Part shown: one piece after another, positions 1-64,000 of the stretch
Position numbering within the stretch: position 1 is the first letter of the stretch
Layout of the letters: each line of letters opens with the position of its first letter
Origin: Escherichia coli
GTDB taxonomy: Bacteria; Pseudomonadota; Gammaproteobacteria; Enterobacterales; Enterobacteriaceae
Assembly: GCF_050320075.1 (NCBI RefSeq)
Contig: NZ_CP190018.1
Reading direction: 5' to 3' (one strand)
DNA length: 64,000 nt
Notes under the pieces: model-generated
The model's database searches: none
What the model was told of the DNA's origin: nothing
What the model saw: the letters and a program-made list of their open reading frames with translations, nothing else
Translations under genes and position numbers: made by a program

Positions 1-256
1 ACATTTTTATATCTGTCAGGTTACTTCATTATGAAAACTGATCATCATCGTTGTTTTTGTTGCAATAGTAGAATACGCGTATTTATTCCTCCATCTCTAT
101 TAATAACGGCAATAAACTGTTCACTTCACTGATATTTAAAATATGTATCCTTTTCAAGCTGTTCAGCGGCGTAAGAAAAAGTATTAATTATGAATTCGAT
201 GATTTAACCATATCTGTCTGATTGGTAATCATCCGTGATTAATGCTGGTCTATTGA

Positions 257-1177
257 TTACGCCAGAACCCTCTCTAGCTTATTCACCGCCGCCACATACT
301 TCGCCGGATTTTTATCTTTAAGCACCGCCAGATTGCGTTGCTTCCAGCGAATAGCCGGAAGATGCTGAATTTCAGGATAGCGATACCGCGACCAGTCAGG
401 GCTGTTTTGCTTAAAACTGAGCAAGAACTCGCGATCCAGATCCGTAAGATGTGACTTCAACGCCTGCGGCAGCAAAGTCGTTACTGACAGAAGCGATTCC
501 AGCGACGTTTCCTGTTGCGTCATCCCTGAAAATTCCTGCGCGTACAACGTGGCGATCCGCTCTGTATCCCAGTTTGGAGCCAGCAACTCGGCGATGGGGC
601 GGGGATGGCCTGCCAGATAACAAAGAAAACCGTCAAAGATCTCCCGCATCAGTCCCGGTTTCTCCAGCATATTCAGCACATCAAACAGATCGCGCGGGTG
701 CTGACGATCAAGCGCAGCGCAGATTTTACCGCCATAAAGATCCGCCAGCGAGACGACACTCATGGTGGTGAAGCCATACTCCATTTCCACACGTTCGCAC
801 ACAGGCATTTCTGCCGGAGGCAACAACAGCCCGCGCCAGACCGGGCTAACCTCGATCTTAATCTTTGCATCAGCGGTATTCACAATGATGCGCTTTTCAT
901 CCGCTTTATTTTCCTGCCGAATCGCGGTGATCCCCGGTCTGCCGTTCAGCGATGCAGTAATCCTCTTCAAAGCGTCGTTGATAGCCGCCAAATCAGTATC
1001 GCGATCCGCAAAGCTCTTGTACGCCAGATCAATATCCACCGACAGACGGGGAAAATCCTGCACAAACAAATTGATTGCGGTGCCGCCTTTCAACGCGAAA
1101 CAGGACTCCTTCGCCACATACGGCAGAGCGGCCATCAACAGTTTGACCTGCCGGGCATAGCTATCACGCAGATCCAT
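257..1177 (-). CDS. abiEii: AbiEii-like nucleotidyltransferase toxin (type IV TA / abortive infection)
   Basis: 306-aa ORF; N-terminal 'KGGTAINLF...DIDL' nucleotidyltransferase-type motif typical of AbiEii/DUF1814; 14-nt overlap with upstream partner gene. Confidence 0.65.
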   Translation of the reverse strand: MDLRDSYARQVKLLMAALPYVAKESCFALKGGTAINLFVQDFPRLSVDIDLAYKSFADRDTDLAAINDALKRITASLNGRPGITAIRQENKADEKRIIVNTADAKIKIEVSPVWRGLLLPPAEMPVCERVEMEYGFTTMSVVSLADLYGGKICAALDRQHPRDLFDVLNMLEKPGLMREIFDGFLCYLAGHPRPIAELLAPNWDTERIATLYAQEFSGMTQQETSLESLLSVTTLLPQALKSHLTDLDREFLLSFKQNSPDWSRYRYPEIQHLPAIRWKQRNLAVLKDKNPAKYVAAVNKLERVLA

Positions 1178-1967
1178 CTTCGACTCCTTCCGGTTTAAAT
1201 GCGCGTGGAACAGTAATTTGATAATCCGGCTCCAGCCAGCCGCCGGGTATGATTTGCCGCTTTCCCGTACCTGTTTCTATACCGCTTTGATCAATATACT
1301 GAAAATAAGGGTGTCCATTACGCCGGGCAAGGTAAAGCATCACCCGGTTGGTTTTAACCGAATGGCTGGCGCGAAGCAGTGCCTGCAATTTGCGTGGGCT
1401 GAGAAGATTCAACCCCTGAAACAGAGCATCGGCATGTTCGAACGAGATTAACGAAGGAACGCCGCAGGCGATCTCATACGCGGCCAGTTCCGGAACACTG
1501 CCTGCTAACTGGCGGTCGCCAATTTTCAGTTCCGTAGTAAATGGCGTTACATCAGCGGTAAGGCCTGACGTATACAGCGTGACAAACGTTGCGGATTGTT
1601 CAAAGGCAGAAAACCATCCCGGCAGTTTGACGTAAGCCGGAAGCGCGAGCCAGACCTGCGGCTTACCCTGTTCGGTATAGTGCGCATGACCCTGAAGCGC
1701 AAGGCTGGTTAGCCCCGCCACCCGAACAGGCTTTTCCCACTGCGATTGCAGGCAGTAAACCGCATCCACCCAATCCGGTTCACGACCCGTCCGGCAGTAT
1801 ACGCCGTGAGCGATCCGCCTGAGCCAGCCATTCTTCACATAGAGATAAGAGAGCTTACGATCTATGCCGTTGCGGGTAAGCCATGACTGGAGCAGCACCT
1901 GGCCGGGTAGCGTGTGCTGCATCAGCCAGTTTAGATAGTTTGGCAACTGTCGCCTCTGAATAGACAT
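1164..1967 (-). CDS. abiEi: AbiEi-like antitoxin/transcriptional regulator
   Basis: 267-aa ORF immediately upstream of and overlapping abiEii; size and operon position typical of AbiEi; assignment rests mainly on context. Confidence 0.5.
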   Translation of the reverse strand: MSIQRRQLPNYLNWLMQHTLPGQVLLQSWLTRNGIDRKLSYLYVKNGWLRRIAHGVYCRTGREPDWVDAVYCLQSQWEKPVRVAGLTSLALQGHAHYTEQGKPQVWLALPAYVKLPGWFSAFEQSATFVTLYTSGLTADVTPFTTELKIGDRQLAGSVPELAAYEIACGVPSLISFEHADALFQGLNLLSPRKLQALLRASHSVKTNRVMLYLARRNGHPYFQYIDQSGIETGTGKRQIIPGGWLEPDYQITVPRAFKPEGVEDGSA

Positions 1968-2261
1968 TAGTACAAATATTTAAACCAGTGTAGATTCAGG
2001 GATACGCCACAGCAAGAAATAGTTTACTTATTCCTCATTTTGTCGACTAAAAATCGACATTAAACAAAAAATTCAAACTTAATCACTTTCGGGAAAAATG
2101 TGACAAATATATGCTCGGACTGGTTGCGGGGAGCGTGTAACATGGATACAAATCAAAATTATTGCCAGCCTCACTGATGGATTACTGGTGTCAAGAGCCC
2201 CCCTTCGGGCATGAAACGGCTGGCTAATTCTGTACAGACTGTAATCTAAGGACGATAACGC

Positions 2262-5200
2262 ATGACATATCAGGCAATTTTCACTGGCTGGGATGATCTG
2301 ACGATTGAAGACCTTCTGGTCGCTTACCGGAAAGCAAAAGCCGATAGCTTCTTTGAGAATACATTTCCTGTTGCTATCAAATTTGCCGAGTATGAGCAGG
2401 AATTACTTGAAAACCTGCAAAAACTCTTAGATCTTTTGCAGAGCGAAGATGGATTCAGTAGCAATAAGAAGTTGATTGGCAAATTTCGATTGTTACCGAA
2501 AAAATTAACCACAAAGAAAAAACATGAATCCCAAAATGGACACGTCCACTTTTCTAATCCTAAACGAGCAGCCGACCATTTATTTAATAATTTTGATCTG
2601 ATACCAGAGTTTCGTATTATTGGTGACTTCCCGGTTGATAGTCACATTATCTCTGCACTATGGATTAACATGGTCGGGCATAAATTTGATGCCAGCTTAG
2701 ATAACTGTTGCTATGGCGCGCGGCTAAAGCGTATTCGTAATGATGAATTATTTAGCAATGAGCAGGATAATCCATTCCATATCAGTGCCGTGGGTTCTTT
2801 TAGCCCCTACTTCCAGCCCTACCAAAAATGGCGTGGTGATGGCTTAAAAGCTATACGTGACGAGTTGGAAAAAGATCGTGACATTATCGCCGCCTCACTG
2901 GATTTAAAAAGTTACTATCATTTTATTGATCCACTGGCTATAACCTCTGATGATCTCTATAACACACTAAACATAAAACTGACTGAGGATGAAAAAGCGT
3001 TTACTGCACAGTTAGCAGTATTCTTAAAGCACTGGTCTGACGGCGCAGCGGCATTTGGAAAGAAAATAGCGTACAAAACACCTGTTATTAATGGTGGTCT
3101 GGTCATTGGATTAACAGCCAGTCGGATCATTTCAAATATATTGCTACACCATTGGGATAAATTAGTCATTGAAAAACTATCACCAATTCACTACGGTCGT
3201 TATGTCGATGATATGTTCCTTGTAATACGCGATACAGGGACAATTACTAATAATCACGAATTTATGTTATTGCTGCAAGATAGGCTTGGCAATGATTGCG
3301 TTTATTTGAAAAACGAGCAAAAACAAATATGGCAAATACAGCAGGGCGAGCATTTCCAGGGTAAGACCACCATCCAGTTACAATCCGATAAGCAAAAACT
3401 TTTCGTGCTTCAAGGGAGGGCTGGAATAGACCTGCTCGACAGTATCGAAAAGGAGATCTACGAGCTTTCTAGTGAACACCGCTTGATGCCTTCACCGGAT
3501 CAACTGGAACACTCCACCGCAGCTAAAGTCCTTTCCGCTGCCGGTAGTGTAGGTGAAAATGCCGATACTCTGCGCCGTGCGGATGGATTAACCATTCGTC
3601 GTTTGGGCTGGTCACTGCAATTACGCTACGTTGAAACACTGGCACGAGATCTGCCTCCAAGTGAATGGAAAGAACAGCGGGAAGAGTTTTATCAGTTTGC
3701 CTACAACCATATTCTTAGGGCTGATAATCTATTTGCACATTTTAGTTATCTGCCAAGGCTGCTTGGCTTTGCTATCAGTATGAATGAATGGCAGCACGCG
3801 GAAAAAATTGTACTTAAAGCTTACGAATCCATCAACCTGTTGGCATCGGTGATTACTTCAGGTAAGGAAGTGAATATAAATGGTTGCAAAACTCGAGCAG
3901 TAAATGATCTTTGGCGCTGTATAAAAGGCACATTAAGCTGGCTATTTGTTGATGCAGCGACACGATATTACAGTCCTGACAGATTATTTCTTGATAAACG
4001 TTCAAAGAAAGAAGAGTGCCTTGCGGATACATTTTTTAATCATATTTCACAAAGTCTGACGAATCTAAAGGATTTACTGGATCTTCGCTTTGATTCAGCA
4101 GATTTTTATTTAAAAGCGCCATTGGTAGCTCGAGCTGATTTAGCAAAGGAACCTTATAAACAGATCGTAAAGAGTCAGTCGGCAGAAAAACTTGTTAATC
4201 AGCGTGATAGTAAAAAAGAAGTTAAAATACTGAAATTAATGAGCGACTCATCGCTTATTGATATTGACGTTATTAAGCTATTTTTGAAATCAACCAAGAA
4301 TACCCGACTGGAAAAAGTGGCTAAAGGAAATCGTAAGAACGAAAGTTACCTACCTTACATTTTCCCTACACGTCCTTTAACACCCGCTGAAATATCAGAA
4401 CTGGCCCCCGAATGTGTTGGATTACCCTCCACATCCGACAAAAAACCAGATGAGAGACCGTCCACCATTTGGGCAAAATATACTCAAGCATTACGCGGAG
4501 TATGGATCAAACCGACGTTGCTAGCATCGGAGCAGGACTCAGATGAAGCGACAAAAAAAGCTCGGCCTAAGAAATTCATTCATATTGGCACAGACAGGAA
4601 ACATAAAGTTGTCGTTGCGCTAACCAGCATTAAAACAGAGGAGGACGACTGGGCTAAAATGGCCTGCAATAAATCTAACTTGTCCCGTTCAAGGTACCAG
4701 CGGATTTCTGAACTGGTTAATGCAACATTGAAACTATCTCCTAAACCTGATTATGTTTTATTCCCTGAGCTTTCAATCCCGTTACGCTGGGTTAACAGTA
4801 TTGCTGATCGTTTGAGTTCGGCGGGTATCAGTCTAATTGCGGGAACAGAATACCGCCACTTAGACGATAATCAACTGAAGAGTGAGGCCGTACTTGTCCT
4901 TTCAGATAACAGACTCGGCTATCCAGCGAGTGTCAAAATATGGCAACCCAAGCTGGAACCCGCCGTAGGTGAAGATGAGGCATTATTTTCAATTTATGGT
5001 AAGTCTTGGGATTCGACACTTAATGTTAAACAACGTAAGCCGGTATATATTCATCACGGCGTCAATTTTGGCGTTATGATTTGCTCTGAACTCCAGAATA
5101 GTAAAGCGAGGATCCGTTTTCAGGGCGCACTCGATGCATTAATGGTATTGAGCTGGAATAAAGATCTAGATACGTTTGCATCGTTGATTGAATCAGCAGC

Positions 5201-5471
5201 GCTGGATATTCATGCCTATACTATTTTAGTGAATAACCGAAAATACGGCGATAGTCGCGTACGTTCCCCGGCAAAAGAACCCTTTATGCGTGATATTGCT
5301 CGTGTGAAGGGCGGTGATAATGACTTTGTGGTCGCTGCAACGCTGGATATCGACTCGTTAAGGGCATTTCAGAGCAGGGCAAAACGCTGGCCTAAAGGCG
5401 GCGATAAATTCAAACCGTTACCTGAAGGATTCCAGTTGGCAAAGAACCGCAAAAAGCTACCGCCAAAATAA
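2262..5471 (+). CDS. Reverse transcriptase-nitrilase fusion protein (defence-associated RT, DRT type 1 / UG1-like)
   Basis: 1069-aa ORF; RT motifs A 'SLDLKSYYHF' (aa ~211-220), B 'NGGLVIGLTASRIISNILL' (aa ~277-295), C 'YVDD' (aa 314-317, nt 3201-3212); C-terminal carbon-nitrogen hydrolase signature 'FPELSIP' (E836) and 'GVMICSE' (C941); divergent from AbiE pair. Confidence 0.7.
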   Translation: MTYQAIFTGWDDLTIEDLLVAYRKAKADSFFENTFPVAIKFAEYEQELLENLQKLLDLLQSEDGFSSNKKLIGKFRLLPKKLTTKKKHESQNGHVHFSNPKRAADHLFNNFDLIPEFRIIGDFPVDSHIISALWINMVGHKFDASLDNCCYGARLKRIRNDELFSNEQDNPFHISAVGSFSPYFQPYQKWRGDGLKAIRDELEKDRDIIAASLDLKSYYHFIDPLAITSDDLYNTLNIKLTEDEKAFTAQLAVFLKHWSDGAAAFGKKIAYKTPVINGGLVIGLTASRIISNILLHHWDKLVIEKLSPIHYGRYVDDMFLVIRDTGTITNNHEFMLLLQDRLGNDCVYLKNEQKQIWQIQQGEHFQGKTTIQLQSDKQKLFVLQGRAGIDLLDSIEKEIYELSSEHRLMPSPDQLEHSTAAKVLSAAGSVGENADTLRRADGLTIRRLGWSLQLRYVETLARDLPPSEWKEQREEFYQFAYNHILRADNLFAHFSYLPRLLGFAISMNEWQHAEKIVLKAYESINLLASVITSGKEVNINGCKTRAVNDLWRCIKGTLSWLFVDAATRYYSPDRLFLDKRSKKEECLADTFFNHISQSLTNLKDLLDLRFDSADFYLKAPLVARADLAKEPYKQIVKSQSAEKLVNQRDSKKEVKILKLMSDSSLIDIDVIKLFLKSTKNTRLEKVAKGNRKNESYLPYIFPTRPLTPAEISELAPECVGLPSTSDKKPDERPSTIWAKYTQALRGVWIKPTLLASEQDSDEATKKARPKKFIHIGTDRKHKVVVALTSIKTEEDDWAKMACNKSNLSRSRYQRISELVNATLKLSPKPDYVLFPELSIPLRWVNSIADRLSSAGISLIAGTEYRHLDDNQLKSEAVLVLSDNRLGYPASVKIWQPKLEPAVGEDEALFSIYGKSWDSTLNVKQRKPVYIHHGVNFGVMICSELQNSKARIRFQGALDALMVLSWNKDLDTFASLIESAALDIHAYTILVNNRKYGDSRVRSPAKEPFMRDIARVKGGDNDFVVAATLDIDSLRAFQSRAKRWPKGGDKFKPLPEGFQLAKNRKKLPPK

Positions 5472-5633
5472 GAAACTGATTTTCGCTATTAATAATCAGG
5501 GTATTTTTGCGTGAGATGTTGGTAAACATGATGTAGCCCTTGCCACTCATGACCAATCGCAGTATCTTTCTCCCGCGCCTGCAAAATCAGGCGTCGGGAT
5601 TAGCCTCCTGAAGAAATCTTATCGGCGACACAT

Positions 5634-5654
5634 GACGCGCCAGCGTCTTTTTTT
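5634..5654 (+). terminator. Rho-independent terminator downstream of RT-nitrilase gene
   Basis: Hairpin gacgc-gcca-gcgtc followed by a run of 7 T. Confidence 0.5.
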
Positions 5655-5817
5655 GTGTTGTTCGCACGGTTACATCTCAATGGTGGGCCGGGCGGGGGCG
5701 TCGCAAGACGCGCCAGTGTCCGATAAGGCTGGTAAGGCTAACCCTGCCCGGTTCCACCACCCGCGAGATTAGCCTCTCCGGTGGTGGCTTGAACACCCAC
5801 TTATCGGAGGTTGCCCT

Positions 5818-6288
5818 ATGGCTACAATCCTCACCACTGACAGCGATTTACTCGATCTATTGACCGTCCCCTTCAATGCCACCACGGATTTCACTGTCCT
5901 TGCTGACTACTGCGCCCGCTTTGCCGAAACCCTGATTGAAACCGACGATCCAGCGCTACGACTGGCGCTCTGCGGGCGGCTTCACGCGGCTCTTGCGCTA
6001 CTGCAACCCACACTACACGACCCCATCCCACCGCATCTTACCGAAAGCCTGACCGTGGATACCCTTCCCGCCACACCAGAGCACTTTATTTCCGAACCTG
6101 ATTCCTTGTGCGAATACTGCCTCGCACTACTCCAGCTTCTGCTGGAACGTCCGGCGGAACCAAAAATGGAGCAAACCCTGACCGGGCTGCTGTGTGAGCT
6201 GGTCTGGTATTTCACGGAAGGACTCAAAGCCCCACGCTGGCTGCGTACCGCCGACGGCGTAAAATTTATCAGCGAGGTGGCCGCATGA
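5818..6288 (+). CDS. Hypothetical protein (156 aa), no family recognised
   Basis: Clean ORF preceded by GGAGG-like SD; Leu/Ala/Thr-rich acidic protein; preceded by a GC-rich repeat-structured leader. Confidence 0.4.
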
Positions 6289-6425
6289 TGCAACAGGACT
6301 GGCATTCCGCCGACATTATTGCGGTGCTGAAAAAGCGGGGAACGCCTCTGGCGGCACAGAGAAAAACTCATTGCGGAAGCGCTGTAAATATCGCCAGAAA
6401 TCATCTGGCCTTCAAGGTACTTTGA
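6285..6425 (+). pseudogene. Ner/Nlp-like HTH regulator, N-terminal fragment
   Basis: ATGA-coupled to previous ORF; first ~24 aa '[24 protein letters not shown]' match Ner/Nlp family N-terminus, then diverges and terminates after 46 aa. Confidence 0.35.
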
Positions 6426-6637
6426 TAGCAAAGGCAAGCAGGCTGGTTCAGTCCAGTGTTTCTCTTCTTGCATTTTCAGAAATGGGAGGCTGGGAGTCTA
6501 TCGAAATGGTTCGTCGATATGCTCACCTCGCGCCTAATCACCTTACCGAACACGCACGGCAAATAGACTCAGTCCTGAACCCATCGGTCCCAAATTTGTC
6601 CCAGTCAAAAAATAAGGAAGGTACTAATGATGTGTAA
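6371..6637 (+). pseudogene. Tyrosine integrase 3' fragment (C-terminal catalytic-Tyr region only)
   Basis: Translation '[31 protein letters not shown]' parallels the C-terminus of the intact lambdoid integrase at 54542-55702 ('[31 protein letters not shown]'); no N-terminal or core domains present. Confidence 0.6.
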
Positions 6638-6667
6638 CTTATTGATTTTAATGGTGCGATAAGAGGA
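6638..6667. repeat. Degenerate att-like sequence (relic of tRNA-Thr 3' end junction)
   Basis: 'cttattgattttaatggtgcgataagagga' vs 'ctacttgatttaaatggtgccgataatagga' at the int-tRNA junction 55703-55733; ~85% identity, same position relative to integrase stop. Confidence 0.5.
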
Positions 6668-6789
6668 ATGAATATTGCAAGTTAACGCATTGATTTATAA
6701 TAGATTATTATATTCAAAAAATATAACTATACACATATCTATACACACTGCGCGCATCGCTTGTTTTTCGCACAATTAAAAATAAGAAA

Positions 6790-7092
6790 AAAGTTTTTTT
6801 TCGAAAGAACTGTTCACACTGTTCACCTTTCTGTTTTCTCCTTTTATTTCAGTTTGATAGGTGGTGAATAATGGGTGAATGGTGAACATTCGATTCTTCA
6901 CCTCCGGCATTCTGCCGGTGTGACTCATACCGGTGATTAATCCCCCGTACTGAAATCACACAGGGAGAAAAAAAGTTTTTTTTGATTTGATTGTTCACAC
7001 TGTTCACCTTTCATTTTTCTCTTTTAATTTCAGTGTGATAACGGGTGAATATACGGTGAAGGGTGAACAGTGGATTGTTCACCTTCGGGGAA
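6790..7092. repeat. P4 crr-like cis replication region: two ~120-bp direct repeats with TGTTCACC/GGTGAACA octamers
   Basis: Unit 1 ~6790-6900 and unit 2 ~6970-7092 share 'aaagtttttttt...ttgttcacactgttcaccttt...ttcagt(t/g)tgata...gggtgaa...ggtgaaca'; octamer is the P4 alpha-binding iteron. Confidence 0.65.
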
Positions 7093-7100
7093 TTCAGGGA

Positions 7101-7126
7101 TAAAAAAAGACCGGCAGATGCCGGTC
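7101..7126 (-). terminator. Rho-independent terminator after alpha
   Basis: Hairpin gaccggca-gatg-ccggtc followed by T-run on minus strand, just downstream of alpha stop. Confidence 0.6.
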
Positions 7127-7142
7127 AGATGAGTCATGATGG

Positions 7143-9476
7143 TCAGGTTGTTGCAGGGTCGTCACATTTTGGCAGCCAGTCGCCGTAGCTTTCCTCTTTC
7201 AGCGTCAGGTTGGTCTGTATCCCCTGTTTGGTATGGCGCTTCTCGTAATTCAGTCCGTATTCCTTCAGCATCACCGGCAGCCCCAGCCCGAACATTTTCA
7301 GACTGAGTACATTCCGGTAGCCGTTTGCCTCCATGTAGGCCAGATAGGCGTGATAGAGGTATTTACGGTAATTACGCGGGATGATACTGGCGTTCCCCAT
7401 ATACATGCCGCTGGTCTGCGGCAGGGTTTCCAGATAGCCGATAAAATCAAACGTCGGGTCGGCATCCCGTTTGATGTTCAGCGCCTCGTCTGAGTTCTGC
7501 TGGGACTGAAGCAGTGACCGGGCGAGCATCGGGTCGCTGAACTTCTGCATCAGGTGACGCACGATGACCGCCAGCTCGCGGGTGATTTTGTCCTTAAGCT
7601 GCGGGTCGCGCTCCTGCGGGGCTATCTGTTCCGGGAAGTGAATAATCACCCGCCGGCGTGACACGCCGCCGCTGCGGTCGGTGAAGCGCATCGGGTTATT
7701 GTTCACGGCCAGAATTACCGCCGGGATATGCGTGGAGTATGCATCCCGGTATTTCGGGTCAACGGACACCGCATCGCCGCCGGTGATGGCCTTGAGTCCG
7801 GCACCGTCGCCGCTCCATTTTTCCTGGTCCGGCAGGCGTATCAGTGAGAAGCCAGTTAACGCGGCACGTTCACGCGGGGATTCCAGCGTCTCGATGGTGG
7901 CCGACGTGGCGTTATCCTCCCCGGCCAGCAGGGTGGCTATTTCGGCCATGATACTTTTGCCGCTGCCGCCGGGACCGGTCACCTCCAGAAAGAGCTGCCA
8001 GTCGTAGCGGTTTGCCAGCACCATAAACAGTGCGGCCAGAATCACGTCGCGTTTTTCCGCACGGCCACCGGCGGCACGGTCAAGCCAGCGCCAGAACGCG
8101 GGGGCGTGGGTCTCCAGCGTTTCACCGTCCACCGGCGGGGTGAAATCCACATCGCACAGGGTGCGCATCCAGTGTGACGGACTGTGCGGGTGGAACGTGC
8201 CGTTCTGCGTGTCGAGCACGCCGTTACGAAAGCCAATCAGGCGGCGGGAGGGGGCTTCCTGCTGCGGAATAATCAGCTTCAGGGTGTCCACCACGGAGGC
8301 CACCTTCCCGGAGGAGAACGGCGCGCGCAGACGCTGAAACAGCCCGGCCACATCCCGGGCAAAGTCCTGTGGTGGCAGCACCTTCCAGACACCATTTTCA
8401 TAACGGGACAGAAGCTGGCCGTTGGCATCGACCGCGAGCGCCTCGCCGTAATGCTCATAGATACGCATGGCCTTTTCGCTGGTACTCATGGCGGAAAACT
8501 CCGCTTCGCTCATGGTGTCGAACGGGCTTTCAGCCGGTGGCCGGATGGCATCATAAATGGCCTTACGGGTGGCTTCCCCGCCGTACTGCGTGAAGGCATC
8601 ATTCCAGTCACCGAAGACCGGCGGCAGGGCAACAACGCCCTCACACGCATCTGCGGCTGCGGCGGCTTTTTTCTGGCCGTCACCGCTGAGGTCACGGTCT
8701 GCGGCAAGGACAATCTGACAGGCCGGATGCTTCTGCCGGGCAAGGCTGGCCAGAGAAAGGAGGTTCACGGAAGAAAGCGCCACCATCACCGTTTCACCGG
8801 TCAGGTGATGTACGGTAAGTGCGGTCGCGTATCCCTCCGCTATCCACAGACGTTTTCCGGCCTGATTCTGTCCTTCAAGGGTGTGACAGGTGCCCCTGAC
8901 CTGTCCGCCTTTCAGGGTGCGCTTACGGCCGTCAGCACTGATTAACTGAAGGTTAACCAGTTCGCCGCTGTCGTCATACAGTGGCACCACAAGGTCACCG
9001 GCACGCCAGCTCACGCCACCGGCTCTGTGTGTGCCGGTCAGCATCCGGCATTCCCGGCCGGGAAAGCCCTTGCGGGTCAGGTAGGCGTTACCGGTTCCGG
9101 GACGGGTTTTCGCCATCAGGGTTTGTGCCAGTGCGGCGGCGTTCTTCCGGGCAGCGTCTGTTTCAGCACCGGCGGCAGCCGTCACTGCCGGGTCAGCCGG
9201 GGGCAGGCTGCCGGTCACGGCAGCCACCTTTGCTGCCGCGTCGGACGGGGAAACACCAAACACCTTTTCAACCAGTTTCAGGCCGTCACCGGCACCACAC
9301 TGATTGCAGTACCAGGTGCCGCGCCCCTCCCTGTCATCAAAACGGAAGCGGTCACTCCCGCCACAGACCGGACAGGGCTGATGACGGTTTTTCAGCACCT
9401 GAATCCCCAGCGCCGGGAGAATACGCGGCCAGTGGCCGAGCGCATGGCTGACGGTGGCGGTTACGTTCATTTTCAT
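7143..9476 (-). CDS. P4 alpha-type primase/helicase replication protein
   Basis: 777 aa; N-terminal zinc-binding 'CPVCGG...CNQCG' primase region; Walker A 'GPGGSGKS'. Confidence 0.85.
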   Translation of the reverse strand: MKMNVTATVSHALGHWPRILPALGIQVLKNRHQPCPVCGGSDRFRFDDREGRGTWYCNQCGAGDGLKLVEKVFGVSPSDAAAKVAAVTGSLPPADPAVTAAAGAETDAARKNAAALAQTLMAKTRPGTGNAYLTRKGFPGRECRMLTGTHRAGGVSWRAGDLVVPLYDDSGELVNLQLISADGRKRTLKGGQVRGTCHTLEGQNQAGKRLWIAEGYATALTVHHLTGETVMVALSSVNLLSLASLARQKHPACQIVLAADRDLSGDGQKKAAAAADACEGVVALPPVFGDWNDAFTQYGGEATRKAIYDAIRPPAESPFDTMSEAEFSAMSTSEKAMRIYEHYGEALAVDANGQLLSRYENGVWKVLPPQDFARDVAGLFQRLRAPFSSGKVASVVDTLKLIIPQQEAPSRRLIGFRNGVLDTQNGTFHPHSPSHWMRTLCDVDFTPPVDGETLETHAPAFWRWLDRAAGGRAEKRDVILAALFMVLANRYDWQLFLEVTGPGGSGKSIMAEIATLLAGEDNATSATIETLESPRERAALTGFSLIRLPDQEKWSGDGAGLKAITGGDAVSVDPKYRDAYSTHIPAVILAVNNNPMRFTDRSGGVSRRRVIIHFPEQIAPQERDPQLKDKITRELAVIVRHLMQKFSDPMLARSLLQSQQNSDEALNIKRDADPTFDFIGYLETLPQTSGMYMGNASIIPRNYRKYLYHAYLAYMEANGYRNVLSLKMFGLGLPVMLKEYGLNYEKRHTKQGIQTNLTLKEESYGDWLPKCDDPATT

Positions 9477-9490
9477 GGTGTTGTTCTCCT

Positions 9491-9811
9491 TCAGTGCAGT
9501 ACCGGCGCTTTTATGTGACGGGCACAGAGTTCATCCATCACAACCAGCCCGAGAAAGGACAGCGACGGCGCGGCCTTCAGGGGGCCGGATTCCATTAAAT
9601 CTTCCAGCAGGGCACAGGCTATCTGACGCCCTTTTTCCTCACCGTGCTGGCGCAGATAAAAGCCTTCCAGCTCAGCGGCGATGGCCGCCTCCAGTGATTC
9701 AAGGGTGAGATGCGGGTAGCGGTGCTGACGTTCGCACACGGTCAGCCAGGCACAGGCGACAGCGCGACGGTAAAGGGCTGCGCGTAAGACGGGCGGTAAG
9801 GGTGTTTTCAT
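9491..9811 (-). CDS. P4 orf106-like hypothetical protein
   Basis: 106-aa ORF between alpha and orf151-like gene, matching P4 gene order and size. Confidence 0.5.
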
Positions 9812-19013: not shown

Positions 19014-20929
19014 CCTGCCTTGGTGTATGTCCAGTTAAATGTTGTTGTTCCCTGGCTTGTGATGGTTACAATCCTTCCTGTCACTGTAAATGATATCAAC
19101 CCTCCTGACTTAAGCGGAGTTAAAGTAAGTGTTGTTCCGTCCCACATGGCAAGCTGAAGCGAAGAGAAATTTGTTCCACTGCTTTCTGCCCAAACGCTTA
19201 TCAGGTACATCCCTTGGCTATTTGGCAGTTCAAACAACGTAGTTGCTACGTTAGCTGCAACAGCCTGAGTTCCTTTCGCTGTGTACACTGCTGGCAACTG
19301 ATTACCTGCAGAGCTTCGTGATTCAACATATGAGCCTGAAGTTTGCGTCCCAGTTAATGAGCAGTCAGTAAATACTCCATTCCCTGTGCTGTAAGTTGAT
19401 ATTACAGGAGTCCCACCAGTCGGAGCCTTAAACCGGCATCCCTCAGCAATTATTTTTGCTGTTGAGTCTGTCAGCAATGTGTTTGGGTATCCAGAGCCAG
19501 TGTAGGTTATTGATTCGCTATCAAGGAAGCTATCGGTACTTGATTTTATGTTAACAATGCTTGTGCCTGTTGCAAAGATAAATGCTGCTGTCCCACTCCC
19601 CGTTGTTTGCATTGAGTTTCCATGCCCGGCCAATCCTGATATATGGGCAATAGTATCATTAAGTTTTATATACGACGCAGTAATTCCATTTGTATTTTTT
19701 ATTATATTAGACTCACCATCATACCCTGTAATAGTAAGACACTTACATCCAGAAAAATATAACCCTGAGGAATCAAATGTATATTGCGACCCGTCAACTG
19801 TGATCTGGTCTCCTGCACAGTTTATTAGCTGAGGAGACAGGCAATTTACAACATACCATGCCTGTGCTGCATCCAGCACATAACATGTATCCCACTGTAT
19901 TGTCGTTCCGTTCGCCTTATAGAAACCATGCGCAACTCTCCTCGCCCATACCTGGGTATACTTTGTTAGGTAATTTCCAGAGTCATCATATATGGCCCAC
20001 CATGCACCATCAACCTCAACATTTTTAATGTGCATAACGCCTGGTGAAGTAGTTCCTCCATCAATTAGAATGCCAATTTTACCATCATTGCCAGTAGGTG
20101 ATGTAGGGCGTCCTCCATCGTAAAAAATATAGACATTTTCAATATTTATTGTATTAAACGCTGCGTGGTAATGGAAACAAGCTATATTTCCTATTACTGC
20201 TATGAAAGTTTCCGGCCTATTTATGTTGCTGTTTGTTTCGCCATTTATTGTGCAGTTTGAATTCATCTCTATCGTTGCATTTACGAAGTAAGTTCCAGAT
20301 GTCAATAATACATTCCGCCCTGTATTAATTGCGGCCTGTATGCCTGCATAGTCAAGAGACTGAGTTAGTGATGTTACGAATGGATAAACAGCCTGCGCCG
20401 CTGATAGTGTGGAGAATTTCTCGCTGAGTGGATGCAGAGTTCCGTCAGCTGTTGCACCGAAATCCTTGGCTGAAATGAAGTTGGTATTTTTATCATGTTG
20501 AGTTAAAGCTATTGAGCCGATATATGGCTGCTTAACTGCAACTAGTGCATCTCCCATTCCATCAGCATCGCTTTCTAACTGCTGCTTAAACTGATCAGGG
20601 TCATACTTCAGCACATTAGGAAAATAGAACTGCTGTGCACCATACGCATCATATACAGCCATAGAATGGCCTTGCACAGTTACGAACTTGGCAATCTGTC
20701 CGTTATATACAGGGTAACCAGCGGCGTTAATGATGATTGGTTGCGAAACAGGAACGTGAGAGCCGTCTTCGTTCTCTACATAAACCTGAATCTGGTTTTC
20801 TGGATTTACTGGGTCCGTGTCAATTTTACCGATATAAATTTTGCCATTGGCAACCGCTTTAAAAGAACGCGCCATAGTGAAGAGTTGCGAAGGCATGCTT
20901 ACCACAACATTTGCGGTGATATCTGACAT
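19010..20929 (-). CDS. Tailspike protein (P22 gp9-like head-binding domain, divergent receptor-binding domain)
   Basis: From internal Met: '[43 protein letters not shown]...VTVQGHSMA' matches P22 tailspike N-terminus; remainder differs. Confidence 0.8.
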
Positions 20930-21050
20930 TTCATTGCTCCAGACGAATGATATGATGCAACCATGATGTGATTGCATACCGAAATGGTACTATTGAGTAT
21001 TTATCCAGTAGGTTACGATGCCATTCCACCCAACTGGTGAGGCATCAAGG

Positions 21051-21311
21051 ATGTACAGCAAATACGACGAGGCGCAGTTTCACTTGAGACTTCCGCATGA
21101 ACTCCACGCGAAAATTAAGCAGCGTGCGAAGATGAATAACAGGTCGCTGAACTCAGAGATAATTGCAGCGATTGAGGAATCATTGGATAAACAAAGCTCT
21201 GCATCAGTTTACATTGACGATGCAGAGCGTATGGCAGAACAACAATCTGATATGGTTAAGAAAATTGTCTTTGATACGCTCAAGAAGCTATATAAAAAAG
21301 ACAGCAGATAA
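21051..21311 (+). CDS. mnt: Mnt-like ribbon-helix-helix repressor
   Basis: N-terminal Arc/Mnt RHH 'FHLRLPHELHAKIKQRAKMNNRSLNSEI', C-terminal 'AERMAEQQSDMVKKIVFDTLKKLYKK' matches P22 Mnt tail; antisense to late operon between gp16-like and tailspike. Confidence 0.7.
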   Translation: MYSKYDEAQFHLRLPHELHAKIKQRAKMNNRSLNSEIIAAIEESLDKQSSASVYIDDAERMAEQQSDMVKKIVFDTLKKLYKKDSR

Positions 21312-21400
21312 CCATCCGTTACGGAGGATTTATGCACAGAGATATGCTGAATATTGCGTTCTACATATTTGGTTTTTGCACGTTCCTGGTGTTTGCGAAG

Positions 21401-23794
21401 CTATTCTGACAGCGCATCAGACTTAGCCCCCTGAGTCAGGGCGTTAATGGCCTTTTGTGCCTGCTGCATGGCTTTCTCGAACGCTGTTGATCCGCGTGGG
21501 GTGTTTGCCATTCGGAGCATTGCATTTCTGAATGGCTCGCTCTCATAGGCGCGAGTAAGAAGTCCGTAGCTTACCGCTGCGCCAGTTGTCGCAGGGTTCA
21601 TTGCTGTCCCATATCCGATAATGAACGGGATGGTTTGCTGCCCTGTTGGTGTTGTTACTGCCGCTTTTGCAGCCTGCTGCGTGGATTGCAGGTAGTTTTT
21701 CAATCCTTTCAGATAAGCGGCTTCCTGACCTTTAAATGTGATGCCAGTCTGGTTTTGCAGGATGTTAAGCTGTCGAAGGAACTGGTCAGGGGAACCACCT
21801 GATTTCTCCATCGCCTTTCCAATGATGCCATTGCGCATTTGCGCCCTGCCAACACGACCAACTGAGTTATACAGCGTCTTAATTTCCGATTTGTTCTTGC
21901 TGAATAGCATGTTGTTGACAACTTCCGGCGTCAGGTCGCCTTTCATGAGAACATTCTTCAGCCTGGTATTCTTTAGTTTCGCCGCTTCGTCAGCGTAGAC
22001 GGCATTGGCCTGCTGATATTTACGGAGAGTATCGTTGCCAAGATTCTGACCAATGGCACCATTGATATCGTCGGTCATTGCCTTGTAAACGCGCTGAATG
22101 GCAGCATCGGAACGGTTTGGTAACACTGGTCGCTCCCCCTTCACGTCCATTCTGAACTGGCTGCGCAGATCGCTTAATTGCTTCAAATCCAGATTTACCG
22201 GACCATCAGGACCAGCATTGCGAACAAGCTCATCACGATAGGACTGAAGTTTTGAAATAGTCTCGTTATCAGCAACCTTACCAAGCTTCTGCAGGTTAGA
22301 TATTTCTGTATCAATCTGCTGAATTGCTCTTGCAGGCTGAATGTTTATTCCCGCCATAGCATTCTGAACCTGCTCCAGTCGATTTCCTGCAGCGCGACGA
22401 ATTCCTGATGTTTTCGCTTTAAGGCTGTCAATAACAACCGCTGGATCATACTCACCGAATTTATCAGCAAATCTCTGCACCAACTGGCTTCTCGCTTCCT
22501 GTTGCGTTGCTCTCATTCCGCTTGTGCCAGCCAGAGGGATATTTTCTGCTGTAGTCTGCGCCATTTTTCCGACGCGGGAAGTTGGTTGTAACAGGTCTGT
22601 GGTGTGCAGAGGAACTCCTTCACGCTCTGCAAATCTGATAGCCTGCTGCGCTTCTGGCGCGATAGCACCACGAACGCCACGATAAGCAGCACCTAACCCA
22701 CGTCCGGCAGCGTTAATAGCACCGCCAGTAAGTACACCAACGCCTAAATCGGTGGCGAGTGCTTCCGCATCATCTTTCGCACTATTTGCAGCAAGTGATC
22801 CAACTGCGTTTTCTGCGAGAAGTCGTGTTGCCCCCTGAGCAATTCGACCAGCAAGTGTTGGTGCCTGTGCCGCCGCTCTCTCAACGCCAGCAGGAGTGAG
22901 GTAAGGCAATGATTCAGCAAATACCCTTCCCTCTGTCGTTTGTGGAGTCAGCGCGCCTTGCTGAAGGCCAAAGTCCTGCTCTAATCCCTGCGTTGTTACT
23001 CGTGGCGCTGGTTGATATGTCCCATCGCCAATGCCGAGTTTACCTCCAGCCCAAGCCGCCGCGCTTGTTACAGCATCAGTGAGTTCAGCAGGTATGTTCG
23101 CTACGTTGATTCCTGCCTGTAGTAAGCCGCGCCCGGTTTCAGCAAGTCCATTACCAAGGTCAGACATTATTCCGCCTTGCTGCTGAACAGGTTTCGGTGC
23201 GACAGAACTTACGGGTTGAGGTGGCTGCTGACTGGCTGCCTGCTGCTCAATCTGAGCAAATGGATTATTTGGGTCTGACTGCACGCCTGATGCCGATACT
23301 TGTTCGGATGACTGTGCTTCCAGTTGTGCAAACGGGTTGTTAGGGTCTTGCTGAGGATGTACCTTTGCAGAGGTGGCGCGCTGTTCGACTGTTGAGTCTG
23401 TCACCGGGTCACCCGCCCATTGAGCAAAGCGATCATCAACGTAACCGCGGCCTTCAGGTCCTGGCGTATATTCACCACGCTTTGCCTTCATAACGTTGCC
23501 GGGACCGTCGTGATAAGCCTGAAGAGCGTCACGCCAGTTACCAAACTGCTGGTACATCTTTGCCAGATAGCGCGCGCCAGCGTCAGCCTGATATTCGGGG
23601 TTTTGCATTTGCTCATCGGTATAACCCATATCACGCCATGTCCCAGGCATGACCTGAGTCAATCCTACAGCCCCGGCGGAGCTTACTGCGGCAGGGTTGT
23701 AAGAAGACTCCTTGGCACCCAGTGCAGTCATCAACCCTTCTGGCACACCGTAACGTGCGCCAGCCTGCTCTAACAAATCACGGTAATTAGCCAT
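21401..23794 (-). CDS. Ejection/internal virion protein (P22 gp16 position) with N-terminal lytic transglycosylase domain
   Basis: 797 aa; SLT signature 'AKESSYNPAAVSSAGAVGLTQVMP...YLAKMYQQFGNW'; gene order. Confidence 0.7.
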   Translation of the reverse strand: MANYRDLLEQAGARYGVPEGLMTALGAKESSYNPAAVSSAGAVGLTQVMPGTWRDMGYTDEQMQNPEYQADAGARYLAKMYQQFGNWRDALQAYHDGPGNVMKAKRGEYTPGPEGRGYVDDRFAQWAGDPVTDSTVEQRATSAKVHPQQDPNNPFAQLEAQSSEQVSASGVQSDPNNPFAQIEQQAASQQPPQPVSSVAPKPVQQQGGIMSDLGNGLAETGRGLLQAGINVANIPAELTDAVTSAAAWAGGKLGIGDGTYQPAPRVTTQGLEQDFGLQQGALTPQTTEGRVFAESLPYLTPAGVERAAAQAPTLAGRIAQGATRLLAENAVGSLAANSAKDDAEALATDLGVGVLTGGAINAAGRGLGAAYRGVRGAIAPEAQQAIRFAEREGVPLHTTDLLQPTSRVGKMAQTTAENIPLAGTSGMRATQQEARSQLVQRFADKFGEYDPAVVIDSLKAKTSGIRRAAGNRLEQVQNAMAGINIQPARAIQQIDTEISNLQKLGKVADNETISKLQSYRDELVRNAGPDGPVNLDLKQLSDLRSQFRMDVKGERPVLPNRSDAAIQRVYKAMTDDINGAIGQNLGNDTLRKYQQANAVYADEAAKLKNTRLKNVLMKGDLTPEVVNNMLFSKNKSEIKTLYNSVGRVGRAQMRNGIIGKAMEKSGGSPDQFLRQLNILQNQTGITFKGQEAAYLKGLKNYLQSTQQAAKAAVTTPTGQQTIPFIIGYGTAMNPATTGAAVSYGLLTRAYESEPFRNAMLRMANTPRGSTAFEKAMQQAQKAINALTQGAKSDALSE

Positions 23795-25126
23795 TTACTG
23801 CCCCAAAGATGGAAGATATCCGTAGCGATTAATGAAGTCGATTGACAGTTCGGGGTGCTGCTTCAGGTAATCTATAGAAGCCTGAGGCGCTTCCACTCGC
23901 TTGATACCGTTTTGCTGAACGTACTTACCAACCGCCTCATTACGCTTCTGGTTGAGCGTGTTCAGGATGACGCCAGCGTTGCGACGAAAGGACTCCTCGC
24001 TCTGCGAGTTCTGCAGCGAACCAACAGCCTGGTCGAGCTTTTTGCCCTCGGCATCAGAAAGTGCGCCCATGCCTCGCATGGCCTGAACCGCTGTCAGGTA
24101 TGCTTGTGATTTAAAGGTATCAAGTCGTGCCTGAGTGTCTGCAGCCTGTGAGCCTGGAACGTTGGGGATTACTCCACGTAAGCCTGTAATGCTCTTAAGT
24201 GAAGGAGAACTAACGATATCGTTCAGAGTGAACATGCTGGTTGTGAGGGTGTTGATGCCGTCTTTGTAGCCATCATTTAGCGCTTGCTGCTTCTGCTGCA
24301 ACTGCTGGTTGTTGGCTGCTATGCGGCTCTGTATTTCCTGGCGCTTCAGGTCGTTAGTTTCTGCTGATAGCATCCGGTCAAGGCGCTTATTTTCGTTGTT
24401 AATGCGGTTTGTTTCTGCGTCCAGATTAATGCGCTGCTGACCTAAATTCGCCTGGATATCTTGCCCGCGCATTGTGATTGCTTGATTCCGAGCGGCGGTT
24501 TGCGAATCCAGGTCCTGACCGCGCATGGCAACCTGGCGACCCTGCATTTTATCCTGTAGGTCAAAGTATTTTTCGGGTCCGAGACTGTTCATCCCCAGGT
24601 GATCGACAAATTCTCCGAACTGCCGCGGGTTCTGTTGGTACATCTGAGCGACGTCCTGAGGATTAACGCCAACACGAGCTAACTCACCGGCGTTGTTTTG
24701 CAGCCATGATTGCATTGCTTCTGGAGACGATGACGCAAGGCGTGCGCCAGCCGCTAAGGTGCCGATAGAATTACGCTGGTCTTCATCAATGAATCCCATG
24801 CCTTTACGAACGGATTCAATCTGGTCTGGATATTGAGTAGCCAACTGACGCAAAGCACCGCGATCACCAGAAGCATAAGCATTAGCGTATGCCTGCTGAA
24901 ATTCTTTCTGCCGCTGAGCCTGCTTTTCCTGCTGAAACACCCCCGCAATACCTGAAAGGCCTTGCAAAGCAGTCAGCCCAACATTGTTAGCTCCTGAACG
25001 CTCAATATCATTGTTCTGCCTGATAAGCTGAAGCGTATTGCCGATGTCATTTACGCTCGGAGCGTTTGAGTTGACGCCGCCGATACCAGCCAACAATCCG
25101 CCATTTGATCCTTGCCAAGTAGCCAT
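23795..25126 (-). CDS. Ejection protein (P22 gp20-like)
   Basis: 443 aa, Gln/Asn-rich, position between gp7-like and gp16-like. Confidence 0.55.
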   Translation of the reverse strand: MATWQGSNGGLLAGIGGVNSNAPSVNDIGNTLQLIRQNNDIERSGANNVGLTALQGLSGIAGVFQQEKQAQRQKEFQQAYANAYASGDRGALRQLATQYPDQIESVRKGMGFIDEDQRNSIGTLAAGARLASSSPEAMQSWLQNNAGELARVGVNPQDVAQMYQQNPRQFGEFVDHLGMNSLGPEKYFDLQDKMQGRQVAMRGQDLDSQTAARNQAITMRGQDIQANLGQQRINLDAETNRINNENKRLDRMLSAETNDLKRQEIQSRIAANNQQLQQKQQALNDGYKDGINTLTTSMFTLNDIVSSPSLKSITGLRGVIPNVPGSQAADTQARLDTFKSQAYLTAVQAMRGMGALSDAEGKKLDQAVGSLQNSQSEESFRRNAGVILNTLNQKRNEAVGKYVQQNGIKRVEAPQASIDYLKQHPELSIDFINRYGYLPSLGQ

Positions 25127-25135
25127 GATTACCCC

Positions 25136-25828
25136 TTAAAACAACGAGCCAAGCAATCCGATACCAGCACCAATGCCAGCGCCCCAAGGTGTTGATGTTC
25201 CCAAAAGGCTGGCAAGACCTGCACCGGTAATCGCACCAGACGTGCCACCGCTAATTGCAGTCTGAAGACTTGATGGTTTATTGGCATTAGCAGCGGCAAG
25301 AGCTGCGCTTTGCTGTGCAATGCTGCTCATGTTGTTGGCGTACGTCTGCCCGGCGTTTGCCTGACCTTGCAGCGCACCAAGCCCAACGTTTGCCAGATTG
25401 TTGTAATTGCTCATCTGATTTGATAACCAAGACTGACCGAGTGTCGGCGCGATCGTAGCCAGTTGATTGCTTGTGGCTGTCGAACCAAGTCCACCCGTCG
25501 CCTCCGCAGCAGCAAGACTCTGGTAACGCGCCTGCCCTGCAAGGTCTTTATACTGCTGAGAGTTGTAATACTGATTAAGTGCCTGCCCCTGACCTTCTAA
25601 ACTGGAAAGGTTCTGAAGCTGGTTAACATACTGCTCCGCAAGAGGCGTGAACGGAGCAAGGTTTTTCATGATCGTCTGCCACTGCTGATTTTGCAGATCT
25701 GCAGCATACTTCTGAGCTTCTGCTGCATACTTTGCGCTTTTATCAGAACTGCCACCTTTCCCGCCTTTTTCAGGGCAATAAGGTTCCTCGCCGCGCAGTT
25801 TTCTGCCCAGCTTAAATGCATATAACAT
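25136..25828 (-). CDS. Ejection protein (P22 gp7-like)
   Basis: 230 aa, Gly/Ala/Ser-rich C-terminus, position in late operon. Confidence 0.55.
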   Translation of the reverse strand: MLYAFKLGRKLRGEEPYCPEKGGKGGSSDKSAKYAAEAQKYAADLQNQQWQTIMKNLAPFTPLAEQYVNQLQNLSSLEGQGQALNQYYNSQQYKDLAGQARYQSLAAAEATGGLGSTATSNQLATIAPTLGQSWLSNQMSNYNNLANVGLGALQGQANAGQTYANNMSSIAQQSAALAAANANKPSSLQTAISGGTSGAITGAGLASLLGTSTPWGAGIGAGIGLLGSLF

Positions 25829-25830
25829 GG

Positions 25831-26289
25831 CTATCTCCCGTGATTCAGGAAGTCGATTAGTTCTTCGCGTGTGGCGCTGTAAAAAGTCACGTCATCCACG
25901 CCTTTAAAGTATTTCTTGATGGTTCCGACACGCTTAAGGCCAATCATTGCGCAGTACATCTGACCGTGGCGGAATTTGCGTGCAGCGAACGATGTTACGC
26001 ACTGAACGGTGGTGTTAGTCAGAATGTATCTCCAGAACGCCAGCCCGATTTCCTTGCTGAAGCCGCGAATCTCTGGCAGGTACATGGCGTGGCAATCGAA
26101 TGTCAGCGGCTGAATCTCTTGATAGTAAACAATGCCGCCAAACTGACCGTGCACGTTAACCTCAAAGTAACGGCATTCAGGCTTGTAGTCGTATCCATCA
26201 CCGTTGTTGCTTCCGGCAATAATGTCAGGGTGATTTCCGACTGCTTCGATCAGGTCGATGTTTCGCGTTGGTTTGAACTGAATCATCAC
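25831..26289 (-). CDS. Virion protein (P22 gp14 position)
   Basis: 152 aa, between tail needle and gp7-like. Confidence 0.45.
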
Positions 26290-27134
26290 TGCTCCGCGAT
26301 TATCTTGATGGTTGTGGCAGTAAACGCCGCACCATTCGACTGAATGGTTAACGTACTGCCATTTGTGGCAAGAAATCCGTCTTTATCCACGCTGAAGAAC
26401 GTAGCTAACAAGATGTTATCGGTTGTTGTCGCCGAGTTGCGACTGCTTACCAGTGTGTCAGGAACAGAACCGGAAAAGGTTAGCTGCATTGACCTGTTGG
26501 CTGTTCCGCTGGGCCACGTCCCGACAATCGACAGCTTGAAGAACAGGGTTTTGTTCTCGTTGAACACAACCATCTTGTTGTTAACGGTGTCGAAGAATGG
26601 CGCCAACGCGCCGGATGACGGCGTGAGCGTTTTCAGCAGGCTAACAAGGTTGGTCGGCGCTGTCGGGATGGTTACAGATACGCCAGAGTAAACAACCTCT
26701 GACTTTTTGCGAGTAGTGGCATACTCCAGAGCATCGATGCGCGTTTCATGGTCTGAAACCTGCGATTCCAGCGACTGAACTCTGGTATCAAGCGACGCAA
26801 TATCGCTTTCATTCTGAGCTATTCGTGTTTCATGTTCCTGAAGAGTTGATTCTGCCTGGCTGATTCGCTCCTCATGATTAACAAGCGTTGCTTCCGCAGC
26901 AGAAATTCGCTGCTCATGGTCAGCGAGAATCACATCCTGCTCATCGTTCCTGACCTGTGCATCATAAGCGCCCTGTCCGGCCTCGTTGGCCTTGTTAGCC
27001 ACGTTACCAACATCAGTGCCCTGTGCGATAACGTAAAGCAGATACGACTGCGAGAAGATATTGCGTGGAAGGACTGATGTGTCGAGCCGCGTAGCCTGGA
27101 TGATTACCGGCACATTGAGATTCGAATCCGCCAT
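26286..27134 (-). CDS. Tail needle protein (P22 gp26-like N-terminus with C-terminal knob extension)
   Basis: '[43 protein letters not shown]' matches gp26 N-terminus; 282 aa vs 233 in P22. Confidence 0.75.
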
Positions 27135-28552
27135 TACTCAATCCTTATCTGGCAGCCAGACAGAGTGACAGGTGACTTCGTGATAACGCGCAATTTGAAG
27201 CCGACATTTTTCCTGATGCGCCCTACTCGCTTCCACAAAACGCGTTTGTCGTAAACGAACGGTTCATTCTGCTCAATCATCTGCTCACGCCCGTAATTGA
27301 TGCCGTCAGTGGTTGCAGAGAGAAAAAGGCGGTCAGCATACTGCGCAACGCCAGTTGACGATTCAACCTCAAGGTCGAACACTCTGGCGTTATCCGCTTT
27401 GAACAGTGGAGTAAACAGCAGGTGTTCCTGTTGCTTGTCGTACTGGCTGCTGATGTCGAATTGCAATTTCCCGGTCACGGACTCCAGCTTATCGCCACAC
27501 GTTATCTGATTGCCTTCGTAAATGAAGTCGATAGCGCGGTACACATCGTCATACAGGCCTGTTTTCAGCACACACCATTGCGGACCATTGGCACTTGAAG
27601 ATGCGTCGTACACGAGGACGTGACGCGGAAGATGGATAATCAGCAACTCATGAGCATCAAACCGCAGCGATTCCATCACACCATCAGCCAGTTCATCAGC
27701 AGTGTAGGAGCGTAGTATTTTCTCAATGCTCGCGCTGGCGATTGGTGACACCTGACCGGAGCCGATGATGTATACAGACGGCGCACCTGTTGCCGGATTG
27801 CTGATAAACGCATAGGAATCAGCAAACGGCGTTTTGCAGTAAGTCCCGGCGATTCCTTTTTGCACCATCAGTGATGGCTGTGCGACATACAAAGCGGCAC
27901 CAACGGTGGTTGCGCCAGTCAGGGAGAAATATTCAATCGTCGATGAACCAAAGCAGACGATGAAGTCTCGCCATGTTCCGATGCCGATGATGCCGTCCGG
28001 CTGCGATTCTGCGCGATATTGTGCACTGTATCGGTCAGGGTGCGATTCGTCTTCAAGGTCAGTGATAAACCATGAATCAGTTCCGTCTTTTGACCACGCA
28101 TAACGCCCACGTAAGCGCGTAATGTCGCGAACTGAACCTAACTCGTACTGTGTGAATCCGCTGTCTGTAGGCCAGTTTGAGACGGTTTTAACCGTGCCAT
28201 CATAGCGATACTCGACCAGTTGACCATTAACGCCTACCGCCTGTGATGTTCGACCATGCGCCATTGATACTCTACCACTTCCGGCAACATCACCGACTTC
28301 ACTTTCTCCTTTGTACAGCTTGCCACCACACACGCGATAAACAGCACTCTGCGCCATGTTGTACTCGACGCCGCGAGATACACCGTTCACATCAGAACGT
28401 TTGGCAATGCCCGGGAATGAGCGAAGATATCCGCTGCTGTTGAGTATTTCTTTGGGTGTAGCCAGCATATTCACTGGCATATAGTCGATATAGTCAGCGT
28501 TTCTAAAGTCTTTGCCGACACCTTTCATAAGCGGAAGTTGCTGAATCGGCAT
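27134..28552 (-). CDS. Tail hub protein (P22 gp10-like)
   Basis: 472 aa (same as P22 gp10); position. Confidence 0.7.
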
Positions 28553-28560
28553 TTATTCAC

Positions 28561-29043
28561 CTATGCGTTTGGGATATCGCCATCAATCAGAGGGAGATCG
28601 CCTGGGTAATATCGGTCAGATGTGAACACGTCATATTTATTACCCTGCCCTACAGGAAAATCTCCACGTCGTCGCATTGAAGGAACAACCAGAGTGTCGG
28701 TCATCAAGGCATCATATGAGCGTTGGGCGTTACTGAGAACTTGCGGAGTTGGCTCAAGGCTGTAATCAGATAGCATTCTCAACAATAACTGATAGCCTAC
28801 TGCGTGTTTGTATTTTCTTGGAAGACCTGACTCATCATCTGGTAATGGCTGCTCATCTCCAGTTGCGAAAGCGTAACCAATGTCGCCGGGGTTAATCATC
28901 CACTCTGACATCATATCTTCCAGATCATTTACACCATCTTCAATTGATTGCGGCTCAACATCAGTCAGCGATGCATTAGAAGCAATAGCAAACTTACGAA
29001 GCGCAAAAAGGACGATCTCACCCTTTGTCAGTGCTGTTGCCAT
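28561..29043 (-). CDS. Head-to-tail adaptor (P22 gp4-like)
   Basis: 'LRKFAIASNASLTDVEPQSIEDGVNDLEDMMSEW' resembles P22 gp4. Confidence 0.7.
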   Translation of the reverse strand: MATALTKGEIVLFALRKFAIASNASLTDVEPQSIEDGVNDLEDMMSEWMINPGDIGYAFATGDEQPLPDDESGLPRKYKHAVGYQLLLRMLSDYSLEPTPQVLSNAQRSYDALMTDTLVVPSMRRRGDFPVGQGNKYDVFTSDRYYPGDLPLIDGDIPNA

Positions 29044-29203
29044 TGTCCGCCGCCTTACGACCTCGCTTACTGGTCGGTTTCAATTCATCAACTGAGGCAA
29101 CAAAGCCCAACCTTTCGAAAAACTGGAAGTCTTTTTCTGCGATAACGGCCTGTACATGCCCGGATTCGTTATCTGCGGCAAGGAATACACTCATCCGATC
29201 CAT
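29018..29203 (-). CDS. Small hypothetical protein (61 aa)
   Basis: ORF between coat and gp4-like genes; weak support. Confidence 0.3.
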   Translation of the reverse strand: MDRMSVFLAADNESGHVQAVIAEKDFQFFERLGFVASVDELKPTSKRGRKAADNGNSTDKG

Positions 29204-29245
29204 ATTGTTTCCTTAAAACATAAAAGGGGCGTAAGCCCCTTGTTA

Positions 29246-30517
29246 TTACGGATTACCGAAGAACTGACCGCCCATGTGAGGGTTAAAGCACACATATGCA
29301 GGAAGTAAGTCGAAGCGCATTTTTTGCACGTTGGCATCGCCATCTGCGTATTTATGTACGCGGATGGAGAAACCTTCATATGTTGCAACAGCAGAATCAA
29401 TACTGTGCAGTTTCGGCAGTGGGATAGAGCCAAGTCCACAGAAGAACTTGTTATAGAACAGGTTTGGCTTCATTGTCTGGCTAGCAGTGCCTACTACAGA
29501 TACGGCATCGCCTGCCTCTACCTGACGACTTACAGAGTTGTACTGCGGGTTTGTAGTGTCATAAATCGGAACACCAGAAAGCGTAACCGTCACATCGCCA
29601 CTGCTGTCTGAATTAGCATCAGCAGTAACCGTTGCAGTGAAGCTAATTGGTGTGGCTCCGTTATACAACGCCTGTTTGGTCTGCTGTTGCAGCCAGTAGG
29701 TATTGGTGAATTTAACCTGATCACCAGCTTTCAGAAAACCTGTAACGCTGGCTGTCGCTCCGGTCAATGTTACAGTGAACTGGTATGAGTCTTTAACTGC
29801 GTTATAGGTAACAGTTGGCTGTGTTTTGACTGTCAGTGTTCCGCCAAATGCCCCCTGCGTACGAGAGGCAAGCCCATTAGACATCAGTGCGCGAATGCCG
29901 CCAAAATTGGTTGGAATCTGCGCATTCTCCCATGCAGTACGAACCAATTGATCTGAAGCGTGCAAACCAGTCTGCGCATCAGCAAGTCGCTGTGCAGACC
30001 ATGGATCCATTACAGCATAGTTTTCACCTTCATTAACGCCGAGGTCTTTCAGGAAAGATGCCGTCTGCGCAACATCAGACCATTTGGTGATTGGAGTATT
30101 GGGGCTACCAAGTGACAACGCACCGTTATTCATCATGAAGTGAGCAAGCTCTGTTTCAAGGTCGGTAACGATTCGCTGGCGAACCGGCGCGAGAATTTCT
30201 TCCAGTTGGTTAAGCTTGATCGCTTCCTCCAGTTGCTGATATTCAACAGCAACAGTGATGTAGTTACCTACACGCCCCGTAGCTTTACCTGAGATCAGGT
30301 TGTTTTTATTTTGCCCTGAAATATCACCAGTGGGAGTACGGAGGGATGAGAATTGATGCGGACGTTTAAAGCTAACGCTATCGCCAGTGCTGGAGTTGAT
30401 TTCACCTGCCAGCAACTGACGGTCTACGGTTTTCGCCAGAACTAAATCTGACATAAAACCCGGAAGGAATTTTTTCAGAACGATTTGACTGACGTTACTG
30501 TCGAGATTGTTAGGCAT
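29246..30517 (-). CDS. Major coat protein (Sf6/P22-like module)
   Basis: 423 aa downstream of scaffold gene; size and position match Sf6-type coat. Confidence 0.75.
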   Translation of the reverse strand: MPNNLDSNVSQIVLKKFLPGFMSDLVLAKTVDRQLLAGEINSSTGDSVSFKRPHQFSSLRTPTGDISGQNKNNLISGKATGRVGNYITVAVEYQQLEEAIKLNQLEEILAPVRQRIVTDLETELAHFMMNNGALSLGSPNTPITKWSDVAQTASFLKDLGVNEGENYAVMDPWSAQRLADAQTGLHASDQLVRTAWENAQIPTNFGGIRALMSNGLASRTQGAFGGTLTVKTQPTVTYNAVKDSYQFTVTLTGATASVTGFLKAGDQVKFTNTYWLQQQTKQALYNGATPISFTATVTADANSDSSGDVTVTLSGVPIYDTTNPQYNSVSRQVEAGDAVSVVGTASQTMKPNLFYNKFFCGLGSIPLPKLHSIDSAVATYEGFSIRVHKYADGDANVQKMRFDLLPAYVCFNPHMGGQFFGNP

Positions 30518-30528
30518 TTATCTTTTCC

Positions 30529-31413
30529 TTATTCGATTTTTGCGCCGGGGCATAATTTGTTGAATTCGTCTTGTTTCGCATCAGCACCGCCACCACGTAC
30601 TTCCGGCTCTGGCTTGATGGCTTTCTTTGGTTTTGGAGCAAGGCTTACCTGTTTGCTAATCTGCCCCAAGAGGAATGCTGCGCGAATTGGATCTGTCTCA
30701 GCGGCTACACGCTGGCGTAATTGCTGGCTCTTACCTAAGCCATAGGCGAGTAGTTCAGAGCCTTCGTCTGCACAGTGAATGATGATTTCCTGCTGAATTG
30801 GTGGTAGCTCACTAAGAACAATGGCCTCCATTTCCTGATAATCTTTCACAGGAAGTTTGGCTGCCCGTTGTTTATGCGCTTCTACCCTTTGCTGGAAACG
30901 CTGTTGGTATTCCTGTTGCTGACGTAGTTTTTGTTGCTGCTGCTGTTCGACACGGCCTTTTTTCTCATGCCAATCAGTCAATGCCTGTTCAAACGCCTGT
31001 TCGTCATAATCACACGACTCAAGAGTCGGTTTTGGTGGAATAGCGTCTGGTTGTGGTTGCTGATGTTCCGCAGGCTTGGCTAATGCTTCCTCAAGCTGGC
31101 GGCGCAACTCACGGTTTTCTTTCTGTGTTTCTTTGAAGCCTTTGCGAAGATCTTTCACCCATTGCGGTGCAGGTTGCCCGTCAATGTGATCATCATCGTC
31201 AGCGTTAAGCTGAATTTCTTCATCACCAATACGCAAGGCGTAATCTTCTGGTGTCTCTTCGGTTTTTTCAGGATCAGTTGCCATCTCTTTTCCGTTGTCA
31301 TCCTGGCTTTCATTCTCAGGCTGTGACTCTGTTTGGATGATGGTTTCTTCTGCATTTTCCTGTGTTTCAGACAGGTCAATAACCTGACCGTCGATGATCA
31401 GTTCGTTTTCCAT
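30529..31413 (-). CDS. Scaffolding protein
   Basis: 294 aa, highly acidic N-terminus, Gln/Glu-rich coiled-coil middle; between portal and coat. Confidence 0.7.
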   Translation of the reverse strand: MENELIIDGQVIDLSETQENAEETIIQTESQPENESQDDNGKEMATDPEKTEETPEDYALRIGDEEIQLNADDDDHIDGQPAPQWVKDLRKGFKETQKENRELRRQLEEALAKPAEHQQPQPDAIPPKPTLESCDYDEQAFEQALTDWHEKKGRVEQQQQQKLRQQQEYQQRFQQRVEAHKQRAAKLPVKDYQEMEAIVLSELPPIQQEIIIHCADEGSELLAYGLGKSQQLRQRVAAETDPIRAAFLLGQISKQVSLAPKPKKAIKPEPEVRGGGADAKQDEFNKLCPGAKIE

Positions 31414-31426
31414 TGATTACTCCTGG

Positions 31427-33553
31427 TTAACTCGGCATTAAGTCTGCCGGTGACTGTGGTGGTGACTGGAATTGCTGTTGTTGTGACTCGGCGACATCTT
31501 TCAGAAGGCGTATTGCCTCCATCACTGCTTTGTCATCGATGTTTCTGGCTTGAGCCAGTTTATAGACAGTGTTTGCCTGACTCTCCATCGCATCCTGCTG
31601 GGCAGTAAATGCTTTGATTTGAGTTTGAGCGGTTTCGTTAGTTGCTTTTTGCGCTTCTGCCTGCGCTGCTACCATTTGCGCCTGAGCGAGAACCATTTCA
31701 GGATTTGGCTGGCTTTGTGCTGCCATTTGCGCCTGTTGAACAATCTGCTGCTCTTTCTCATTGCGTGGTTTTGCAATACCAGATATCAGCAGTTGGTTTC
31801 GGTTGTACTCTTTGAAGTCATCAAGGCCTTCGCCATCGATATTGTCCAGAATAATACCCTGAATTGCCGGGCGCATTGGGTCTGTTGGAAGCATAGAGCT
31901 AAGGACATTTGTCAGTACAGAAACCGTTGCATCACGTCGTGCTGTGTAGCTTGGTCCAACATCAACCGTCACATCGTATCGACCGACAGAAAGGTCATTT
32001 AACGCAACAACAGCCCCTGTTTGCCTGTCAACAACCTGTGCGCTCAGGACAGCGATATCATCACTTCCATCTTCGTTAACGATGCGCACTTCACGTTCTG
32101 AACCGTACACTTCACGCGCCATTGACAGCCATACTTCACCAGCGCGTTTAAGACTTTTCGCCATATTGTCCAGATAGATAAACGAAGCCATATCTGCTCT
32201 GTTCATCAAGTTGTTAACCGTTTCCTGAGCAATATTACTTGGCATCTGCTGCATGGCCTGACTGCCGCCTGTAACCTCCTGAATATCTGCACTGGTTTGC
32301 TGTAGTAATGCAGCCAATGCCTGATTCATAACCGCAGGCTGTGTATATCCTGCCGGGGTAGCTCCAGCGATAATGTTGCCAGATTTATCTCTCACTTCGC
32401 GCAACGGCAAGAACGCTGGGCGTTTCTTGTTGCGAGCCTCCCAGTGCTTCTCAAGTCCACGAATTTGCTCCATGCCAACTATAGGGATCTGACCGGGGTC
32501 TTGCGCTGCAGTATCAGCCAGCATTGAAACCTGAAGGTTGTACAAACGCTGTGGATCCATTGCTTTTGCAATGTGCCCTTCGACACGCTCAATGTCATCA
32601 ATGAACCAGCGTTTTCCATAAACCGGGATGAGGGGGATATGCTCACCAGGAATACGTCGAGGTTTCTCAAGGAAACCATCACCATCCACTACGGATACAT
32701 ACACACGACGGCGCTTCACTGAGCGCCTTGCCACTTCCTGAAATCCAGATATTGCCAGTTCATCTTCAATATCTTCAACCTGATCACTGTCGTATGTTGC
32801 AATCTCTCCAGTGATTGGATGTCGATAACTGATGACGTCAACAGACTCTTTACGAACTTCGTAATACTTCGCTATGTAAATAACATCTGCATCAAACCAG
32901 TCATATTCCCAACTGGTCATAGACGTTACATCCAGAGAAGCAGGAGGTTTCTTTCCGTATTCAGCCTCATATTTTTCAGGTGACAACGAATACATGCAGA
33001 ACGCCCACAACGCGTCAGATTTGTCGTACTTCTTAGCGTCAGGGTCAAACCACACAGAGCGCGACGGGTCGTATATTGGTTCAATAGCAATGCGCTGACG
33101 ATCGTCCATGGGGTCGTATTCATTGACCAGCATCGACGTCAAACGGAAGCAACCGAAACCACCAGTAGCAGCGTCGTCAAATGCATTATCGCAAGCCTCA
33201 CCGCCATCAGTTTCTTCGTAGTCAGCACGGAACAGACCATTTAATTTATTGGCTAACTCTTCGCTTGCCTCTCTGTCACCAGGACGAAACTTAACGGTGA
33301 TTCTATTATTGCGGTATTCTGCAATGATGCGGTTAAGTTCAGTTGCTACCTTATTGATTTCAAACTTAGGATACTTCTCGAACTGCTCATCAAGCTTAGT
33401 TCCAGCCGCCGTTGCTCCTTCCCATTGACCTCCGGGGACACGAGCAAACCTCGTAGCTTCAATGCACTTTTCGCGCACTTCCTTCTGTGGAGAATAGGCG
33501 CGGTCAAACCTGAGCATGATCCGCTCATGTTTTTTCTCTAATGTCTCTGCCAT
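31427..33553 (-). CDS. Portal protein (P22 gp1-like)
   Basis: 'KRRRVYVSV...GEHIPLIPVYG' match P22 portal motifs; 708 aa from Met 3 bp downstream of TerL stop. Confidence 0.85.
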   Translation of the reverse strand: MAETLEKKHERIMLRFDRAYSPQKEVREKCIEATRFARVPGGQWEGATAAGTKLDEQFEKYPKFEINKVATELNRIIAEYRNNRITVKFRPGDREASEELANKLNGLFRADYEETDGGEACDNAFDDAATGGFGCFRLTSMLVNEYDPMDDRQRIAIEPIYDPSRSVWFDPDAKKYDKSDALWAFCMYSLSPEKYEAEYGKKPPASLDVTSMTSWEYDWFDADVIYIAKYYEVRKESVDVISYRHPITGEIATYDSDQVEDIEDELAISGFQEVARRSVKRRRVYVSVVDGDGFLEKPRRIPGEHIPLIPVYGKRWFIDDIERVEGHIAKAMDPQRLYNLQVSMLADTAAQDPGQIPIVGMEQIRGLEKHWEARNKKRPAFLPLREVRDKSGNIIAGATPAGYTQPAVMNQALAALLQQTSADIQEVTGGSQAMQQMPSNIAQETVNNLMNRADMASFIYLDNMAKSLKRAGEVWLSMAREVYGSEREVRIVNEDGSDDIAVLSAQVVDRQTGAVVALNDLSVGRYDVTVDVGPSYTARRDATVSVLTNVLSSMLPTDPMRPAIQGIILDNIDGEGLDDFKEYNRNQLLISGIAKPRNEKEQQIVQQAQMAAQSQPNPEMVLAQAQMVAAQAEAQKATNETAQTQIKAFTAQQDAMESQANTVYKLAQARNIDDKAVMEAIRLLKDVAESQQQQFQSPPQSPADLMPS

Positions 33554-33555
33554 GT

Positions 33556-34968
33556 TTACCAACCGGAGGATGAGGGAACGTATATTTCTGTTTCTTCGCG
33601 GACCAATGCCGGGCAATGCATACACATCATCAGCGCATCAGCCAGGTTAGGAGATGGAATACCGAGCTTCTGCTTCATTTCGACCTTAGTCATTAGCTCA
33701 AGCTTCCCGTTGTTATTGAATTTGCGCTGAATCTGCGTCAGTTCTGCAAACAGCTTCTCCAGCATCTTCTCGCCTATCGCTTCTTTGTCGAAGCTCAGCA
33801 TGTCGTCGGGGTCTGCATACTCACCGTGGACAACCGCCCGATATGTCAGATACAGCCTGTCAGCCAGCGCGTAATAGAATTGCGCTCGCTTATTGCGGAA
33901 TACATCGCCAATAGTGCGAACGTTGTCGCCCTGTACGACTTCATCAGCCCATGCTCCGGCCTGATAAGGCCCATCTTCATCGAATGGCGATTCGCTGCCC
34001 TTGAACATCGTGGCGGTAATTTTCTTGCCGGAGAATGCTTCCGTTGTCTGTCTGCGTAGCCCTGCACCGACACCATCGCCATCCCACAGGTAATGGTCAG
34101 CGCCGTCTTCAATCGCCAGCGAAGTAGCCCAGTCAGCACCCTCGTTGATGTCCATCAGCAGACCTTCGGCAATGCGCTTAACCACCGAACCGTGACGCGA
34201 TGCGTAACCTTTAGCATCTGGCCCTGTATCTGATGGATCATGTGCAGAGACAACAGCGCCTTTCGCTTTCCATCCGAGTTTCTTGTGCGCATCGGTTGCG
34301 GCTTCAAGCCATTCACGTTTGATGATTGCCATATCACTTGCGCTTACTGGCTCACCAAGCCAGATGTGACGATACAGTGTCGGGTTTCTGCGTTTACACT
34401 CTTCCATCTCCAGACGGAGAACTTCAGGAAAGTGCGGGTTGTCGGTGTAGTTCACCGTCAGCAGGCAAATATCATCTGGAGGATTTATGACGAATCGCTG
34501 ATAGGTATCGTCGAGAATGTTTTTCGGGTTAAAGCTCACCCATATTTCGGAAAACGGCTTGCGGATGGTTGGTATCAGGATATCCCATGATTCCTTCGTT
34601 ACCGCTTCCGCTTCCTCCACCCAGCAAATATCAATACCTTCTAGCGATTTAATCTTCGTCGGGTTGTTTTTGATGCCGTAGAACATGAATTCAGCATTCG
34701 TTCCGAGATGACGAATCATGGAACGCTGAATTTCAAACTCAGCCGAATAGCCTTCCCGCTCTATGGTGTCTTCAAGCAACCGGATTACCGAATCGCTGAT
34801 ACTGTTTTGCAGTTCACGAGCGCAGAGAATACGCACTGGCTGCCGACGCGCCGCTTCAACAAGCAGCCTCGCAATTGCCCATGACTTACCGCTACCTCGA
34901 CCGCCTTTGGCGACTTTGTAGCGATGCGCCTCAATGAACGGTTCAAAGATAGGATTAATCGAGGTCAT
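33556..34968 (-). CDS. Terminase large subunit
   Basis: 470 aa; Walker A 'GGRGSGKS'; follows small subunit. Confidence 0.9.
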   Translation of the reverse strand: MTSINPIFEPFIEAHRYKVAKGGRGSGKSWAIARLLVEAARRQPVRILCARELQNSISDSVIRLLEDTIEREGYSAEFEIQRSMIRHLGTNAEFMFYGIKNNPTKIKSLEGIDICWVEEAEAVTKESWDILIPTIRKPFSEIWVSFNPKNILDDTYQRFVINPPDDICLLTVNYTDNPHFPEVLRLEMEECKRRNPTLYRHIWLGEPVSASDMAIIKREWLEAATDAHKKLGWKAKGAVVSAHDPSDTGPDAKGYASRHGSVVKRIAEGLLMDINEGADWATSLAIEDGADHYLWDGDGVGAGLRRQTTEAFSGKKITATMFKGSESPFDEDGPYQAGAWADEVVQGDNVRTIGDVFRNKRAQFYYALADRLYLTYRAVVHGEYADPDDMLSFDKEAIGEKMLEKLFAELTQIQRKFNNNGKLELMTKVEMKQKLGIPSPNLADALMMCMHCPALVREETEIYVPSSSGW

Positions 34969-35405
34969 TTTCCGAATAGAGTGCTCATCGGTGATGTTTC
35001 AATCTGAATTGCGCCGCCGTCTTTGCCTGTTAGCTCGTGATCAACCTTGTCGCGCCATTTATCCTTCTGTCGGTTCTTAAGCCAGAAAATGGCAGCGGTT
35101 GTATCAGGCGGGTAATACTTCTCAAGCGGAGTTTCGACAATTCTGTTTTCAATAACACGAATATCGATATCTGGAGCCACGAAGCCCATAGCGCGTTGAT
35201 AAAGACGATCACTAACTTCTGCATCAGCGACGGCCTTACCCTTTTTTATGGACTCCGAAAACTTAGGATAATCAAGCTTCCACTTGTTAATAGTTGACTC
35301 ACTGACTTCAAAGAAATCAGCAAGTTCTGCATCGGTGTAGCCCAGCAAGCACAGTTTGCGTGCCTGTTCGGCATACGCCTCTTGATACTTTGTTGGGCGC
35401 GCCAT
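34965..35405 (-). CDS. Terminase small subunit
   Basis: 146 aa; HTH-like N-terminus; overlaps TerL start. Confidence 0.7.
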   Translation of the reverse strand: MARPTKYQEAYAEQARKLCLLGYTDAELADFFEVSESTINKWKLDYPKFSESIKKGKAVADAEVSDRLYQRAMGFVAPDIDIRVIENRIVETPLEKYYPPDTTAAIFWLKNRQKDKWRDKVDHELTGKDGGAIQIETSPMSTLFGK

Positions 35406-35407
35406 GT

Positions 35408-35650
35408 TTATGCTCCGGTGGTGAACAGGTCTAACGCTTCCTTCGATTTACGCACCGCTTCGATAGTGCGGGTCGTGATATCCGAATTAGCGCCGCCTGA
35501 CTGGAAGTGAATTTTGAATAGCTCAAGCTTCAGCTCGTCAGTGCCAATGAACTGAAATGCTTCTTCTGCGGCTGCGTTCTGGTTCATGACCAGCTTGTAA
35601 ATCTCTAACTGGAATTTCTGTTCTTCAGTCATGGGAATAATCTCTGCCAT
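35408..35650 (-). CDS. Hypothetical phage protein (80 aa)
   Basis: ORF immediately upstream of terminase small subunit. Confidence 0.45.
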   Translation of the reverse strand: MAEIIPMTEEQKFQLEIYKLVMNQNAAAEEAFQFIGTDELKLELFKIHFQSGGANSDITTRTIEAVRKSKEALDLFTTGA

Positions 35651-35890
35651 TATTGGCTCCGTTTATCCGTTAAAAGGGATATCAGTTAAGTTATCCCGTG
35701 CAGGGTATAAGCCATTATCAAAGCCACTCTGTAGGGAATGGATTTTGTGATGGCAATAAAAAACCGCCCGTAGGCGGCAAAATTAATGTTTCGTAATTGC
35801 GTCAGATCATTAACCATAGTTATTGTGTAGCTGCTTTGTGTCGTTGGGGTGAACGACGAAAAAGCGAACAACATAATTAATGAGGTGACT

Positions 35891-36421
35891 ATGGAAGTCG
35901 AAAAAATGCTGGTCAAGGACCGGAAGTGTGGCTCTTGCTCAGTTTGCTGTGTTTCTTTGGCAATAGATGAGCCCGAATTGAAAAAAAAGCATGCGGTACC
36001 GTGTACCTATCTCAGGCCTCAGGGTGGTTGCTCGATCTATGCTGATCGACCGTCATTGTGCAAAACATGGCACTGCGGATGGCGGATGATGCCTTTCATG
36101 GGGCCTGCGTTAAGACCAGATCGGTCCAATCTCCTAGTGCGCTTCACGGGAGAATGTTGGATTTTCGGTGATGCTGACGACCAAAGGGAATCTGCATTAA
36201 TGAATAATGATACTTTAAACGCAATGAGCGCTCTGGTCTCGCGTAATATGAAAGTTTCAGTATCAGTTCCAACTAAGCCGGGTTATTGCGACGCTGAACA
36301 TGTCATCAATGATGATATTATGGAGGCGGTAAAAGAACGGTCTTTGTCAAAAGTTAAAGAAATAATTTGGACAGTAATTTGCCGGTGCAAAGTCTCCGCG
36401 ACCAACCCGCGAAAGCAATAA
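35891..36421 (+). CDS. YkgJ-family cysteine-cluster protein (CxxCxxCC zinc/iron-binding) - opposite-strand moron
   Basis: 'CGSCSVCC...VPCTYLRPQGGCSIYADRPSLCKTWHCGW' fits the YkgJ/UPF0153 pattern; SD 'gaggtg' before ATG; AT-rich upstream. Confidence 0.55.
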   Translation: MEVEKMLVKDRKCGSCSVCCVSLAIDEPELKKKHAVPCTYLRPQGGCSIYADRPSLCKTWHCGWRMMPFMGPALRPDRSNLLVRFTGECWIFGDADDQRESALMNNDTLNAMSALVSRNMKVSVSVPTKPGYCDAEHVINDDIMEAVKERSLSKVKEIIWTVICRCKVSATNPRKQ

Positions 36422-36457
36422 ATTAAGCTGAACGCCAAATTTATCCGAAATTTGGCG

Positions 36458-36646
36458 TTACATTAATTCAAATGTCGGCATAGCCAACCAATCATCTGGT
36501 AAGCATGTGTTTTCGACAGACTGCATTAACCGCTCATCACTTCGACATGTGAAAGTTTCTTTGTGACCGAGCGAGCCCTGTGAAGAATTAGGGCAATCCA
36601 TATCTTCACCTGTTTTTTTCACTAGAGCGTTATTAATCTCAATCAT
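36458..36646 (-). CDS. Small hypothetical protein (62 aa)
   Basis: ORF between Rz and terminase region. Confidence 0.3.
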   Translation of the reverse strand: MIEINNALVKKTGEDMDCPNSSQGSLGHKETFTCRSDERLMQSVENTCLPDDWLAMPTFELM

Positions 36647-36871
36647 TGTGAGTTCCAGACCTCAGACTAATTAATTTCAACCCCACTATTGCGAGGCTAA
36701 ATCCTGGTATTTGTAATGACTGGCTCTTATCTCAACGCAGCCCCTTACCGCGCGCAAGATGCTCAATATCAAGCATCAGCAATGAGATGTTTAATCTGGA
36801 TTCACTCCAGAAGTGATCACCACCCTGTCTACAGAGCCAGATGTGAAGGATGATGAGTAAAATTATCGCTA

Positions 36872-37309
36872 TCATCGAAGGCATTGCGTCCTGATGTACT
36901 CCTGCAGGTAGTTAACCTGCGCGGTTATCCTGTCGATTCCACTTCGGAGACGGTAATAATTGAGTTCAGCATCTGCTGTAAGTCTTGGGCTTTCTCCATC
37001 GCCCATGCTGCTGGCTCCGGTCGTTGACTTTGCACAGGTGGCGGCGACTTGCAGGCGTTTACGACCAGCAGAAACATCAGCACGGAGACTTTCGATAGTC
37101 GCGTTAGCATCAGCAAGCTCCTTTGTGTATCTGGCGTCGAGTTCTGCTACATCATGTTGCCGCTTCTGCATATCAGCGATAATAGATGTGGCTTTATCGC
37201 GCTGTTCTTTATAGGTAATGGCGTTATCACGGTAATGATTAACAGCCCATGACAGGCAGACGATGATGCAGATAACCAGAGCGGAGATAATCGCGGTTAC
37301 TCTGCTCAT
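36872..37309 (-). CDS. Rz: i-spanin Rz
   Basis: '[34 protein letters not shown]' near-identical to lambda Rz N-terminus. Confidence 0.9.
36925..37116 (-). CDS. Rz1: o-spanin Rz1 (embedded in +1 frame of Rz)
   Basis: Signal peptide + lipobox Cys + proline-rich '[17 protein letters not shown]' embedded in Rz. Confidence 0.7.
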
Positions 37310-37782
37310 ACCTCAATCTCTCTGACCGTTCCGCCAGCCTCTTTGAATTTTGCAATCAGGCTGTCAGCCTTATGCTCGAACTGACCATAACCAGCCCCCG
37401 GCAGTGAAGCCCAGATATTGCTGCAACGGTCGATAGCCTGACGGATATCACCGCGATCAATCATCGGCAAAGCGCCACGCTCCTTAATCTGCTGCAGCGC
37501 AACAGCGTCCTGGCTTTTGGGAGAGAAGTCTTTCAGTCCAAGCTGCTTGCGGTAAGCATCCCACCAACGGGAAAGAAGCTGGTAACGTCCGGCTGCTGTT
37601 GATTTGAGTTTTGGGTTTAGCGTGACAAGTTTGCGAGGGTGATCGGAGTAATCAGTGAATAGCTCTCCTCCTACAATGACGTCATAACCATGATTTCTGG
37701 TTTTCTGACGTCCGTTATCAGTTCCCTCTGACCACGCCAGCATATCGAGGAACGCCTTACGTTGATTATTGATTTCCACCAT
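37306..37782 (-). CDS. R: Endolysin R (lambda-type transglycosylase)
   Basis: 158 aa, near-identical to lambda R. Confidence 0.95.
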
Positions 37783-38089
37783 CTTCTACTCCGGCTTTTT
37801 TAGCAGCGAAGCGTTTGAGAAGCGAACCAATCGAGTCAGTACCGATGTAGCCGATGAACACGCTCGTTATATAAGCGAGATTGCTACTTAGTCCGGCGAA
37901 GTCGAGAAGGTCACGAATGAACCAGGCGATAATGGCGCACATCGTTGCGTCGATTACTGTTTTTGTAAACGCACCGCCATTATATCTGCCGCGAAGGTAC
38001 GCCATTGCAAACGCAAGGATTGCCCCGATGCCTTGTTCCTTTGCCGCGAGAATGGCGGCTAACAGGTCATGTTTTTCTGGCATCTTCAT
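37766..38089 (-). CDS. S: Holin S
   Basis: 107 aa '[41 protein letters not shown]' near-identical to lambda S. Confidence 0.95.
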
Positions 38090-38488
38090 GTCTTACCCCC
38101 AATAAGGGGATTTGCTCTATTTAATTAGGAATAAGGTCGATTACTGATAGAACAAATCCAGGCTACTGTGTTTAGTAATCAGATTTGTTCGTGACCGATA
38201 TGCACGGGCAAAACGGCAGGAGGTTGTTAGCGCGACCTCCTGCCACCCGCTTTCACGAAGATCATGTGTAGAAGGCCGCAGCGTAACTATCACTGATGAA
38301 TTCAGGATAGCCAGTGGCTACGGCTCAGTTTTGGTTGTGCTGTTGCTGGGCGGCGATGACGCCTGTACGCATTTGGTGATCCGGTTCTGCTTCCGGCATT
38401 CGCTTAATTCAGCACAACGATAAGAGCACTCGGTGCATTTAAGCCAAGCCCCATAAGGGAGAATGCTCTTACCTGTTGCACAGGTATA

Positions 38489-38513
38489 AAAAATCCCGAA
38501 ACCGTTATGCAGG
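38489..38513 (-). terminator. tR'-like terminator of pR' leader (6S RNA)
   Basis: Minus-strand 'gcctgcataacggtttcgggatttttta' matches lambda tR'. Confidence 0.75.
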
Positions 38514-38730
38514 CTCTAACTATTACCTGCGAACTGTTTCGGGATTGCATTTTGCAGACCTCTCAGCCTGCGATGGTTGGAGTTCCAGACGATACGTCGA
38601 AGTGACCAACTAGGCGGAATCGGTAGTAAGCGCCGCCTCTTTTTATCTCACTACCACAACGAGCGAATTAACCCATCGTTGGGTCAAATTTACCCAAGTT
38701 TATTCAAAAAGTCAATATTATGCCGTTAAT
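38514..38730 (-). promoter_or_regulatory. Late promoter pR' with qut site and 6S leader
   Basis: Minus-strand 'ttgactttttgaataaacttgggtaaatttgacccaacgatgggttaattcgctcgttgtggtagtgag' closely matches lambda pR'/qut. Confidence 0.7.
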
Positions 38731-38757
38731 ATGTTGCCATCCGTGGCAATCATGCTG

Positions 38758-39381
38758 CTAACGTGTGACCGTATTCAAAATGTTGTCTGCGATTGACTCT
38801 TCTTTGTGGCATTGCACCACCAGAGCGTCATACAGCGGCTTAACAGTGCGTGACCAGGTGGGTTGAGTAAGGTTTGGGATTAGCATCGTTACAGCGCGAT
38901 ATGCGGCGCTTGCTGGCATTCTTGAATAGCCGACACCTTTGCATCTTCCGCATTCTTTCTCAACAACTATCCCCCACAGCTCTGTTTTTGATATATCAAC
39001 CGCACGGCCTGTACCGTGGCAATCTCTGCATCTTGCGCCCGGCGTCGCGGCACTACGGCAATAATCCGCATAAGCGAATGTTGCGAGCACTTGCAGTACC
39101 TTTGCCTTAGTATTTCCTTCAAGCTTTGCAACGCCACGGTATTTCCCCGATACCTTGTGTGCAAACTGCATCAGATAGTTGATAGCCTTTTGTTTGTCGT
39201 TCTGGCTGAGTTCGTGCTTACCGCAAAATGCAGCCATTCCGAATCCGGCTTGTGATTGCGCCATCCCCATAGCAGCCATCACATCAGTACCGGAAAGAGA
39301 GTCAGAAGCCGTAGCCCGTGGTGAGTCACTCATCATCGGGCTTTTTGGCGAATGAAATTTAGCTACGCTTTCGAGTCTCAT
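38758..39381 (-). CDS. Q: Late antiterminator Q (lambda-type)
   Basis: 207 aa, near-identical to lambda Q including 'CRDCHGTGR...CGRCKG' zinc finger. Confidence 0.9.
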   Translation of the reverse strand: MRLESVAKFHSPKSPMMSDSPRATASDSLSGTDVMAAMGMAQSQAGFGMAAFCGKHELSQNDKQKAINYLMQFAHKVSGKYRGVAKLEGNTKAKVLQVLATFAYADYCRSAATPGARCRDCHGTGRAVDISKTELWGIVVEKECGRCKGVGYSRMPASAAYRAVTMLIPNLTQPTWSRTVKPLYDALVVQCHKEESIADNILNTVTR

Positions 39382-39566
39382 GGCCTTCCCCTTTTGCCCT
39401 GCTTGACCATCAGGACGCCGTTAACTATTACGTGACGCTCGCCTTTGCTGTCTCGGTTGTACTTGAGCACTGTTCCTCTTGCGCAGGAAAGCATCCTTGC
39501 CACTTCGGTCTGATTGCCTCGTGTCTGGATAAGAAGCTCTGGTATCGTTTGAATTGTGGCGTTCAT
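39378..39566 (-). CDS. Small hypothetical nin-region protein (62 aa)
   Basis: Overlaps rusA stop and Q start. Confidence 0.45.
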   Translation of the reverse strand: MNATIQTIPELLIQTRGNQTEVARMLSCARGTVLKYNRDSKGERHVIVNGVLMVKQGKRGRP

Positions 39567-39925
39567 GCGTTCTCCAGTTCGGTGATTTTTATTCCAAGCC
39601 TTCCGCCTGGTACTTTCACGCCACGAATTACGCGAATGTCATCGAATTGCTCGTCGTCTTCCGCAAATCCGGCGTGGATAAGGGAGTCGAGTAAACCTTT
39701 CAGGATGTTGTCGAGGTCGCGACGGCGGGAGTCCGGAACATCTACGATGACTTTGATGCGGAGTCGTGATTTGGTGAAAATGTCTAACTTAAGTTGGCGG
39801 ATGATTTGCTGAACGTCTTTTCGGTATTTCTGGCCTTTATCGCTGATGTAGTATTGGCTTCCCCGTCTTCGCCAGTAGGTGTTCAGCGACGGCGGGTATG
39901 GAAGCACAAACTGATATTCGTTCAT
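39563..39925 (-). CDS. rusA: Holliday junction resolvase RusA
   Basis: 120 aa 'MNEYQFVLPYPPSLNTYW...' RusA signature. Confidence 0.85.
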   Translation of the reverse strand: MNEYQFVLPYPPSLNTYWRRRGSQYYISDKGQKYRKDVQQIIRQLKLDIFTKSRLRIKVIVDVPDSRRRDLDNILKGLLDSLIHAGFAEDDEQFDDIRVIRGVKVPGGRLGIKITELENA

Positions 39926-40212
39926 GACTTAATCTTCCCCTCCTTCAGCAGTATCGCCTGCGTCCTGATAACGCCTTCGAGGTGGTAAAGTCTGGTGTCT
40001 TTGTTGTCGAGGTTATGGGTGCGTCGGTCGATTTCATCGTGACACGCGCTACAAGCCCATGCGCCGATCAGGTCGTCAGGCTTCATTCCCGTTCCGCAAA
40101 TTCCAGCCATCCGGTAATGTGCCAGAACTGTAGTTTCAGGATTGCCATTGCATATGCCGTAAATACGTACCTGGCATTCTCTGCCGCGCGCTTCTTTGCG
40201 TAGATTAGCCAT
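39922..40212 (-). CDS. DUF1364/YbcO-like Cys-rich nin-region protein (putative nuclease)
   Basis: 96 aa with multiple Cys/His 'CQVRIYGICNG...CSACHDE'. Confidence 0.55.
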   Translation of the reverse strand: MANLRKEARGRECQVRIYGICNGNPETTVLAHYRMAGICGTGMKPDDLIGAWACSACHDEIDRRTHNLDNKDTRLYHLEGVIRTQAILLKEGKIKS

Positions 40213-40934
40213 TAAGCAGCCTCACCTGTTACTTTCAGCATTCCGTTATCGAGCAGCTTTCTGGTCAGCCACTGTTGACCACGCCCGGTGATTTTTGTGG
40301 TGAACGATATCTGTATTCCGTGATTTGTGTTGACCGCTGTTTCTTTCACTGTGAAATAGCCGCGATCCATATATTCCTGCATTGGCACATTGCGCCGGGA
40401 ACCTGAAGCAATAAGGATTTTGTGATCGCGCATCCACGCAAACAGTTTGTTTGGACCAATACCGACAACTTTTGCAAAGTTTCCAATCAAAATTCCGCTG
40501 GCCTCGCCAACGCGATCGGCAAACTCAACTTTAGGTGCGGCAATTGCGAGCTGGTTTTCCAGTTGCATTTTCTGCTCAGCAAGATCAGCAGCAAGGCGCA
40601 ACGCTTCTGGTAGCGTTTTGGGGATATTAACCGCAGCTTCTTCAAGCTCTCGCCAACGGTCAACAAGGCGAGCGGTGAACTCTGGCGACAACTGGGCAAC
40701 AACGACAATACTATCTCGCTTACCTTGTTCGCCTTCGAAGACGTAATGCTCGTACTGAACATTGAACCCTAAGTTATTGATTCTTTCGAAAACCTCAATT
40801 TGAGGAAGCCGGATAACACCATTTTTAGCCAGCGTTTCGATGGTACGCTTCACATTGTCATGACGCTTACCAACCAACTCAGCGATTTCAATGCTTGTCA
40901 TTTTGATGGCATTGCCATTTATTAACTCATTCAT
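40212..40934 (-). CDS. Rha-family phage regulatory/antirepressor-like protein
   Basis: 240 aa; N-terminal 'MTSIEIAELVGKRHDNVKRTIETL' Rha-type motif. Confidence 0.6.
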   Translation of the reverse strand: MNELINGNAIKMTSIEIAELVGKRHDNVKRTIETLAKNGVIRLPQIEVFERINNLGFNVQYEHYVFEGEQGKRDSIVVVAQLSPEFTARLVDRWRELEEAAVNIPKTLPEALRLAADLAEQKMQLENQLAIAAPKVEFADRVGEASGILIGNFAKVVGIGPNKLFAWMRDHKILIASGSRRNVPMQEYMDRGYFTVKETAVNTNHGIQISFTTKITGRGQQWLTRKLLDNGMLKVTGEAA

Positions 40935-41097
40935 CGTCTTCTTCCTCGTACATTGAACTATTCGGATCGCTCATCAGTTCTGCGCAGCAATCGGAGCACA
41001 CGTGAACTTCCAGCACATGCAGCTTCTGACCGCAGTTAGCGCACGTTAAAGCCCGCTCGACGCTTTCTTGTTCGTAACTTCGATTTGGGTCAATCAC
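40927..41097 (-). CDS. ninF: NinF-like protein (GTG start, not in ORF track)
   Basis: 56-aa frame '[56 protein letters not shown]' nearly identical to lambda NinF; GTGA overlap with ninE stop. Confidence 0.55.
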
Positions 41098-41276
41098 CTT
41101 GTTTTCCTCGCACGTTCTCTAAGCCACCGGATATCCCACAGGTGAGCCGTGTAGTTGAAGGTTTTTACGTCAGATTCTTTTGGGATTGGCTTGCGTTTAT
41201 TTCTGGAGCGTTTCGTTGGAAGGTATTTGCAGTTTTCGCAGATTATGTCGGTGATGCTTCGTCGCTGTCGTCTCAT
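41094..41276 (-). CDS. ninE: NinE-like protein
   Basis: 60 aa basic protein in ninE position. Confidence 0.5.
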
Positions 41277-41683
41277 TCGTACCTCCTGTCGGTAAATCTG
41301 ACACCCTTACCAATAGCCCATGCTGTCGTGTACTCAATCAGACTTGCCATACGCTTCACGCTCATCTGTGCGCTGCTCTCACGAATGTTGACGTATTCGC
41401 CTTCAAGCCCGGGCAAAACATCAGCTTCCTGCTTTGTCGCCACTGCATGACCGCTTATCAACAAAACCTTCCATTGTTCTGGTTTTAACCATTTATCGCA
41501 CCATTGAACCTGACGTGCGATATCCGCCAGCATCGCGTGAAATTTTGCGTTCTGGTCAAGGTTGCGCTTGTAGTCAGTAATGCGGATGGTGACTGGCTTG
41601 TCTTTATCGAGTGGTGTTGCGAGGATGGCATTTATTGCAGCTTGCTGTTGTTGCTTAGTTCGGAGGAAGATTGTTTGCTTCAC
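41273..41683 (-). CDS. ninB: NinB recombination protein
   Basis: 136 aa '[21 protein letters not shown]...' NinB/Orf family. Confidence 0.75.
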
Positions 41684-41694
41684 TGAATACTCCT

Positions 41695-41886
41695 TTATTT
41701 TTTATGCCTGTAACCCCATTCTTCCAGCAACCTTGCGGCGTACCACCCAAGAAACAAAGGAAAGAACATTACAATGAGATATTCCCCGCCACGGTCAATG
41801 TTCGAAATTGACCAGATTACGATGTAACCAGTGCAGGACAGGAATATTACAAACCCCAAAAAGCTACTTCGTCGACTCATGCTCAC
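41695..41886 (-). CDS. Small membrane protein (63 aa), hypothetical
   Basis: Hydrophobic ORF between replication and nin genes. Confidence 0.4.
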   Translation of the reverse strand: MSMSRRSSFLGFVIFLSCTGYIVIWSISNIDRGGEYLIVMFFPLFLGWYAARLLEEWGYRHKK

Positions 41887-42158
41887 TCCTTCACTTTTAT
41901 TCCAGCAGCGCGGATGTTTTCCTCATAAGCATCCATTGCATCACCGAAGCCATTGGAATAATCAACAGTAAACCCTTTGGCTAATGCTTCTCTGCTGTCG
42001 ATAAACTTTGGCGCGGTTATTTCAATAGCTGCGCGAGATGCCTGCCATGCCCTCCATGCCATTTCCGTGGATGAATAAACATACCCGCAATCACCATATG
42101 CAAGGCTTAAATTTTGCTTTTTCGCGAACTCCAAAAACTGCTTTCTTGATTCGTCCAT
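41883..42158 (-). CDS. Hypothetical protein (91 aa)
   Basis: ORF overlapping neighbours by 4 nt. Confidence 0.45.
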   Translation of the reverse strand: MDESRKQFLEFAKKQNLSLAYGDCGYVYSSTEMAWRAWQASRAAIEITAPKFIDSREALAKGFTVDYSNGFGDAMDAYEENIRAAGIKVKE

Positions 42159-42175
42159 CGATACTTACCCTCAGT

Positions 42176-42382
42176 TCAACTAACAAAACGCCACGCCATT
42201 TTTGCTACGACAACAGGCATAACACCGATAATCACCCAGACAAATGCAGCGCCAAACAACGTATACCATGGGTCTTTACCGTCATTCACAAGACGAATGT
42301 AGCTATGCAGAACAATAAAAAACGTCAGAAGAATCCATCCAACGCCAACGCATTTGCATGCGACGAGCATAAACTCAGCCAC
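42176..42382 (-). CDS. Small membrane protein (68 aa), hypothetical
   Basis: Two predicted TM helices. Confidence 0.4.
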   Translation of the reverse strand: MAEFMLVACKCVGVGWILLTFFIVLHSYIRLVNDGKDPWYTLFGAAFVWVIIGVMPVVVAKMAWRFVS

Positions 42383-42399
42383 GATTTACTCTCCCCCAA

Positions 42400-42429
42400 A
42401 TAAAAAGGCCTGCGATTACCAGCAGGCCT
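42400..42429 (-). terminator. Rho-independent terminator after primase/helicase gene
   Basis: Stem aggcctgc/gcaggcct with T-run on minus strand. Confidence 0.55.
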
Positions 42430-42458
42430 GTTATTAGCTCAGTGATGTAGATGGTCAT

Positions 42459-44339
42459 TTAATACTCCGTCACGTTTTCCTGTCGCCACGCCTCGTCATA
42501 TTCCGATTTCGGCATATTGGCGATGTAGCTATATGGCGATCCTGATTCAAGTTGCAGGAACTGGTGCGATTGCTCGTCAAGGAACAACGGGACACCACCT
42601 TCCCAACCTTCGCCGTTACGTTGCTTTTCAAGCATCAAAACAGATGCCGGAGATGCCAGTAGCTGTTCGTCCTTCTCTGACATCCTTTCACCACTCTGAA
42701 CTCTCTGTAACGCTCTCTCGCGAGCCTTGTTACGCCAGATGATGAAAAGGTTGTCTGTCAGGTCTGTTATCGCTCCAGAGCCTTTTACGTCCATTTTCCC
42801 GGTTGGTTTTTCTTCGCTGTCACCTTTTCGCGAGTGAGTAACGAGAATGACGTGGGAGTTTGTTTTGTTTTTGAAATCGCAAATCGAGTCAACAAACGCC
42901 TTCTGCCCGTTATAGTCATCGTCGCCTATGCCACATTTCATCAGGCTGTCGATGATGAATAACTGGATGCCGTATCGGCGGCGAGCGTAGTCGAATATTT
43001 CGATCAGCCTGTCGGCTTTCGCCGTTCCGGTCAGACCAAACACCCAAAGTCTTTCGTCATAAAATTTAAATGCAGAGTCAATTTCCAGCACTGGCGGCAT
43101 CTTGCAGCACGTCGCCTGACGGGTAAGTCGTTTAAGGAGAATGCCTGGCTTCAGCTCAAGTGACGCGATGCACGTCTTCACACCCTGACGCATTGCCTCA
43201 AGTGCCATATGCCCGACAACCTCCGTTTTTCCGTGACCGTTCACACCATTGACCAGCGTCAACTCGGCCTCACGGAACTGGAATTTATCTGCCAGAGATT
43301 CCCACGGTGGATTAAACAGATACTGCTGCTTGCCGTAGAAAGCGTTGATAGTGTCCTGGTAAAACTCTCGCGCGCTGTAGAGTTCTTCAGGATCGAAGTA
43401 GGATGCCGTGCCGATGTACTGCCAGATTTCATCCTCGGTAACACCGTTCATCAGGCATTCGTTGATGTCTTTGTACGGCAGAGTAACAAGACGGCAACGA
43501 TGTTCACCGAGTCGGCTTGCGATTTCCCTTGCGGCTTCACGACCAACATCATCAACGTCCATCGAGATGAATATTTCCTCAAACCTGTCGAGGTTGTGAT
43601 ACTCAAACTCAATCCACTGTTGCTTAGCGCCTTTCCCGCCACCAAACGGCACGGATAACGCCGAGATGCCGTATTGCGCATAGCTCATACAATCAATTTC
43701 GCCTTCGCAAAGTACAACCGCCCTCACGCCAGCGTCCAGAGCCTGCCATCCGAACAGACAAGGTTCGCAATCACCCTCTGCCATAATGACTTTCTTCCCG
43801 TCCGGGCGCTCAGTGCTGATTCGCTTGACCTGCAACAACTCACCATCGCGTTTGTACGGAAGCACCAGTGCATCAAGTTCTCGTTCTCCATTCCACACCT
43901 TGCCGCTGACAACCTCGTAGCGCTTTACGACTTCTGGCGATATGCCACGCGATTGCAGGTACTCAAGATGGGATTCTGTTCTGGTAACGTAGCGGGCGAT
44001 TTTCTTGCGGTCAGGTCTGGAGAATTTCTTCTCACGTTTGGCATCGAAATGGTGATCGTCATCCTTGATTCCGAGAAAGGCTTTCGCTTCCTGCATAGCC
44101 TGATGCAGGTTAATTCCACGACATGCCATCCACAAATCAAGCATGTCACCGCCGTCTCCCTCAGCGAAATCAGCCCATTTTTTCTTGCCGCTAAGGTTGA
44201 CCTTAAGGCTGTTTCCCTTGTCACCGTTGACGTTACCGGCAACCCACTCATGCCCCTCTTTCTTGCCGTTTGGCAACAGGTGCGGAGCCACCCTGTCAAC
44301 CTGCGCCCAAAGCAGGTCGCTAAGTTCACTTGGCGTCAT
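42459..44339 (-). CDS. Replicative primase/helicase (Toprim-like N-region + DnaB/RepA-type ATPase)
   Basis: 626 aa; Walker A 'GVNGHGKT'; occupies the lambda P position after O-like gene. Confidence 0.7.
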   Translation of the reverse strand: MTPSELSDLLWAQVDRVAPHLLPNGKKEGHEWVAGNVNGDKGNSLKVNLSGKKKWADFAEGDGGDMLDLWMACRGINLHQAMQEAKAFLGIKDDDHHFDAKREKKFSRPDRKKIARYVTRTESHLEYLQSRGISPEVVKRYEVVSGKVWNGERELDALVLPYKRDGELLQVKRISTERPDGKKVIMAEGDCEPCLFGWQALDAGVRAVVLCEGEIDCMSYAQYGISALSVPFGGGKGAKQQWIEFEYHNLDRFEEIFISMDVDDVGREAAREIASRLGEHRCRLVTLPYKDINECLMNGVTEDEIWQYIGTASYFDPEELYSAREFYQDTINAFYGKQQYLFNPPWESLADKFQFREAELTLVNGVNGHGKTEVVGHMALEAMRQGVKTCIASLELKPGILLKRLTRQATCCKMPPVLEIDSAFKFYDERLWVFGLTGTAKADRLIEIFDYARRRYGIQLFIIDSLMKCGIGDDDYNGQKAFVDSICDFKNKTNSHVILVTHSRKGDSEEKPTGKMDVKGSGAITDLTDNLFIIWRNKARERALQRVQSGERMSEKDEQLLASPASVLMLEKQRNGEGWEGGVPLFLDEQSHQFLQLESGSPYSYIANMPKSEYDEAWRQENVTEY

Positions 44340-44446
44340 GATTCCCTCAGATTGAGATTTTTAAACCAGAAATCGACAAACGAAATACTTAACCAGCCGT
44401 GGTTATAACCAGCGACCAGTAGCGATTTGATTTTTGATTTCATGGT

Positions 44447-45307
44447 TCACCTGTCGAAAAACACGTAGCCAGTTTTCGATACGGTGATTGCGGATGGTGG
44501 TTTGGATTGTGGTTGAATGGTTTCTGGCTTTTCGTCGTTCCAGCGCTGACCGTTCAGGTAGCTCGATGGTAACAACCTGTCGAATCCGAACTGCTTACCA
44601 TTCCTGCATGCGATGTCTTCTGCCAGCATCGTGGCAAACTCGCTTGCCGTACCCCTTGTAGTTTTACGCCATTCCCTGAACTGTGTTCTGAATGCCGAAG
44701 CCGCGTTTTTCTTCCCGGCTTTCCGCATGCCTGCACACCAGAATATTTCCTCGAATGCCTTGTCGGTTTCTTCGTGACGGTCAGGTGATTTTTCACACTC
44801 CGTCCGAACACTTTCGGACATAGTGTTTTTATTATTTCTTTTTTCTTTTGTAATAGTTTCTTTTGTGTGTCCCTGTTTTGGTGACAGCGCTGTCACCGTT
44901 TTGGTGACACTTTTTGTCACCAATGCAGTGACATTATCACCAGAGTAGTGACACCCTTCGATTTGCCATTCCTCGATGTTCTTGTTAGGCCCGATTTGCT
45001 GGCCTTCGCGAAGGATTACCTTCATCGCGATAAGCTCATTCTTGGCCTTGTTTACCTTCTGTCTTGGCAGCCTGGTAATTTGAGCTAACTGACTATCAGA
45101 GATGCGATCCATCTTTTTACCGTAGCCGTATGTTTTACGGCATATGGCGTGGGCAACCTTGCTCTGATTTTTCGTTAAATCTGCGCCGATAAGCTCTTCA
45201 TACAGGGCATTTGCAAGACGGGTATAACCATCTTCAACTTCTGCCACACGACGCTCCACAGGCCGTTGTGAAGACCTTAAATGTGTTACGGTTGCAAGAT
45301 TACTCAT
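44447..45307 (-). CDS. Replication initiator (lambda O-like N-terminal domain)
   Basis: '[21 protein letters not shown]...[18 protein letters not shown]...GPNKNI' parallels lambda O N-domain; iterons inside gene. Confidence 0.65.
44876..44956. repeat. Origin iterons (GGTGACA/TGTCACC repeats) inside O-like gene with adjacent AT-rich tract
   Basis: 'ggtgacagcgctgtcaccgttttggtgacactttttgtcaccaatgcagtgacattatcacc' preceded by T-rich 44830-44870. Confidence 0.6.
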
Positions 45308-45480
45308 GACCTTTCTCCTTCTGCATCAGCTTCACTTTTTCCAACTCAGCCCGGAATCGACCAGGCTGCTTGAAGCTGGACAGGAAGCGATCACGTAGTA
45401 TGTGTTTGTGAATTTTGTCCTGGTAAGGACTGAGTTGTTTTGTCATAATTACTTCTGTGGATTGATCCAGTCTTTCTACA

Positions 45481-45762
45481 TCAGGCCTCGAAGAATTCGC
45501 CGTTCTTCGGGGCTTTTTCTTTTGTCAGGTAATCGGCAAGCCGCTTAGTCAATTCAGCCATTTCATCGTCTTCGATTCCGTATTCCAGAACAGCAAGCAT
45601 CATGCTTACCTGCGAGAAGAAACCATTCTTCCATCGGCTTACCTGATATTCAGGAACCCCCATTGCTCGAGCGAATGTCTTCTGCCCCATCAGTGCCAGT
45701 TTGTTCAGCAAGGCTGACTCGATGCGAGCCGCTTTCTTGCTTTTAGTTGCAATAGTACCCAT
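45481..45762 (-). CDS. cII: CII-like transcriptional activator
   Basis: '[14 protein letters not shown]...VSRWK...MLAVLEYGI' parallels lambda CII. Confidence 0.7.
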
Positions 45763-45838
45763 AGATAATTTCCTTAATGATTAGATAGAGTTGGCTTCGC
45801 AAAGAAACGCAAAACCATAGAGATTTGTTTCTGGTAAT

Positions 45839-45853
45839 GCCCTTTTTCAGGGC
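45839..45853 (-). promoter_or_regulatory. nutR boxB hairpin
   Basis: Minus-strand 'gccctgaaaaagggc' identical to lambda nutR boxB, between cro and cII. Confidence 0.75.
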
Positions 45854-45878
45854 TGTGATGTGTAAGAGCTAGAATGTC

Positions 45879-46094
45879 TTAAGCGGCTTTGCGTTCCGGC
45901 GGGAACACGTCATCAAGACTGACTTTTGCGCCTAACTTGTTTAGGCACTCAACAAGAGCACGGCATGTTTTAAGGTCTGGGAAGCGACGACCAGATTCCC
46001 AATGTCCGATAGCTCCCTGTGTGCATCCAACTGCCTTAGCAAGTGTTGTTTGAGAGATATTCAGTGACTCTCGATATTTTCGTAGGTTGCTCAT
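45879..46094 (-). CDS. cro: Cro-like HTH repressor
   Basis: 71 aa from internal ATG with SD 'ggaggg'; XRE-type HTH 'ISQTTLAKAVGCTQGAIGHWESG'; divergent from cI. Confidence 0.65.
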   Translation of the reverse strand: MSNLRKYRESLNISQTTLAKAVGCTQGAIGHWESGRRFPDLKTCRALVECLNKLGAKVSLDDVFPPERKAA

Positions 46095-46205
46095 ATGCCC
46101 TCCATAGTAACCATGAAACAATAATACGATATGTACTTTTAGAATGCAAACAAAAAATACATCTTGTGCGTGGATGATTTTAGTACAGAGCGTAATAATA
46201 AGGGT
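46095..46205. promoter_or_regulatory. Divergent immunity control region (oR/pR/pRM equivalent)
   Basis: 110-bp AT-rich spacer between divergent cro and cI starts. Confidence 0.5.
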
Positions 46206-46865
46206 ATGAAAATGAAATGGTATGAACTGGCTAGATCCAGAATGAAAGAGCTCGGCATAACTCAAGAGAAGTTAGCTGAAGAGCTTGGTATGACGCAGGG
46301 TGGAATTGGTCACTGGTTGCGCGGATCTCGTCATCCATCTCTTGACGAGATTGGTGTGGTGTTTAAATACCTTGGTATTGATAACGTCTCATTCAACCAC
46401 GACGGTACATTTTCACCTGTTGGCGAATACTCATCTGCCCCCGTTAAAAAACAATATGAGTACCCTGTTTTTTCTCATGTTCAGGCCGGGATGTTCTCGC
46501 CTGAGCTTAGAACCTTTACCAAAGGTGATGCGGAGAGATGGGTCAGCACAACCAAAAAAGCCAGTGATTGTGCGTTCTGGCTTGAAGTTGAAGGTAATTC
46601 CATGACCGCGCCAACAGGATCCAAGCCAAGCTTTCCTGACGGGATGTTAATTCTCGTTGACCCTGAGCAGGCTGTTGAGCCAGGTGATTTCTGCATAGCC
46701 AGACTTGGTGGTGACGAGTTTACCTTCAAGAAGCTGATCAGGGATAGCGGGCAGGTGTTCCTACAGCCACTAAACCCGCAATATCCAATGATTCCATGCA
46801 ATGATAGCTGTTCCGTAGTAGGGAAAGTTATCGCCAGCCAGTGGCCTGAAGAGACATTTAGTTAA
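46206..46865 (+). CDS. cI: CI-type prophage repressor (HTH + S24 LexA-like autopeptidase)
   Basis: XRE HTH '[23 protein letters not shown]'; C-terminal 'GNSM...FKKL' Ser/Lys dyad context. Confidence 0.8.
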
Positions 46866-46990
46866 CAGCCTCACAACTCTAAAACACACATCAATAACCC
46901 GACCTTAGCGTCGGGTTTTCTTTTTCCAAAATATAAACCCATTAAATACAAAGCGTTATAAAAAACTAATTATATTTAGAACATTTTGTA

Positions 46991-47019
46991 TTGACTCGAT
47001 AAAGTACAAATCGTACTAT
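46991..47019 (+). promoter_or_regulatory. pL-like promoter with overlapping palindromic operator
   Basis: -35 'ttgact', 17-bp spacer with palindrome 'agtacaaatcgtact', -10 'tactat'. Confidence 0.55.
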
Positions 47020-47057
47020 TTAGCCATCAGCAGGACGCACTAACCACCATGAAGGTG

Positions 47058-47089
47058 ATGCTCTTAAAAATTTAGCCCTGAAGAAGGGC
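47058..47089 (+). promoter_or_regulatory. nutL (boxA + boxB)
   Basis: 'gctcttaaaaatttagccctgaagaagggc' matches lambda nutL; boxB 47075-47089. Confidence 0.8.
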
Positions 47090-47199
47090 AGCATTCAAAG
47101 CAGAAAGCTTTGAGTAGCGCGAAATGCAGCTGCAAGACAGCAACCGTGGAGATAAGCATCACGGCGCGTTACTCAAAGCTAACTGACAGGAGAATCCAG

Positions 47200-47526
47200 A
47201 TGAATGCACAAACACGCCGCCGCGAACGTCGCGCAGAGAAACAGGCTCAATGGAAAGCAGCAAATCCCCTGTTGGTTGGGGTAAGCGCAAAACCAGTTAA
47301 CCGCCCAATTCTCTCGCTGAATCGCAAACCGAAATCACGAGTAGAAAGCGCACTGAATCCGATAGACCTTACGGTGCTGGCTGAATACCACGAACAGATT
47401 GAAAGCAACCTGCAACGTATTGAGCGCAAGAATCAGCGCACATGGTACAGCAAGCCACGCAGTGAAATGGGTGTGACTTGTGTTGGTCGCCAGAAAATGA
47501 AATTAGGCAGCAAACCACTTATTTGA
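47200..47526 (+). CDS. N: Antitermination protein N (lambda-type)
   Basis: 'MNAQTRRRERRAEKQAQWKAANPLLVGVSAKPVNRP...' near-identical to lambda N. Confidence 0.9.
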   Translation: MNAQTRRRERRAEKQAQWKAANPLLVGVSAKPVNRPILSLNRKPKSRVESALNPIDLTVLAEYHEQIESNLQRIERKNQRTWYSKPRSEMGVTCVGRQKMKLGSKPLI

Positions 47527-47534
47527 GGTGAGAT

Positions 47535-47786
47535 ATGGAGTTTCATGAAAGTGCGATTTGTGATTTTCGCGCTAACGCAAATTCAGTAAAACCACAGCCA
47601 ATTGCAGTTCTTTTTAAAACAATGGGGGCGTGGGCTGTTTTATGCTTCGCCGCTGACGACACTGACGCAAGAATGGCAATAGGCCAAGAGATGGAGATGG
47701 ACCCGACAAACGATGAATTCATAATTTATGGCGCTCCATCTAATTACTTACTTGATACCTGCAACATTTACAACAAGGCTGCCTGA
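47535..47786 (+). CDS. Hypothetical early-left protein (83 aa)
   Basis: ORF immediately after N. Confidence 0.45.
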   Translation: MEFHESAICDFRANANSVKPQPIAVLFKTMGAWAVLCFAADDTDARMAIGQEMEMDPTNDEFIIYGAPSNYLLDTCNIYNKAA

Positions 47787-48012
47787 TGGTGGCCTTTATT
47801 TTTGGCATAAACAACAGAATAAACACTGCACTGTGTATTCATTCCAACGAGTGAATACACGGAGCAATGTCGCTCGTAACTAAACAGGAGCCGACTTGTT
47901 CTGATTATTGGAAATCTTCTTTGCCCTCCAGTGTGGGGGCTTTTTTATATGCATACCAATAACGCTTCACTCGAGGCGTTTTCGTTATGCAATCAAACAG
48001 AAGGAGCATCCT

Positions 48013-48183
48013 ATGCAACAGTTCGCTATTGCAGGGGCGGCATCGGTTCGCCCTTTCAACCCGATTTTATCGGTACAGCATTCACGAAAAAATATTTTAA
48101 CCGGAGCAGACTTTAAACAACCAAGAATGAAAAGTTTGCTCGAAAAGCTTTGGGATATTTTGAAACAACAAGGCCGTCCATGA
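48013..48183 (+). CDS. cIII: CIII-like protein
   Basis: 56 aa from ATG with SD 'aaggag'; 'MQQFAIAG...SLLEKLWDILKQ' parallels lambda CIII. Confidence 0.6.
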   Translation: MQQFAIAGAASVRPFNPILSVQHSRKNILTGADFKQPRMKSLLEKLWDILKQQGRP

Positions 48184-48338
48184 GTTTTACGGATAACTGG
48201 TCAGACGAAGAATTCATTCGTCAGATGAAAGAATTAATCGGTAACGAAGGAGATATTCATGTCACTTGCAACCACAGTGAAGGAGAGCAAGTTACAGAGA
48301 CGCATGTACACGCAGAAAGCTCTCTGGTATCGCCATAA
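48180..48338 (+). CDS. Small early protein (52 aa; kil position), hypothetical
   Basis: ATGA overlap with cIII stop. Confidence 0.4.
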   Translation: MSFTDNWSDEEFIRQMKELIGNEGDIHVTCNHSEGEQVTETHVHAESSLVSP

Positions 48339-48439
48339 TGGCGACCGCGAAGGAATGCGGGTATGCCTTAATTTGTCCCGAGTCGAAGTATTAAATCAGC
48401 GTTATTTCCTTGGGCCATGTCCATTCTGAGAACAATCAT

Positions 48440-49045
48440 ATGAGCAAAGAATTTTACGCAAGACTGGCAGCTATTCAGGAGAATCTGAACGCGCCAAAGA
48501 ATCAGTACAACTCATTCGGTAAATATAAATACAGAAGCTGCGAAGACATTCTTGAAGGCGTTAAGCCGTTACTGAATGGCCTGTTTTTATCAATCAGCGA
48601 TGAAGTTGTGTTGATTGGTGATCGGTATTATGTGAAAGCCACGGCAACTATTACCGATGGCGAAAACAGTCATACGGCAACCGCACTAGCACGAGAGGAA
48701 GAAAGCAAGAAAGGAATGGATTCTGCACAAGTTACGGGGGCTACAAGCTCTTATGCACGCAAGTATTGCCTCAATGGTTTGTTCGGCATTGATGATGCGA
48801 AAGATGCAGATACCGACGAGCATAAACATCAGCAGAACGCAGCAGCAAAGCAATCAAAACCATCACCTACACCTGAACAGGTTCTAAAAGCATTCACTGA
48901 CGCAGCAATGCAGAAAAACACCGTAGAAGAGCTTAAACAGGCGTTCGCCAAAGCGTGGAAGATGCTCGAAGGGACGCCGGAGCAGCACAAAGCGCAGGAC
49001 GTTTACAACATCAGACGAGGCGAATTAGAAGGGGCAACTGCTTAA
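48440..49045 (+). CDS. Erf-like single-strand annealing recombinase (tentative)
   Basis: 201 aa from internal ATG; position upstream of ssb in recombination module; family recall only. Confidence 0.45.
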   Translation: MSKEFYARLAAIQENLNAPKNQYNSFGKYKYRSCEDILEGVKPLLNGLFLSISDEVVLIGDRYYVKATATITDGENSHTATALAREEESKKGMDSAQVTGATSSYARKYCLNGLFGIDDAKDADTDEHKHQQNAAAKQSKPSPTPEQVLKAFTDAAMQKNTVEELKQAFAKAWKMLEGTPEQHKAQDVYNIRRGELEGATA

Positions 49046-49428
49046 TGGCACATTCGATTACAGTAAGACTAAACAAGCCCGCAAGAGAGTTTCAGGCCGG
49101 GGAAAATATCGGATTCAACATCCGTGCTGGCGTTCAGTATTACGATCGCCAGACAAAAAAGAAAGAATGGACAAACTACAGCGCCGTTGTATTTGCCAAG
49201 CCGGGGGCGCAAGCGGATTACTACCGTAGTGTTCTTGTTGAAGGTGGCATTGTTGAAGTTACCGGAGAAAACATCAGGGTTGATGTTTATCAGGGGCAAA
49301 ATGGTCAATCAATCACTCTTGAATTACTGAATGCAAAGATTGGATTTGCAGCTTCAGGAAACAGCCAACAGCAGCAAAGTAGCAATCATCAAAATAATCC
49401 TGAATACGACGATTCAATTCCCTTCTAA
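49045..49428 (+). CDS. ssb: Phage single-stranded DNA-binding protein
   Basis: 127 aa; C-terminal acidic tip 'DDSIPF' characteristic of SSB. Confidence 0.6.
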   Translation: MAHSITVRLNKPAREFQAGENIGFNIRAGVQYYDRQTKKKEWTNYSAVVFAKPGAQADYYRSVLVEGGIVEVTGENIRVDVYQGQNGQSITLELLNAKIGFAASGNSQQQQSSNHQNNPEYDDSIPF

Positions 49429-49451
49429 ATTAGCAAAATAAGGATTCCATT

Positions 49452-49748
49452 ATGCCAGCGCCTCTGTATGGTGCGGATGACCCGCGCCGCTGTTCCGGCA
49501 ATTCCGTATCGGAGGTGCTGGATAAATTCAGAAAAAACTACGATCGGATAATGTCGCTACCGCAGGAAACGAAAAAGGAAAAGGAATTTCGCCACTGTAT
49601 ATGGCTTGCAGAGAAAGAAGAACGCGAGCTAATTTACCAGACATCAATCCGACCATTCCGCAAAGCCACATATACCCACTTCCCTGAATATATCGACCCG
49701 CGCCTGCGTAATTACCGCTCACGCTATGGCGCTATCAGTAATGACTGA
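49452..49748 (+). CDS. Hypothetical early protein (98 aa)
   Basis: ORF in early-left operon. Confidence 0.45.
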   Translation: MPAPLYGADDPRRCSGNSVSEVLDKFRKNYDRIMSLPQETKKEKEFRHCIWLAEKEERELIYQTSIRPFRKATYTHFPEYIDPRLRNYRSRYGAISND

Positions 49749-50049
49749 GGAATTAACAATGAAAACAATGAAGATAAACATCGACCTCGGAAAATACGTT
49801 ATTACCGGAACCAAACACGATCTGATTCTTAGTGAAAGAGGAATTATCAAAGAAGGCGAGAATGCAGGGAAAGAAACACTAAGCCGTATCGGTTATTACA
49901 GCAAGTTTGAGCATCTGGTTAAAGAATTATGCAACCGTGAAATCCTGTTATCTCAGGCGCAGACGCTACAGGATATTCAGCAACATATCGAGAATTTAGG
50001 TGTGTCACTTAGCATGGCTATTGACCAGTTCGTGGAGAGTAAATCATGA
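49726..50049 (+). CDS. Hypothetical early protein (107 aa)
   Basis: ORF in early-left operon. Confidence 0.45.
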
Positions 50050-50210
50050 GAGGACTTGCATACAATCCCGGCATTCTTCCGGCAGAAATGATTATTCGCC
50101 AACGCGTAAAGCCAATGCCATCGAGAGAGGAATTGCTCAAGAGAAATTCTTTTCCGTCAGTAAATCAAAACAAATATCTGAATGCGATGTGGCGGAGTGG
50201 GAAGAAATGA
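50046..50210 (+). CDS. Hypothetical small protein (54 aa), translationally coupled
   Basis: ATGA overlaps at both ends (50046 and 50207); not in ORF track. Confidence 0.35.
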
Positions 50211-50647
50211 AACAAATGTCACTAATTGAGATGGATGGTTTTCTGAAAGGTAAATGCATCCCAAGTGATTTAAAGGTTAACGAAACAAACGCTGAATATC
50301 TTGTCCGTAAGTTCGGTGAACTTGAATCAAAACTCAACGAGCAGCGTGAGTATTACGAAGGTGTTATCTCGGATGGGAGTAAGCGTATTGCAGAACTGGA
50401 AAGCAACGAAGTCCATGAAGACGGAAATCAGTTTCTTGTTGTTCGCCACCCCGGGAAATCTCCGGTAATCAAGCACTGCACTGGTGACCTGGAAGAGTTT
50501 CTGCGGAAGTTAATCGAACAAGACCCGTTAGTAACTATCGACATCATTACGCATCGCTATTACGGGATTGGCGGTCAATGGGTTCAGGATGCAGTTGAGT
50601 ATCTGCATATGATGTCTGAAGCTGGCATTCGCATCAAAGGAGAGTGA
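50207..50647 (+). CDS. Hypothetical early protein (146 aa)
   Basis: Internal ATG of the 215-aa track ORF, coupled to upstream small ORF. Confidence 0.45.
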
Positions 50648-50648
50648 T

Positions 50649-51728
50649 ATGAGCACTATCACTAAAGAACGTATCGAATTGTTCATTAAATCCCCGCTTG
50701 AAAACGGGCTTACCCGTGGCGAACAAATGGAACTGGCACGAATTGCACTGGCATCACTGGAACGCGAACAGATTCGCCACGAGCATGCCAAATGGTCTGA
50801 CTCCACATTTGGCTGCGTTGGCCCCATTGGTCCACTGAAACACCTCTCAAAAGAGGCACTGGAAGCCGCAGCCGAACCAGACGATCTTAGCGAGTGGGCT
50901 GATATGCAGTTTCTGTTGTGGGATGCACAGCGCCGTGCTGGCATCAGCGATGCTGAAATTACCGCTGCTATGGAAGATAAATTGAAGATCAACATGGAGC
51001 GCCAGTGGCCTGAACCAAAAGATGGTGAGCCTCGCTTGCACATTAAAGAACCCGGCAACTCTCCGGTAATTCCGGATGGTTTATCCACGGTATGCGCTGA
51101 GGCTTATCAGGTTGTAGGAGTTATGGCAGATGCGCTTGGTGTATTCGGTGATGCAGCAGTACAGAAAGTTCTGGATAACCTGTCACAGCAAAAACTTGTT
51201 CACAGAGATGTGCTGCCGTTCTCGCTTCCGGTGACTCCGGATGGTTGGATAAGCTGTAGTGAGCGAATGCCTGTAATTGGCGAGCTAAATTGGAGAACTA
51301 GTTTTCCTTTACTGGTTACGTGTGAGATCGGCGTTATACCTGCTTATTACGGCTTTGTGAGCGTTAATGGTGATAGGCATTATGGCTTTATGGAGAGTCT
51401 TAAATACGGAGACGATAACGGCAACCATCCTCAAACTAATGAATATGGTCTGATTAGCAATGTCACACACTGGATGCCACTACCAGAACGCCGCAGGAGT
51501 CGAACAGTGAATAATGCAGAGTTATTTCAGAAAATTTCGGCTCTCGCGACTGAATGCCACGCTATAGCATCTGAGCTTGATGTTGGCGATGAACGAACCG
51601 AGATGTTCGAAATATACAGTGTGCTGCGCAATCTCTGTCGGCGTGGCTACGCCACTCAAGTAGGGCGAATGACTAACCCACTACTCTCATTCTGTGATGA
51701 GGATGACTCGGATGAGGATGACGAATGA
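50649..51728 (+). CDS. Hypothetical early protein (359 aa), acidic C-terminal tail
   Basis: Large ea-region-type ORF; possible DUF550/DUF551-like prophage domains (unverified recall). Confidence 0.5.
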   Translation: MSTITKERIELFIKSPLENGLTRGEQMELARIALASLEREQIRHEHAKWSDSTFGCVGPIGPLKHLSKEALEAAAEPDDLSEWADMQFLLWDAQRRAGISDAEITAAMEDKLKINMERQWPEPKDGEPRLHIKEPGNSPVIPDGLSTVCAEAYQVVGVMADALGVFGDAAVQKVLDNLSQQKLVHRDVLPFSLPVTPDGWISCSERMPVIGELNWRTSFPLLVTCEIGVIPAYYGFVSVNGDRHYGFMESLKYGDDNGNHPQTNEYGLISNVTHWMPLPERRRSRTVNNAELFQKISALATECHAIASELDVGDERTEMFEIYSVLRNLCRRGYATQVGRMTNPLLSFCDEDDSDEDDE

Positions 51729-52108
51729 TGCATAAATCAGTAGCCGGTGAGTTTCAGAAGGAAGTCGATAATACCACTGATCTATTGGACGATATTTTAA
51801 GCATTCTCGCGCTGCTTGAGGCTGGCGATTGGTCAGAACATTGCACTAAAACAGAGCTAGGCGGTCGGCTTGAAAGAGAGATTACACGACTGATTAGCGA
51901 TGCCCAAAATGATTTGTCACCTGAGCATCTCCCCTGCGATGTAGTTCTTGTGCCAGGGATGAGGATACACGAAGGCGTCAGAACGAAAACATTATTAACC
52001 GCATTACAGAGGAGAGCCGAACTAAGCTCGCGGATAAAGTTGATGCCATCCAAAATATTTGATGTCGTCAAATTTACGCCATCGCAACATACTGAGAGAG
52101 ATAAATGA
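51725..52108 (+). CDS. Hypothetical early protein (127 aa)
   Basis: ATGA-coupled ORF. Confidence 0.45.
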   Translation: MMHKSVAGEFQKEVDNTTDLLDDILSILALLEAGDWSEHCTKTELGGRLEREITRLISDAQNDLSPEHLPCDVVLVPGMRIHEGVRTKTLLTALQRRAELSSRIKLMPSKIFDVVKFTPSQHTERDK

Positions 52109-52731
52109 GCACGGTAGCGAACGATCTCACAGAAGATATTCTCAATGAAATTATTGCTGGTGCAAATACCTCGCTTGAGCAACTTCTTGCGTTAGCACTG
52201 AGAGCCGAACGTCGAGACAGAAATCGTTTTTATGAGCGATTACCAGGGAAGCGACCAGATAGATCGGATGAAGAAGGTTGCGATATAGACTACATGGAGC
52301 CTTCAGAGATTTATCAACTTGGTAAAGATGACGGCTGGAACGCTTATCACGATGCTGTGATGAAGTTGGATGAAAAAGTTAAACCTCTTTCTCGACCGGT
52401 AGATCACGGTTTCCGCGATAACTGCGAATGCTCTAGTTGCCAGACCACGACCCGTATTTGTTCCGAATTGACAGATAAGTCCAGCCTAATCTACGAAGTT
52501 AATGTAGGCGGTAATACATGGGTCGAATGCACAAGAGCTGCATACGTAAGAGCAAAAGACAAGGGTGAATTAACCAGAGTTGTTACCAATCACCCAAATA
52601 ATGAGCTTAAAGATCACCAGATTCGAGAACTGGTGAACGAGTTGAGAGATATTGCGGTTCAGTACCACGGAACGCAGCAATTGCGGGAGAAGATTGCCAG
52701 AGCAGTGAACAACTCAGTCCGTAAAAAATAA
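52105..52731 (+). CDS. Hypothetical early protein (208 aa) with Cys cluster
   Basis: 'CECSSCQ...C...C' cluster; last gene before hairpin. Confidence 0.45.
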   Translation: MSTVANDLTEDILNEIIAGANTSLEQLLALALRAERRDRNRFYERLPGKRPDRSDEEGCDIDYMEPSEIYQLGKDDGWNAYHDAVMKLDEKVKPLSRPVDHGFRDNCECSSCQTTTRICSELTDKSSLIYEVNVGGNTWVECTRAAYVRAKDKGELTRVVTNHPNNELKDHQIRELVNELRDIAVQYHGTQQLREKIARAVNNSVRKK

Positions 52732-52748
52732 GCAATAGTACGATAAAG

Positions 52749-52773
52749 AGGCCCCATGCTCTTGATGGGGCCT
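52749..52773. terminator. Hairpin (candidate bidirectional terminator)
   Basis: Stem aggcccca/tggggcct with 9-nt loop after 208-aa gene. Confidence 0.4.
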
Positions 52774-53170
52774 GTAGCAACTAGCGTTATGGACGCTGGT
52801 TTACGTACTCAATGATCGCTTTGATAATCGCGAACATCGGCGGCACGATTTTGAACAGTAAGTTAACCATAACAGGCCTCACTTAGTTTTATCGCGCCTA
52901 GCTGCAAATACCTTTGGGCTTGCCTTTGCAGTTGCAATATCTGTAGTCGCCAGATACTTACGGCACGATTTCGAGTTAAGGTAAGGTTTTAGAGTCACCA
53001 AAAACCTGGACTTAAATCTTCTTTGAGAACAACGATGTTTAGTAAATGGTCATTATTACCTGGTATGACCACTCAACGTTTCTTGATGAATCCAGTACAT
53101 TCGGTTAATCTTAATTCAGTCGCCAGATACTTATGGCTCAGGAACAGAGCCGCAAACTCTGTTTCCTTTT

Positions 53171-53201
53171 AAAAAGCCCAGCCTAGTCAACTGGGCTTTT
53201 T
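53171..53201. terminator. Bidirectional rho-independent terminator in intergenic region
   Basis: 'aaaaagcccag-cctagtcaa-ctgggcttttt' hairpin with A-run and T-run. Confidence 0.6.
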
Positions 53202-53496
53202 AATGTCTATTTTTAACCCAATGAACCTTCAATACCGTAACATCAGTGTCTTGCGAATTAAGATAGTGTGTATAGGTTATGCATGCAAGTACATAACTCT
53301 GTGGATAACTCAGGAAGGAAAAAGTAGCTCCCGCGCAATTTAGGCCAGACAAGGCTTTCGCAAAAGTCAACAGAGAGAAAAAATTTGTTAAAAATAACGT
53401 TTGTTGGAATTGTATATATTTATGCCTTTCAATAGTTAGCATCTTATTAACATCTTTTTTAAGAGATAGAGTTCAAAAATATATAGCTTCAACATA

Positions 53497-53516
53497 TACT
53501 GTATGTGTATACAGTA
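53497..53516 (+). promoter_or_regulatory. LexA (SOS) box
   Basis: 'tactgtatgtgtatacagta' = CTGT-N8-ACAG palindrome 17 bp upstream of humD-like start. Confidence 0.75.
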
Positions 53517-53532
53517 TTAAGAGGCGAGTATT

Positions 53533-53922
53533 ATGGGCTTCCCTTCTCCTGCGGCGGATTATGCTGAGAGCCGTATTTCTCTTGATCAGCAGATAATTAG
53601 ACATCCTTCAGCGACCTACTTCATGAGGGCAGCTGATAGTCATCATCGTGAGGGAATATTACAGGGTGCATTGCTGGTGGTCGATTCCTCACTTACCCCG
53701 GTTGATGGTTCTCTGCTTGTATGCGCTCTGGATGGGGAATATCGCGTAAAAAGATACCGGAAGTATCCACGTCAGCATCTGGAGGATTTAAGAACCGGTA
53801 AGAAGGAAGCATTGCCAAAGGATGACGATGGATGCACGGGCAGCAATGCCGTGTTTGGTGTGATCACTCACATTATCAACGACGCAAGAAGTGGCGAGTT
53901 TGATGATTGTCCCGTGATGTAG
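53533..53922 (+). CDS. humD: UmuD'-like protein (HumD-type; begins at the UmuD cleavage site)
   Basis: 'MGFPSPAADYAESRISLDQQIIRHPSATYF' aligns with UmuD from Gly25; conserved Ser/Lys positions; LexA box upstream. Confidence 0.65.
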   Translation: MGFPSPAADYAESRISLDQQIIRHPSATYFMRAADSHHREGILQGALLVVDSSLTPVDGSLLVCALDGEYRVKRYRKYPRQHLEDLRTGKKEALPKDDDGCTGSNAVFGVITHIINDARSGEFDDCPVM

Positions 53923-54227
53923 GAGAACTGATTAGGCGGTGCAATGCACCGCCTTTTTATCACACTGCGCGGAATGCGATTTCGCCAGGTATTACTTCAC
54001 CTTGCCAATACATTTGGACAGCAGACTTTCGGCGATGCGTTGCACTTGTTGAGCAGATTCCAGAAATCAGAGATTCATTCGACAAGGTTGCAAAGCGCGT
54101 TCCGGCATTCAAAGGAATCCTCAACGAATGGGATTCCCTCGTTGATCTGTTGAAGTCTGAAATGAAGATACACGGAAACAAAGCACCAGAGACTTACAGA
54201 AGAATTAGCGAGTTACGCAAGGACTAA
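53907..54227 (+). pseudogene. Possible umuC-like (Y-family polymerase) N-terminal remnant
   Basis: Overlaps humD stop as umuC does; weak matches 'CNAPPFY' and 'DFRRCVALV' to UmuC N-terminus; only 106 codons. Confidence 0.3.
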
Positions 54228-54317
54228 CCACAGCCTCATACTCGATGAGGCCTGTTCATTGCTCAATGATATCCAGACCTACCGCAATAATACCAATCCA
54301 ATAAATGGAGATTCCAG

Positions 54318-54665
54318 GTGGAAGAAGAAATCTTCACTCGTGAAGAGGCAGCGTCGTATCTGAAGGTAGACAAAGGCACTATCACGCAGTGGATACGAAG
54401 TGGACGACTTCAGGCCGCAAAGATAAATCCAGATAAACCTAAAAGCCCATATCGCATTTGCAAGTCAGACTGCATTGCGGCGCTTAAGTCTGTGAGACAC
54501 AATAGCGCGGTGAATGCGGTTGATGTGCAGGAGGTTAAAGCATGTCAATCAAACTACGCGGTGGCACGTGGCACTGCGATTTCGTCGCGCCAGATGGATC
54601 AAGAGTTAGACGCTCTCTTGAAACATCGGACAAAAGGCAAGCGCAAGAACTTCACGATCGTCTGA
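54318..54665 (+). CDS. xis: Excisionase (Xis)
   Basis: HTH 'FTREEAASYLKVDKGTITQWIRSGRL' typical of excisionases; upstream of and overlapping int; true 3' end uncertain. Confidence 0.55.
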   Translation: MEEEIFTREEAASYLKVDKGTITQWIRSGRLQAAKINPDKPKSPYRICKSDCIAALKSVRHNSAVNAVDVQEVKACQSNYAVARGTAISSRQMDQELDALLKHRTKGKRKNFTIV

Positions 54666-55702
54666 AAGCAGAAGCGTGGAGAGTAAAAAATCTCGGGGAA
54701 TCACCGAAAAAGCTATTCAAGGAAGCCTGCATACGGTGGCTGCGTGAGAAATCGGATAAGAAGTCCATTGATGATGACAAGAGCATTATATCGTTCTGGA
54801 TGTTGCACTTCAGAGAAGCCATTCTCTCTGACATAACAACAGAAAAAATAATGGAGGCGGTAGATGGGATGGAAAACCGCCGCCATCGCCTGAACTGGGA
54901 GATGAGCCGGGACAGGTGTTTGCGACTTGGCAATCCGGTGCCGGAGTATAAACCAAAGCTTGCAAGCAAAGGAACGAAGACGAGGCATCTGGCAATACTT
55001 CGCGCCATTCTCAATATGGCTGTTGAATGGGGATGGCTTGACAGGGCACCCAAAATATCAACACCACGCGTTAAGAATGGACGCATCAGATGGCTTACAG
55101 AGGAGGAATCGAAGCGCCTGTTTGCAGAAATTGCTCCTCACTTCTTCCCTGTGGTCATGTTTGCAATCACGACAGGCCTTCGCCGTTCCAACGTTACAGA
55201 CCTTGAGTGGTCACAGGTCGATCTGGATAAGAAAATGGCATGGATACACCCTGATGAAACAAAAGCTGGCAATGCGATCGGAGTTCCTCTTAACGAAACC
55301 GCATGCCAGATATTAAGAAAACAGCAGGGGCTCCATAAGAGATGGGTATTTGTCCACACCAAACCTGCCTACCGAAGCGACGGAACAAAAACAGCAGCGG
55401 TAAGGAAGATGAGAACCGACAGCAACAAGGCATGGAAGGGAGCGTTAAAGCGGGCAGGCATTAGTAACTTCCGCTTCCATGATCTGAGGCATACCTGGGC
55501 AAGCTGGCTGGTTCAGTCCGGTGTCTCTCTTCTTGCACTTAAAGAGATGGGAGGATGGGAAACTCTCGAAATGGTTCAAAGATACGCCCACCTTTCAGCC
55601 GGGCATCTCACCGAGCACGCAAGCAAAATCGATGCGATTATAAGTCGCAATGGCACAAATACGGCACAAGAGGAGAACGTGGTGTATTTAAATATGGGGT
55701 AA
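54542..55702 (+). CDS. int: Lambdoid tyrosine integrase
   Basis: 386 aa; catalytic 'HDLRHT' and 'RYAHL' motifs; stop 14 bp from att core. Confidence 0.85.
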   Translation: MSIKLRGGTWHCDFVAPDGSRVRRSLETSDKRQAQELHDRLKAEAWRVKNLGESPKKLFKEACIRWLREKSDKKSIDDDKSIISFWMLHFREAILSDITTEKIMEAVDGMENRRHRLNWEMSRDRCLRLGNPVPEYKPKLASKGTKTRHLAILRAILNMAVEWGWLDRAPKISTPRVKNGRIRWLTEEESKRLFAEIAPHFFPVVMFAITTGLRRSNVTDLEWSQVDLDKKMAWIHPDETKAGNAIGVPLNETACQILRKQQGLHKRWVFVHTKPAYRSDGTKTAAVRKMRTDSNKAWKGALKRAGISNFRFHDLRHTWASWLVQSGVSLLALKEMGGWETLEMVQRYAHLSAGHLTEHASKIDAIISRNGTNTAQEENVVYLNMG

Positions 55703-55715
55703 CTACTTGATTTAA

Positions 55716-55762
55716 ATGGTGCCGATAATAGGAGTCGAACCTACGACCTTCGCATTACGAAT
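55716..55762. repeat. attL core: 47-bp identical to 16849-16895 (within tRNA-Thr 3' half)
   Basis: Exact 47-bp direct repeat. Confidence 0.85.
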
Positions 55763-55792
55763 GCGCTGCTCTACCAACTGAGCTATATCGGC
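55717..55792 (-). tRNA. thrW: tRNA-Thr
   Basis: Reverse complement reads 'GCCGATATAGCTCAGTTGGTAGAGCAGCGCATTCGTAATGCGAAGGTCGTAGGTTCGACTCCTATTATCGGCACCA' with CGT anticodon context. Confidence 0.85.
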
Positions 55793-55906
55793 CCTGAAAG
55801 GACATGTTCACGAACGTGAATCACGGTGGACAAGGTTAAAACTAACCGGGCGATGCGTCAATGGCCTTGTGAATCAAATGGCTACTTTTGCATCACCCGG
55901 TTTTAT

Positions 55907-57160
55907 TTACGCACGAATGGTGTAATCACCAATGCCGATCCACTTGTAAGTGGTCAGTGCTTCCAGCCCCATTGGGCCACGCGCGTGGAGTTTTTGTGTG
56001 CTTACCGCCACTTCCGCACCCAGACCAAACTGGCCGCCATCGGTAAAACGCGTAGAGGCGTTAACGTAAACAGCGGACGAATCCACTTCGTTAACAAAAC
56101 GCTGGGCGTTGCGCATATCGCGGGTCAGGATCGCATCGGAGTGTTGTGTGCCGTGTTCACGAATATGGGCGATGGCATCGTCAAGATCGCTGACGATTTT
56201 AACGTTCAAATCTAATGACAGAAACTCATCGTCATACTCTTCGGCTTTAACAGCCACCACCTTCGCGGGGCCTGCCTGCAACTGCGCCAGCGCAGCTACA
56301 TCTGCGTGTAATGCCACGCTGCTTTCCGCCATTTGCTTGCTTAATGCGGGCAGGAAGCTATCGGCGATGTTTTTATTTACCAGCAACGTTTCTACCGTAT
56401 TACATGTGCTCGGACGCTGAGTTTTTGCGTTGACGATTACTTTCAGGGCTTCAGCGATCTCTGCACTTTCATCAACGTAAATATGGCATACGCCTATACC
56501 GCCTGTGATCACCGGGATTGTCGACTGTTCGCGGCACAGCTTATGCAGGCCAGCGCCTCCACGCGGGATCAGCATGTCGATGTATTTATCCATACGCAGC
56601 ATTTCACTGACCAGCGCACGGTCAGGATTATCAATCGCCTGCACGGCACCCGCCGGTAAGCCGCAGGATTTCAGGGCGTCCTGAATCACCGCTACCGTTG
56701 CAGCGTTAGTGCGACAGGTTTCTTTGCCACCACGCAGGATCACCGCGTTACCGGTTTTCAGGCACAGCGAAGCGACATCAACCGTCACGTTCGGGCGCGC
56801 TTCATAAATCACGCCAATAACCCCCAGCGGTACGCGACGACGCTCAAGACGCAGGCCGCTGTCCAGTACGCCGCCATCGATTACCTGCCCCACCGGATCG
56901 GCGAGATTACACACCTGACGCACATCGTCGGCGATGCCTTTCAGCCGTGCGGGCGTCAGTGCCAGACGGTCAAGCATCGCTTCGCTAAGGCCATTGGCAC
57001 GCGCGTCAGCAACATCCTGGGCGTTAGCGTTGAGGATGATTTCGCTTTGTGCTTCCAGTTCATCGGCGATTTTTTCCAGCACGCGATTTTTTTCGCGGCT
57101 GGAGAGTTGCGCTAATTTATACGAGGCTTGCTTCGCGGCAATGCCCATTTGTTCCAGCAT
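55907..57160 (-). CDS. proA: Gamma-glutamyl phosphate reductase
   Basis: 417 aa, recognised as ProA by sequence. Confidence 0.95.
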
Positions 57161-57171
57161 CAGCCTGCTCC

Positions 57172-58275
57172 TTAACGGGTAATCATGTCATCACGGTGAA
57201 CGGCAACCGGGCCATATTCATATCCCAGTATTGCATCAATTTCTTGCGAGTGGTGTCCGGCAATGCGGCGTAATGCATCGCTGTTGTAACGACTGACGCC
57301 GTGAGCGATATCGCGACCTTCGAGGTTGCAAATGCGGATGACTTCACCACGCGAGAAATTGCCAGTCACGCTTTTAATGCCTTTCGGCAACAGGGAACTG
57401 CCGCGTTCAAGAATGGCGGCAGTTGCCCCTTCATCTACCGTGATTTCACCCGCCGGCGGCGCACCGAAAATCCAGCGTTTACGGTTTTCAAGCGGAGTCG
57501 CCTGGGCATGGAACAGCGTACCGACGGAAATGCCTTCCATCACATCACCAATAACGCCCGGCTTGCTGCCCGCGGCAATAATGGTGTCGATACCCGCACG
57601 GCAAGCCACGTCCGCGGCCTGCAATTTGGTACTCATGCCGCCAGTTCCGAGGCCTGAAACGCTGTCACCGGCAATCGCGCGCAGTGCGTCATCAATGCCG
57701 TAAACATCTTTAATCAGTTCTGCCTGCGGATTGCTGCGCGGGTCAGCGGTATACAAACCTTTTTGATCGGTCAGCAGCAACAGTTTATCGGCACCCGCCA
57801 GAATCGCCGCCAGCGCAGAAAGGTTATCGTTATCGCCGACCTTAATCTCTGCCGTAGCGACAGCATCGTTCTCATTGATTACCGGAACGATATTGTTATC
57901 GAGCAACGCACGCAGGGTGTCGCGGGCGTTCAGGAAGCGTTCACGGTCTTCCATATCAGCACGAGTCAGCAGCATTTGCCCGACGTGAATGCCATAAATC
58001 GAAAACAGCTGTTCCCACAGTTGAATCAGTCGACTCTGCCCTACCGCCGCCAGCAGTTGTTTCGAGGCGATAGTCGCTGGCAGTTCCGGGTAACCCAGGT
58101 GCTCACGTCCGGCGGCGATCGCGCCCGACGTCACAATAACAATCCGATGCCCGGCGGCATGTAACTGCGCGCACTGGCGAACAAGTTCAACGATATGGGC
58201 ACGGTTCAGGCGGCGCGATCCGCCTGTTAGCACACTGGTGCCGAGTTTTACCACCAGCGTCTGGCTGTCACTCAT
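57172..58275 (-). CDS. proB: Glutamate 5-kinase
   Basis: 367 aa from '[19 protein letters not shown]'; proBA operon arrangement. Confidence 0.95.
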
Positions 58276-58562
58276 GATTCTCTGCCATTCAATTTTAGGA
58301 AAAATGATATCAAACGAACGTTTTAGCAGGACTGTCGTCGGTTGCCAACCATCTGCGAGCAAAGCATGGCGTTTTGTTGCGCGGGATCAGCAAGCGTAGC
58401 GGCAGTTGTTTACGCTTTTATTACAGATTTAATAAATTACCACATTTTAAGAATATTATTAATCTGTAATATATCTTTAACAATCTCAGGTTAAAAACTT
58501 TCCTGTTTTCAACGGGACTCTCCCGCTGAATATTCGCGCGTTAATTAAAATCAGGAATGAAA

Positions 58563-59618
58563 ATGAAAAAGAGCACTCTGGCATTAGTGGTGATGGGCAT
58601 TGTGGCATCTGCATCCGTACAGGCCGCAGAAATATATAACAAAGACGGTAATAAACTGGATGTCTATGGCAAAGTTAAAGCCATGCATTATATGAGTGAT
58701 AACGACAGTAAAGATGGCGACCAGAGTTATATCCGTTTTGGTTTTAAAGGCGAAACACAAATTAACGATCAACTGACGGGTTATGGTCGTTGGGAAGCAG
58801 AGTTTGCCGGTAATAAAGCGGAGAGTGATACTGCACAGCAAAAAACGCGTCTCGCTTTTGCCGGGTTGAAATATAAAGATTTGGGTTCTTTCGATTATGG
58901 TCGTAACCTGGGCGCGCTGTATGACGTGGAAGCCTGGACCGATATGTTCCCGGAATTTGGTGGCGACTCCTCGGCGCAGACCGACAACTTTATGACCAAA
59001 CGCGCCAGCGGTCTGGCGACGTATCGGAACACCGACTTCTTCGGCGTTATCGATGGCCTGAACTTAACCCTGCAATATCAAGGGAAAAACGAAAACCGCG
59101 ACGTTAAAAAGCAAAACGGCGATGGCTTCGGTACGTCATTGACATATGACTTTGGTGGCAGCGATTTCGCCATCAGTGGGGCCTATACCAACTCCGATCG
59201 CACTAACGAGCAGAACCTGCAAAGCCGTGGCACAGGCAAGCGTGCAGAAGCATGGGCAACAGGTCTGAAATACGATGCCAATAATATTTATCTGGCAACT
59301 TTCTATTCTGAAACACGCAAAATGACGCCAATAACTGGCGGCTTTGCCAATAAGACACAGAACTTTGAAGCGGTCGCCCAATACCAGTTTGACTTTGGTC
59401 TGCGTCCGTCGCTGGGTTATGTCTTATCGAAAGGGAAAGATATTGAAGGCATCGGTGATGAAGATCTGGTCAATTATATCGACGTCGGTGCTACATATTA
59501 TTTCAACAAAAATATGTCAGCGTTTGTTGATTATAAAATCAACCAACTGGATAGCGATAATAAGCTGAACATCAATAATGATGATATTGTCGCGGTTGGC
59601 ATGACCTATCAGTTTTAA
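58563..59618 (+). CDS. phoE: Outer membrane phosphoporin PhoE
   Basis: '[38 protein letters not shown]...' PhoE signal peptide and beta-barrel, C-terminal 'YQF'. Confidence 0.95.
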
Positions 59619-59625
59619 TGGATAT

Positions 59626-59647
59626 TGCCGGATGTGATGCATCCGGC
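59626..59647. terminator. Hairpin between convergent phoE and crl
   Basis: 'tgccggatg-tgatg-catccggca' stem-loop. Confidence 0.4.
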
Positions 59648-59656
59648 ACATTTCAC

Positions 59657-60115
<459 letters not shown>

Positions 60116-61360
60116 TTAACACAATCGTTTTTCAATCCAGTCTGTTATTTCCTGAAGACCTTTGTCAAAATTCCGATACACCGGGTTAAATGGGATCTCT
60201 AACAATTTACCGTCAGCAGATGATGAGGTGATTAAGCGTGAGTCCTCTTCCGGGCTGAACGGATCGTTCTTCCAGTAGCCTGATAACATTGGCGTTGGGC
60301 AGCGACGTCCCAGCAATCCTTGCACTTTTAATGAATAGCGATTCAGCTCCACGCGCAACGCTTCGTCGGAAGCATCATGCATCCCCAAACGGCTCGCCAG
60401 AACGTCAAGATACATTTCCGGCACCTGTTGCTGGCACTTAAAATCACTCAACAGGGTATGAACTACCGGACCAAGACAGGCAACCGCTTTCAGACGCGGC
60501 GATTCAAGGTATGCCAGACGCACGGCAACGTTAGCGCCGAAACGGAAACCAAAGGCCGCGACGCGAGTGTGATCTACCCACGGTACGTTAGGCAGCGCCT
60601 TTAAGACGTGCTGATGCAACAGGCTGGAGTCCTGGGTGAGCTTCCATTTTGAAGAAAAGCCCACCGACGGCATATCAATAGTCAGCATCGCAATGCCGCG
60701 CGGCGCAAAATAACGTTCATACAGGCTGTAATAGTCCGTCTGCATCGCATCCAGACCACCACACATTAATACTGTCGGGAACGGGCCATCGCCTTTCGGC
60801 ATATGCAAAAAGCCGGTGATGGGCGCACCGCCGGGTACGGTAAACTCCATCTGCCGCATGGTGCCCGGCAGACGCTGAGCGGCCTCTTCATAGGCGCGGT
60901 TTGACAAAGCCTGCGCTTGCTCGGCCAGGTCATCTCCTTTCAGATGAGGATAGGCGGCAATGTTGTACAACGTAGCCGCATGCAGCCAGTGACGACCACT
61001 GAGTTGCGGATCTTCTTCCGCACAGGCTTTTTGTTGCCACACCATCGCCTGGGTGGCCCACTCATAAATCCAGTTGCCACCACGGTAGCCAATCACCGTA
61101 TCGTATAAATCATCGTCGGTACGTTCGGCATCGCTCATCACAATACGTGCCTGGACGTCGAGGATTTCACGTGGGTCAATGCCGCGCCAGATCCACATCA
61201 GACGGTTAATCATGCGATACCAGTGAGGGATGGTTTTACCATCAAGGGCCGACTGCACAGGCGGTTGTGCGCCGTGATTAAAGCGGCGGACTAGCGTCGA
61301 GGTTTCAGGATGTTTAAAGCGGGGTTTGAACAGGGTTTCGCTCAGGTTTGCCTGTGTCAT
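60116..61360 (-). CDS. frsA: Esterase FrsA
   Basis: 414-aa alpha/beta hydrolase recognised as FrsA; conserved synteny. Confidence 0.9.
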
Positions 61361-61451
61361 GGATGCAGCCTCCAGAATACTTACTGGAAACTATTGTAAC
61401 CCGCCTGAAGTTAAAAAGAACAACGCCCGGCAGTGCCAGGCGTTGAAAAGA

Positions 61452-61910
61452 TTAGCGACCGGAGATTGGCGGGACGAATACGACGCCCATATCCCACGGT
61501 TGTTCGATCCAGGTATCTTGCGGGATATCAACAACATAGTCATCAACCAGCGGACGACCAGCCGGTTTTGCGAAGATGGTGACAAAGTGCGCTTTTGGAT
61601 ACATTTCACGAATCGCAACCGCAGTGCCACCGGTATCCACCAGGTCATCAATAACGATGAAGCCTTCGCCATCGCCTTCTGCGCGTTTCAGCACTTTAAG
61701 CTCGCGCTGGTTGTCGTGATCGTAGCTGGAAATACAAACGGTATCGACATGACGAATACCCAGTTCACGCGCCAGTAACGCACCCGGTACCAGACCGCCA
61801 CGGCTTACGGCAATAATGCCTTTCCATTGTTCAGAAGGCATCAGTCGGCTTGCGAGTTTACGTGCATGGATCTGCAACATGTCCCAGGTGACGATGTATT
61901 TTTCGCTCAT
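61452..61910 (-). CDS. gpt: Xanthine-guanine phosphoribosyltransferase
   Basis: 152 aa '[23 protein letters not shown]...' recognised as Gpt. Confidence 0.95.
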
Positions 61911-62170
61911 GTGAAGTGTCCCAGCCTGTTTATCTACGGCTTAAAAAGTGTTCGAGGGGAAAATAGGTTGCGCGAGATTATAGAGATCTGGCGCACTAAA
62001 AACCAGTATTTCACATGAGTCCGCGTCTTTTTACGCACTGCCTCTCCCTGACGCGGGATAAAGTGGTATTCTCAAACATATCTCGCAAGCCTGTCTTGTG
62101 TTGACAACATTTTCTGCTAACCCTGTGACCTGCAATACTGTTTTGCGGGTGATCGACAAGGAGACTTAAC

Positions 62171-64000: not shown

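Follow-up and report, generated by a model that had tools for sequence, protein, structure and literature searches.

The segment between 257 and 2078 of the window (the whole 64,000-nt stretch of Escherichia coli contig NZ_CP190018.1 that was analyzed) very probably (a probability of about 0.85) constitutes a self-contained, functional AbiE toxin–antitoxin/abortive-infection cassette of the AbiEi_3 sub-class, which is independent of the adjoining RT-nitrilase gene. This assignment is based directly on the domains, motifs and folds of the two proteins, on the conservation of their pairing and on purifying selection, and their activities are extrapolated from relatives. The pair as such is already known: both genes are named in RefSeq and annotated across hundreds of E. 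coli genomes, public defence-system HMMs span the whole pair, and particular defence hotspots of E. coli were reported earlier to contain AbiEii (PMC10121019). A modest new point is a family-wide, position-fixed pattern of GTTTA/TAAAC half-sites, which we put forward as a candidate AbiEi_3 operator. Table 1 lists the features of the locus.

Table 1. Coordinates of genes and of observed or putative sequence features at the abiE locus
Feature	Position in window	Strand	Description
abiEii	257..1177	(-)	306 aa from ATG; DUF1814 nucleotidyltransferase toxin
abiEi	1164..1946	(-)	260 aa from TTG; AbiEi_3-type antitoxin/repressor
abiEii Shine-Dalgarno	1184..1189	(-)	Strong site, AAGGAG, within abiEi 3' end, 6 nt before ATG; read from sequence
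Proximal candidate operator	1929..1985	(-)	GTTTA (1985..1981) and TAAAC (1933..1929), 52 nt apart
Candidate abiE promoter	1987..2015	(-)	-35 TTGCTG (2015..2010), 17-nt spacer, -10 TACACT (1992..1987)
Distal candidate operator	2022..2078	(-)	TAAAC (2026..2022), GTTTA (2065..2061), GTTTG (2078..2074)
Ancestral abiE/hsdR intergenic sequence	1947-2170		Homology to E. coli ST131 (locus L007)
Former hsdR upstream region	2079-2170		Part of chimeric spacer 2079..2261
Unassigned junction	2171-2200		
Remnant 3' end of deleted kwaB	2201-2261		Directly before RT ATG

Gene layout, conservation and selection

The initial annotation had proposed, from the letters alone, an AbiEi/AbiEii pair in an overlapping two-gene operon, and both the identification and the layout hold. 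In Pfam, the abiEi product is assigned to the AbiEi_3_N (E-value 3e-29) and AbiEi_3 (8e-36) families, the N-terminal wHTH plus C-terminal domain expected of a COG5340/AbiEi-type antitoxin, and the abiEii product to the AbiEii family (PF08843; 3e-35, at 122.6 bits well above the curated threshold of 22.5). PADLOC likewise detects AbiEi (5e-80) and AbiEii (PDLC02290; 4e-116, over positions 3–289 of 290); no NCBIfam model was found for either protein. Both ORFs are genuine genes and not chance ORFs.

We place the start of abiEi at the TTG at 1946, as RefSeq does and as gene calls in the Salmonella, Photorhabdus and Brenneria cassettes agree: this codon is preceded by a conserved Shine-Dalgarno sequence (AGAGG, 1957..1953), whereas an alternative in-frame ATG at 1967 (giving an ORF at 1164..1967 on the minus strand, 267 aa) is not conserved in relatives. 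The antitoxin gene comes first and shares its last 14 nt (1164–1177) with the start of abiEii; the same overlap geometry is seen in related loci (L002–L006). The abiEii Shine-Dalgarno sequence inside abiEi is compatible with translational coupling. No terminator was found in a scan of the sequence after abiEii.

The cassette is present in 832 out of 5,426 complete E. coli genomes, in full length in all 832, and in each of 87 related loci (from ∼80 species) the toxin gene is immediately preceded by an AbiEi_3 gene. Both genes are under purifying selection, with dN/dS values of 0.10–0.16 for abiEi and 0.06–0.08 for abiEii, and the low value for abiEii also holds between E. coli alleles (dS 0.15).

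These values bear on the reading of the pair as an inactive relic kept by hitch-hiking, its toxin crippled by a C-terminal nonsense mutation or its regulation silently decayed, which we consider very unlikely. The E. coli toxin does lack the last three of the 309 residues found in relatives of other genera, because of a TAA at the codon for Gln307, the surrounding element is degraded, and internal stops occur in 3 of 39 sampled toxin genes of other species. But in the AlphaFold2 (AF2) model the truncation costs the final helix no more than its tip, all catalytic residues are intact, and the dN/dS values and the full-length conservation in E. coli also speak against loss of function.

Folds, motifs and relatives of the two proteins

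PDB sequence searches with AbiEi, with AbiEii or with a profile of 14 toxin sequences returned no meaningful match, so we used structure prediction and Foldseek. The AF2 models (pLDDT 92.9 for AbiEi and 95.6 for AbiEii) reinforce the family assignments: AbiEii has the MenT/DUF1814 fold, with MenT4 (6Y56, E-value 1e-7), JHP933 (4OK0, 3e-6) and MenT1 (8AN5_B) as its top PDB matches, and AbiEi is most similar to Rv2827c (1ZEL, 1e-9) and S. agalactiae AbiEi (6Y8Q, 2e-6). Sequence identity to the solved relatives is low, at 12–20%.

The nucleotidyltransferase motif noticed earlier in the downstream gene can be extended to all four pol-beta-type motifs, using the definitions hG[G/S]-x15-DhD, K-x6-R and +DxxD that were mutationally validated in S. 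agalactiae (PMC3985639): AbiEii carries G31-G32-x15-D48-I-D50, K151/R158 (K-x6-R) and R162-D163-L-F-D166. All are intact, and G31-G32, R44/S46/D48/D50, K151...R158 and R162-D163-x-x-D166 are invariant in 36 homologues. S46 (in R44-L-S46-V-D48) precedes D48, the first of the catalytic Asp residues, by two positions, as expected of the Ser/Thr phospho-acceptor of type VII systems, and aligns with the phospho-acceptors T65 of S. agalactiae (R63...D67) and S78 of MenT3, and with S46 of Serratia AbiE-T2. A conserved loop, G86-x-x-H89-Y90, is a candidate for reaching into the active site of the toxin beside S46.

Three known systems come closest to this pair. The first is AbiE-2 (AbiE-A2/AbiE-T2) of Serratia sp. 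ATCC 39006, which combines, as here, an AbiEi_3 antitoxin with a DUF1814 toxin, and whose Ser46 has been named the counterpart of the MenT3 phospho-acceptor (PMC7725324). Expressed in E. coli, AbiE-2 causes 10^6-fold killing and perturbs tRNA pools, with rescue only by its own antitoxin (PMC7725324). Toxin homologues of the genus Serratia are ∼55% identical to the toxin in the window; the pair studied here differs from AbiE-2 in its genomic context and in the shortened end of its toxin.

The best structural match for both partners is MenA4–MenT4 of M. tuberculosis (Rv2827c–Rv2826c), with TM-scores of 0.60 for the toxin (against 6Y56) and 0.56–0.59 for the antitoxin (against 1ZEL). The two pairs share the antitoxin-first operon, the wHTH plus C-terminal domain and the pol-beta nucleotidyltransferase motifs, but identity is just 16–18%, the operator sequences are unrelated, and Rv2827c belongs to DUF2005 (PMC3985639) rather than to AbiEi_3.

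The third is the AbiE system of S. agalactiae and L. lactis (PMC3985639; preprint 10.64898/2026.01.19.700257), also a bicistronic overlapping operon, with the four toxin motifs at the same spacing as here and a phospho-acceptor in the same place. There the overlap is 4 nt instead of 14 nt, and the antitoxin is an autorepressor acting on repeats in its own promoter, a role for which the antitoxin in the window is a candidate only. The operator consists of two adjacent 23-bp inverted repeats, whereas the candidate half-sites here spread over ∼150 bp, one of them in coding sequence. The S. agalactiae antitoxin is assigned to COG5340/DUF4095 (its solved chain has 195 residues) instead of AbiEi_3 (260 aa here); Dy et al. 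also listed DUF2893 among the COG5340 partners (PMC3985639).

Growth arrest by the toxin and its neutralisation by the cognate antitoxin are established for Serratia AbiE-2, S. agalactiae AbiE and MenT3, and purifying selection on the pair in the window would fit such a function. By analogy with these systems, the cassette may work as follows. The two genes would be transcribed as one operon, with their translation coupled through the overlap. AbiEii is likely to be a pol-beta-type nucleotidyltransferase that depends on Mg2+; toxin not bound by AbiEi would add nucleotides to the 3' acceptor ends of tRNAs, thereby blocking translation and arresting growth. Nucleotide specificity varies across this toxin family (GTP versus pyrimidines), so the substrate of E. 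coli AbiEii cannot be predicted. The N-terminal winged helix of AbiEi would repress the abiE promoter through repeated half-sites. Its C-terminal domain and linker loop would keep the toxin in check, in all likelihood by making it auto-phosphorylate at the invariant Ser46, which adjoins the catalytic Asp48 and Asp50; such a route would be type VII-like and not classical 'type IV'. If a phage infects the cell, or if the locus is lost, the balance might then shift towards active toxin, leading to abortive infection and/or stabilisation of the island.

Neighbouring genes and history of the island

The gene adjoining abiE is identified as RT_UG5-nitrilase by PADLOC (E-value 0), in keeping with the earlier description of the locus as what is left of an island, with a cluster of two defence systems. 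The adjacency of AbiE and RT is not conserved: the RT gene occurs in just 260 E. coli genomes and is absent from 572 of the 832 AbiE-positive ones, no RT relative lies within 6 kb of AbiE in any of the 87 related loci, and AbiE is missing from the surroundings of the RT homologues in Yersinia and Vibrio. Conserved co-occurrence of AbiE with the UG5 RT-nitrilase across genomes was thus not found, and the AbiE–RT link is incidental.

Genomic contexts of related cassettes show how the two genes became neighbours. In a Salmonella island (L095) the order is AbiE, a type I restriction–modification (R-M) system, Kiwa and RT, with KwaA and KwaB confirmed by PADLOC and with AbiE and RT ∼7.7 kb apart; in E. 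coli ST131 (L007), a type I R-M system occupies the slot held here by RT. Homology to the ST131 locus stops at 2170 of the window and picks up again at 5539, and homology to the 3' end of kwaB and the RT gene of the Salmonella island begins at 2201. By this comparison the locus is a deletion derivative of the Salmonella-type layout, in which AbiE adjoins RT-nitrilase because the intervening type I R-M and Kiwa genes were deleted. The sequence at 2079..2261 is accordingly a chimeric spacer and not an evolved shared control region. The 294-bp control region that the initial annotation had described as shared by the divergent genes does measure 294 bp up to the RT ATG at 2262 if counted from ATG 1967 (315 bp from TTG 1946), but it is to be read as a deletion scar holding a kwaB remnant, so that the sharing does not stand.

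The same observations bear on whether AbiE and RT-nitrilase belong to a single system, coupled in regulation or in function through the divergent intergenic region, an idea that is largely refuted and that we regard as extremely improbable. The short distance between the divergent genes, the AbiEi-type half-sites of the distal candidate operator between them, the presence of both genes in one Salmonella island and a Sinorhizobium meliloti UG5 RT near an AbiEii-like gene could be taken in its favour. The distribution of the two genes, the R-M and Kiwa genes between them in Salmonella and the deletion junction in the E. coli spacer all contradict it. AbiE and RT-nitrilase are thus independent cargo of a decayed integrative element in the thrW tRNA gene region, with P4-like immunity RNAs; a literature search for AbiE combined with thrW found nothing. 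RT-nitrilase should accordingly be analyzed as a stand-alone gene that has lost its upstream neighbours by deletion and not as a partner of AbiE, and the locus illustrates cleanly how a single composite defence island can give rise to alternative derivatives by deletion.

It is also possible, though less likely than not, that the cassette is mainly an addiction (stabilisation) module rather than a phage-defence system, in which residual active toxin would arrest cells that have lost the locus. AbiE is the constant part of this locus, whose other cargo has been deleted or varies (RT versus type I R-M), and it persists in a heavily decayed element. Homologues are found on 289 plasmids, most of which are conjugative or mobilizable, and in essentially no phage genomes (a 64-kb 'plasmid' record, NZ_CP146678.1, with a 100% identical toxin was rejected as a case of plasmid carriage, as it contains the chromosomal paoABCD genes). 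An integrative and conjugative element (ICE) of Streptococcus suis is stabilised by AbiE (PMC11062541), and S. agalactiae AbiE expressed in E. coli gave no protection against 32 coliphages, which leaves defence a candidate role of AbiE in E. coli. On the other side, protection against phages is known from L. lactis AbiE and from other DUF1814 pairs, and the cassette has genuine defence systems around it (R-M, Kiwa, UG5 RT). The two roles are compatible with each other.

Promoter and candidate operators

A sigma-70 scan reported no promoter on the abiE strand in 1947–2261. We tentatively place the abiE promoter at a weak consensus match (Table 1), whose -10 element corresponds in the alignment to TATATT in Brenneria and, in the cassettes of Salmonella and Photorhabdus, to a perfect TATAAT.

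The proximal pair of half-sites brackets the 5'UTR, the Shine-Dalgarno sequence and the start codon, its TAAAC lying within codons 5–6 of abiEi. GTTT[AG] at -39 together with [CT]AAAC at +13, at an exact spacing of 52 nt, is found in 43 out of 79 non-redundant related loci (the window included). Synonymous codons at the coding half-site are biased: where the codon before Asn encodes Leu, it is CTA or TTA in 32 of 34 cases (background 18%), and where it encodes Ile, it is ATA in 17 of 18 (background 22%). Further upstream, GTTT[AG] at -120..-101 and [CT]AAAC at -60..-51 are enriched family-wide among related loci. The position-fixed half-sites and the biased codons make AbiEi a candidate autoregulator. 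To our knowledge, DNA-binding sites of AbiEi_3 sub-class antitoxins have not been defined so far, and the half-site pattern provides a concrete operator prediction for this sub-class.

A broader reading, which we consider unlikely, is that the half-sites are an undescribed AbiEi_3 operator, with the site in codons 5–6 five helical turns from the promoter-proximal one, and that the distal sites (2022–2078) in addition let AbiEi gate the divergent promoter, once that of hsdR and now that of RT-nitrilase. If true, the toxin–antitoxin module would be transcriptionally coupled to whichever defence gene adjoins it.

The half-sites could in principle act in the RNA as a GGUUUA/UAAACU hairpin around the start codon. 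Such a hairpin forms in silico, at a stability no better than that of shuffled sequences (z 0.17), and in leaderless relatives one of the sites (site C) is 5' of the likely transcription start; a DNA-level element is preferred on these two grounds.

The distal candidate operator also holds a perfect 19-bp palindrome, TGTCGA-N7-TCGACA (2041–2059). A second match in the window (1948–1966) lies in a 38-nt direct repeat, D1, in which part of the distal region and a copy at 1948–1985 are 71% identical. We rejected TGTCG-N9-CGACA as the operator: even its relaxed form, TGTC-N11-GACA, occurs in just 8 of 85 related loci, so it is treated as lineage-specific, and possibly just Shine-Dalgarno context. 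These are six close relatives (five with the palindrome at -20, and ETEC with a second, distal copy) and two Rhodobacterales loci (-17 and -20); one further distant locus has it at -166 only. Brenneria and E. coli ST131/ETEC have retained the distal copy.

Identity, pairing and expected activity

The two ORFs of the initial annotation were found exactly where it had placed them (see table), and its reading of them as an AbiEi/AbiEii pair is supported by HMM searches: in Pfam the upstream protein matches AbiEi_3_N and AbiEi_3 and the downstream protein AbiEii, and PADLOC reports AbiEi (5e-80) and AbiEii (4e-116), both matched almost full length. The family is well studied and this pair, already annotated, is an ordinary representative of it; AbiEii has previously been reported from hotspots 5, 33 and 37 of E. 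coli (Hochhauser et al., PMC10121019). The stretch is E. coli chromosome, 100% identical to strain YZLc1-3. The ORFs overlap by 14 nt, a geometry that, with the strong AAGGAG, fits translational coupling. The abiEi start is most likely the TTG at 1946 (260 a.a.), not the ATG at 1967; RefSeq uses 1946, gene calls in three other genera also give 260 a.a., and the AGAGG ahead of this TTG is conserved, while the ATG is not.

Coordinates of features in the window; half-site bins are counted relative to the abiEi start in 79 non-redundant loci
Feature	Position	Strand	Remark
Upstream ORF (abiEi)	1164..1967	-	ORF reading
Downstream ORF (abiEii)	257..1177	-	ORF reading
Shine-Dalgarno AAGGAG of abiEii	1189..1184	-	6 nt ahead of ATG
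Best promoter candidate TTGCTG-17-TACACT	2015..1987	-	-10 aligns with TATAAT of Salmonella, Photorhabdus
GTTT[AG]	-40..-31		44 occurrences
GTTT[AG]	-120..-101		40 occurrences
[CT]AAAC	-60..-51		29 occurrences
[CT]AAAC	+10..+19		49 occurrences
GTTTA, window	1985..1981	-	half-site
TAAAC, window	1933..1929	-	half-site
'294-bp region', part 1	up to 2170		former abiE/hsdR intergenic DNA
'294-bp region', part 2	2171-2200		30-base stretch between parts
'294-bp region', part 3	2201-2261		kwaB remnant
c4-a1b1, isrK, C4 antisense RNA in a row	5562-5764		right of RT; Rfam
P4-like satellite, apparently intact	7143-16700 (L001 19143-28685)		primase-helicase, icd-like, ash, ogr/delta, psu, integrase
tRNA-Thr(CGT)	55717-55792		only tRNA in window

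AbiEii carries the motifs G31-G32-x15-D48-I-D50, K151-x6-R158 and R162-D163-x-x-D166, which are invariant in 36 homologues (44-91% identity); in S. agalactiae AbiEii the same motifs were found by mutagenesis to be required for toxicity (Dy et al., PMC3985639). S46, two residues ahead of D48, is invariant in these homologues as well, and matches in position the phospho-acceptor T65 of S. agalactiae AbiEii, S78 of MenT3 and the 'S46' named for Serratia AbiE-T2. PDB sequence searches gave no match for the pair. The AF2 model of the toxin (pLDDT 95.6) matches MenT4 (6Y56, E 1e-7), JHP933 and MenT1, and that of the antitoxin (pLDDT 92.9) matches S. agalactiae AbiEi (6Y8Q, E 2e-6) and Rv2827c (1ZEL, E 1e-9), the cognate partner of MenT4. 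In the antitoxin model, residues 4-52 fold as a winged helix; two helices follow, then a conserved loop, Q85-G86-H-A-H89-Y90, in which G86, H89 and Y90 hardly vary, and last the C-terminal domain. In the complex from S. agalactiae an alpha5-beta4 loop reaches into the active site of the toxin, and by topology the E. coli loop would be its counterpart. The antitoxin model also shows weak Foldseek matches (probability 0.5-0.95, ranking below AbiEi and Rv2827c, and given without per-residue alignment) to the minimal nucleotidyltransferase folds TM1012, ANT(2'')-Ia and JHP933. Our guess is that these belong to the C-terminal domain (residues ~97-250), and the antitoxin may itself derive from a nucleotidyltransferase-like fold.

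An AbiEi_3-type gene lies directly upstream of the toxin gene in all 87 related loci (80 species representatives included; toxin identity 43-88%). The toxin has a dN/dS of 0.06-0.08 and the antitoxin one of 0.10-0.16, also when E. coli alleles are compared with each other. The E. coli toxin lacks three residues of the 309-a.a. form found in other genera, since its Gln307 codon reads TAA; ST131 keeps the ancestral TAT-TCT-TAG past this codon. The loss affects no more than the tip of the last helix. Internal stops are common in toxin genes. Three of 39 sampled abiEii homologues of other species (L017, L069, L076) have them, with the antitoxin gene still readable, which suggests that the toxin is decaying in certain lineages.

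Serratia AbiE-2, which has an AbiEi_3 antitoxin, encodes a toxin that lowers E. coli viability 10^6-fold, perturbs tRNA pools and is rescued by its own antitoxin only (PMC7725324); MenT3 (PMC7450476, cited in PMC7725324) adds pyrimidines to tRNA 3'-CCA ends; and AbiEii of S. agalactiae is bound by AbiEi, which induces its auto-phosphorylation at T65 (January 2026 preprint, 10.64898/2026.01.19.700257, which reclassifies AbiE as type VII). By analogy, the E. coli AbiEii would be a tRNA-targeting nucleotidyltransferase, and AbiEi would neutralise it via Ser46 phosphorylation and repress its own promoter. Since S. agalactiae AbiE failed to protect against 32 coliphages, phage defence is an unproven role in E. 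coli. Addiction or stabilisation is a serious alternative: homologues are found on 289 plasmids and in essentially no phage genomes.

Promoter region and predicted operator

Nucleotide homology to cassettes of other genera stops at ~1993, and that to other E. coli alleles reaches 2170. The best promoter candidate was not reported by a consensus promoter scan. Two types of half-site are enriched at four positions around the abiEi start (control pentamers give 0-4 occurrences per bin), and in 43 of the 79 loci, the window included, exactly 52 nt separate GTTTA (-39) from TAAAC (+13). The +13 half-site falls within abiEi codons 5-6, where the codon ahead of Asn is CTA/TTA in 32 out of 34 Leu cases (18% background) and ATA in 17 out of 18 Ile cases (22% background), a bias that indicates selection acting on the DNA itself as well as on the protein. 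Pairing of the two sites in an RNA hairpin was rejected, its stability being no better than that of shuffled controls (z 0.17). The pattern, seen in loci that share descent, is taken as a predicted, probable AbiEi_3 operator. This predicted architecture is the only mildly new element that we found.

In the Salmonella and Photorhabdus cassettes (L002/L003, 5373-7083), two unannotated genes divergent from abiEi (289 a.a., plus 266 a.a. in Salmonella only) adjoin Lamassu-type genes (LmuB_C, MC3, CTD7).

The abiE-RT junction

The divergent neighbour is an RT_UG5-nitrilase gene (RT; 1069 a.a., PADLOC). The abiE cassette (>=90% nucleotide identity) is present in 832 of 5,426 complete E. coli genomes, RT in 260 and the whole 6.7-kb block in 258. 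In ST131 and ETEC4070 a type I R-M system (hsdRMS) occupies the RT slot, with homology to the window over 256-2170 and again from 5539. The Salmonella island contig L095 has abiEii-abiEi followed by divergent hsdR-hsdM-hsdS-kwaA-kwaB-RT (KwaA and KwaB confirmed), ST131 is colinear with it from abiE to hsdS (~82% identity), and ~60 bp matching the kwaB 3' end remain directly before the RT ATG (2262). Judged from these observations, the window is a deletion derivative without hsdR through kwaB, as ST131 is one without Kiwa and RT. That abiE and RT are now adjacent is a side effect of deletion within a composite defence island. While the initial annotation was right about the pair (HMMs and folds agree), its shared 294-bp control region is instead a deletion junction, made up of three parts of different origin (see table).

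RT, in the stretch 2171-5538, now lies downstream of whatever promoter once served hsdR, and probably depends on that region. A 20-nt element, GCGTGTAACATGGATACAAA (2133-2152), is conserved in the window, in the ST131 locus L007 and in L095 (2499-2518), upstream of hsdR in the latter two and of RT in the window; it may act as promoter, or as a regulatory site, for the R-M operon. No RT relative lies within 6 kb of abiE in any of the 87 related loci, and the RT homologues of Yersinia and Vibrio are without AbiE. The closeness of a UG5 RT to an AbiEii-like gene in Sinorhizobium meliloti is most readily explained by the usual clustering of genes in defence islands.

In Salmonella, Yersinia and Citrobacter, RT homologues of 73-76% identity stand at the end of a tightly packed row of genes, hsdR-hsdM-hsdS-kwaA-kwaB-RT. 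The RT-nitrilase (2262-5471) has no Pfam match at all; its collected homologues P0122-P0240 are full length and 69-82% identical across Enterobacterales, Vibrio, Marinobacter, Microbulbifer, Alteromonas and many metagenomes, a conservation that we consider unusual. The abiE-RT block is also carried, with chromosomal paoABCD, by the 64-kb 'plasmid unnamed3' of E. coli MS 69-1 (NZ_CP146678.1), which is probably a piece of chromosome wrongly labelled as plasmid.

Probable satellite remnants and the tRNA-Thr site

The RNAs to the right of RT (isrK, and C4 antisense RNA with its a1b1 targets; c4-a1b1 scores just under the Rfam gathering score) overlap an annotated ash-family ORF; the ash-family ORF, a 156-a.a. 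ORF and an integrase fragment come next. The C4/isrK region is an immunity-RNA region of a P4/P1-type element, and the RNAs, the two ORFs and the integrase fragment have the appearance of an immunity region left by a decayed P4-like satellite. The island frame of ST131 abuts a tRNA-Thr gene upstream of proA, which we take from the E. coli map to be thrW; in the window, the island is ~55 kb from tRNA-Thr(CGT), presumably also thrW, and this difference suggests tandem integrations at one site. In the apparently intact P4-like satellite, the psu-int hotspot holds a 461-a.a. HEPN-domain gene.

Follow-up and report, generated by a model that had tools for sequence, protein, structure and literature searches.

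Defence enzymes that join a reverse transcriptase (RT) to a nitrilase have been explained only recently, and the Escherichia coli gene described here belongs to a tightly conserved clade of them. UG5-large proteins are of ~1000 aa, and UG1 proteins of 1200-1300 aa (PMC9226505). The UG5-large group was named DRT11 in a 2025 preprint (10.64898/2025.12.16.694600) and 'DRT5L' in a 2026 paper (PMC13275509). Three studied members of UG5-large or its sister group served for comparison: the E101 RT-nitrilase with its transmembrane (TM) partner, DRT11 of Sinorhizobium meliloti, and DRT1 (PDB 9YFD).

The E101 system was described as 'RT-nitrilase + 1TM' by Rousset et al. 2022 (PMC9122126), and the same protein appears as 'DRT5L' in Neville et al. 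2026 (PMC13275509); a sequence comparison showed the two to be identical. The S. meliloti DRT11, a UG5-large protein, defends without a TM protein, needs both the DD motif of the RT and the Cys of the nitrilase, and displays an abortive-infection-like dependence on MOI, with no non-coding RNA (ncRNA) in RNA-seq (10.64898/2025.12.16.694600). The requirements of the members differ, because E101 reportedly depends on its TM partner and is active only at room temperature. DRT1 primes at S402, its filaments are driven by DNA adducts, and it cannot do without the C-terminal lid, as K1219A and C-terminal deletions abolish defence; its untemplated, protein-primed DNA was shown in 2026 to serve as a structural 'antitoxin' for the nitrilase (PMC13275509). 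Filament formation and lid autoinhibition are known from DRT1 alone.

An RT-nitrilase gene of the UG5-large group

The DNA analysed is a stretch of 64,000 nucleotides from E. coli (hereafter the window), and the gene is a single ORF at 2262..5471 on the plus strand, with an ATG start and 1069 aa according to the ORF listing. Its product is identical to RefSeq WP_001521910.1, labelled 'RNA-directed DNA polymerase'. The Pfam-A scan of the 1069-aa protein returned no significant domain, neither RVT_1 nor CN_hydrolase, and the NCBIfam scan of the protein returned only sub-threshold RT matches. As the Pfam-A scan was empty, the domains were established with PADLOC profiles and structure prediction. 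The RefSeq label and the absent Pfam match mask a two-enzyme defence protein.

The ORF is not a chance product, because (i) a word-indexed search recovered 992 homologues at E ≤ 1e-5, the closest 120 being full length and 69-100% identical, (ii) an exhaustive search recovered 2014 cluster representatives at E ≤ 1e-3, and (iii) dN/dS was ~0.05 against the Salmonella and L007 orthologues, with synonymous sites close to saturation. Judged from these orthologue comparisons, strong purifying selection acts on the gene. Its GC content is ~41%, as against 50-55% in the flanks, and tblastn against a phage collection gave no match.

The original prediction had placed the protein in UG1/DRT type 1 and had proposed an HMM classification; run here with PADLOC profiles, that classification returned UG5-large, not UG1. 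The RT_UG5-nitrilase profile (PDLC03780) matched end to end (E = 0, 1034.5 bits; residues 1-1068 on profile positions 9-901 of 907), scoring above the 828 bits that the validated E101 protein obtains on the same model. Drt1a (PDLC03745), the best non-UG5 RT model, gave 88.6 bits over residues 151-409 only, and the DRT type 1 model PDLC02171 gave 34 bits over residues 940-1045 only. RT_UG5_small matched residues 15-413 (2.8e-39). By profile score and length we assign the protein to UG5-large, among the class 3 UG/Abi RTs and sister group of UG1, because 1034.5 bits stand against 88.6 and because 1069 aa fits UG5-large, not UG1. The gene is a further member of the known UG5-large anti-phage group, and no new kind of system.

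Other parts of the original prediction fared better. A defence-type RT with a complete palm and a C-terminal nitrilase-superfamily fusion is borne out by the motifs, the PADLOC matches and the invariant residues described below. The absence of any retron, group II intron or LTR context also holds, with no Rfam retron or group II match in 1-12000. The combination diagnostic of a retron, group II intron or DGR, an RT profile above cut-off together with msr-msd, intron RNA or TR/VR, was not found.

Domain architecture and conserved residues

The leader, the ORF and the parts of the protein lie as follows, with the basis of each feature in brackets where one applies.

2201..2261, plus strand: 5' leader with the ribosome-binding region, the sole upstream sequence conserved with orthologous loci (locus alignments)
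2262..5471, plus strand: UG5-large RT-nitrilase, complete ORF, 1069 aa (motifs, PADLOC, dN/dS, carriage in E. coli)
2262..3491, plus strand: RT domain (fingers, palm, thumb), aa 1 to ~410, with motif A Asp214 at nt 2901-2903 and motif B at nt 3093-3146
3201..3212, plus strand: RT motif C YVDD (Y314, V315, D316, D317) with the catalytic aspartates (alignment with DRT1 YVDD; invariance in homologues)
3468..3473, plus strand: Ser403-Ser404 in SSE[R/W/H]RL[L/M]P, candidate priming site (invariance of S404; comparison with DRT1)
3492..4568, plus strand: middle domain of alpha-helical (solenoid-like) repeats, aa ~411-769; the loops at 428-440, 579-609 and 757-768 are flexible
4569..5381, plus strand: nitrilase-superfamily (C-N hydrolase) domain, aa ~770-1040 (tetrad E836, K897, E904, C941)
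5382..5468, plus strand: C-terminal tail, aa 1041-1069, with the motif K1051-P-L-P1054-E-G1056-F1057 at nt 5412-5432 (alignment to DRT1)

A scripted check found every RT palm motif and nitrilase hallmark quoted in the original prediction at the coordinates given there. Motif A, SLDLKSYYHF, occupies aa 212-221 (nt 2895-2924), motif B, GGLVIGLTASRIISNILL, aa 278-295, and motif C aa 314-317, while FPELSIP carries E836 and GVMICSE carries C941. The codons of the nitrilase tetrad are nt 4767-4769 (E836), 4950-4952 (K897), 4971-4973 (E904) and 5082-5084 (C941). Invariance was judged in 52 diverse homologues (26-64% identity) and 121 close homologues, and D214, Y314, D316, D317, E836, K897, E904 and C941 are invariant in both sets. 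Glu836 and Cys941, the two nitrilase residues singled out beforehand, are both catalytic-tetrad positions. The C-N hydrolase domain is fused C-terminally to the RT in one polypeptide of the ~1000-aa class, and it has the alpha-beta-beta-alpha sandwich fold and the Glu-Lys-Cys(-Glu) centre of the nitrilase superfamily (Pfam PF00795), the tetrad residues being assigned by sequence. Both the YxDD of the RT and the Glu-Lys-Glu-Cys residues, likewise assigned by sequence, are intact. We considered V281 in motif B (GLVIG against GLPIG in the wider family) as a sign of decay, and discarded it as clade-specific, since 120 of the 121 close homologues carry it. In the tail, K1051 and P1054 are invariant and P1052 and G1056 are conserved at 90% or more in the homologue alignment; the tail is predicted to form an inter-protomer 'lid' above the nitrilase active site.

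S404 is likewise invariant across the 52 diverse and the 121 close homologues. An SS equivalent to Ser403-Ser404 occurs in the E101 DRT5L, in DRT5S, and in DRT1 as T401-S402-S403, which includes the mapped DRT1 priming site (PMC13275509). MAFFT --add put T401/S402 of DRT1 on S404/E405 of the query, that is, S402 one residue off, and hmmalign of DRT1 to the family profile left the S402 region unaligned. In the AF2 model, S404 lies at the end of a confident helix and not in a disordered loop. The proposal concerning S404 rests on our own alignment, because the authors of the DRT1 study regard S402 as not conserved in other class 3 DRTs (PMC13275509). Contrary to that statement, Ser404 may be a family-wide priming residue homologous to S402 of DRT1.

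Genomic context

The gene lies in a defence-island and mobile-element setting, with AbiEi/AbiEii, P4-type immunity RNAs, and a P4-like satellite with a HEPN gene nearby. AbiEi and AbiEii form a divergent pair on the minus strand at 1164-1967 and 257-1177 (PADLOC E = 6e-80 and 4e-116), as had been predicted. The island is also decayed, as the same prediction held, with RefSeq pseudogenes for an HTH protein, an integrase, ykgR and paoB/C. Directly 3' of the RT gene are the structured RNAs isrK, C4 and a1b1 (5562-5764); the isrK/C4 block is a P4-type immunity region, of which a second copy is found in the neighbouring intact P4-like satellite. A general link between AbiE and UG5-large was examined with tblastn, using the E. 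coli AbiEi/AbiEii, and rejected (0 of 72 species-level loci). AbiE recurs in only a few loci, namely the window, the Salmonella L002 and the L007 loci, Vibrio, and beside the S. meliloti DRT11.

Upstream of the gene, homology begins at 2201-2206 of the window in the comparisons with L002, L008 and L009, and at 2222 in that with L007, and the sequence at 1995-2200 has no counterpart in these four loci. In Salmonella, Citrobacter and Yersinia, the preceding kwaB-like gene runs with its 3' end into the 5' leader. Relatives have a 7.5-kb hsdRMS-kwaAB block ahead of the RT; this block is missing here, and the deletion breakpoints fall at 1994/1995 and 2200/2201. By these alignments, the present E. 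coli locus arose by deletion from an AbiE / type I restriction-modification (RM) / RT island. A consensus scan of the spacer 1968-2261, in itself uninformative, found no clear sigma-70 promoter. Among 5426 complete E. coli genomes, 259 (~4.8%) carry a copy at least 99% identical to the RT-nitrilase gene, and 33 (0.6%) carry the E101-type gene. The gene studied here represents the commonest UG5-large type in E. coli.

The gene has no conserved partner. A homologue of the E101 TM partner was found neither in the 64-kb window (tblastn, best E = 1.3) nor in the 72 species-level loci, and a hydropathy scan for TM-containing ORFs beside the gene (ORFs of at least 40 aa, 1-7200) gave two antisense or spurious ORFs only. 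Among relatives, a TM-containing ORF lies within 250 nt downstream in only 11 of 78 loci, and a downstream TM partner (clusters 85/1858) was reported for 31 of 299 UG5-large members (PMC9226505). The TM partner is optional for UG5-large, because DRT11 also lacks one. The close clade comprises proteins of ~1067 aa that share at least 69% identity among Enterobacteria, Vibrio, Marinobacter and Alteromonas. Relatives adjoin type I RM, Kiwa-like genes, PDC-S06 and BREX, and their upstream neighbours are unrelated defence genes, such as a Kiwa-like pair, PDC-S06, a PtuA-like ATPase, hsdS and a type IIG enzyme. The RT is the last gene of an orthologous type I RM operon in about half of the loci of its own clade, with a swappable slot in between. 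The downstream flanks of the RT gene showed no conservation among the compared loci, and on this comparison the gene lacks a conserved flanking non-coding RNA.

Proposed mechanism and alternative explanations

We consider that the ORF is probably a single-gene UG5-large anti-phage system, acting by untemplated, protein-primed DNA synthesis and nitrilase-mediated abortive infection. The steps are taken from the biochemistry of relatives, DRT1 and the E101 UG5-large protein of E. coli. The RT would copy no RNA, and its product would instead be untemplated single-stranded DNA that is short, semi-random and A-rich. A hydroxyl side chain of the protein itself would serve as the primer, for which we propose Ser404, and the DNA would stay covalently attached. 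The DNA adduct would then drive assembly, by way of the nitrilase domains, into tetramers and filaments, which would license the nitrilase and yet keep it closed through the domain-swapped C-terminal lid (K1051-x-x-P-x-G-F). A cue from the replication stage of the phage would lift this block, upon which the nitrilase would hydrolyse an essential C-N compound, and the infected cell would die or stall before phage release.

Several DRTs other than these use ncRNA templates, and the RT could in principle copy a dedicated ncRNA, as in retrons, DRT2, DRT3 and DRT9, with the cDNA as signal or effector. The template would be the isrK/C4 RNAs downstream or an RNA in the 294-nt spacer upstream; isrK, C4 and a1b1 do lie directly 3' of the gene. 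We nevertheless regard this as quite improbable. The isrK/C4 RNAs, which we rejected as a template, are part of the island backbone, being P4-type immunity RNAs duplicated in the satellite, and they follow the RT in L007 only and not in the Salmonella, Citrobacter, Yersinia and Vibrio loci. Ahead of the ATG only 60 nt are conserved, and the RT of relatives directly adjoins the gene before it or overlaps with it. DRT5L and DRT1 make DNA template-free with RNase A present, DRT11 has no flanking RNA and tolerates upstream deletion, and the region 1-12000 lacks Rfam retron and group II families, as noted above. That the protein is instead a DRT type 1 (UG1) system, as originally predicted, is very unlikely, for all that UG1 members share the overall layout of RT, helical domain and C-terminal nitrilase, that DRT1 (9yfd) is the sole solved structure matched by sequence (E = 1e-6; E = 6e-28), and that the nitrilases of UG1 nest within the UG5 radiation. 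The partial Drt1a match and the length of the protein speak against it, and the middle domain does not align with that of DRT1.

The decay of the island raises the question of whether the copy in E. coli is an orphan, silent or without function, hitch-hiking there after the loss of its promoter and of its operon of type I RM, with or without Kiwa-like genes, or of a partner. The pseudogenes, the deletion of the hsdRMS-kwaAB block ahead of the RT, the failure to find a consensus promoter in the spacer and the TM requirement of the E101 relative all fit such a history, which we still think unlikely. The ORF is intact and at least 99% identical in the 259 complete genomes, all catalytic and family-invariant residues are kept, and dN/dS against orthologues is 0.05, although this mostly reflects selection predating the deletion. 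A TM partner is missing in most of the family, and DRT11 and DRT1 act alone. A related explanation, to which we give a rather low probability, is that the RT-nitrilase is not fully autonomous but coupled to methyltransferase-based defence (type I RM or BREX), for instance as a back-up set off by phages that overcome restriction. Of the 21 loci of the clade with at least 60% identity, 10 have an orthologous type I RM immediately upstream on the same strand, whose HsdR (73-94% identical) and HsdM (82-96%) run in parallel with the RT. In 7-8 species of a clade at ~30% identity, the RT sits between the halves of a split BREX pglX. Adjacent genes are 3-15 nt apart or overlap. Non-functional causes also cluster defence genes, though, and what lies between hsdS and the RT varies; RM is absent from about half of the clade and from the E. 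coli copy, and DRT11 and DRT1 protect when cloned alone. UG5-large RT-nitrilases might, with the same low probability, be built-in second-line modules of methylation-based immunity and not free-standing systems. If so, a phage that disables restriction or BREX would set off the covalent DNA adduct and the nitrilase, and the copy in E. coli would be either an orphan deprived of its RM sensor context or one turned autonomous.

Comparison with known systems

The E101 protein and the protein studied here both match RT_UG5-nitrilase end to end, both carry YVDD, SS-x-x-R-x-LP, the nitrilase E/K/E/C tetrad and a C-terminal P-x-G-F tail, and both are encoded in E. coli mobile-element islands with P4-type backbone genes. 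They differ in that identity is 26% in the RT and 30% in the nitrilase, with a middle domain not alignable by BLASTP, and in length (958 aa in E101, 1069 aa here). E101 has an overlapping downstream gene for a 229-aa TM protein (RTasTM), of which the 64 kb examined here hold none, and its type is found in 33 of the 5426 complete E. coli genomes against 259 for the present gene.

DRT11 of S. meliloti RMO17 is, like the present gene, a single-gene RT-nitrilase without a TM partner; it is a full-length homologue with YVDD and the nitrilase Cys, and an AbiEii-type toxin gene adjoins both. Identity is 29.8% over 99% of the length, DRT11 has 1005 aa as against 1069 aa, and it resides on the pSymA megaplasmid, whereas the gene here is chromosomal. 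The experimental data belong to DRT11, and the gene here is known from its sequence.

DRT1 (UG1; Gao et al. 2020; cryo-EM PDB 9YFD, PMC13275509) shares with our protein the membership of class 3 UG/Abi RTs and the order of RT, helical repeat and nitrilase. C941 aligns with the catalytic C1116 of DRT1, the lid motif aligns as K1051/K1219, P1054/P1222, G1056/G1224 and F1057/F1225, and the SS motif lies ~80-90 residues past YVDD in both. DRT1 belongs to a different RT clade (Drt1a 88.6 against UG5 1034.5 bits), has 1229 aa, and aligns only in the RT core and the nitrilase; priming at S402, filaments and Dda dependence are data from DRT1 only. UG5-small ('DRT5S') has a homologous RT region with an SS-x-F-x-x-LP motif and synthesises DNA template-free, but its nitrilase is a separate ORF, as opposed to the fusion here.

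As the present gene has no TM partner, it would be a convenient E. coli-native model. Such a model could ask whether priming, filaments and lid autoinhibition extend from UG1 to UG5, and could also address Ser404 as the primer and the substrate of the nitrilase.

An RT-nitrilase gene of the UG5-large group

A single long ORF appeared in the ORF listing at 2262-5471 (+); it starts with ATG and encodes a 1069-aa protein (the query protein), which RefSeq labels merely as 'RNA-directed DNA polymerase' (WP_001521910.1). A script check found all the motifs of the original prediction where it had placed them:

aa 212-221, +, RT motif A, SLDLKSYYHF
aa 278-295, +, RT motif B, GGLVIGLTASRIISNILL
aa 314-317 (nt 3201-3212), +, RT motif C, YVDD
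nt 4767-4769, +, E836 in nitrilase motif FPELSIP
nt 5082-5084, +, C941 in nitrilase motif GVMICSE

The RT gene is real and under selection. Its dN/dS was 0.05 against the orthologues in Salmonella and the enterobacterial contig L007, with synonymous sites near saturation, and its GC content was ~41% versus 50-55% in the flanks. A word-indexed search returned 992 homologues, the best 120 of them being 69-100% identical over the full length, and 2014 representatives of 50%-identity clusters matched in an exhaustive search (E<=1e-3). The window is chromosomal E. coli DNA. The same gene with its immediate flanks is carried by 259 of 5426 complete E. coli genomes. We also found it, at 99.9% identity, in two E. 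coli sequences deposited as plasmids, CP088862.1 (35 kb) and NZ_CP146678.1 (64 kb), which may be mis-assigned chromosomal fragments or a sign of mobility of the gene.

The ORF had originally been read as DRT type 1-like (UG1). A Pfam-A scan of the query protein yielded nothing significant, and RT matches in an NCBIfam scan were all below threshold. Among PADLOC profiles, RT_UG5-nitrilase (PDLC03780) matched residues 1-1068 (E=0, 1034.5 bits), RTasNitrilase residues 783-1058 (2e-43) and RT_UG5_small residues 15-413 (2.8e-39), while Drt1a gave 88.6 bits, limited to residues 151-409. On these scores the protein almost certainly belongs to UG5-large and not to UG1/DRT1. UG1 membership was rejected both by this partial Drt1a match and by size, as UG1 proteins have 1200-1300 aa versus ~1000 aa for UG5-large, both being class 3 UG/Abi RTs (PMC9226505). 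The broader category, a defence RT with a nitrilase, was borne out.

Conserved residues and structure model

Across 52 homologues (26-64% identity), the RT residues D214 (motif A), N292 (motif B) and Y314/D316/D317 (motif C), the nitrilase tetrad E836, K897, E904 and C941, S404, and K1051 and P1054 of the C-terminal tail were invariant, and all were fixed in a second set of 121 close homologues. Decay was considered for the motif B Val (GLVIG, versus GLPIG in the wider family) and ruled out, as the 121 close homologues identify it as a clade feature.

The sole solved relative found by sequence was DRT1, a UG1 RT-nitrilase (PDB 9YFD). Its C1116, mutation of which kills defence (PMC13275509), aligns with C941, and its tail K1219-T-Q-P1222-A-G-F aligns with K1051-P-L-P1054-E-G-F; K1219A and C-terminal deletions also inactivate DRT1 (PMC13275509). 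An AlphaFold2 model built with 52 diverse homologues as input was confident (pLDDT 86.1, pTM 0.90). Based on this model and structure searches, the two regions left unassigned in the original prediction can be accounted for: the N-terminal 200 residues are predicted to be part of the RT domain, and the middle region to form an alpha-helical repeat domain like that reported for DRT1.

Locus history

For comparison we used 10 loci retrieved by exact-protein look-up, plus 72 at species level that came from scanning the representative genomes of GTDB. The gene's setting, beside a divergent AbiE pair in a decayed island, was confirmed:

257-1967, -, intact AbiEii/AbiEi toxin-antitoxin pair, genes overlapping (PADLOC 4e-116 for AbiEii, 6e-80 for AbiEi)
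5562-5764, +, isrK, C4 antisense RNA and c4-a1b1 targets (Rfam), directly downstream of the RT gene
7143-16685, apparently intact P4-like satellite adjoining the decayed island (primase 7143-9476)
10927-11167, -, second copy of the P4-type immunity RNAs (Rfam), in the satellite

In Salmonella, Citrobacter, Yersinia and L007, the RT gene ends a tightly packed block, hsdR-hsdM-hsdS-(kwaA-kwaB-like)-RT; upstream of this block, Salmonella and L007 have a divergently oriented AbiEi gene. The E. coli arrangement is a deletion derivative, because homology between the window and the Salmonella locus breaks at 1994, just beyond the AbiEi start, and resumes at 2201. The ~7.5 kb carrying hsdR-hsdM-hsdS and Kiwa-like kwaA/kwaB (362-7938 of the Salmonella locus, L002) are absent from E. 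coli, and a non-homologous 206-nt segment stands in their place (breakpoints 1994/1995 and 2200/2201).

Nothing but remnants lies to the right of the RT gene: besides the C4/isrK block, these are a 156-aa ORF that L007 also has, an HTH gene broken by a frameshift and part of an integrase. The isrK/C4/a1b1 block consists of P4-type immunity RNAs, and the first of its two copies marks what is left of the decayed island's backbone; of the relatives' loci, only L007 has the block 3' of the RT gene. A RefSeq 'ash family protein' CDS overlies 5562-5764. The satellite carries primase, Icd-like, ash, HTH, delta/ogr, psu and integrase genes; at the psu-int defence hotspot, which Rousset et al. (PMC9122126) described, it has a HEPN-domain gene.

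An AbiE module lies near the RT gene in a Vibrio locus (L005), and an AbiEii-type toxin adjoins DRT11, the UG5-large member of S. meliloti RMO17 (10.64898/2025.12.16.694600). A general AbiE-RT link was rejected, as none of the 72 species-level loci had a homologue of the E. coli-type AbiE.

Partner genes

E101, an E. coli 'RT-nitrilase + 1TM' system (Rousset 2022, PMC9122126), includes a TM protein. No homologue of it was detected anywhere in the 64 kb of the window (best E=1.3), and no credible TM ORF flanks the RT gene there. Not one of the 72 species-level loci has the E101-type TM gene. Of the 78 loci with enough flank, just 11 have some TM-containing ORF whose start lies no more than 250 nt 3' of the RT gene, in agreement with the published 31/299 (PMC9226505). 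Genes directly upstream (a Kiwa-like pair, PDC-S06 ATPase, PtuA-like ATPase, hsdS or type IIG enzyme) vary between loci and share no homology with one another. Since the TM partner is absent or rare and the upstream genes are unrelated, the system consists of a single gene.

Proposed mechanism and alternatives

Among the relatives studied, DRT1 and the E101 protein make DNA without a template, also when RNase A is present, and the DNA product is covalently attached to the protein (PMC13275509). DRT1 primes from Ser402; the short, A-rich adduct leads to tetramer and filament assembly via the nitrilase domains, the nitrilase site is occluded by a domain-swapped C-terminal lid, both catalytic activities are required, the outcome is abortive infection, and T4 escapes via dda (PMC13275509). 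DRT11 depends on its nitrilase Cys and on the DD motif of its RT, works without a TM protein and shows no ncRNA (10.64898/2025.12.16.694600). By analogy, the query RT would make untemplated, protein-primed DNA, which would both license and restrain the nitrilase effector until a phage replication-stage cue frees it. We consider it fairly probable that the query works by this full mechanism, because the catalytic residues of both domains, the lid motif and a serine invariant in the family are all retained.

S404 is proposed as the primer residue on account of (i) its invariance, being the sole invariant Ser/Thr outside the active sites, (ii) its position 87 residues past the YVDD aspartates (77 in DRT1), in SSE[R/W/H]RL[L/M]P, and (iii) the MAFFT alignment to DRT1, which places T401/S402 onto S404/E405, i.e., S402 one residue off S404. 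The counterpart motif is SSAFRFLP in E101, SSDFLLLP in DRT5S (UG5-small) and T401-S402-S403-IPER in DRT1. According to the DRT1 authors, class 3 DRTs other than DRT1 do not conserve the priming site (PMC13275509).

A retron-like RT copying a template RNA is disfavoured, both by the biochemistry of the relatives and by the lack of a conserved RNA at the locus. Upstream DNA conserved with orthologous loci ends 60 nt before the ATG, the RT start abuts or overlaps the preceding gene in several relatives, the downstream flanks show no conservation with orthologous loci, and neither flank conservation nor Rfam indicated anything resembling a dedicated template RNA around the gene. That the E. coli copy is a silent orphan would fit the loss of its upstream operon and a promoter search that found no clear promoter, yet the ORF is intact and uniform across 259 genomes, and we regard this as unlikely.

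Functional coupling to methylation-based defence would explain two linkages, for which we found no description in the searchable literature:

L002, L007-L010, L014, L017, L019, L023, L026, same strand as RT, type I RM upstream
L050 (8205-14841), L053, L059, L062, L066, L081, L085, L088, RT-nitrilase gene within split pglX

In the >=60%-identity clade, orthologous type I RM genes lie directly upstream at 10 of 21 loci, with HsdR 73-94% and HsdM 82-96% identical, in step with RT identity; the hsdS-RT slot is empty or holds the Kiwa-like pair, the PDC-S06 ATPase or the PtuA-like 588-aa ATPase. In a ~30%-identity UG5-large clade (7-8 species), the gene sits between the halves of BREX pglX (PglX profile positions 1-621 and 610-1173 of 1174), with gaps of -9 to +15 nt and brxC-like and pglZ-like genes close by. 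Both patterns are, however, explicable by ordinary island clustering, and such coupling seems quite improbable.

Comparison with characterised systems

Systems of this kind have been described before, along with their role in defence and a model of how they work; what this analysis adds is how widespread the lineage is in E. coli, the predictions on S404 and the lid, and the repeated embedding in RM/BREX operons. The E101 protein, designated 'DRT5L' in a supplementary table of Neville et al. 2026 (PMC13275509), was taken from the supplementary sequence and then located in an E. coli genome, where its gene sits inside a P4-like hotspot. It has 958 aa against 1069 in the query, scores lower on the general UG5 model (828 versus 1034 bits), is only 26-30% identical in the RT and nitrilase domains, and its gene is followed by an overlapping single-TM gene (229 aa), which the query lacks. 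In E. coli M19 (L006, 9001-11877), an E101-type RT annotated as a pseudogene is interrupted by a stop codon at a position that is Trp in published DRT5L, and its TM partner gene is intact. DRT11 is 29.8% identical to the query across 99% of the length. Given the low identity to both, the query represents a third UG5-large lineage, and its type is the commonest in E. coli, with only 33 genomes carrying the E101 type. The query is a stand-alone RT-nitrilase whose type has been validated as DRT11 in S. meliloti, and it is related to the E101 system and to DRT1.

Follow-up and report, generated by a model that had tools for sequence, protein, structure and literature searches.

A GC-rich segment full of direct and inverted repeats lies between two genes of the window, the whole 64-kb stretch of Escherichia coli DNA that was analysed, and raises the question of which of these genes it serves and by what means. 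The upstream gene encodes a 1069-aa reverse transcriptase (RT), and the downstream one is an open reading frame (ORF) of 156 aa. The first-pass annotation had called the upstream gene an RT-nitrilase, and rightly so: PADLOC assigns the protein to RT_UG5-nitrilase in a full-length match (1034.5 bits), and Pfam has no match for it. For the segment itself, that annotation had preferred a structured RNA or a recombination site to a simple promoter, and had raised a template RNA for the RT as a lead. The repeat blocks that it listed are all present in the sequence and in the output of a repeat finder, with start positions off by 0-5 nt. GATTAGCCTC occurs at 5598-5607 and 5767-5776, and a direct repeat (CGGGATTAGCCTC / CGAGATTAGCCTC) starts at 5595 and 5764. 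CTTATCGG is found at 5618-5625 and 5800-5807, with its perfect complement CCGATAAG at 5720-5727, while AGGCTAACC(C) at 5735-5744 has its complement, GGATTAGCCT, at 5597-5606. GACGCGCCAG(C/T)GTC is present at 5634-5647 and 5707-5720. The long-range stem (GGTGGGCCGGGC...GCCCGGTTCCACC, 5682-5760) is also real.

RF01394 and RF01695 are Rfam families built around the immunity regions of P1/P7 (c4) and of satellite P4 (CI RNA and seqA leader). In this study, the Rfam covariance models were run on the 64-kb window at their curated gathering thresholds. The isrK model (RF01394) matched full-length at 5575-5653 with 68.8 bits against a threshold of 50 (E = 1.3e-12), and the C4 antisense RNA model (RF01695) matched at 5676-5764 with 71.1 bits against a threshold of 45, over model positions 1-87. 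The Rfam model for the a1, b1 targets of C4 (c4-a1b1) reached 43.8 bits at 5562-5614, slightly below its threshold of 46.7. It is highly probable that the repeat-rich segment is an antisense-RNA immunity module of the P4 CI / P1 c4 type, made of an isrK/seqA leader and a C4/CI RNA, and that it belongs to the downstream 156-aa gene and not to the upstream RT. A module of this kind is an already catalogued phage-type regulatory RNA and is nothing new as a feature. Its most likely role is to silence the downstream 156-aa gene. The parts of the module, and the genes and remnants that follow it, are these:

5540-5568, plus strand: sigma-70-type promoter-like site (TTGCCA, 17-nt spacer, TATCTT), predicted start at ~5575
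5575-5653, plus strand: leader of the isrK / P4 seqA type (RF01394 match)
5575-5594, plus strand: leader stem-loop 1, from the isrK model alignment
5595-5610, plus strand: a1 hairpin, displaying box a1 at 5600-5606
5618-5625, plus strand: box b1, single-stranded in the leader
5634-5647 with a T-run to 5654, plus strand: intrinsic terminator (GACGC-GCCA-GCGTC plus T7), equivalent to P4 t1
5676-5764, plus strand: C4 / CI-type antisense RNA (RF01695), outer stem 5681-5759 around two hairpins
5720-5727, plus strand: box b', in the loop of C4 hairpin 2
5735-5741, plus strand: box a', in a single-stranded joiner of C4
5767-5810, plus strand: downstream target region with boxes a2 and b2, supported by inverted repeats I2 and I6
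5769-5775, plus strand: box a2, in the loop of a possible hairpin with arms 5754-5767 / 5774-5787 (inverted repeat I2)
5800-5807, plus strand: box b2, overlapping the GGAGG Shine-Dalgarno sequence (5806-5810) of the 156-aa ORF
5818-6288, plus strand: 156-aa ORF of an uncharacterised Enterobacterales family, the proposed first gene regulated by the module
6285-6425, plus strand: truncated, frameshifted Ner/SfsB-like HTH gene, the second operon gene in intact islands (RefSeq: frameshifted partial HTH)
6434-6637: C-terminal fragment of a P22-type integrase, after the Ner-like gene
~6642-6672: degenerate tRNA-Thr 3' end, after the integrase fragment

The site at 5540-5568 is the sole promoter-like match in 5300-6700, and its predicted start at ~5575 coincides with the beginning of the isrK model. 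Its position is equivalent to that of P_LE in P4, and its -10 element aligns with those of P4 and 25 other loci, with T45, A46 and T50 invariant or nearly so. Both a promoter-like site directly upstream and a terminator as the 3' end are therefore present for membership in the isrK/seqA leader family. The first-pass annotation had taken the hairpin at 5634-5654 for the terminator of the RT gene. This assignment has to be changed, since the hairpin and its T-run come 163 nt after the RT stop and are preceded by a separate promoter-like site. The hairpin is the leader terminator of the module, forming the 3' end of the isrK/seqA model as the equivalent of P4 t1.

The minimum-energy fold of C4 agrees with the Rfam family consensus, which has a long outer stem and two internal hairpins. 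The 83-nt core folds at -51.1 kcal/mol (z = -4.46 against dinucleotide shuffles), its long stem being the outer stem, and the 256-nt region folds with z = -5.1 against shuffles of the same kind. Downstream of C4, the GGAGG at 5806-5810 stands 7 nt before the ATG at 5818, and the GGAG right after b2 is invariant in an alignment of 27 loci. A 24-nt direct repeat (5624-5647 / 5697-5720, 83%) is also real; it links the terminator to the C4 hairpins and is absent from the P4-like copies, and we treated it as lineage-specific.

Within the window, the 7-nt a and 8-nt b box matches are perfect. A search of the 64 kb for the composite TTAGCCT-N(5-30)-CTTATCGG gave exactly three matches, two on the plus strand (the targets) and one on the minus strand (the antisense copy), against 0 expected from 100 shuffles. 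Both boxes appeared together in 2 of 200,000 trials when the upstream flank was shuffled, and in 4 of 200,000 when the downstream flank was shuffled. These results demonstrate that the box arrangement is far beyond chance.

The window carries a second copy of the module (copy B) on the minus strand, with C4 at 10927-11014 (86.1 bits) and isrK at 11077-11154 (73.4 bits), and it aligns end to end with the copy described above (copy A). A scan of IMG/VR with the 5' arm of the C4 stem, which is conserved, gave 104 stretches, many of them on contigs of ~11-14 kb, the size of P4. Together with the window copies, these yielded 94 unique regions of 380 nt. In nearly all of them a1 equals a2 and both are the reverse complement of a', and b1 equals b2 and both are the reverse complement of b'. 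The six boxes occur in 25 combinations, built from at least seven a-types and at least eight b-types that are freely combined. The combination in the window, TTAGCCT / CTTATCGG, is unique among the 94 regions.

Covariation was measured on the 27-locus alignment, which holds one representative per combination, P4 (NC_001609) and three island relatives. The representatives were selected for distinct boxes, so that variation is inflated in the following values and pairing is not:

Boxes a1/b1 with a'/b': 99.5% of cells paired; 12 of 15 pairs changed on both sides; score 0.772 (shuffle 0.206; slid at most 0.152)
Boxes a2/b2 with a'/b': 99.5% of cells paired; 12 of 15 pairs changed on both sides; score 0.767 (shuffle 0.203; slid at most 0.133)
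Local stems: 95.2% of cells paired; 13 of 46 pairs changed on both sides; score 0.191 (shuffle 0.109; slid at most 0.101)

Shuffles gave 6.4 local-stem pairs changed on both sides and slid controls no more than 2, as against the 13 observed. Compensatory changes were found in leader stem 1 and in the terminator stem. The first-pass annotation had suggested RNA folding with covariation analysis as a check on its proposal. The fold matches the consensus, and the box pairs are 99.5% paired over the 27 loci. With two Rfam models above their thresholds and with stems and box pairings that covary, the expectation of a structured RNA rather than a simple promoter was borne out.

We also calculated the duplexes that C4 would form with the two sets of targets in the window. 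On its own targets, C4 of copy A gave -28.7 and -28.4 kcal/mol, compared with -13.6 and -21.6 kcal/mol on the targets of copy B. The best explanation is that the box sequences set immunity specificity and that copy A is heteroimmune to the C4 of the P4-like satellite. For the two copies in the window, heteroimmunity is derived from this difference between cognate and non-cognate duplex energies. The boxes, which covary three ways, also offer a clean and large natural test set, in which the antisense and target pairs are orthogonal.

How the RNA is processed, its effects on termination and translation, and the biological part that the module plays are all drawn here from P4 and P1 genetics. The leader would be transcribed constitutively from the promoter at 5540-5568, and a C4 RNA of ~80 nt (~5681-5762) would be excised from the leader transcript. 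RNase P cuts the 5' end of the C4/CI RNA in P4 and P1. The exposed boxes b' (CCGAUAAG) and a' (AGGCUAA) may then pair with a1/b1 on the nascent leader, which would favour termination at 5634-5654 and result in autoregulation and a short isrK-like RNA. The same C4 boxes may also pair with a2/b2 and so block translation of the 156-aa ORF, because b2 overlaps its GGAGG ribosome-binding site (RBS). Polarity would then silence the remaining operon, which in intact islands continues with the Ner-like HTH gene and then a same-strand EFASI RNA and Integrase_1.

An earlier paper states that the CI RNA of P4 arises by processing of a transcript that is not translated, and that it brings about premature termination by pairing with seqA upstream and seqC downstream (PMC4825925). 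IsrK was described there as a structural homologue of P4 seqA, with a stable RNA downstream of it (PMC4825925). In Salmonella Gifsy-1, the short IsrK activates downstream translation and does not repress it (PMC4825925), so the sign of the regulation is not guaranteed by family membership. In addition, since the operon is truncated in the window (the Ner-like gene is frameshifted and Integrase_1 is missing), the 156-aa ORF may be all that the switch still controls, or the switch may partly be a relic.

The 156-aa protein has 646 homologues across Enterobacterales. It has no match in Pfam, NCBIfam, PHROGs or PADLOC, and a profile search of PDB sequences found no relative. An AF2 model built from a 34-sequence alignment (pLDDT 85.2, pTM 0.80) predicts a four-helix bundle with a C-terminal beta-hairpin, and the only neighbours that Foldseek retrieved for this model from PDB and BFVD are generic four-helix bundles with E of 0.025 or worse. 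We also considered kinship with the 63-65-aa first ORF after C4 in P4-like satellites, and the two proteins are unrelated. In the P4-like copy of the window, that 63-65-aa ORF is annotated by RefSeq as 'icd-like'.

To which gene the module belongs can be read from the loci in which it occurs. Outside the clone of the window, isrK and C4 lie directly upstream of the 156-aa homologue in all ten loci scanned (L002, L003, L112, L119, L120 and L122-L126; 59-94% identity in protein alignment A4). In the seven with 59-71%-identical homologues (E. coli, Dickeya, Klebsiella), they end ~53 nt before the ATG, and the same is true of L002, L003 and L112. HTH_35 genes follow orf153 in L112, L119-L120 and L122-L126, and the intact Ner-like homologue in L003 matches SfsB at 9.3e-34, below NCBIfam's own equivalog cut-off. 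The cargo upstream of the module differs by locus, being AAA_23 with PAAR/DUF2169, DarT-Macro with a type I restriction-modification (R-M) system, AbiE with DUF4747, or RHS. In E. coli AR_0055, the place of the RT in the same thrW island is taken by hsdR-hsdM-hsdS, which AbiEii/AbiEi precede and the module and the 156-aa gene follow. In the class of E. coli matches with 88.9% identity, homology starts at ~5539, just before the -35 element, and homology to the AR_0055 island starts at ~5539 as well. These results indicate that the module is part of a conserved backbone of isrK-C4, orf153/156, HTH_35 (Ner/SfsB-like), EFASI RNA, Integrase_1, P4-type integrase and tRNA, that the RT occupies a variable cargo slot upstream of this backbone, and that the module stands beside the RT by an accident of island architecture.

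The same loci bear on the lead that the element is a noncoding RNA (ncRNA) partner of the UG5 RT-nitrilase, serving as template, primer or scaffold as in retrons and class 2 DRTs. We consider this very improbable. The element lies ~100 nt past the RT stop codon on the same strand, no intrinsic terminator was found between them so that read-through is possible, and C4 has a tRNA-like acceptor stem. In L112, the locus of the closest RT homologue (82% identical), the RT is likewise followed by isrK and C4. However, L112 is another island of the same backbone, and it shares no RT-proximal flank with the window: the RT 3' flanks are homologous only from the module onwards (window ~5554), and their spacers differ. 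Homologues of the RT with 69-82% identity occur widely across Gammaproteobacteria, and among the ten RT-homologue loci scanned (L108-L117), isrK/C4 was absent from the other nine, which have RTs of 69-76% identity (Citrobacter, Yersinia, Salmonella, Vibrio, Kluyvera and metagenomes). The RT-proximal spacer 5472-5545 gave only chance matches when BLASTed against the RT-homologue loci, and no RT relatives turned up when IMG/VR was scanned with a peptide pattern. Within E. coli, the stretch that carries the module (5480-6300) is present in 1063 genomes, compared with 260 complete genomes for the RT, all but one of these at >=99% identity, so that the RT carriers are effectively one clone of the island. 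The presence of hsdRMS in the RT slot of AR_0055 before the same module, and the promoter-like site that the element has of its own, also argue against a partnership with the RT. It has been reported that a UG5-large system has no flanking ncRNA by RNA-seq and tolerates deletion of its upstream region (bioRxiv 10.64898/2025.12.16.694600), and that the class 3 enzyme DRT1 carries out template-free, protein-primed synthesis (PMC13275509). The element is essentially not conserved beside homologous RT genes, and the template lead for UG5 RT-nitrilase is closed at this locus, in agreement with class 3 RTs working without one.

Three other readings do not involve the RT. RefSeq annotates a CDS at 5608-5772 as 'ash family protein' (Pfam PF10554), and another over the second copy, and gene callers sometimes extend the 156-aa gene upstream into products that match PF10554. 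That the region encodes such a small protein is nevertheless hardly credible. Stop codons are few in this GC-rich region, which is free of them in several frames, so an open ash frame says little. The translation of 5608-5772 in the annotated frame has no NCBIfam match, the variable columns (14/27, 19/27 and 17/29 by codon position) have no third-position excess, and 1-nt indels occur within C4 between close relatives. The variation is instead compensatory across the RNA stems and the three box sets, and the P4 immunity factor is an RNA from an untranslated transcript (PMC4825925). Labelling both C4 RNAs of the window as 'ash family protein' CDSs is a recurrent mis-annotation. The recombination site that the first-pass annotation had proposed as an alternative is also highly unlikely and found no support. 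In this reading, the repeats would mark a recombination or attachment site where defence cargo is exchanged. The boundary between variable cargo and conserved backbone does lie just upstream of the element, at ~5539, with the RT here, hsdRMS in AR_0055, and T6SS/RHS, DarTG or DUF4747 elsewhere. However, the repeats are within the conserved backbone and not at the junction, RNA-RNA complementarity with three-way covariation accounts for them fully, and a recombinase-type core or arm layout is not evident. For the exchange of cargo, homologous recombination may be an equally good explanation, with AbiE and C4-orf156 as the shared flanks. More weight is due to the possibility that the module is C4-type by descent and a functionless relic here, its RNA perhaps made and nothing of consequence regulated, although we still regard this as unlikely. 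The Ner-like gene is frameshifted and truncated, and EFASI, Integrase_1 and the P4-type integrase have given way to a fragment of a P22-type integrase and the degenerate end of a tRNA-Thr. Against this, the promoter-like site, six boxes, stems, RBS and full 156-aa ORF are all intact, and the 821-bp stretch 5480-6300 is found at >=99% in 257 E. coli records, which are clonal and so are not strong evidence of selection.

The C4-type switch may not be confined to satellites and phages. We tentatively suggest, as a reading somewhat short of an even chance, that it is the conserved regulator in a family of tRNA-integrated Enterobacterales islands that has yet to be described, the upstream slot being a cargo hotspot, orf156 a derepression or activation factor, and the boxes what defines heteroimmune lineages. 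The backbone of this family would comprise isrK-C4, orf153/156, the Ner-like HTH gene, EFASI RNA, Integrase_1 and the P4-type integrase. If this is true, the slot before the C4 promoter swaps cargo such as the UG5 RT, type I R-M, AbiE, DarTG, DUF4747 and T6SS PAAR/RHS, the combinations of a and b boxes define many mutually heteroimmune island lineages, and the four-helix-bundle 156-aa protein is the island's own derepression or activation factor. For studies of defence islands, the promoter of the C4 module is a landmark, since it marks where the variable defence-cargo slot ends on the right in islands of this type.

Among known systems, the retron msr/msd and the ncRNAs of the class 2 UG/Abi systems DRT2 and DRT9 resemble the window in that a structured RNA lies beside a same-strand defence RT. 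They differ in that the element of the window is present in only one of ten RT loci, has an independent promoter-like site and belongs to a different, well-defined RNA family. The RT of the window is moreover a class 3 (UG5) enzyme, a class reported to be template-free or without an ncRNA. In the case of Salmonella Gifsy-1 (IsrK, orf45 and anrP, with STnc1160), the leader in the window matches the same isrK model, RF01394. However, the short IsrK of Gifsy-1 activates translation of orf45-anrP in trans, whereas P4/P1-type repression is assumed for the window, and the downstream genes differ. Related modules in Stx and Salmonella phages sit at annotated antirepressor or regulatory-protein genes.

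The immunity region of P4 (P_LE, seqA, CI RNA with seqB, and seqC) has the same order of parts as the module. The window aligns end to end with P4 8720-8380, through the -10 element, stem-loop 1, the a1 hairpin, b1, the t1-type terminator, the C4/CI fold, a2, and b2 with its GGAG. Compared with P4, the boxes of the module differ (heteroimmune), and its spacer between terminator and C4 is shorter. The genes downstream are also different: P4 has the icd-like / epsilon / orf151 / orf106 / alpha operon, whereas copy A is followed by the 156-aa protein and the Ner-like HTH. AbiE and the RT precede copy A, and orf156 and the Ner-like remnant follow it, with HTH_35, EFASI and Integrase_1 in intact relatives. 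The host island of copy A is without alpha, sid, delta and psu and does not count as a P4-like satellite. The P4-like gene set belongs to the separate element of copy B (~6673-16685), in which the module heads an operon of icd-like, epsilon ('Derepression'), orf151, orf106 (DUF5375) and a 777-aa alpha primase.

In P1, c4 is an antisense RNA that pairs with a1/b1 and a2/b2 and thereby controls icd-ant. The immI region of P1/P7 (c4, a1/b1 and a2/b2, icd-ant) belongs to the same family (RF01695) and clan as the C4 of the window. The genes proposed to be regulated in the window are unrelated to icd and ant, and the c4-a1b1 score is 43.8 against 46.7. The two systems share one logic, in which a' and b' pair with one set of targets upstream and another downstream, and b2 lies over the ribosome-binding site of the ORF that comes first.

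We found that E. coli YZLc1-3 (NZ_CP123240.1) matches window positions 1-55792. The exact window junction was present in only one complete E. coli genome. Across this same stretch, the tRNA-Thr gene thrW bears a stack of three elements, which are as follows, with the cargo gene of the second on its own line.

1-6670: element 1, an island remnant in which AbiE and the RT are followed by the C4 module (leader and C4 antisense RNA)
about 6673-16685: element 2, a complete P4-like satellite; it contains crr repeats and alpha, has a C4 of its own, and also carries sid/delta/psu, a cargo gene with a HEPN domain, and an integrase
14123-15508: the HEPN-domain cargo gene of the P4-like satellite
about 17-55.7 kb: element 3, a P22-like prophage ending at the tRNA (55717-55792)

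The end of element 1 was compared with the prophage end (6434-6672 versus 55500-55722). Behind the truncated Ner-like gene lies the C-terminal part of an integrase, which was 86% identical to the thrW-adjacent sequence at 55500-55577. After it, still within 6434-6672, the tRNA-Thr 3' end is repeated in degenerate form, which is a scar left by an earlier P22-type integration.

In the close UG5 RT-nitrilase homologues of the window RT (2262-5471), which are 69-76% identical to it (among loci L108-L117), partner genes were almost always found upstream, in two sets.

Set 1: hsdM and hsdS, then genes for a KwaA-like protein of 184 aa and a 277-aa protein, the latter stopping 13 nt short of the RT
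Set 2: a gene for an SMC_N/AAA_15 ATPase of 582-588 aa, with its stop codon overlapping the start of the RT

The RT of locus L112 (82% identical) has hsdRMS alone upstream, without either partner type. The window RT also lacks such a partner and is divergent from AbiEi. The missing partner genes may be relevant to whether the RT functions alone.

In intact islands that share the backbone of this one (L003, L110-L112, L119-L120 and L124-L126), EFASI RNA (RF02957, 99-119 bits) precedes a 293-294-aa Integrase_1/Phage_int_SAM_2 gene by 43-94 nt. In the Salmonella loci L110 and L111, the order after the RT is an 84-aa ORF, EFASI and Integrase_1, and both C4 and orf153, the relatives' counterpart of the 156-aa ORF, are absent.

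Modules 68-75% identical to window 5584-5830 were present in 217 phage records of the phage collection (matches H26-H55). Most of these phages infect Escherichia or Salmonella, Stx-converting phages among them, and the genes that the matches overlap bear the annotation antirepressor, transcriptional regulator or regulatory protein. The same C4-type switch is therefore in wide use beyond P1 and P4.

Both C4 antisense RNAs of the window carry a RefSeq CDS named 'ash family protein' (5608-5772 and 10897-11229). With some gene callers the 156-aa ORF begins farther upstream and runs through C4; the resulting products are 193-215 aa long, and most of them have a PF10554 match.

In the island remnant, a 24-nt direct repeat, 83% identical (5624-5647 and 5697-5720), connects the leader terminator with hairpins 1 and 2 of C4. 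The equivalent segments of the P4-like copies show no such mutual similarity. Beside the alpha gene is a pair of 123-nt direct repeats, 181 nt apart and 80% identical (6785-7088), matching the crr layout of P4, in which two 120-bp repeats are 180 bp apart.

Follow-up and report, generated by a model that had tools for sequence, protein, structure and literature searches.

Two dead gene remnants, very probably joined by one old deletion, at the thrW-proximal end of an immobilised Escherichia coli defence island

How did a piece of a Ner-like regulator gene come to lie directly against the tail of a phage integrase gene at the thrW end of an Escherichia coli defence island, and does either piece still work? 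Both fall within 6285-6637 of the window, by which we mean the whole 64,000-nucleotide stretch analysed here (RefSeq assembly GCF_050320075.1, contig NZ_CP190018.1), and an initial annotation made from the sequence took them for gene debris marking the decayed end of the oldest element at the locus. That they are debris was already known. In the RefSeq/PGAP annotation used here, that of the E. coli YZLc1-3 chromosome (NZ_CP123240.1), which is 100% identical to the window, 6285-6384 is a pseudogene labelled [quoted passage not shown] and 6434-6637 is another, labelled “integrase; incomplete; missing N-terminus”. The debris is also of an ordinary kind, at the tRNA-proximal end of an immobilised defence island that many genomes share; it matters little alone, and nothing in it will surprise a genomic-island specialist. 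What is added here is the exact set of lesions, the C-terminal third of the Ner gene, the likely origin of the two pieces in two elements and the mosaic structure of the integrase stub. Taken together, the alignments argue strongly for a pair of dead gene remnants that a single old deletion brought together.

The old island is the first of several elements lined up in front of thrW (Table 1), and its DRT gene encodes a 1,069-aa UG5-nitrilase reverse transcriptase (PADLOC E = 0). Next to it lies a P4-like satellite, which besides the features listed in the table holds a HEPN-domain gene and a P4-type int, and then a P22-like prophage. Full copies of the thrW 3' end number two in the window, the one between satellite and prophage and thrW itself, and a 16-nt remnant makes up the set; the end of the satellite away from its int is marked only by this damaged copy. 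The island has neither the intact integrase nor the two flanking att copies that a still-mobilisable island would carry. No island integrase was found, and left of position 262 the window has no homology to positions 1-1743 of the Salmonella relative (L011) described below. With the distal integrase and att gone, the island is therefore fixed in place.

Table 1. Features of the thrW array and of the ner'/int' interval, in window coordinates.
Feature	Coordinates	Strand	Content or basis
Old island	about 260-6667		AbiEii/AbiEi, DRT, isrK + C4, 156-aa gene, ner', int', att remnant
P4-type immunity leader	5562-5764	+	c4-a1b1 target 5562-5614, isrK 5575-5653, C4 antisense RNA 5676-5764
Intact 156-aa hypothetical gene	5818-6288	+	ORF list; 646 homologues across Enterobacterales
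ner' segment 1	6285-6356	+	Codons 1-24; HTH_35 and alignment to Salmonella L011 and E. coli E20
65-bp deletion scar	6349-6357	+	Aligned in DNA with two intact homologues; blastn pieces share 6349-6356
ner' segment 2	6358-6435	+	C-terminal third, +1 frame; three-frame translation, alignment
ner'/int' deletion junction	6433-6439	+	GGCAAGC, common to both parents over 5-7 nt
int' stub	6434-6637	+	67 codons + stop; protein and DNA alignment
thrW 3' end/att core remnant, 16 nt	6652-6667	-	TGGTG-CGATAAGAGGA, 1-nt deletion; aligned with strain 7/2, EC958 and window thrW
P4-like satellite	6668-16849		crr-like repeats, 777-aa alpha primase-helicase, second C4/isrK, delta, psu
46-nt copy of thrW 3' end	16850-16895		Between P4-like satellite (int side) and P22-like prophage
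P22-like prophage	16896-55716		Ends in intact integrase (54542-55702)
thrW	55717-55792		Then proA

The upstream piece begins as a 46-aa open reading frame (6285-6425) whose start lies 86 bp before that of the frame at 6371, as originally described, and the assignment of its first 24 residues to the Ner/Nlp family holds up both on a profile match and on DNA homology to an intact Salmonella gene. Residues 5-24 align with positions 1-20 of the 75 in the Pfam HTH_35 (Ner family) profile (E 2.6e-5), at 24.5 bits against a cut-off of 25. Because 5539-6356 is 83.5% identical in DNA to a Salmonella locus with an intact 84-aa Ner-like gene, the match can be taken as homology and not as chance. The remnant (ner') is 77-83% identical in nucleotides to that intact gene. 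Alignment to intact homologues confirms a frame break after exactly 24 codons (6285-6356) and locates the lesions: a 65-bp deletion, a TAA codon and truncations. The deletion is internal, removes about 22 codons and shifts the frame; the lost part, roughly positions 21-43 of the HTH_35 profile, contains the recognition-helix region, and in the intact genes its endpoints lie at an imperfect direct repeat, TGGCGGC / TGGCCGC.

The piece had been read as an N-terminal fragment in which the frame then degenerates. Codons 1-24 are indeed kept, but so is the C-terminal third, in a shifted frame. When its stop is read as Glu (E), this second segment aligns with HTH_35 positions 44-69 (E 1.2e-8, 35 bits), a match that under this reading exceeds the Pfam cut-off. 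The stop itself is a TAA nonsense codon at 6385-6387, where the intact genes have GAA or GGG, and the last 12 codons of the gene are missing together with its stop codon. By these alignments ner' spans almost the whole gene, broken by the 65-bp internal deletion and the nonsense codon. It is recognizable as a homologous remnant of a Ner/HTH_35 gene, and it lacks what a functional one would need, a complete domain of about 75 residues that includes the recognition region and is encoded in one frame.

The downstream piece was described as an 88-aa frame with a TTG start (6371-6637) that encodes only the C-terminal tail of an integrase. The frame is there, and its tail is such an integrase end, judging from the DNA match to phage int 3' ends and from the alignment of residues 22-56 with positions 137-171 of the 172 in the Pfam Phage_integrase profile (E 5e-5). 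The TTG start, however, is a mechanical boundary: integrase homology begins at 6434, and the first 21 codons of the frame are Ner sequence read out of frame. The stub proper (int') aligns with the SfIV/SfI integrase (387 aa) over residues 321-387 and is 87% identical in amino acids to SfIV Int. Its homology begins just past the HDLRH box; this box and everything upstream are missing, including the Arg-His-Arg residues and the N-terminal domains, and Trp340 and the catalytic Tyr349 (RYAHL) are retained. A functional tyrosine recombinase would require the catalytic residues Arg, Lys, His-x-x-Arg, His/Trp and Tyr as well as N-terminal DNA-binding domains, a set that int' does not have.

What int' does have is the identity to int 3' ends and the fixed spacing to an att core that are expected of a remnant of a P22/Sf-type thrW integrase. 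Over 6433-6667, the int 3' end and attP core of the Shigella phages SfIV, SfI, SfII and SfV match at 90-97% nucleotide identity by blastn, and P22-group Salmonella phages match at about 75% in the blastn comparison with phage genomes. The att remnant begins 14 nt past the int' stop, and the same stop-to-core spacing is found in SfI, which has an annotated 46-nt attP core, and at the intact P22-like integrase of the window. In strains without the later insertions a complete thrW starts at the 6652-6667 site, directly after the stub, and stub followed directly by thrW is the arrangement in most other strains. No continuous intact gene was found on re-inspection of 6285-6637, and it is likely that nothing in this interval works as a gene.

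Ner homology extends to 6435 and integrase homology from 6433/6434 onwards, so that the two parents overlap at 6433-6439 in a microhomology of 5-7 nt, which would be typical of illegitimate deletion. How old and how widespread is this junction? A 151-bp probe covering the scar, the TAA codon and the ner/int junction was searched in 5,426 complete E. coli genomes and found a full-length match in 802 of them (about 15%); the 803 matching records include 238 at ≥99% identity and 564 at 95-99%. None of the roughly 803 close matches in these complete genomes has an intact module of hypothetical gene and ner: all carry the same debris, and intact versions occur only at ≤83% nucleotide identity, the nearest being the Salmonella locus, or at other tRNA loci. 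A second allele, that of the ST131 strain EC958, is present in about 545 genomes and is 96% identical. It shares with the window the 65-bp deletion, the TAA and the ner/int junction, and adds lesions of its own, a TGG>TGA change at ner codon 6 and a stop in place of the catalytic Tyr codon of int. Since these extra stops fall in both remnants, neither remnant is under constraint, and with disabling lesions and no protein-level constraint across alleles the interval has the character of a pseudogene or neutral debris.

The neighbouring satellite has a very different distribution. Its first nucleotide is 6668, the match boundary falls at 6667 in >20 genomes, and among the 5,426 complete genomes searched the junction between island and satellite is found in the source genome only, which is also the only one (1/5,426) to cover the whole of 5700-7150. 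An island in 802 genomes beside a satellite junction in one agrees with the earlier placing of the debris at the tRNA-proximal end of the oldest element.

The stub is itself a mosaic. Its first part, 6434-6483, is P22-like (84-86% identity, vs 66-68% to Sf alleles), and the remainder, 6484-6637, is of Sf type (97%, vs 64% to the P22-like allele). The EC958 stub is 94% identical to the tail of the resident P22-like int of the window, to which the window's own stub is 66% identical. Two 3' alleles behind one shared junction imply at least one allele replacement. Could the stub and the att core then be kept for use in cis, as an arm or core half-site, or as a patch of homology for thrW phages and satellites? 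The mosaic and the two very different 3' alleles behind one junction do speak for recombination within the stub, and with the P22/Sf int stop 14 nt from the core, one att arm would have to overlap the int 3' end. However, recombination at a patch of homology requires no selection, the EC958 allele gathers point changes, and the core remnant in the window is damaged, with a 1-nt deletion and 16 nt left. Regulatory signals do not help either. Promoter-like sites number 2 against 2.1 expected from shuffles, with none above chance in the stub; terminator-like sites are somewhat above shuffles overall (5 vs 2.0 ± 1.4), and the stub contributes just two of them, weak plus-strand stems that overlap each other at 6441-6457, so that promoter and terminator signals there do not exceed chance. 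On balance, retention for such a role seems unlikely. A related and tentative idea, which we rate as doubtful, is that the stub and the att-core remnant make up a permanent thrW “landing pad” that captures and sheds successive P22/Sf-type phages and satellites; if true, this would explain the interchangeable phage-derived alleles at the tRNA-proximal end of the island across E. coli lineages.

The reading of two dead remnants joined by a deletion raises the question of where each came from. Two loci supplied intact 84-aa Ner homologues: L003, a tRNA-Asn island of E. coli E20, and L011, which in Salmonella enterica lies at thrW itself. These proteins match HTH_35 at E 3e-33, Mu Ner (1NEQ) at E 1.4e-24 and EnrR (7F9H) at E 2.8e-21, and belong to the PHROG 769 “transcriptional repressor” family. 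The Salmonella locus begins with a copy of the thrW 3' end and runs through a P4-type int (439 aa), AbiEii/AbiEi, a type I R-M system and isrK/C4 to a hypothetical gene, the intact Ner gene, an EFASI RNA, a frameshifted Integrase_1-domain gene, thrW and proA; it has no P22-type int. In the relatives at tRNA-Phe (L008) and tRNA-Asn (L003), the order is Ner, EFASI, Integrase_1 and then, in reverse orientation, a P4-type integrase. A P4-type integrase (Arm-DNA-bind_3) is thus present in 3/3 of the intact isrK/C4-hypothetical-Ner relatives examined, carried either distally or on the strand opposite to Ner. The int' stub is of phage type, shares its strand with ner' and lies where the int of a thrW prophage ends, 14 nt from the 3' end of thrW. 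Since the relatives carry P4-type integrases and int' is of P22/Sf type in a prophage position, ner' and int' probably derive from different elements, the defence island and a P22/Sf-type prophage at thrW. The initial annotation was correct in calling both pieces debris, as both are non-functional, but a shared origin in one element is unlikely and there were probably two.

Two further observations concern these relatives. The EFASI RNA (Rfam RF02957, 96-110 bits) lies between the Ner and Integrase_1 genes at 11345-11478 of L011 and 11133-11259 of L008, and the segment from EFASI RNA to Integrase_1 is what the window lost. Between the conserved island ends the cargo slot varies (window 257-5471, EC958 locus L004 1-5663, L011 1730-9657): the window has AbiEii/AbiEi and the DRT, EC958 a type I R-M system in the stretch examined there, the 6 kb before the shared module, and the Salmonella locus AbiE together with type I R-M.

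The two pieces might instead have been neighbours within one element that had a P22/Sf-type integrase, and a small local deletion would then have sufficed to bring them together. Such a history would sit well with remnants that abut directly on one strand and with an island that does end at thrW. It is nevertheless improbable, given that 3/3 intact relatives examined have P4-type integrases, with an EFASI RNA and an Integrase_1 gene after Ner, and that the stub is 97% identical in DNA to int genes of temperate Shigella phages and keeps their 14-nt spacing to the 46-nt att core.

Under the two-element reading, a P22/Sf-type prophage would once have stood between the island and thrW, much as the P22-like prophage does today. 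An illegitimate deletion at the 5-7 nt microhomology would have fused ner' to int', taking with it the ner 3' end, the EFASI RNA, the Integrase_1-domain gene and the att site between the elements, together with nearly everything in the prophage before int codon 321. The junction would then have passed down to about 15% of complete E. coli genomes, and the 3' part of the stub may later have been swapped by homologous recombination with incoming thrW phages; such exchange would explain both the mosaic and the differing alleles. The intermediate state, an intact ner with a full prophage downstream, was found in no genome, and we therefore infer the single-deletion history and do not observe it. 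The genes that lay between ner and the island end in the ancestor could differ from those of the Salmonella relative, whose nucleotide identity is only 83%, and the mosaic could be ancestral to the donor integrase instead of the product of later exchange.

Could the frames still be of use, as short proteins (the 46-aa Ner and the 88-aa TTG frame) or rejoined by programmed frameshifting? Both are open in the window, and the 46-aa frame retains its translationally coupled ATGATG start. However, the sister allele stops at codon 6 of the 46-aa frame and at the catalytic Tyr codon of the 88-aa frame, the HTH recognition region is physically deleted, an in-frame TAA interrupts the C-terminal Ner segment, and the stub is without Arg-His-Arg; given the sister-allele stops, we reject this reading as extremely improbable. 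A sequencing or assembly artefact that mimics a frameshift has next to no chance of being the explanation and is rejected, since the lesions are replicated across assemblies, at ≥99% in about 240 independent complete genomes and with the same 65-bp deletion in the 96%-identical allele.

Comparison with known systems places both remnants. Like the Ner family (Mu Ner 1NEQ/1NER, EnrR 7F9H, Nlp/SfsB, HTH_35, PHROG 769), ner' aligns over its N-terminal 24 and C-terminal ~26 residues; unlike it, ner' has lost the centre (about positions 21-43), is frameshifted, carries a nonsense codon and is cut at the 3' end. The stub resembles the thrW integrases of SfI, SfII, SfIV, SfV and the P22 group in its protein sequence and in lying 14 nt from an att core that copies the thrW 3' end (46 nt in SfI), and differs from them in being 17% of the protein and a P22-like/Sf-like mosaic. 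The EC958 island has been published as GI-thrW, with M.EcoMIII as its methyltransferase (PMC4134206, PMC4659465). The thrW-proximal end of the window matches it in the isrK/C4 leader, the 156-aa gene, the ner' lesions and the junction, whereas the cargo of GI-thrW is type I R-M (M.EcoMIII) and not AbiE with a UG5-nitrilase DRT, and its stub has the P22-like 3' allele and extra stop codons.

The locus offers a clean worked example of how tRNA-linked islands become fixed in place: a once-mobile defence island appears to have been cut at both ends, one of the deletions would also have erased the adjoining prophage, and a P4-like satellite and a P22-like prophage are now filling the same thrW locus again. 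For annotation, the useful points are that the Ner pseudogene reaches 6435, that the stub probably comes from another element and that an “ash” CDS upstream overlies the C4 RNA.

This CDS belongs to the operon of which ner' is the last gene, and in which an isrK/C4 immunity RNA is followed by the 156-aa hypothetical gene. Rfam scores isrK at 68.8 bits and C4 at 71.1 bits, both over the gathering score, and c4-a1b1 at 43.8 bits, just under the 46.7 cut-off. The PGAP “ash family protein” CDS (5608-5772) covers the C4 RNA and so probably represents an RNA gene annotated in error as a protein. In opening with isrK and C4 the operon is like the immunity region of satellite phage P4. A second copy of the leader lies at 10927-11167 (-), in the resident satellite and under another “ash family” pseudogene; unlike here, where the hypothetical gene and Ner come downstream, the genes that follow there are Icd-like, orf151-like, DUF5375 and alpha primase.

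The stop of the 156-aa gene overlaps the ner' start (ATGATG), so the 156-aa gene and ner were translationally coupled in one operon. Between the window and the EC958 allele the 156-aa gene shows 26 synonymous and 9 non-synonymous codon differences, a substitution pattern as expected of a live gene. Its protein matched no family in Pfam, PHROG or PADLOC, and a search of IMG/VR viral contigs for relatives or for an intact parent element confirmed none. The 151-aa protein of the P4-like satellite was considered as its counterpart and ruled out, as the two have no similarity. Over 5539-6433 the identity between the window and EC958 (L004) is uneven, rising from 84% over the immunity leader to 92% over the hypothetical gene and 98% over ner', which suggests recombination inside the conserved end module.

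The younger elements of the array gave some observations of their own. Just downstream of the 777-aa alpha primase-helicase gene of the satellite, two 123-nt direct repeats (6785-6907 and 6966-7088) are 80% identical, contain many TGTTCACC-type motifs and resemble the cis replication region (crr) of P4. The stretch between psu and int is where P4-like satellites have variable defence cargo, and in the resident satellite it is occupied by a 464-aa HEPN-domain gene (14123-15517, -), which overlaps the int 3' end by 38 nt, has no PADLOC match and is possibly an uncharacterised defence gene. Finally, a compensatory change of one T-stem base pair separates the thrW alleles of the window (55717-55792) and of strain 7/2 (L002 6953-7028), ...AATAGGAGTCGAACCTAC... 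in the window vs ...AAGAGGAGTCGAACCTCC... in strain 7/2, which is consistent with donation of the 46 nt at the thrW 3' end by different integrating phages.

Follow-up and report, generated by a model that had tools for sequence, protein, structure and literature searches.

Between gene 16 and the tailspike gene, phage P22 carries the immI region (mnt-arc-ant-sar), and Mnt made by a P22 prophage represses ant when another phage enters the cell. 'Ant morons' that retain only mnt have been described for ST64T, ST104 and Para1 (Villafane 2008, PMC2629481) and for phage L, whose authors considered it possible that the region is a remnant (phage L genome paper).

The same part of the genome has been linked to superinfection exclusion in two ways. 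Substitutions that allow P22 to escape SieA, G532W and P546S, lie in gp16 (Leavitt 2024). In the Salmonella prophage BTP1, STnc6030 was described as a non-coding antisense RNA that excludes superinfecting phages: a cloned fragment gave full immunity to BTP1 and left the induction titre unaffected, all four escape single-nucleotide polymorphisms (SNPs) were non-synonymous and fell in gp16 residues 583-595, P22, which lacks nucleotide similarity there, was not excluded, and a coding function was dismissed only for want of an open reading frame (ORF) of more than 60 aa (Owen 2020). Moron-encoded membrane proteins that block DNA entry include HK97 gp15, TP-J34 Ltp and Tuc2009 Sie2009, as cited in PMC10883804.

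A tailspike-adjacent Mnt-type repressor

The 64-kb stretch of DNA analysed here (the window) contains a P22-like prophage in which an mnt-like gene (21051-21311, + strand) lies antisense between two late genes. On one side it diverges from a tailspike gene (19010-20929, - strand) whose product has a P22-type head-binding domain (Pfam Head_binding, 1.9e-67), and on the other it converges on the gene of a 797-aa gp16-like DNA-ejection protein (21401-23794, - strand) with an N-terminal SLT domain (Pfam SLT). The tailspike start codon is at 20929-20927, corrected from 20930, so the divergent intergenic region measures 121 bp; the mnt stop (21309-21311) and the gp16 stop (21401-21403) are separated by 89 bp, in keeping with an earlier estimate of about 90 bp.

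Pfam searches and PDB alignments both uphold the first-pass annotation of an Mnt homologue at this position. The 86-aa product combines a ribbon-helix-helix (RHH) N-terminus with a C-terminal tetramerisation helix of the P22 Mnt type, the same fold and domain order as in P22 Mnt, and it occupies the same slot in the same orientation, antisense to the late operon. Scores against PF03869 (Arc RHH; 7.5e-15, 54.9 bits, cutoff 20.4) and PF11423 (Repressor_Mnt; 8.9e-15, 54.5 bits, cutoff 20.9) are far over the curated Pfam thresholds, and the identification thus exceeds chance. The protein aligns to residues 3-75 of the P22 Mnt structure 1MNT (E 7.6e-19), its predicted C-terminal tetramerisation coiled coil aligns to 1QEY (E 4.4e-08), and its identity to P22 Mnt is 49% (tblastn). 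Positions R2, H6, N8 and R10 of P22 Mnt, which from established Arc/Mnt work we take to be its DNA-contact residues, align to Y5, Q9, H11 and R13; three of the four are therefore changed in the window. The upstream ATG at 21018 that the ORF finder listed was rejected as the start, since in relatives (L093, L145-L156) it either lies in another frame or soon runs into a stop.

The surroundings differ from P22 immI in that arc, ant, sar and O_arc are missing. Searches by tblastn with P22 Arc, Ant, SieA and orf59a as queries, and with the Arc and Ant of strain NC22 as a further pair, matched nothing in the 64-kb window but the Mnt gene. No arc, ant or sieA is therefore present, and the earlier remark that neither arc nor ant follows mnt holds for the whole window. 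No Rfam family, sar included, matched across 19.5-22.5 kb.

A lone mnt is an arrangement that has already been described; IME10 and Sf101 share it, as do about 138 complete E. coli genomes. The window holds a further-reduced version of the mnt-only ant morons. With those of L, ST64T, ST104, Sf101 and IME10 it shares the Mnt N-terminal type MYSKYDEAQFHLRL, the upstream palindrome and the tailspike-adjacent position, about 120-135 bp from the start of that gene; unlike them, it has no orf62 (an ant fragment), its C-terminal tail is P22-like and not L-type, and mnt stands directly upstream of a micro-protein gene. What is new is that these repressors constitute a separate Mnt lineage, always adjoining the tailspike gene, as in L, ST64T, Sf101 and IME10, with changed contact residues and a conserved operator-like palindrome of its own. 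The window has the MYSKYDEAQFHLRL N-terminus, the palindrome 74-77 nt upstream and the tailspike divergence at 120-137 bp that characterize this lineage. Strain NC22 carries the tailspike-adjacent type together with a separate mnt'-arc-antirepressor set, and the same two-repressor spacing was found in at least 15 IMG/VR loci. The first-pass annotation suggested that immI has been reduced to mnt alone or that Mnt now regulates something else, a question that published work on mnt-only morons had already raised. The first suggestion is borne out as regards the absence of arc and ant; the repressor is not simply a leftover immI mnt, however, because its type coexists with an mnt'-arc-antirepressor set and keeps its own palindrome in place of O_mnt.

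A search for operator-like palindromes upstream of mnt returned CATACC-GAAAT-GGTAC at 20975-20990 (core TACC-N5-GGTA at 20977-20989), which is conserved among relatives. It conforms to a pattern, [AG]TACC-N5-GGTA[CT], kept across 104 distinct upstream regions with only rare single-base variants; in the most divergent set of regions it is perfect (GTACC-TAAAC-GGTAC), and in 159 of 166 loci there is one copy, 74-77 nt 5' of the ATG. With CTCAATAG/ATTGAG common to both, the control region lines up element by element with that of P22 (O_mnt, P_ant and P_mnt), and the ATTG and TTACGATGCC blocks are nearly invariant among the upstream regions compared. At the place of P22 O_mnt (AGGTCCAC-G-GTGGACCT), however, the sequence has been replaced: O_mnt (AGGTCCACGGTGGACCT) has no match in the window at up to three mismatches, and the box-N5-box geometry of the new palindrome is closer to that of O_arc (TAGA-N5-TCTA). 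We infer that the candidate palindrome is the binding site of the Mnt-like repressor.

A putative P_mnt-like promoter and leader would occupy 20993-21042 (+ strand), with hexamers TTGAGT (20993-98) and TACGAT (21014-19) and the Shine-Dalgarno (SD) sequence GGTGAGG (21036-42). The hexamer positions parallel those of P22 P_mnt (TTGAGA-17-TATCAT), and the hexamers themselves are weak; they stand only 15 bp apart in the window type, against 17 bp in loci of the L type. Promoter and terminator scans gave nothing above shuffle expectation, and a consensus scan did not call these hexamers, so the promoter assignments are made through P22 colinearity only. Reading the sequence between the candidate hexamers revealed no O_arc-like palindrome. 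The side that corresponds to P_ant directly faces the tailspike gene in the window, which it does not in P22. These results give the lone Mnt, a known curiosity, a concrete candidate operator and support its placement in a separate repressor lineage.

A conserved micro-protein gene

The 25-aa hydrophobic ORF at 21332-21409 (+ strand), with the strong ggagg SD noted in the first-pass annotation, proved to be present as reported. The gene as delimited here (21323-21409) consists of the SD GGAGG (21323-27), 4 nt 5' of the ATG, and 25 codons encoding MHRDMLNIAFYIFGFCTFLVFAKLF, with one predicted membrane-spanning stretch. The ORF begins 20 nt after the mnt stop, overlaps the convergent gp16 3' end by 9 nt and is probably co-transcribed with mnt.

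Several lines of evidence indicate that this ORF is a real gene under frame-specific purifying selection. Of 77 loci compared, 76 have an intact copy, and among loci whose gp16 end is of the L/Sf6 type the figure is 101 of 102. Copies also occur in Sf6, L, ST64T and BTP1; since Sf6 and BTP1 lack mnt, the ORF is an independent conserved gene and not an appendage of mnt, present across P22-like phages with L/Sf6-type gp16 whether or not they carry the repressor. Divergent homologues follow five different kinds of upstream sequence, and in every case an SD stands 4 nt from the ATG; homology to the Sf6 and VSe13 copies starts at the ATG, and length variants are separated by an in-frame 9-nt indel. 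The family comprises peptides of 23-26 residues with the pattern M-x-R-D-L-L-N-x-A-F-x-I-F-G... In frame, NG86 estimates gave a pS of 0.81 and a pN of 0.23 (pN/pS 0.29), whereas pN/pS in the two alternative frames was 0.81 and 1.77. The strong signal comes from the more divergent lineages; among close relatives of the window the ratio is only 0.4-0.5. Single-pair selection tests reached Fisher p values down to 4e-7.

The gene is present in 315 of 5,426 complete E. coli genomes (about 6%). Family, cluster and exact-sequence look-ups nevertheless found it absent from Pfam, NCBIfam, PHROGs and a 15-billion-protein collection, and a full-text literature search did not find the sequence. It is thus a conserved gene missed by all annotation pipelines and protein databases searched, even in the model phages Sf6, L, ST64T and BTP1.

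A proposed exclusion cassette and its alternatives

Both STnc6030 (403942-404727) and the cloned fragment contain the BTP1 copy of the micro-protein gene (chromosome 404321-404253). The layout is that of the window, with a homologous ORF and the gp16 3' end within STnc6030 on the same strand and at the same position, and in BTP1 the transcript itself is prophage-expressed and its exclusion phenotype demonstrated. BTP1 differs in having no mnt and in a transcript that starts from a promoter within the tailspike gene, which is not conserved in the window; the peptides differ too, with 23 aa in BTP1 and 25 aa in the window, and an identity of only about 45%.

The C-terminal 200 aa of the window gp16 align without gaps to BTP1 gp16. 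P22 P546 aligns to BTP1 residue 589 and P22 G532 to residue 576, so that the SieA escapes map to the gp16 segment aligned with the STnc6030 escapes. In the window, the equivalent of the BTP1 escape stretch and of P546 is gp16 residues 725-737 (IIGYGTAMNPATT; 21584-21622, - strand), which by analogy may serve as the exclusion-escape site of this prophage. The finding that four of four BTP1 escape SNPs are non-synonymous is, taken alone, not significant. They fall in the region complementary to the annotated STnc6030 3' end, 180-215 nt past the stop codon of the peptide.

SieA adjoins the end of gene 16 at the same locus and on the same strand as the micro-protein. It is a prophage-expressed inner-membrane protein, as is proposed for the micro-protein. 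SieA has about 160 aa, three transmembrane segments and the motif FnRYPnEAnnFNK, whereas the micro-protein has 23-26 aa and one such segment, shows no sequence similarity to SieA and occurs with a different gp16 type. The SieA motif is absent from every sampled locus carrying the micro-protein: micro-protein (100 loci) and motif (14 loci) were never found together. The association of the micro-protein with one gp16 type partly reflects physical overlap and non-independent sampling. A 'hypothetical 161 aa' protein of VSe13 was considered as a SieA and rejected, being a lipoprotein without the motif. HK97 gp15, Ltp and Sie2009 are likewise small, prophage-expressed membrane proteins from morons in late or structural operons, but they are unrelated in sequence, belong to long-tailed phages, have tape-measure targets and are much larger than the micro-protein.

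The reading that best explains the locus as a whole, to which we assign a probability of about 0.55, is a two-gene cassette of an Mnt-type repressor and a membrane exclusion peptide acting on incoming gp16. This compact cassette, set within the known 'ant moron' of a P22-like prophage and antisense in the late operon, would be expressed from the prophage. The repressor would bind the GTACC-N5-GGTAC-type palindrome at the O_mnt position, control its own promoter in this way and silence a putative vestigial P_ant-like promoter pointing straight into the tailspike gene. The micro-protein would sit in the inner membrane as a single-pass peptide and stop DNA injection by incoming P22-like phages via the C-terminal segment of gp16, as a functional analogue of SieA. 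Its proposed role follows from BTP1, because the homologue there lies inside the published exclusion 'antisense RNA' and in the cloned fragment that excludes BTP1 without affecting induction; the peptide may therefore be the true blocking agent. The narrower claim that the peptide family is the real effector of STnc6030 exclusion, acting at the inner membrane on the gp16 segment targeted by SieA and placed here under an autoregulated Mnt-type repressor, is more tentative, at a little less than even odds.

It is possible, if clearly less probable, that exclusion is carried by RNA, the incoming late mRNA being bound at the gp16 3' end by an antisense transcript of the prophage, and that the peptide has an unrelated role or owes its conservation to something else. 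This is the published model for STnc6030, in which escape SNPs cluster opposite the annotated 3' end and P22, dissimilar in nucleotide sequence there, escapes exclusion (Owen 2020), and a 2025 review still treats STnc6030 as an antisense RNA. Yet over-expression leaves the titre of the induced prophage unreduced, when an RNA targeting the mRNA should reduce it, and a single SNP would need to undo pairing over hundreds of perfectly complementary nucleotides. Every escape changes gp16 within the stretch where SieA escapes also fall, the length limit on which coding was dismissed overlooks an ORF under protein-level selection, and the BTP1 antisense promoter has no conserved counterpart in the window. 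A membrane peptide with another job, for instance modulating a host membrane protein or acting as a type I toxin that late transcription from the opposite strand keeps silent, is a weaker candidate again, and an unlikely one. Antisense late transcripts do overlap the micro-protein gene, and its size and hydrophobicity resemble those of Ibs-, ShoB- and TisB-type toxins and of the regulators AcrZ and MgtS. The stand-alone copies, however, have an exposed GGAGG SD and, at a distance of about 20 nt from the ATG, a TTATAAT -10 element, so that the short leaders depart from the type I toxin-antitoxin pattern; they have neither a long structured leader nor a dedicated antisense small RNA gene, and no Rfam family matches. 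Furthermore, the micro-protein is strongly expressed in BTP1 lysogens with no report of toxicity, and its occurrence closely follows a single gp16 type and never coincides with sieA in the sampled loci.

Two further readings concern mnt. The orphan Mnt might act in trans on a Rha/KilAC gene of the nin region, or on the ant of a superinfecting phage with the same operator, protecting the resident repressor. The prophage does encode a Rha + ANT/KilAC protein in its nin region (40212-40934), as would suit the earlier idea that an ant elsewhere accounts for Mnt, but this gene does not explain the role of Mnt because the 64-kb window has no second copy of the candidate operator, whether near that gene or elsewhere. 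About 1.28 Mb of related loci held only two pattern matches outside the mnt upstream region, and no locus inspected has this operator before arc or ant, which carry other palindromes where they are present. We regard action in trans as very improbable. Least probable of all is that mnt is an immI relic, in decay and with no function, and that the small ORF is open by chance. The absence of arc and ant, the view held possible for phage L and the weak promoter hexamers would fit such decay; against it, the mnt-like ORF is intact in about 165 related loci from several host genera, in which its N-terminal domain and the palindrome are kept while the flanks are exchanged and three kinds of C-terminal tail are swapped behind the conserved domain and control region, and selection on the small ORF is specific to its reading frame.

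Should the micro-protein be the exclusion effector, it would be the smallest known superinfection-exclusion protein, gp16 would be the common target of two unrelated exclusion proteins, and the published antisense-RNA mechanism would call for re-interpretation.

Hairpins within the locus

A hairpin with a 10-bp perfect stem inside mnt (21196-21228) is present only in the window-type linker. We rejected it as a functional RNA element, as its variants show no compensatory changes, and its left arm resembles the conserved DAER codons copied in reverse complement, which argues against a selected structure. A weak hairpin predicted to mask the SD of the micro-protein ORF in the window was set aside, as it is not kept in relatives.

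Between the candidate operator and the tailspike ribosome-binding site lies a 23-bp near-palindrome, ATGCAACCA-TGATG-TGATTGCAT (20955-20977), which probably forms a hairpin in the tailspike 5' leader. On the - strand its predicted folding energy is -11.3 kcal/mol (z -3.1), and window-type loci conserve its arms but vary in its centre. Loci of the P22/L and Sf6 types have different hairpins at this position.

An Mnt homologue between gp16 and tailspike

The E. coli prophage in the window is P22-like (Lederbergvirus), with its late operon on the minus strand. Between the genes for an SLT-domain ejection protein resembling gp16 (21401-23794, −) and a tailspike with the P22 head-binding domain (19010-20929, −), both assigned by Pfam, the plus strand carries an 86-aa Mnt homologue (21051-21311) and a 25-codon ORF preceded by GGAGG (21332-21409), as the first-pass annotation had described. 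The mnt gene is real: its product matches the Pfam families Arc (7.5e-15) and Repressor_Mnt (8.9e-15), aligns to the P22 Mnt structures 1MNT (7.6e-19) and 1QEY (4.4e-08), and shares 49% identity with P22 Mnt. An upstream ATG at 21018 was ruled out as its start, since in relatives it lies in another frame or runs into a stop; the true start is 21051. The reported absence of arc and ant also holds, as tblastn with P22 Arc, Ant, SieA (the P22 membrane exclusion protein) and orf59a, and with a second Arc/Ant pair, recovered nothing besides Mnt across the 64 kb. An antirepressor-like protein combining Rha (PF09669) and ANT/KilAC (PF03374) domains is encoded in the nin region (40212-40934, −), away from the ant moron; the surroundings of its gene contain no Mnt-type palindrome.

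Such a lone Mnt is ordinary and has been described before, although its evolutionary status is now clearer and a candidate operator can be named for it. The gene16-tailspike interval was named the 'ant moron' and divided into 10 types in 16 genomes, with ST64T, ST104 and Para1 carrying mnt and one unknown gene only and Sf6 carrying no mnt (Villafane et al. 2008, PMC2629481); the phage L authors wrote that their lone mnt 'could have acquired another function or be a remnant'. The exact layout of the window recurs in IME10, where it is not annotated, and in Sf101, whose copy is wrongly named 'partition protein ATPase'. Among 5,426 complete E. coli genomes about 138 share it, as do most of 80 IMG/VR loci.

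That immI, the mnt-arc-ant region of P22, had been cut down to mnt alone was an earlier suggestion, of which the lone mnt stands and the reduction does not. E. coli NC22 carries this tailspike-adjacent type of Mnt gene and, 2.4 kb from it, a distinct set of mnt(pseudo), arc and antirepressor genes, and at least 15 IMG/VR loci share this two-repressor spacing; because the two coexist, we read the tailspike-adjacent mnt as a separate locus and not as a leftover of the immI gene. The NC22 set has 21-bp palindromes unlike the tailspike-adjacent type. The DNA-contact residues of P22 Mnt, which we take from classical Arc/Mnt work to be R2, H6, N8 and R10, align with Y, Q, H and R in the window homologue, a change at three of the four positions.

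In NC22 itself, two 21-bp palindromes, ATGACATCA-CCA-TGATGTCAT and a degenerate copy, lie between arc and the truncated mnt (5944-6070 of that locus), a third operator type in one moron slot. Three C-terminal tails (P22-like, L-like and a third type) are swapped on a constant N-terminal DNA-binding domain and control region, and the similarity of relatives (L004, L087 and NC22) ends inside mnt at about 21140-21190, which points to recombination within the Mnt linker. A perfect 10-bp inverted repeat in mnt (21196-21228, GCTCTGCATC...GATGCAGAGC; −20 kcal/mol, z −5.5) is limited to the window-type linker (SSASVYIDDAER; elsewhere PSPVxGYRDxxER), with no compensatory changes among its variants; its left arm resembles the conserved DAER codons in reverse complement, as if copied by templated mutation.

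A candidate operator and its control region

P22 O_mnt is absent from the window. Aligning 104 distinct mnt upstream regions gave a footprint made up, in order, of [AG]TACC-N5-GGTA[CT], ATTG and an almost invariant TTACGATGCC block, with several unrelated versions of the tailspike-side flank; the most divergent set carries the perfect palindrome GTACC-TAAAC-GGTAC. The palindrome pattern is single-copy in 159 of 166 loci, 74-77 nt 5' of the mnt ATG, with two matches elsewhere in about 1.28 Mb of loci. A check for operator-like palindromes near mnt, proposed in the first-pass annotation, yields one conserved site in the window, at 20975-20990 and single there. The control block is colinear with P22 O_mnt, P_ant and P_mnt, and the 4-5-4 geometry of the palindrome resembles O_arc. 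This palindrome is probably the operator of the Mnt homologue, which would then be a working, autoregulated repressor with the divergent mnt/tailspike control region as its sole target in the prophage. It might also silence a vestigial P_ant-like promoter directed at the tailspike gene, a step that is uncertain because the P_mnt-like promoter hexamers are weak (15-bp spacer) and escaped the promoter scan.

About 25 nt 5' of the tailspike start lies a 23-bp near-palindrome, ATGCAACCA-TGATG-TGATTGCAT (20955-20977), whose arms are kept in window-type loci while the centre varies; in some loci the arms match perfectly. P22/L-type and Sf6-type phages have unrelated hairpins at the same spot, which points to a structural function in the leader of the tailspike mRNA, for example in processing or stability.

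A micro-protein family and its possible role in exclusion

The 25-codon ORF is the more valuable half of the finding, as a member of an undescribed, widespread family. Nei-Gojobori counts over codons 2-19 in eight lineages gave pS 0.81 and pN 0.23 in its frame (ratio 0.29, against 0.81 and 1.77 in the other two frames), with individual pairs at 0.06-0.1 and Fisher p as low as 4e-7, so that it very likely encodes a protein. The family consensus, M-x-R-D-[LMT]-[LIM]-N-x-[AV]-F-[YL]-I-F-G-..., has a polar N-terminus followed by 17-19 uncharged residues, which fits one membrane span; a 9-nt in-frame indel separates 25-aa and 23-aa forms. Pfam, NCBIfam and PHROGs returned no match, an exact look-up among 15 billion proteins none, and the literature searched no mention.

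The ORF occurs without annotation in phages L, ST64T, ST104, SPN9CC, g341c, MG40, BTP1, HF4s and Klebsiella phage phiKp_30, and in 315 of 5,426 complete E. coli genomes; it is intact at 76 of 77 loci, and at 101 of the 102 whose gp16 end is of the L/Sf6 type. Sf6, with no mnt, has the segment of about 90 bp, homology starting at the ATG. It is a real gene, independent of mnt. Depending on the locus, it follows mnt, orf62 or a lipoprotein gene, diverges from a lipoprotein gene or stands alone, and in every one of these five settings the SD ends 4 nt 5' of the ATG; stand-alone copies have a −10 of TTATAAT or TTATGAT about 20 nt upstream.

In Sf6-type phages (Sf6, 2129-2223 of its locus; L172, L174, L175) the gene is the whole 'moron', preceded by a long hairpin (GCAATxCCGGACA...TGTCCGGxATTGC) whose stem changes in L172 and L174 may preserve pairing. 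One related locus (L152, about 4455-4580) has in the same slot a different small hydrophobic ORF (MIYFIGVFAVALILVPC...) with GGAGG ahead, beside a divergent gp16-like C-terminal match, which hints that the gp16-end slot repeatedly hosts small membrane peptides.

A specific link, cheap to test, ties the family to an exclusion phenotype already in the literature. STnc6030, a highly expressed 786-nt transcript of the BTP1 prophage that runs antisense to the start of the tailspike gene and the end of gp16, gave from a plasmid total immunity to BTP1 and none to P22, and left the spontaneous-induction titre unchanged, a result for which the authors offered no explanation; the four escape SNPs lay within 36 bp of gp16, all non-synonymous, and coding was dismissed for want of an ORF >60 aa (Owen et al. 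2020, Microb Genom; PMC7067206). A 2025 review still classes it as an asRNA. Using the coordinates and primers of Owen et al. 2020, we place the BTP1 micro-protein ORF (MERDLLNFVFLIFGLVVGKLLFA; chr 404321-404253) within STnc6030 (403942-404727), and the cloned fragment spans the ORF together with the −10 and SD that belong to it.

In the 655-residue BTP1 gp16, the escape window covers residues 583-595. Escape of P22 from SieA needs gp16 G532W and P546S (Leavitt et al. 2024), and since these sites align locally with BTP1 residues 576 and 589, both escapes strike the same short segment (residues 725-737, 21584-21622, in the window). A block at entry acting on gp16 would also explain the unaffected induction. 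In the loci sampled, every copy of the micro-protein accompanies an L/Sf6-type gp16, and none shares a locus with the SieA motif (100 versus 14 loci), a pattern confounded by physical linkage and sampling. We put the probability that the peptide is an exclusion factor at roughly 0.45-0.5.

Building on the observed gene identities, conservation, selection, synteny and mapping onto published data, we propose that P_mnt would transcribe mnt and then the micro-protein gene 20 nt downstream, a terminator scan and folding having found no convincing terminator between them. Mnt, through the 20975-20990 operator, would set its own level and that of the peptide, which would enter the inner membrane and prevent phages of the cognate gp16 type from injecting their DNA.

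Surroundings of the tailspike gene

A likely O-antigen acetylase gene (Acyl_transf_3; 17886-19010, −) begins at the last base of the tailspike stop (19010-19012). For it to be expressed in a lysogen, a promoter inside the tailspike gene or ahead of it would be required. A comparable placement directly behind the tailspike gene is possible for BTP1 gtrC, judging from adjacent coordinates alone, and multiple TSSs are reported inside the BTP1 tailspike gene. An 801-bp probe from the window is 100% identical to strain SB0258h1. Left of the prophage (257-5471) lie genes for an AbiEii toxin, an AbiEi antitoxin and a 1069-aa reverse transcriptase, named from the RefSeq annotation of the matching SB0258h1 genes; of the window sequence that separates these genes from the tailspike gene, about 8.6 kb is missing from SB0258h1.

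What the first reader, a model, noticed from the sequence alone, without database searches (positions are those of the whole stretch)
35891..36421. Opposite-strand YkgJ-type cysteine-cluster moron between lysis cassette and terminase
All flanking late genes are on the minus strand, but this 176-aa gene is on the plus strand with its own SD and AT-rich upstream region, the classic moron signature. The Cys pattern 'CGSCSVCC ... CTYL..GGCSIYADRP.LC' fits the YkgJ/UPF0153 zinc/iron-binding family, whose phage-borne members have no known role.
Basis: partly seen in the sequence, partly recalled or inferred. Interest (0 to 1): 0.4.

Follow-up and report, generated by a model that had tools for sequence, protein, structure and literature searches.

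The report
Prophage cysteine-cluster gene with peptide partner
A real but rare accessory gene in an E. coli P22/Sf6-like prophage encodes an eight-cysteine metal-binding protein distantly related to YkgJ, and it travels with a tiny convergent peptide gene as a 0.9-kb cassette that sits between the lysis and DNA-packaging genes of many enterobacterial prophages; what it does is untested.

Summary
A 176-aa ORF lies on the + strand at 35891-36421, has a GAGG Shine-Dalgarno, and sits inside an otherwise all-minus late region of a thrW-integrated P22/Sf6-like prophage.

Its N-terminal 70 residues are a divergent CxxCxxCC (YkgJ/PF03692) domain. Pfam is sub-threshold (18.4 bits against a cut-off of 23), but profile-profile comparison with true YkgJ gives 93% probability, E 3e-7, with seven of the eight cysteines aligned. 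All eight cysteines are conserved across the family. Residues 75-176 form a confidently predicted alpha/beta domain with no solved-structure match.

The gene is cargo. Related phages join the flanks directly or carry other genes there, and only 3 of 5426 complete E. coli genomes have it. Homologs at 31-55% identity in Citrobacter, Klebsiella, Rahnella and metagenomic prophages always sit between the lysis cassette and the terminase, on the opposite strand, whatever the terminase type. This is the slot lambda uses for bor.

New here: the cargo is two genes. A convergent 55-67-aa ORF (36458-36646) with a protein-level conserved S-D-x-x-L-M motif accompanies it almost everywhere.

No consensus sigma-70 promoter was found, and expression and function remain inferred. 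This is a modestly interesting new variant of a known kind.

The parts
35891..36421 (+). Gene for the 176-aa two-domain cysteine-cluster protein. The N-terminal domain is a divergent CxxCxxCC/YkgJ-like domain (residues ~11-66, eight conserved Cys). The C-terminal domain (residues ~75-176) is alpha/beta and of unknown fold family.
   Evidence: ORF, PGAP CDS; family; conserved Cys; structure, no PDB match
35882..35887 (+). Shine-Dalgarno-like GAGGTG. The GAGG core ends 5 nt before the ATG.
   Evidence: sequence read directly
35777..35881 (+). Non-coding leader and upstream region that belongs to the cargo. It contains a block conserved among cassettes (CATTAACCAT 35808-35817; -10-like TATTGT 35821-35826, preceded at 18 nt by TTGCGT 35797-35802). 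This is a candidate weak promoter or operator, not a consensus sigma-70 site.
   Evidence: conservation across 14 cassettes; no consensus promoter on the + strand
36431..36459 (.). Perfect 12-bp stem with a 5-nt loop (AACGCCAAATTT-ATCCG-AAATTTGGCGTT) between the two convergent genes. It is a candidate bidirectional terminator but lacks a clear U-tract.
   Evidence: -19.1 kcal/mol, z -4.6 on the + strand; -18.0 kcal/mol, z -3.4 on the - strand
36458..36646 (-). Convergent small ORF (62 aa; possibly 47 aa from Met16, which has an AGGTGA SD). It carries the conserved S-D-x-x-L-M motif (S36-M41) and is the second gene of the cargo cassette.
   Evidence: ORF, PGAP CDS WP_112889108.1; motif in nearly all cassettes, with Ser AGY/TCN and Leu TTA/CTN codon switching; no Pfam or PHROG family
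35757..35778 (-). Intrinsic terminator on the late-gene strand (GCCGCCTACGGGCGGT followed by TTTTTT) at the left edge of the cargo slot. It is backbone sequence, also present in phages with an empty slot.
35653..35776 (.). Left backbone flank, shared at 94-97% with empty-slot prophages and Sf6 (Sf6 homology ends at 35751).
36681..36871 (.). Right backbone flank, shared at 98% with empty-slot prophages (Sf6 homology starts at 36710). It includes the 50-aa ORF 36732-36884 (phrog_11822) that overlaps the end of Rz.

Best explanation
The ORF is a genuine accessory (cargo) gene of a P22/Sf6-like E. coli prophage.

The protein. It is cytoplasmic and has two domains. The N-terminal domain is a divergent member of the CxxCxxCC (YkgJ/YcgN/FliB/DpdM) cysteine-cluster superfamily. 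Its eight conserved cysteines most likely build two four-cysteine metal sites, either Fe-S or Zn. The C-terminal alpha/beta domain is specific to this subfamily.

The cassette. The gene is one half of a ~0.9-kb two-gene cassette (window ~35777-36680). The other half is a convergent micro-protein gene carrying an S-D-x-x-L-M motif. The cassette occupies the hot spot between the spanin genes and the terminase genes, on the strand opposite the late operon. This is the same slot and orientation as lambda bor.

Inferred, not shown. The gene is transcribed independently of the Q-dependent late transcript, probably in the lysogen, from a weak or regulated promoter in the conserved upstream block. Late transcription, which also expresses the micro-protein, runs antisense into it. 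By analogy with the only characterised relatives (FliB and DpdM), the protein acts as a metal-cluster-dependent enzyme, with group or methyl transfer or a redox reaction most plausible, on a host or phage macromolecule. The micro-protein may be its partner or regulator.
For: Real gene and conservation.

Superfamily homology: a consistent but sub-threshold PF03692 hit; hhalign 93%, E 3.1e-7, cysteines aligned; phrog_9155, E 1.9e-16.

Cargo status: in empty-slot prophages the flanks join directly. Sf6 carries gene 66 in the slot instead. Rha, KilA-N, GIY-YIG or DUF2829 genes are annotated there in other phages. Only 3 of 5426 E. coli genomes carry the cassette.

Conserved slot and opposite orientation: homologs at 38-55% identity in prophages from Citrobacter and Klebsiella pneumoniae homolog clusters, a Rahnella genome and metagenomes hold the same position, with Terminase_4, Nu1/GpA, Terminase_2, Terminase_3 or DUF1441 packaging modules. 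A systematic Pfam scan of the neighbours of 19 further loci found terminase and portal families on one side and holin, endolysin, Rz and Q families on the other.

Lambda bor sits in the same slot on the opposite strand.

Partner ORF: it lies inside the inserted segment. It is present with the S-D-x-x-L-M motif in every non-redundant enterobacterial cassette compared. The motif is kept through switches between the two Ser codon families and among Leu codons.

Hairpin between the convergent genes.

Eight cysteines forming metal sites in relatives: FliB binds a [4Fe-4S] cluster through its CX4CX3CC motif and has 8 conserved Cys (PMC8598068). DpdM is modelled with two metal pockets, made from the first three Cys plus one distal Cys, and from the fourth Cys plus three downstream Cys (10.1101/2023.04.13.536721).
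Against: There is no consensus sigma-70 promoter on the + strand upstream. The -10-like TATTGT has only a 3/6 -35 element at 18 nt.

The hairpin after the gene has no U-tract.

No expression data are available.

The Pfam score is below the gathering threshold, there is no NCBIfam hit, and no solved structure resembles the model. The chemistry therefore rests on analogy.

The small ORF as a whole shows near-neutral synonymous to non-synonymous ratios between close pairs.

A fused AlphaFold run did not give a confident complex. The peptide part reached pLDDT 49-67, and no PAE was available.

The convergent arrangement is unusual for an enzyme-substrate pair.

Homologs in Alpha- and Betaproteobacteria have no conserved neighbours, so no function can be transferred by context.
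Confidence: 0.6

Rival explanations
1. Defence or self-control module. The cysteine-cluster protein is a prophage-expressed superinfection-exclusion or anti-phage effector, or a toxin. The late-strand S-D-x-x-L-M micro-protein, together with antisense late transcription, switches it off when the resident phage itself goes lytic.
For: The gene is oriented opposite to the late operon, in a slot known for lysogen-expressed cargo (bor). It has a strictly co-travelling, convergently transcribed small partner with 3' overlap in many cassettes. Its distribution is rare and patchy, typical of accessory defence cargo. Other cargo near the slot in related phages includes Tad2-like (DUF2829) anti-defence domains.
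Against: There is no match to any PADLOC model for either protein. Neither protein has a nuclease, NTPase, membrane or other recognisable effector domain. Nothing shows toxicity or an interaction, and the fused AlphaFold model was inconclusive.
Confidence: 0.17
2. Lytic-cycle modification enzyme. Like DpdM or FliB, the protein methylates or otherwise modifies phage DNA, virion proteins or a host target during infection. In this reading the opposite orientation only reflects an own early or middle promoter.
For: The only two characterised relatives of the superfamily are methyltransferases. One of them is phage-encoded and acts on DNA (10.1101/2023.04.13.536721; PMC8598068). N-terminal-domain homologs occur in lytic cyanomyoviruses.
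Against: No Pfam DUF3109 or FliB-type match was found. The motif spacing is CX2CX2CC, not CX3CX2CC or CX4CX3CC. No 7-deazaguanine pathway genes lie within 13 kb. No full-length homolog exists in 50,697 sequenced phage genomes; hits are N-terminal-domain only, apart from one 68%-coverage Rhizobium phage hit, whereas full-length copies are found in prophages. A gene needed late would not be placed antisense to the late transcript.
Confidence: 0.13
3. Classic single-gene moron. One gene with its own promoter and terminator forms the unit, and the small ORF is an irrelevant or non-coding by-product.
For: Insertion between genes that are adjacent in relatives. SD and a downstream hairpin are present. 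The small ORF evolves almost neutrally overall and has no family.
Against: The inserted segment includes the small ORF. Its S-D-x-x-L-M motif is retained across cassettes whose large proteins are only 31-55% identical, through synonymous codon-family switches. No consensus promoter was found.
Confidence: 0.08
4. Decaying remnant or chance ORF with no function.
For: It is annotated only as a hypothetical protein and is very rare in E. coli.
Against: The ORF is intact in all copies. Seven of the eight cysteines, plus P76, are invariant over 95 sequences, with C19 at least 90% conserved. There are thousands of homologous clusters. The predicted fold is confident. Position and orientation are conserved across genera.
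Confidence: 0.02

Closest known systems
E. coli YkgJ (b0288) and Pfam PF03692 'CxxCxxCC, putative zinc- or iron-chelating domain' (UPF0153; related YcgN family)
   Same: It has the N-terminal C-x2-C-x2-C-C motif, a further Cys, and the C-x-I-Y-x-x-R-P-x-x-C block. Profile-profile homology is 93% probability, E 3.1e-7. A few family members weakly hit YcgN NCBIfam models. Function is unknown in both cases.
   Different: It scores below the Pfam gathering threshold. The spacing between the motif and the next Cys is much shorter (17 vs 43 residues). It has an additional conserved C62-G-W and R75-P-D signature and a ~100-residue C-terminal alpha/beta domain that YkgJ (109 aa) lacks. It is prophage cargo rather than a chromosomal core gene.
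FliB, flagellin lysine-N-methyltransferase of Salmonella (PMC8598068)
   Same: It has a cysteine-rich N-terminal motif of the same general type and eight conserved cysteines. FliB shows that such a motif can bind an oxygen-sensitive [4Fe-4S] cluster needed for SAM-dependent methyl transfer.
   Different: The FliB motif is CX4CX3CC. No sequence-family match was detected here. FliB is a much larger protein (recalled, not checked here) encoded in the flagellar regulon. No flagellar context exists here.
DpdM (DUF3109), phage preQ1-DNA methyltransferase (bioRxiv 10.1101/2023.04.13.536721)
   Same: It is a phage-encoded relative of YkgJ. Its eight cysteines are modelled as two metal pockets, the arrangement proposed here.
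   Different: The DpdM motif is CxxxCxxCC. No DUF3109 Pfam hit was found. DpdM sits next to dpdA and queuosine-pathway genes, which are absent here.
Lambda bor, a moron in the Rz-to-cos slot
   Same: It occupies the same genomic slot, immediately after the spanin genes and before the packaging genes. It has the same opposite-strand orientation and is cargo absent from related phages.
   Different: There is no sequence relationship. Bor is a small outer-membrane lipoprotein, whereas this protein has no signal sequence or lipobox that I could see by eye. The cassette here also has a second, convergent gene.
PHROG phrog_9155 (unknown function)
   Same: It is the best phage-family match (E 1.9e-16), covering residues 8-94, which is the cysteine domain.
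   Different: The match covers only the N-terminal half, and the family is unannotated.

Membership tests
PF03692 / YkgJ CxxCxxCC cysteine-cluster family | N-terminal C-x2-C-x2-C-C motif | tested here: met
   C13-G-S-C16-S-V-C19-C20. In 95 sequences C13, C16 and C20 are invariant and C19 is at least 90% conserved.
PF03692 / YkgJ CxxCxxCC cysteine-cluster family | Downstream cysteines including the C-x-(I/V)-Y-x-x-R-P-x-x-C block | tested here: met
   G-C47-S-I-Y-A-D-R-P-S-L-C57 aligns with YkgJ C71...C81, and C38 aligns with C58.
PF03692 / YkgJ CxxCxxCC cysteine-cluster family | Score at or above Pfam's curated gathering threshold | tested here: not met
   The score is 18.4 bits against a cut-off of 23 (E 0.0036). 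The best E among 95 family members is 7e-5. NCBIfam gives no hit for this protein.
PF03692 / YkgJ CxxCxxCC cysteine-cluster family | Detectable homology to bona fide YkgJ by profile-profile comparison | tested here: met
   hhalign of A2 against A3 gives 93.1% probability and E 3.1e-7 over 51 columns.
PF03692 / YkgJ CxxCxxCC cysteine-cluster family | Binds iron (Fe-S) or zinc through the cysteines | not testable with these tools
   This needs purified protein (UV-vis, EPR, ICP-MS).
Moron (independent transcription unit added to a phage genome; PMC3594210) | Inserted between genes that are adjacent in related phages | tested here: met
   In L002 the flanks at window 35653-35776 and 36681-36871 abut. 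Sf6 has different cargo in the slot.
Moron (independent transcription unit added to a phage genome; PMC3594210) | Own promoter | tested here: inconclusive
   There is no consensus sigma-70 site on the + strand. A conserved upstream block carries a -10-like TATTGT.
Moron (independent transcription unit added to a phage genome; PMC3594210) | Own terminator | tested here: inconclusive
   A 12-bp hairpin starts 10 nt after the stop codon (z -4.6), but no U-tract follows and the terminator scan did not list it on the + strand.
Moron (independent transcription unit added to a phage genome; PMC3594210) | Expressed from the repressed prophage | not testable with these tools
   This needs transcript data from the lysogen.
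FliB flagellin methyltransferase family | CX4CX3CC motif and FliB family sequence match | tested here: not met
   The spacing here is CX2CX2CC. No FliB model appears among the NCBIfam hits.
DpdM / DUF3109 | DUF3109 profile match and linkage to dpdA or 7-deazaguanine genes | tested here: not met
   No DUF3109 hit was found. The neighbours are lysis and packaging genes only.
Known anti-phage defence systems (PADLOC-DB v2) | Match of either cassette protein to a defence-system model | tested here: not met
   There were 0 families at E<=1 for both proteins.
Lambda Bor family | Bor sequence family (lipoprotein) | tested here: not met
   There is no Bor Pfam hit. Only position and orientation are shared.

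The most novel reading that the evidence does not exclude
The cysteine-cluster protein and the S-D-x-x-L-M micro-protein form a previously undescribed two-component prophage module. A metal-cluster enzyme made in the lysogen acts in exclusion or defence, or in modifying a host target. Its action is gated by, or directed at, a short peptide made only from the late operon. Convergent transcription would enforce mutually exclusive expression. The slot-specific, orientation-specific spread across unrelated packaging modules would then mark a new class of lysogenic-conversion or defence cassette.
Probability: 0.15. Interest if true: 0.65.

Novelty: new variant of a known kind. Interest (0 to 1): 0.35.

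Why it matters
The CxxCxxCC/YkgJ superfamily is very large and almost entirely uncharacterised. The two members with known activity are unconventional metal-cluster methyltransferases. A subfamily that is confined in enterobacteria to one prophage slot, in one orientation, and always paired with a motif-bearing micro-protein offers a tractable genetic handle: a 0.9-kb cassette in a P22-like prophage of E. coli. It could be used to ask what such proteins do, and whether the lysis-terminase hot spot carries more lysogen-expressed functions than bor. For this particular window it is an ordinary accessory gene, and nothing suggests a role in virulence or resistance.

Tried and rejected
- PADLOC scan of the four local small proteins: no hits.
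- Rfam scan of 35300-37000 at E<=1: nothing.
- BFVD returned only uncharacterised cyanophage and uncultured-phage proteins.
- The afdb50 library was unavailable.
- AlphaFold on a linker fusion of the protein and the micro-protein, using a paired 18-row alignment, gave no confident docking and degraded the N-terminal domain. This is inconclusive.
- Guilt by association in non-phage homologs failed. In 21 of the 23 non-enterobacterial loci returned, mostly Alpha- and Betaproteobacteria, the neighbours share nothing recurrent. One metagenomic homolog sits after a SEC-C protein, and 2 of 95 members carry SEC-C motifs, which was not informative.
- LexA, CRP, FNR and Fur readings of the conserved upstream TATCAGGAT / CTG-N9-CAG block were checked by eye and rejected because of wrong spacing or half-sites.
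- A synonymous versus non-synonymous count on the small ORF gave no sign of whole-ORF purifying selection. The claim is therefore limited to the motif.
- A literature search for the cassette found nothing specific.

Full report
**Observation.** The window around the finding is the late region of a P22/Sf6-like prophage. Over 13.2 kb it differs by one base from E. coli SB0258h1 chromosome NZ_CP071954. On the minus strand lie Q, holin, endolysin, Rz, a 50-aa ORF, then DUF2560, small terminase, large terminase, portal and coat. The only + strand gene is ATG 35891 to TAA 36421 (176 aa). It is preceded by GAGG five bases upstream, and PGAP annotates it at the same coordinates as hypothetical protein WP_124046848.1. 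GC falls to 0.40-0.43 around the gene's 5' side.

**Is it a real gene, and what family does it belong to?**
- A word-index search found 22 homologs. Besides a 99%-identical copy, they are 31-55% identical and come from a Rahnella genome, from homolog clusters that NCBI names Leclercia, Citrobacter and Klebsiella pneumoniae, and from metagenomes.
- An exhaustive profile search found 6873 representative clusters at E<=1e-3. Of these, 173 are at E<=1e-30, and nearly all of the best 150 are full-length at about 170-220 aa.
- Across 95 diverse members, C13, C16, C20, C38, C47, C57, C62 and P76 are invariant. C19, G14, G46, Y50, R53, P54, W64, R75 and D77 are at least 90% conserved.
- Pfam gives only a sub-threshold hit to PF03692 CxxCxxCC (18.4 bits against a cut-off of 23). 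The same model is hit by 19 of 22 close homologs and 29 of 95 distant ones, with no competing family. NCBIfam gives nothing for this protein. phrog_9155 (unknown function) matches residues 8-94.
- I fetched E. coli ykgJ, built an alignment of 22 true YkgJ proteins, and compared profiles. hhalign gives 93% probability and E 3.1e-7. It aligns the CxxCxxCC motif, C38 with YkgJ C58, and the C-x-IY-x-x-RP-x-x-C block.
- The N-terminal domain is therefore homologous to YkgJ, but the protein is a distinct subfamily. The linker after the motif is shorter, there is an extra C62-G-W and R-P-D signature, and a C-terminal domain is present that YkgJ lacks.
- AlphaFold with the family alignment gives mean pLDDT 81.9 and pTM 0.79. 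The C-terminal alpha/beta domain scores mostly 87-97. The cysteine domain scores 58-77, as expected when the metal is missing from the model.

**It is cargo in a hot spot.**
- The 1.2 kb between DUF2560 and Rz matches 113 phage records and 2593 of 5426 complete E. coli genomes, but only through its flanks. Just three E. coli genomes carry the whole segment, all at 100% identity. A sensitive blastn of the inserted 904 bp finds only those three.
- In an empty-slot prophage the flanks at 35653-35776 and 36681-36871 abut. In Sf6 the homology breaks at 35751 and 36710, and gene 66 lies between. Other relatives have Rha, KilA-N, GIY-YIG or DUF2829 genes annotated in the region.
- The inserted segment contains two ORFs: the 176-aa gene and a convergent 62-aa ORF at 36458-36646.

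**Slot and orientation are conserved across genera.**
- Gene-called contigs for homologs P0006, P0018, P0002, P0005 and P0024, from Citrobacter and Klebsiella pneumoniae homolog clusters, a Rahnella genome and metagenomes, all show the same arrangement. The gene is alone on its strand. It lies between a lysis cassette (holin, endolysin, spanin, with Q further on) and the packaging genes. The packaging modules differ: Terminase_4/TerL/HK97-type, Nu1, Terminase_2, Terminase_3/Mu-F, or DUF1441/GpA.
- I then took 19 further non-redundant loci and scanned their minus-strand neighbours against Pfam. One side gave terminase small and large subunit, HNH and portal families. The other side gave holin, endolysin, Rz and antiterminator Q families.
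- Lambda's bor occupies the same slot on the opposite strand.
- No full-length homolog exists in 50,697 sequenced phage genomes. Cyanomyoviruses share only the N-terminal domain, and one Rhizobium phage shares 68% of the protein.
- Outside enterobacteria, full-length homologs are mostly in alphaproteobacterial and Burkholderiales MAGs, without recurrent neighbours.

- Immediately downstream and convergent, nearly every cassette has a 55-67-aa ORF, often overlapping the 3' end of the large gene. Overall similarity is low, about 6-32% identity to the window's copy, but the ORFs share a hydrophobic-x-[S/T]-D-x-x-[L/F/K]-M core.
- The motif is missing only from five distant loci; a sixth is cut short by a contig end.
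- The motif's Ser is encoded by AGT, AGC, TCT, TCA or TCG. Asp is encoded by GAT or GAC. Leu is encoded by TTA, TTG, CTT, CTA, CTC or CTG. The constraint is therefore on the peptide, not on the DNA.
- The rest of the ORF evolves almost neutrally between close pairs, and no Pfam or PHROG family matches.
- A linker fusion of the two proteins folded with a paired alignment gave no confident complex.

**Signals.**
- No consensus sigma-70 promoter lies upstream on the + strand.
- Fourteen diverse cassettes share an upstream block, roughly TATCAGGAT ... CATTAACCAT ... TATTGT. In the window, TATTGT (35821-35826) has TTGCGT 18 nt upstream. This is a weak candidate at best.
- A perfect 12-bp hairpin at 36431-36459 separates the convergent genes (z -4.6) but lacks a U-tract.
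- The strong minus-strand terminator at 35757-35778 belongs to the backbone.
- Rfam finds nothing.

**How it most likely works.**
- Shown: it is a conserved two-domain protein with eight conserved cysteines, homologous to the YkgJ domain. It is a two-gene cargo cassette with a fixed slot and opposite orientation.
- Inferred from established knowledge of lambdoid late transcription and from the bor precedent: the gene is transcribed independently of the Q-antiterminated late transcript, probably in the lysogen. Late transcription both expresses the micro-protein and runs antisense through the gene.
- Inferred from the two characterised relatives: the cysteines build two four-Cys metal sites that support catalysis. 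FliB has a [4Fe-4S] cluster on its Cys motif and carries out SAM-dependent methyl transfer (PMC8598068). DpdM has two modelled metal pockets and methylates preQ1 in DNA (10.1101/2023.04.13.536721).
- Target and reaction are unknown.
- I put 0.6 on this composite explanation. About 0.9 applies to the family and cargo statements, about 0.5-0.6 to lysogen expression, and about 0.3 to enzyme-type chemistry.
- The rivals are a defence or self-control pair (0.17; no PADLOC support), a lytic-cycle modification enzyme (0.13), a plain single-gene moron (0.08), and a remnant (0.02).

**Novelty and verdict.** The moron label fits the insertion criterion but lacks a demonstrated promoter, and the unit is two genes. 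This is a divergent, sub-threshold subfamily of a known superfamily, sitting in a known type of hot spot, so I class it as a new variant of a known kind. The slot fidelity and the conserved micro-protein are modestly interesting and experimentally tractable. Nothing here overturns current understanding. Interest is 0.35.

Noticed in passing
window 36458-36646 (-): A convergent 62-aa ORF carries an S-D-x-x-L-M motif that is conserved at the amino-acid level in nearly all homologous cassettes. It has no Pfam or PHROG family. An internal Met16 with an AGGTGA SD may be the true start.
   Followed up: yes
window 35916-35888 (-) and 35778-35757 (-): A promoter-like site lies on the minus strand (TTGACC-17-CATAGT) inside the first codons of the + gene. 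With the backbone terminator about 110 nt downstream, it could produce a ~120-nt antisense RNA covering the gene's SD and leader. The -35 and -10 elements overlap coding sequence, so conservation cannot be judged.
   Followed up: partly
window 35797-35835, and alignment A4 of 14 loci: A conserved non-coding block lies upstream of the cysteine-cluster gene (TATCAGGAT / CTG-N9-CAG, CATTAACCAT, TATTGT). It does not fit sigma-70, LexA, CRP, FNR or Fur consensus spacing and may be an operator for an unknown regulator.
   Followed up: partly
window 36925-37116 (-), inside Rz 36872-37309: A 63-aa ORF is embedded in the +1 frame of Rz. It has a lipobox-like LVVNAC and a proline-rich segment, the expected Rz1 o-spanin. 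It is not separately annotated in the RefSeq record.
   Followed up: no
window 36732-36884 (-): A 50-aa hydrophobic ORF overlaps the 3' end of Rz by 13 nt (phrog_11822, unknown function; Sf6 gene 65 equivalent). It is part of the conserved backbone just upstream of the cargo slot.
   Followed up: partly
window 55717-55792 (-): A tRNA-Thr (CGT) gene is the only tRNA in the window. It is probably thrW, the attachment site used by P22-like phages (from memory), which would mark the prophage end.
   Followed up: no
L015 (IMGVR_UViG_2912029355_000008) 2362-3156 and 3413-4672 (-): In one related prophage the terminase side of the cassette is interrupted by a DDE transposase (PF13701) and a 265-aa protein with a Transpeptidase-domain hit. 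The sequence looks like an OXA-48-type class D beta-lactamase. That identification is from memory and was not tested.
   Followed up: no
L067 4364-5998 (+), next to homolog P0023; also P0029: In a non-phage metagenomic contig a full-length homolog directly follows a 544-aa SEC-C-motif protein. In addition, 2 of 95 family members carry a SEC-C motif themselves. This may indicate a link between this subfamily and SEC-C metal-binding tails.
   Followed up: partly
related loci, lysis side, and E. coli hits H64/H76: Tad2-like (DUF2829, Thoeris anti-defence 2-like) genes appear at or near the lysis-terminase region in some related prophages. This suggests the hot spot also hosts anti-defence cargo.
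   Followed up: no
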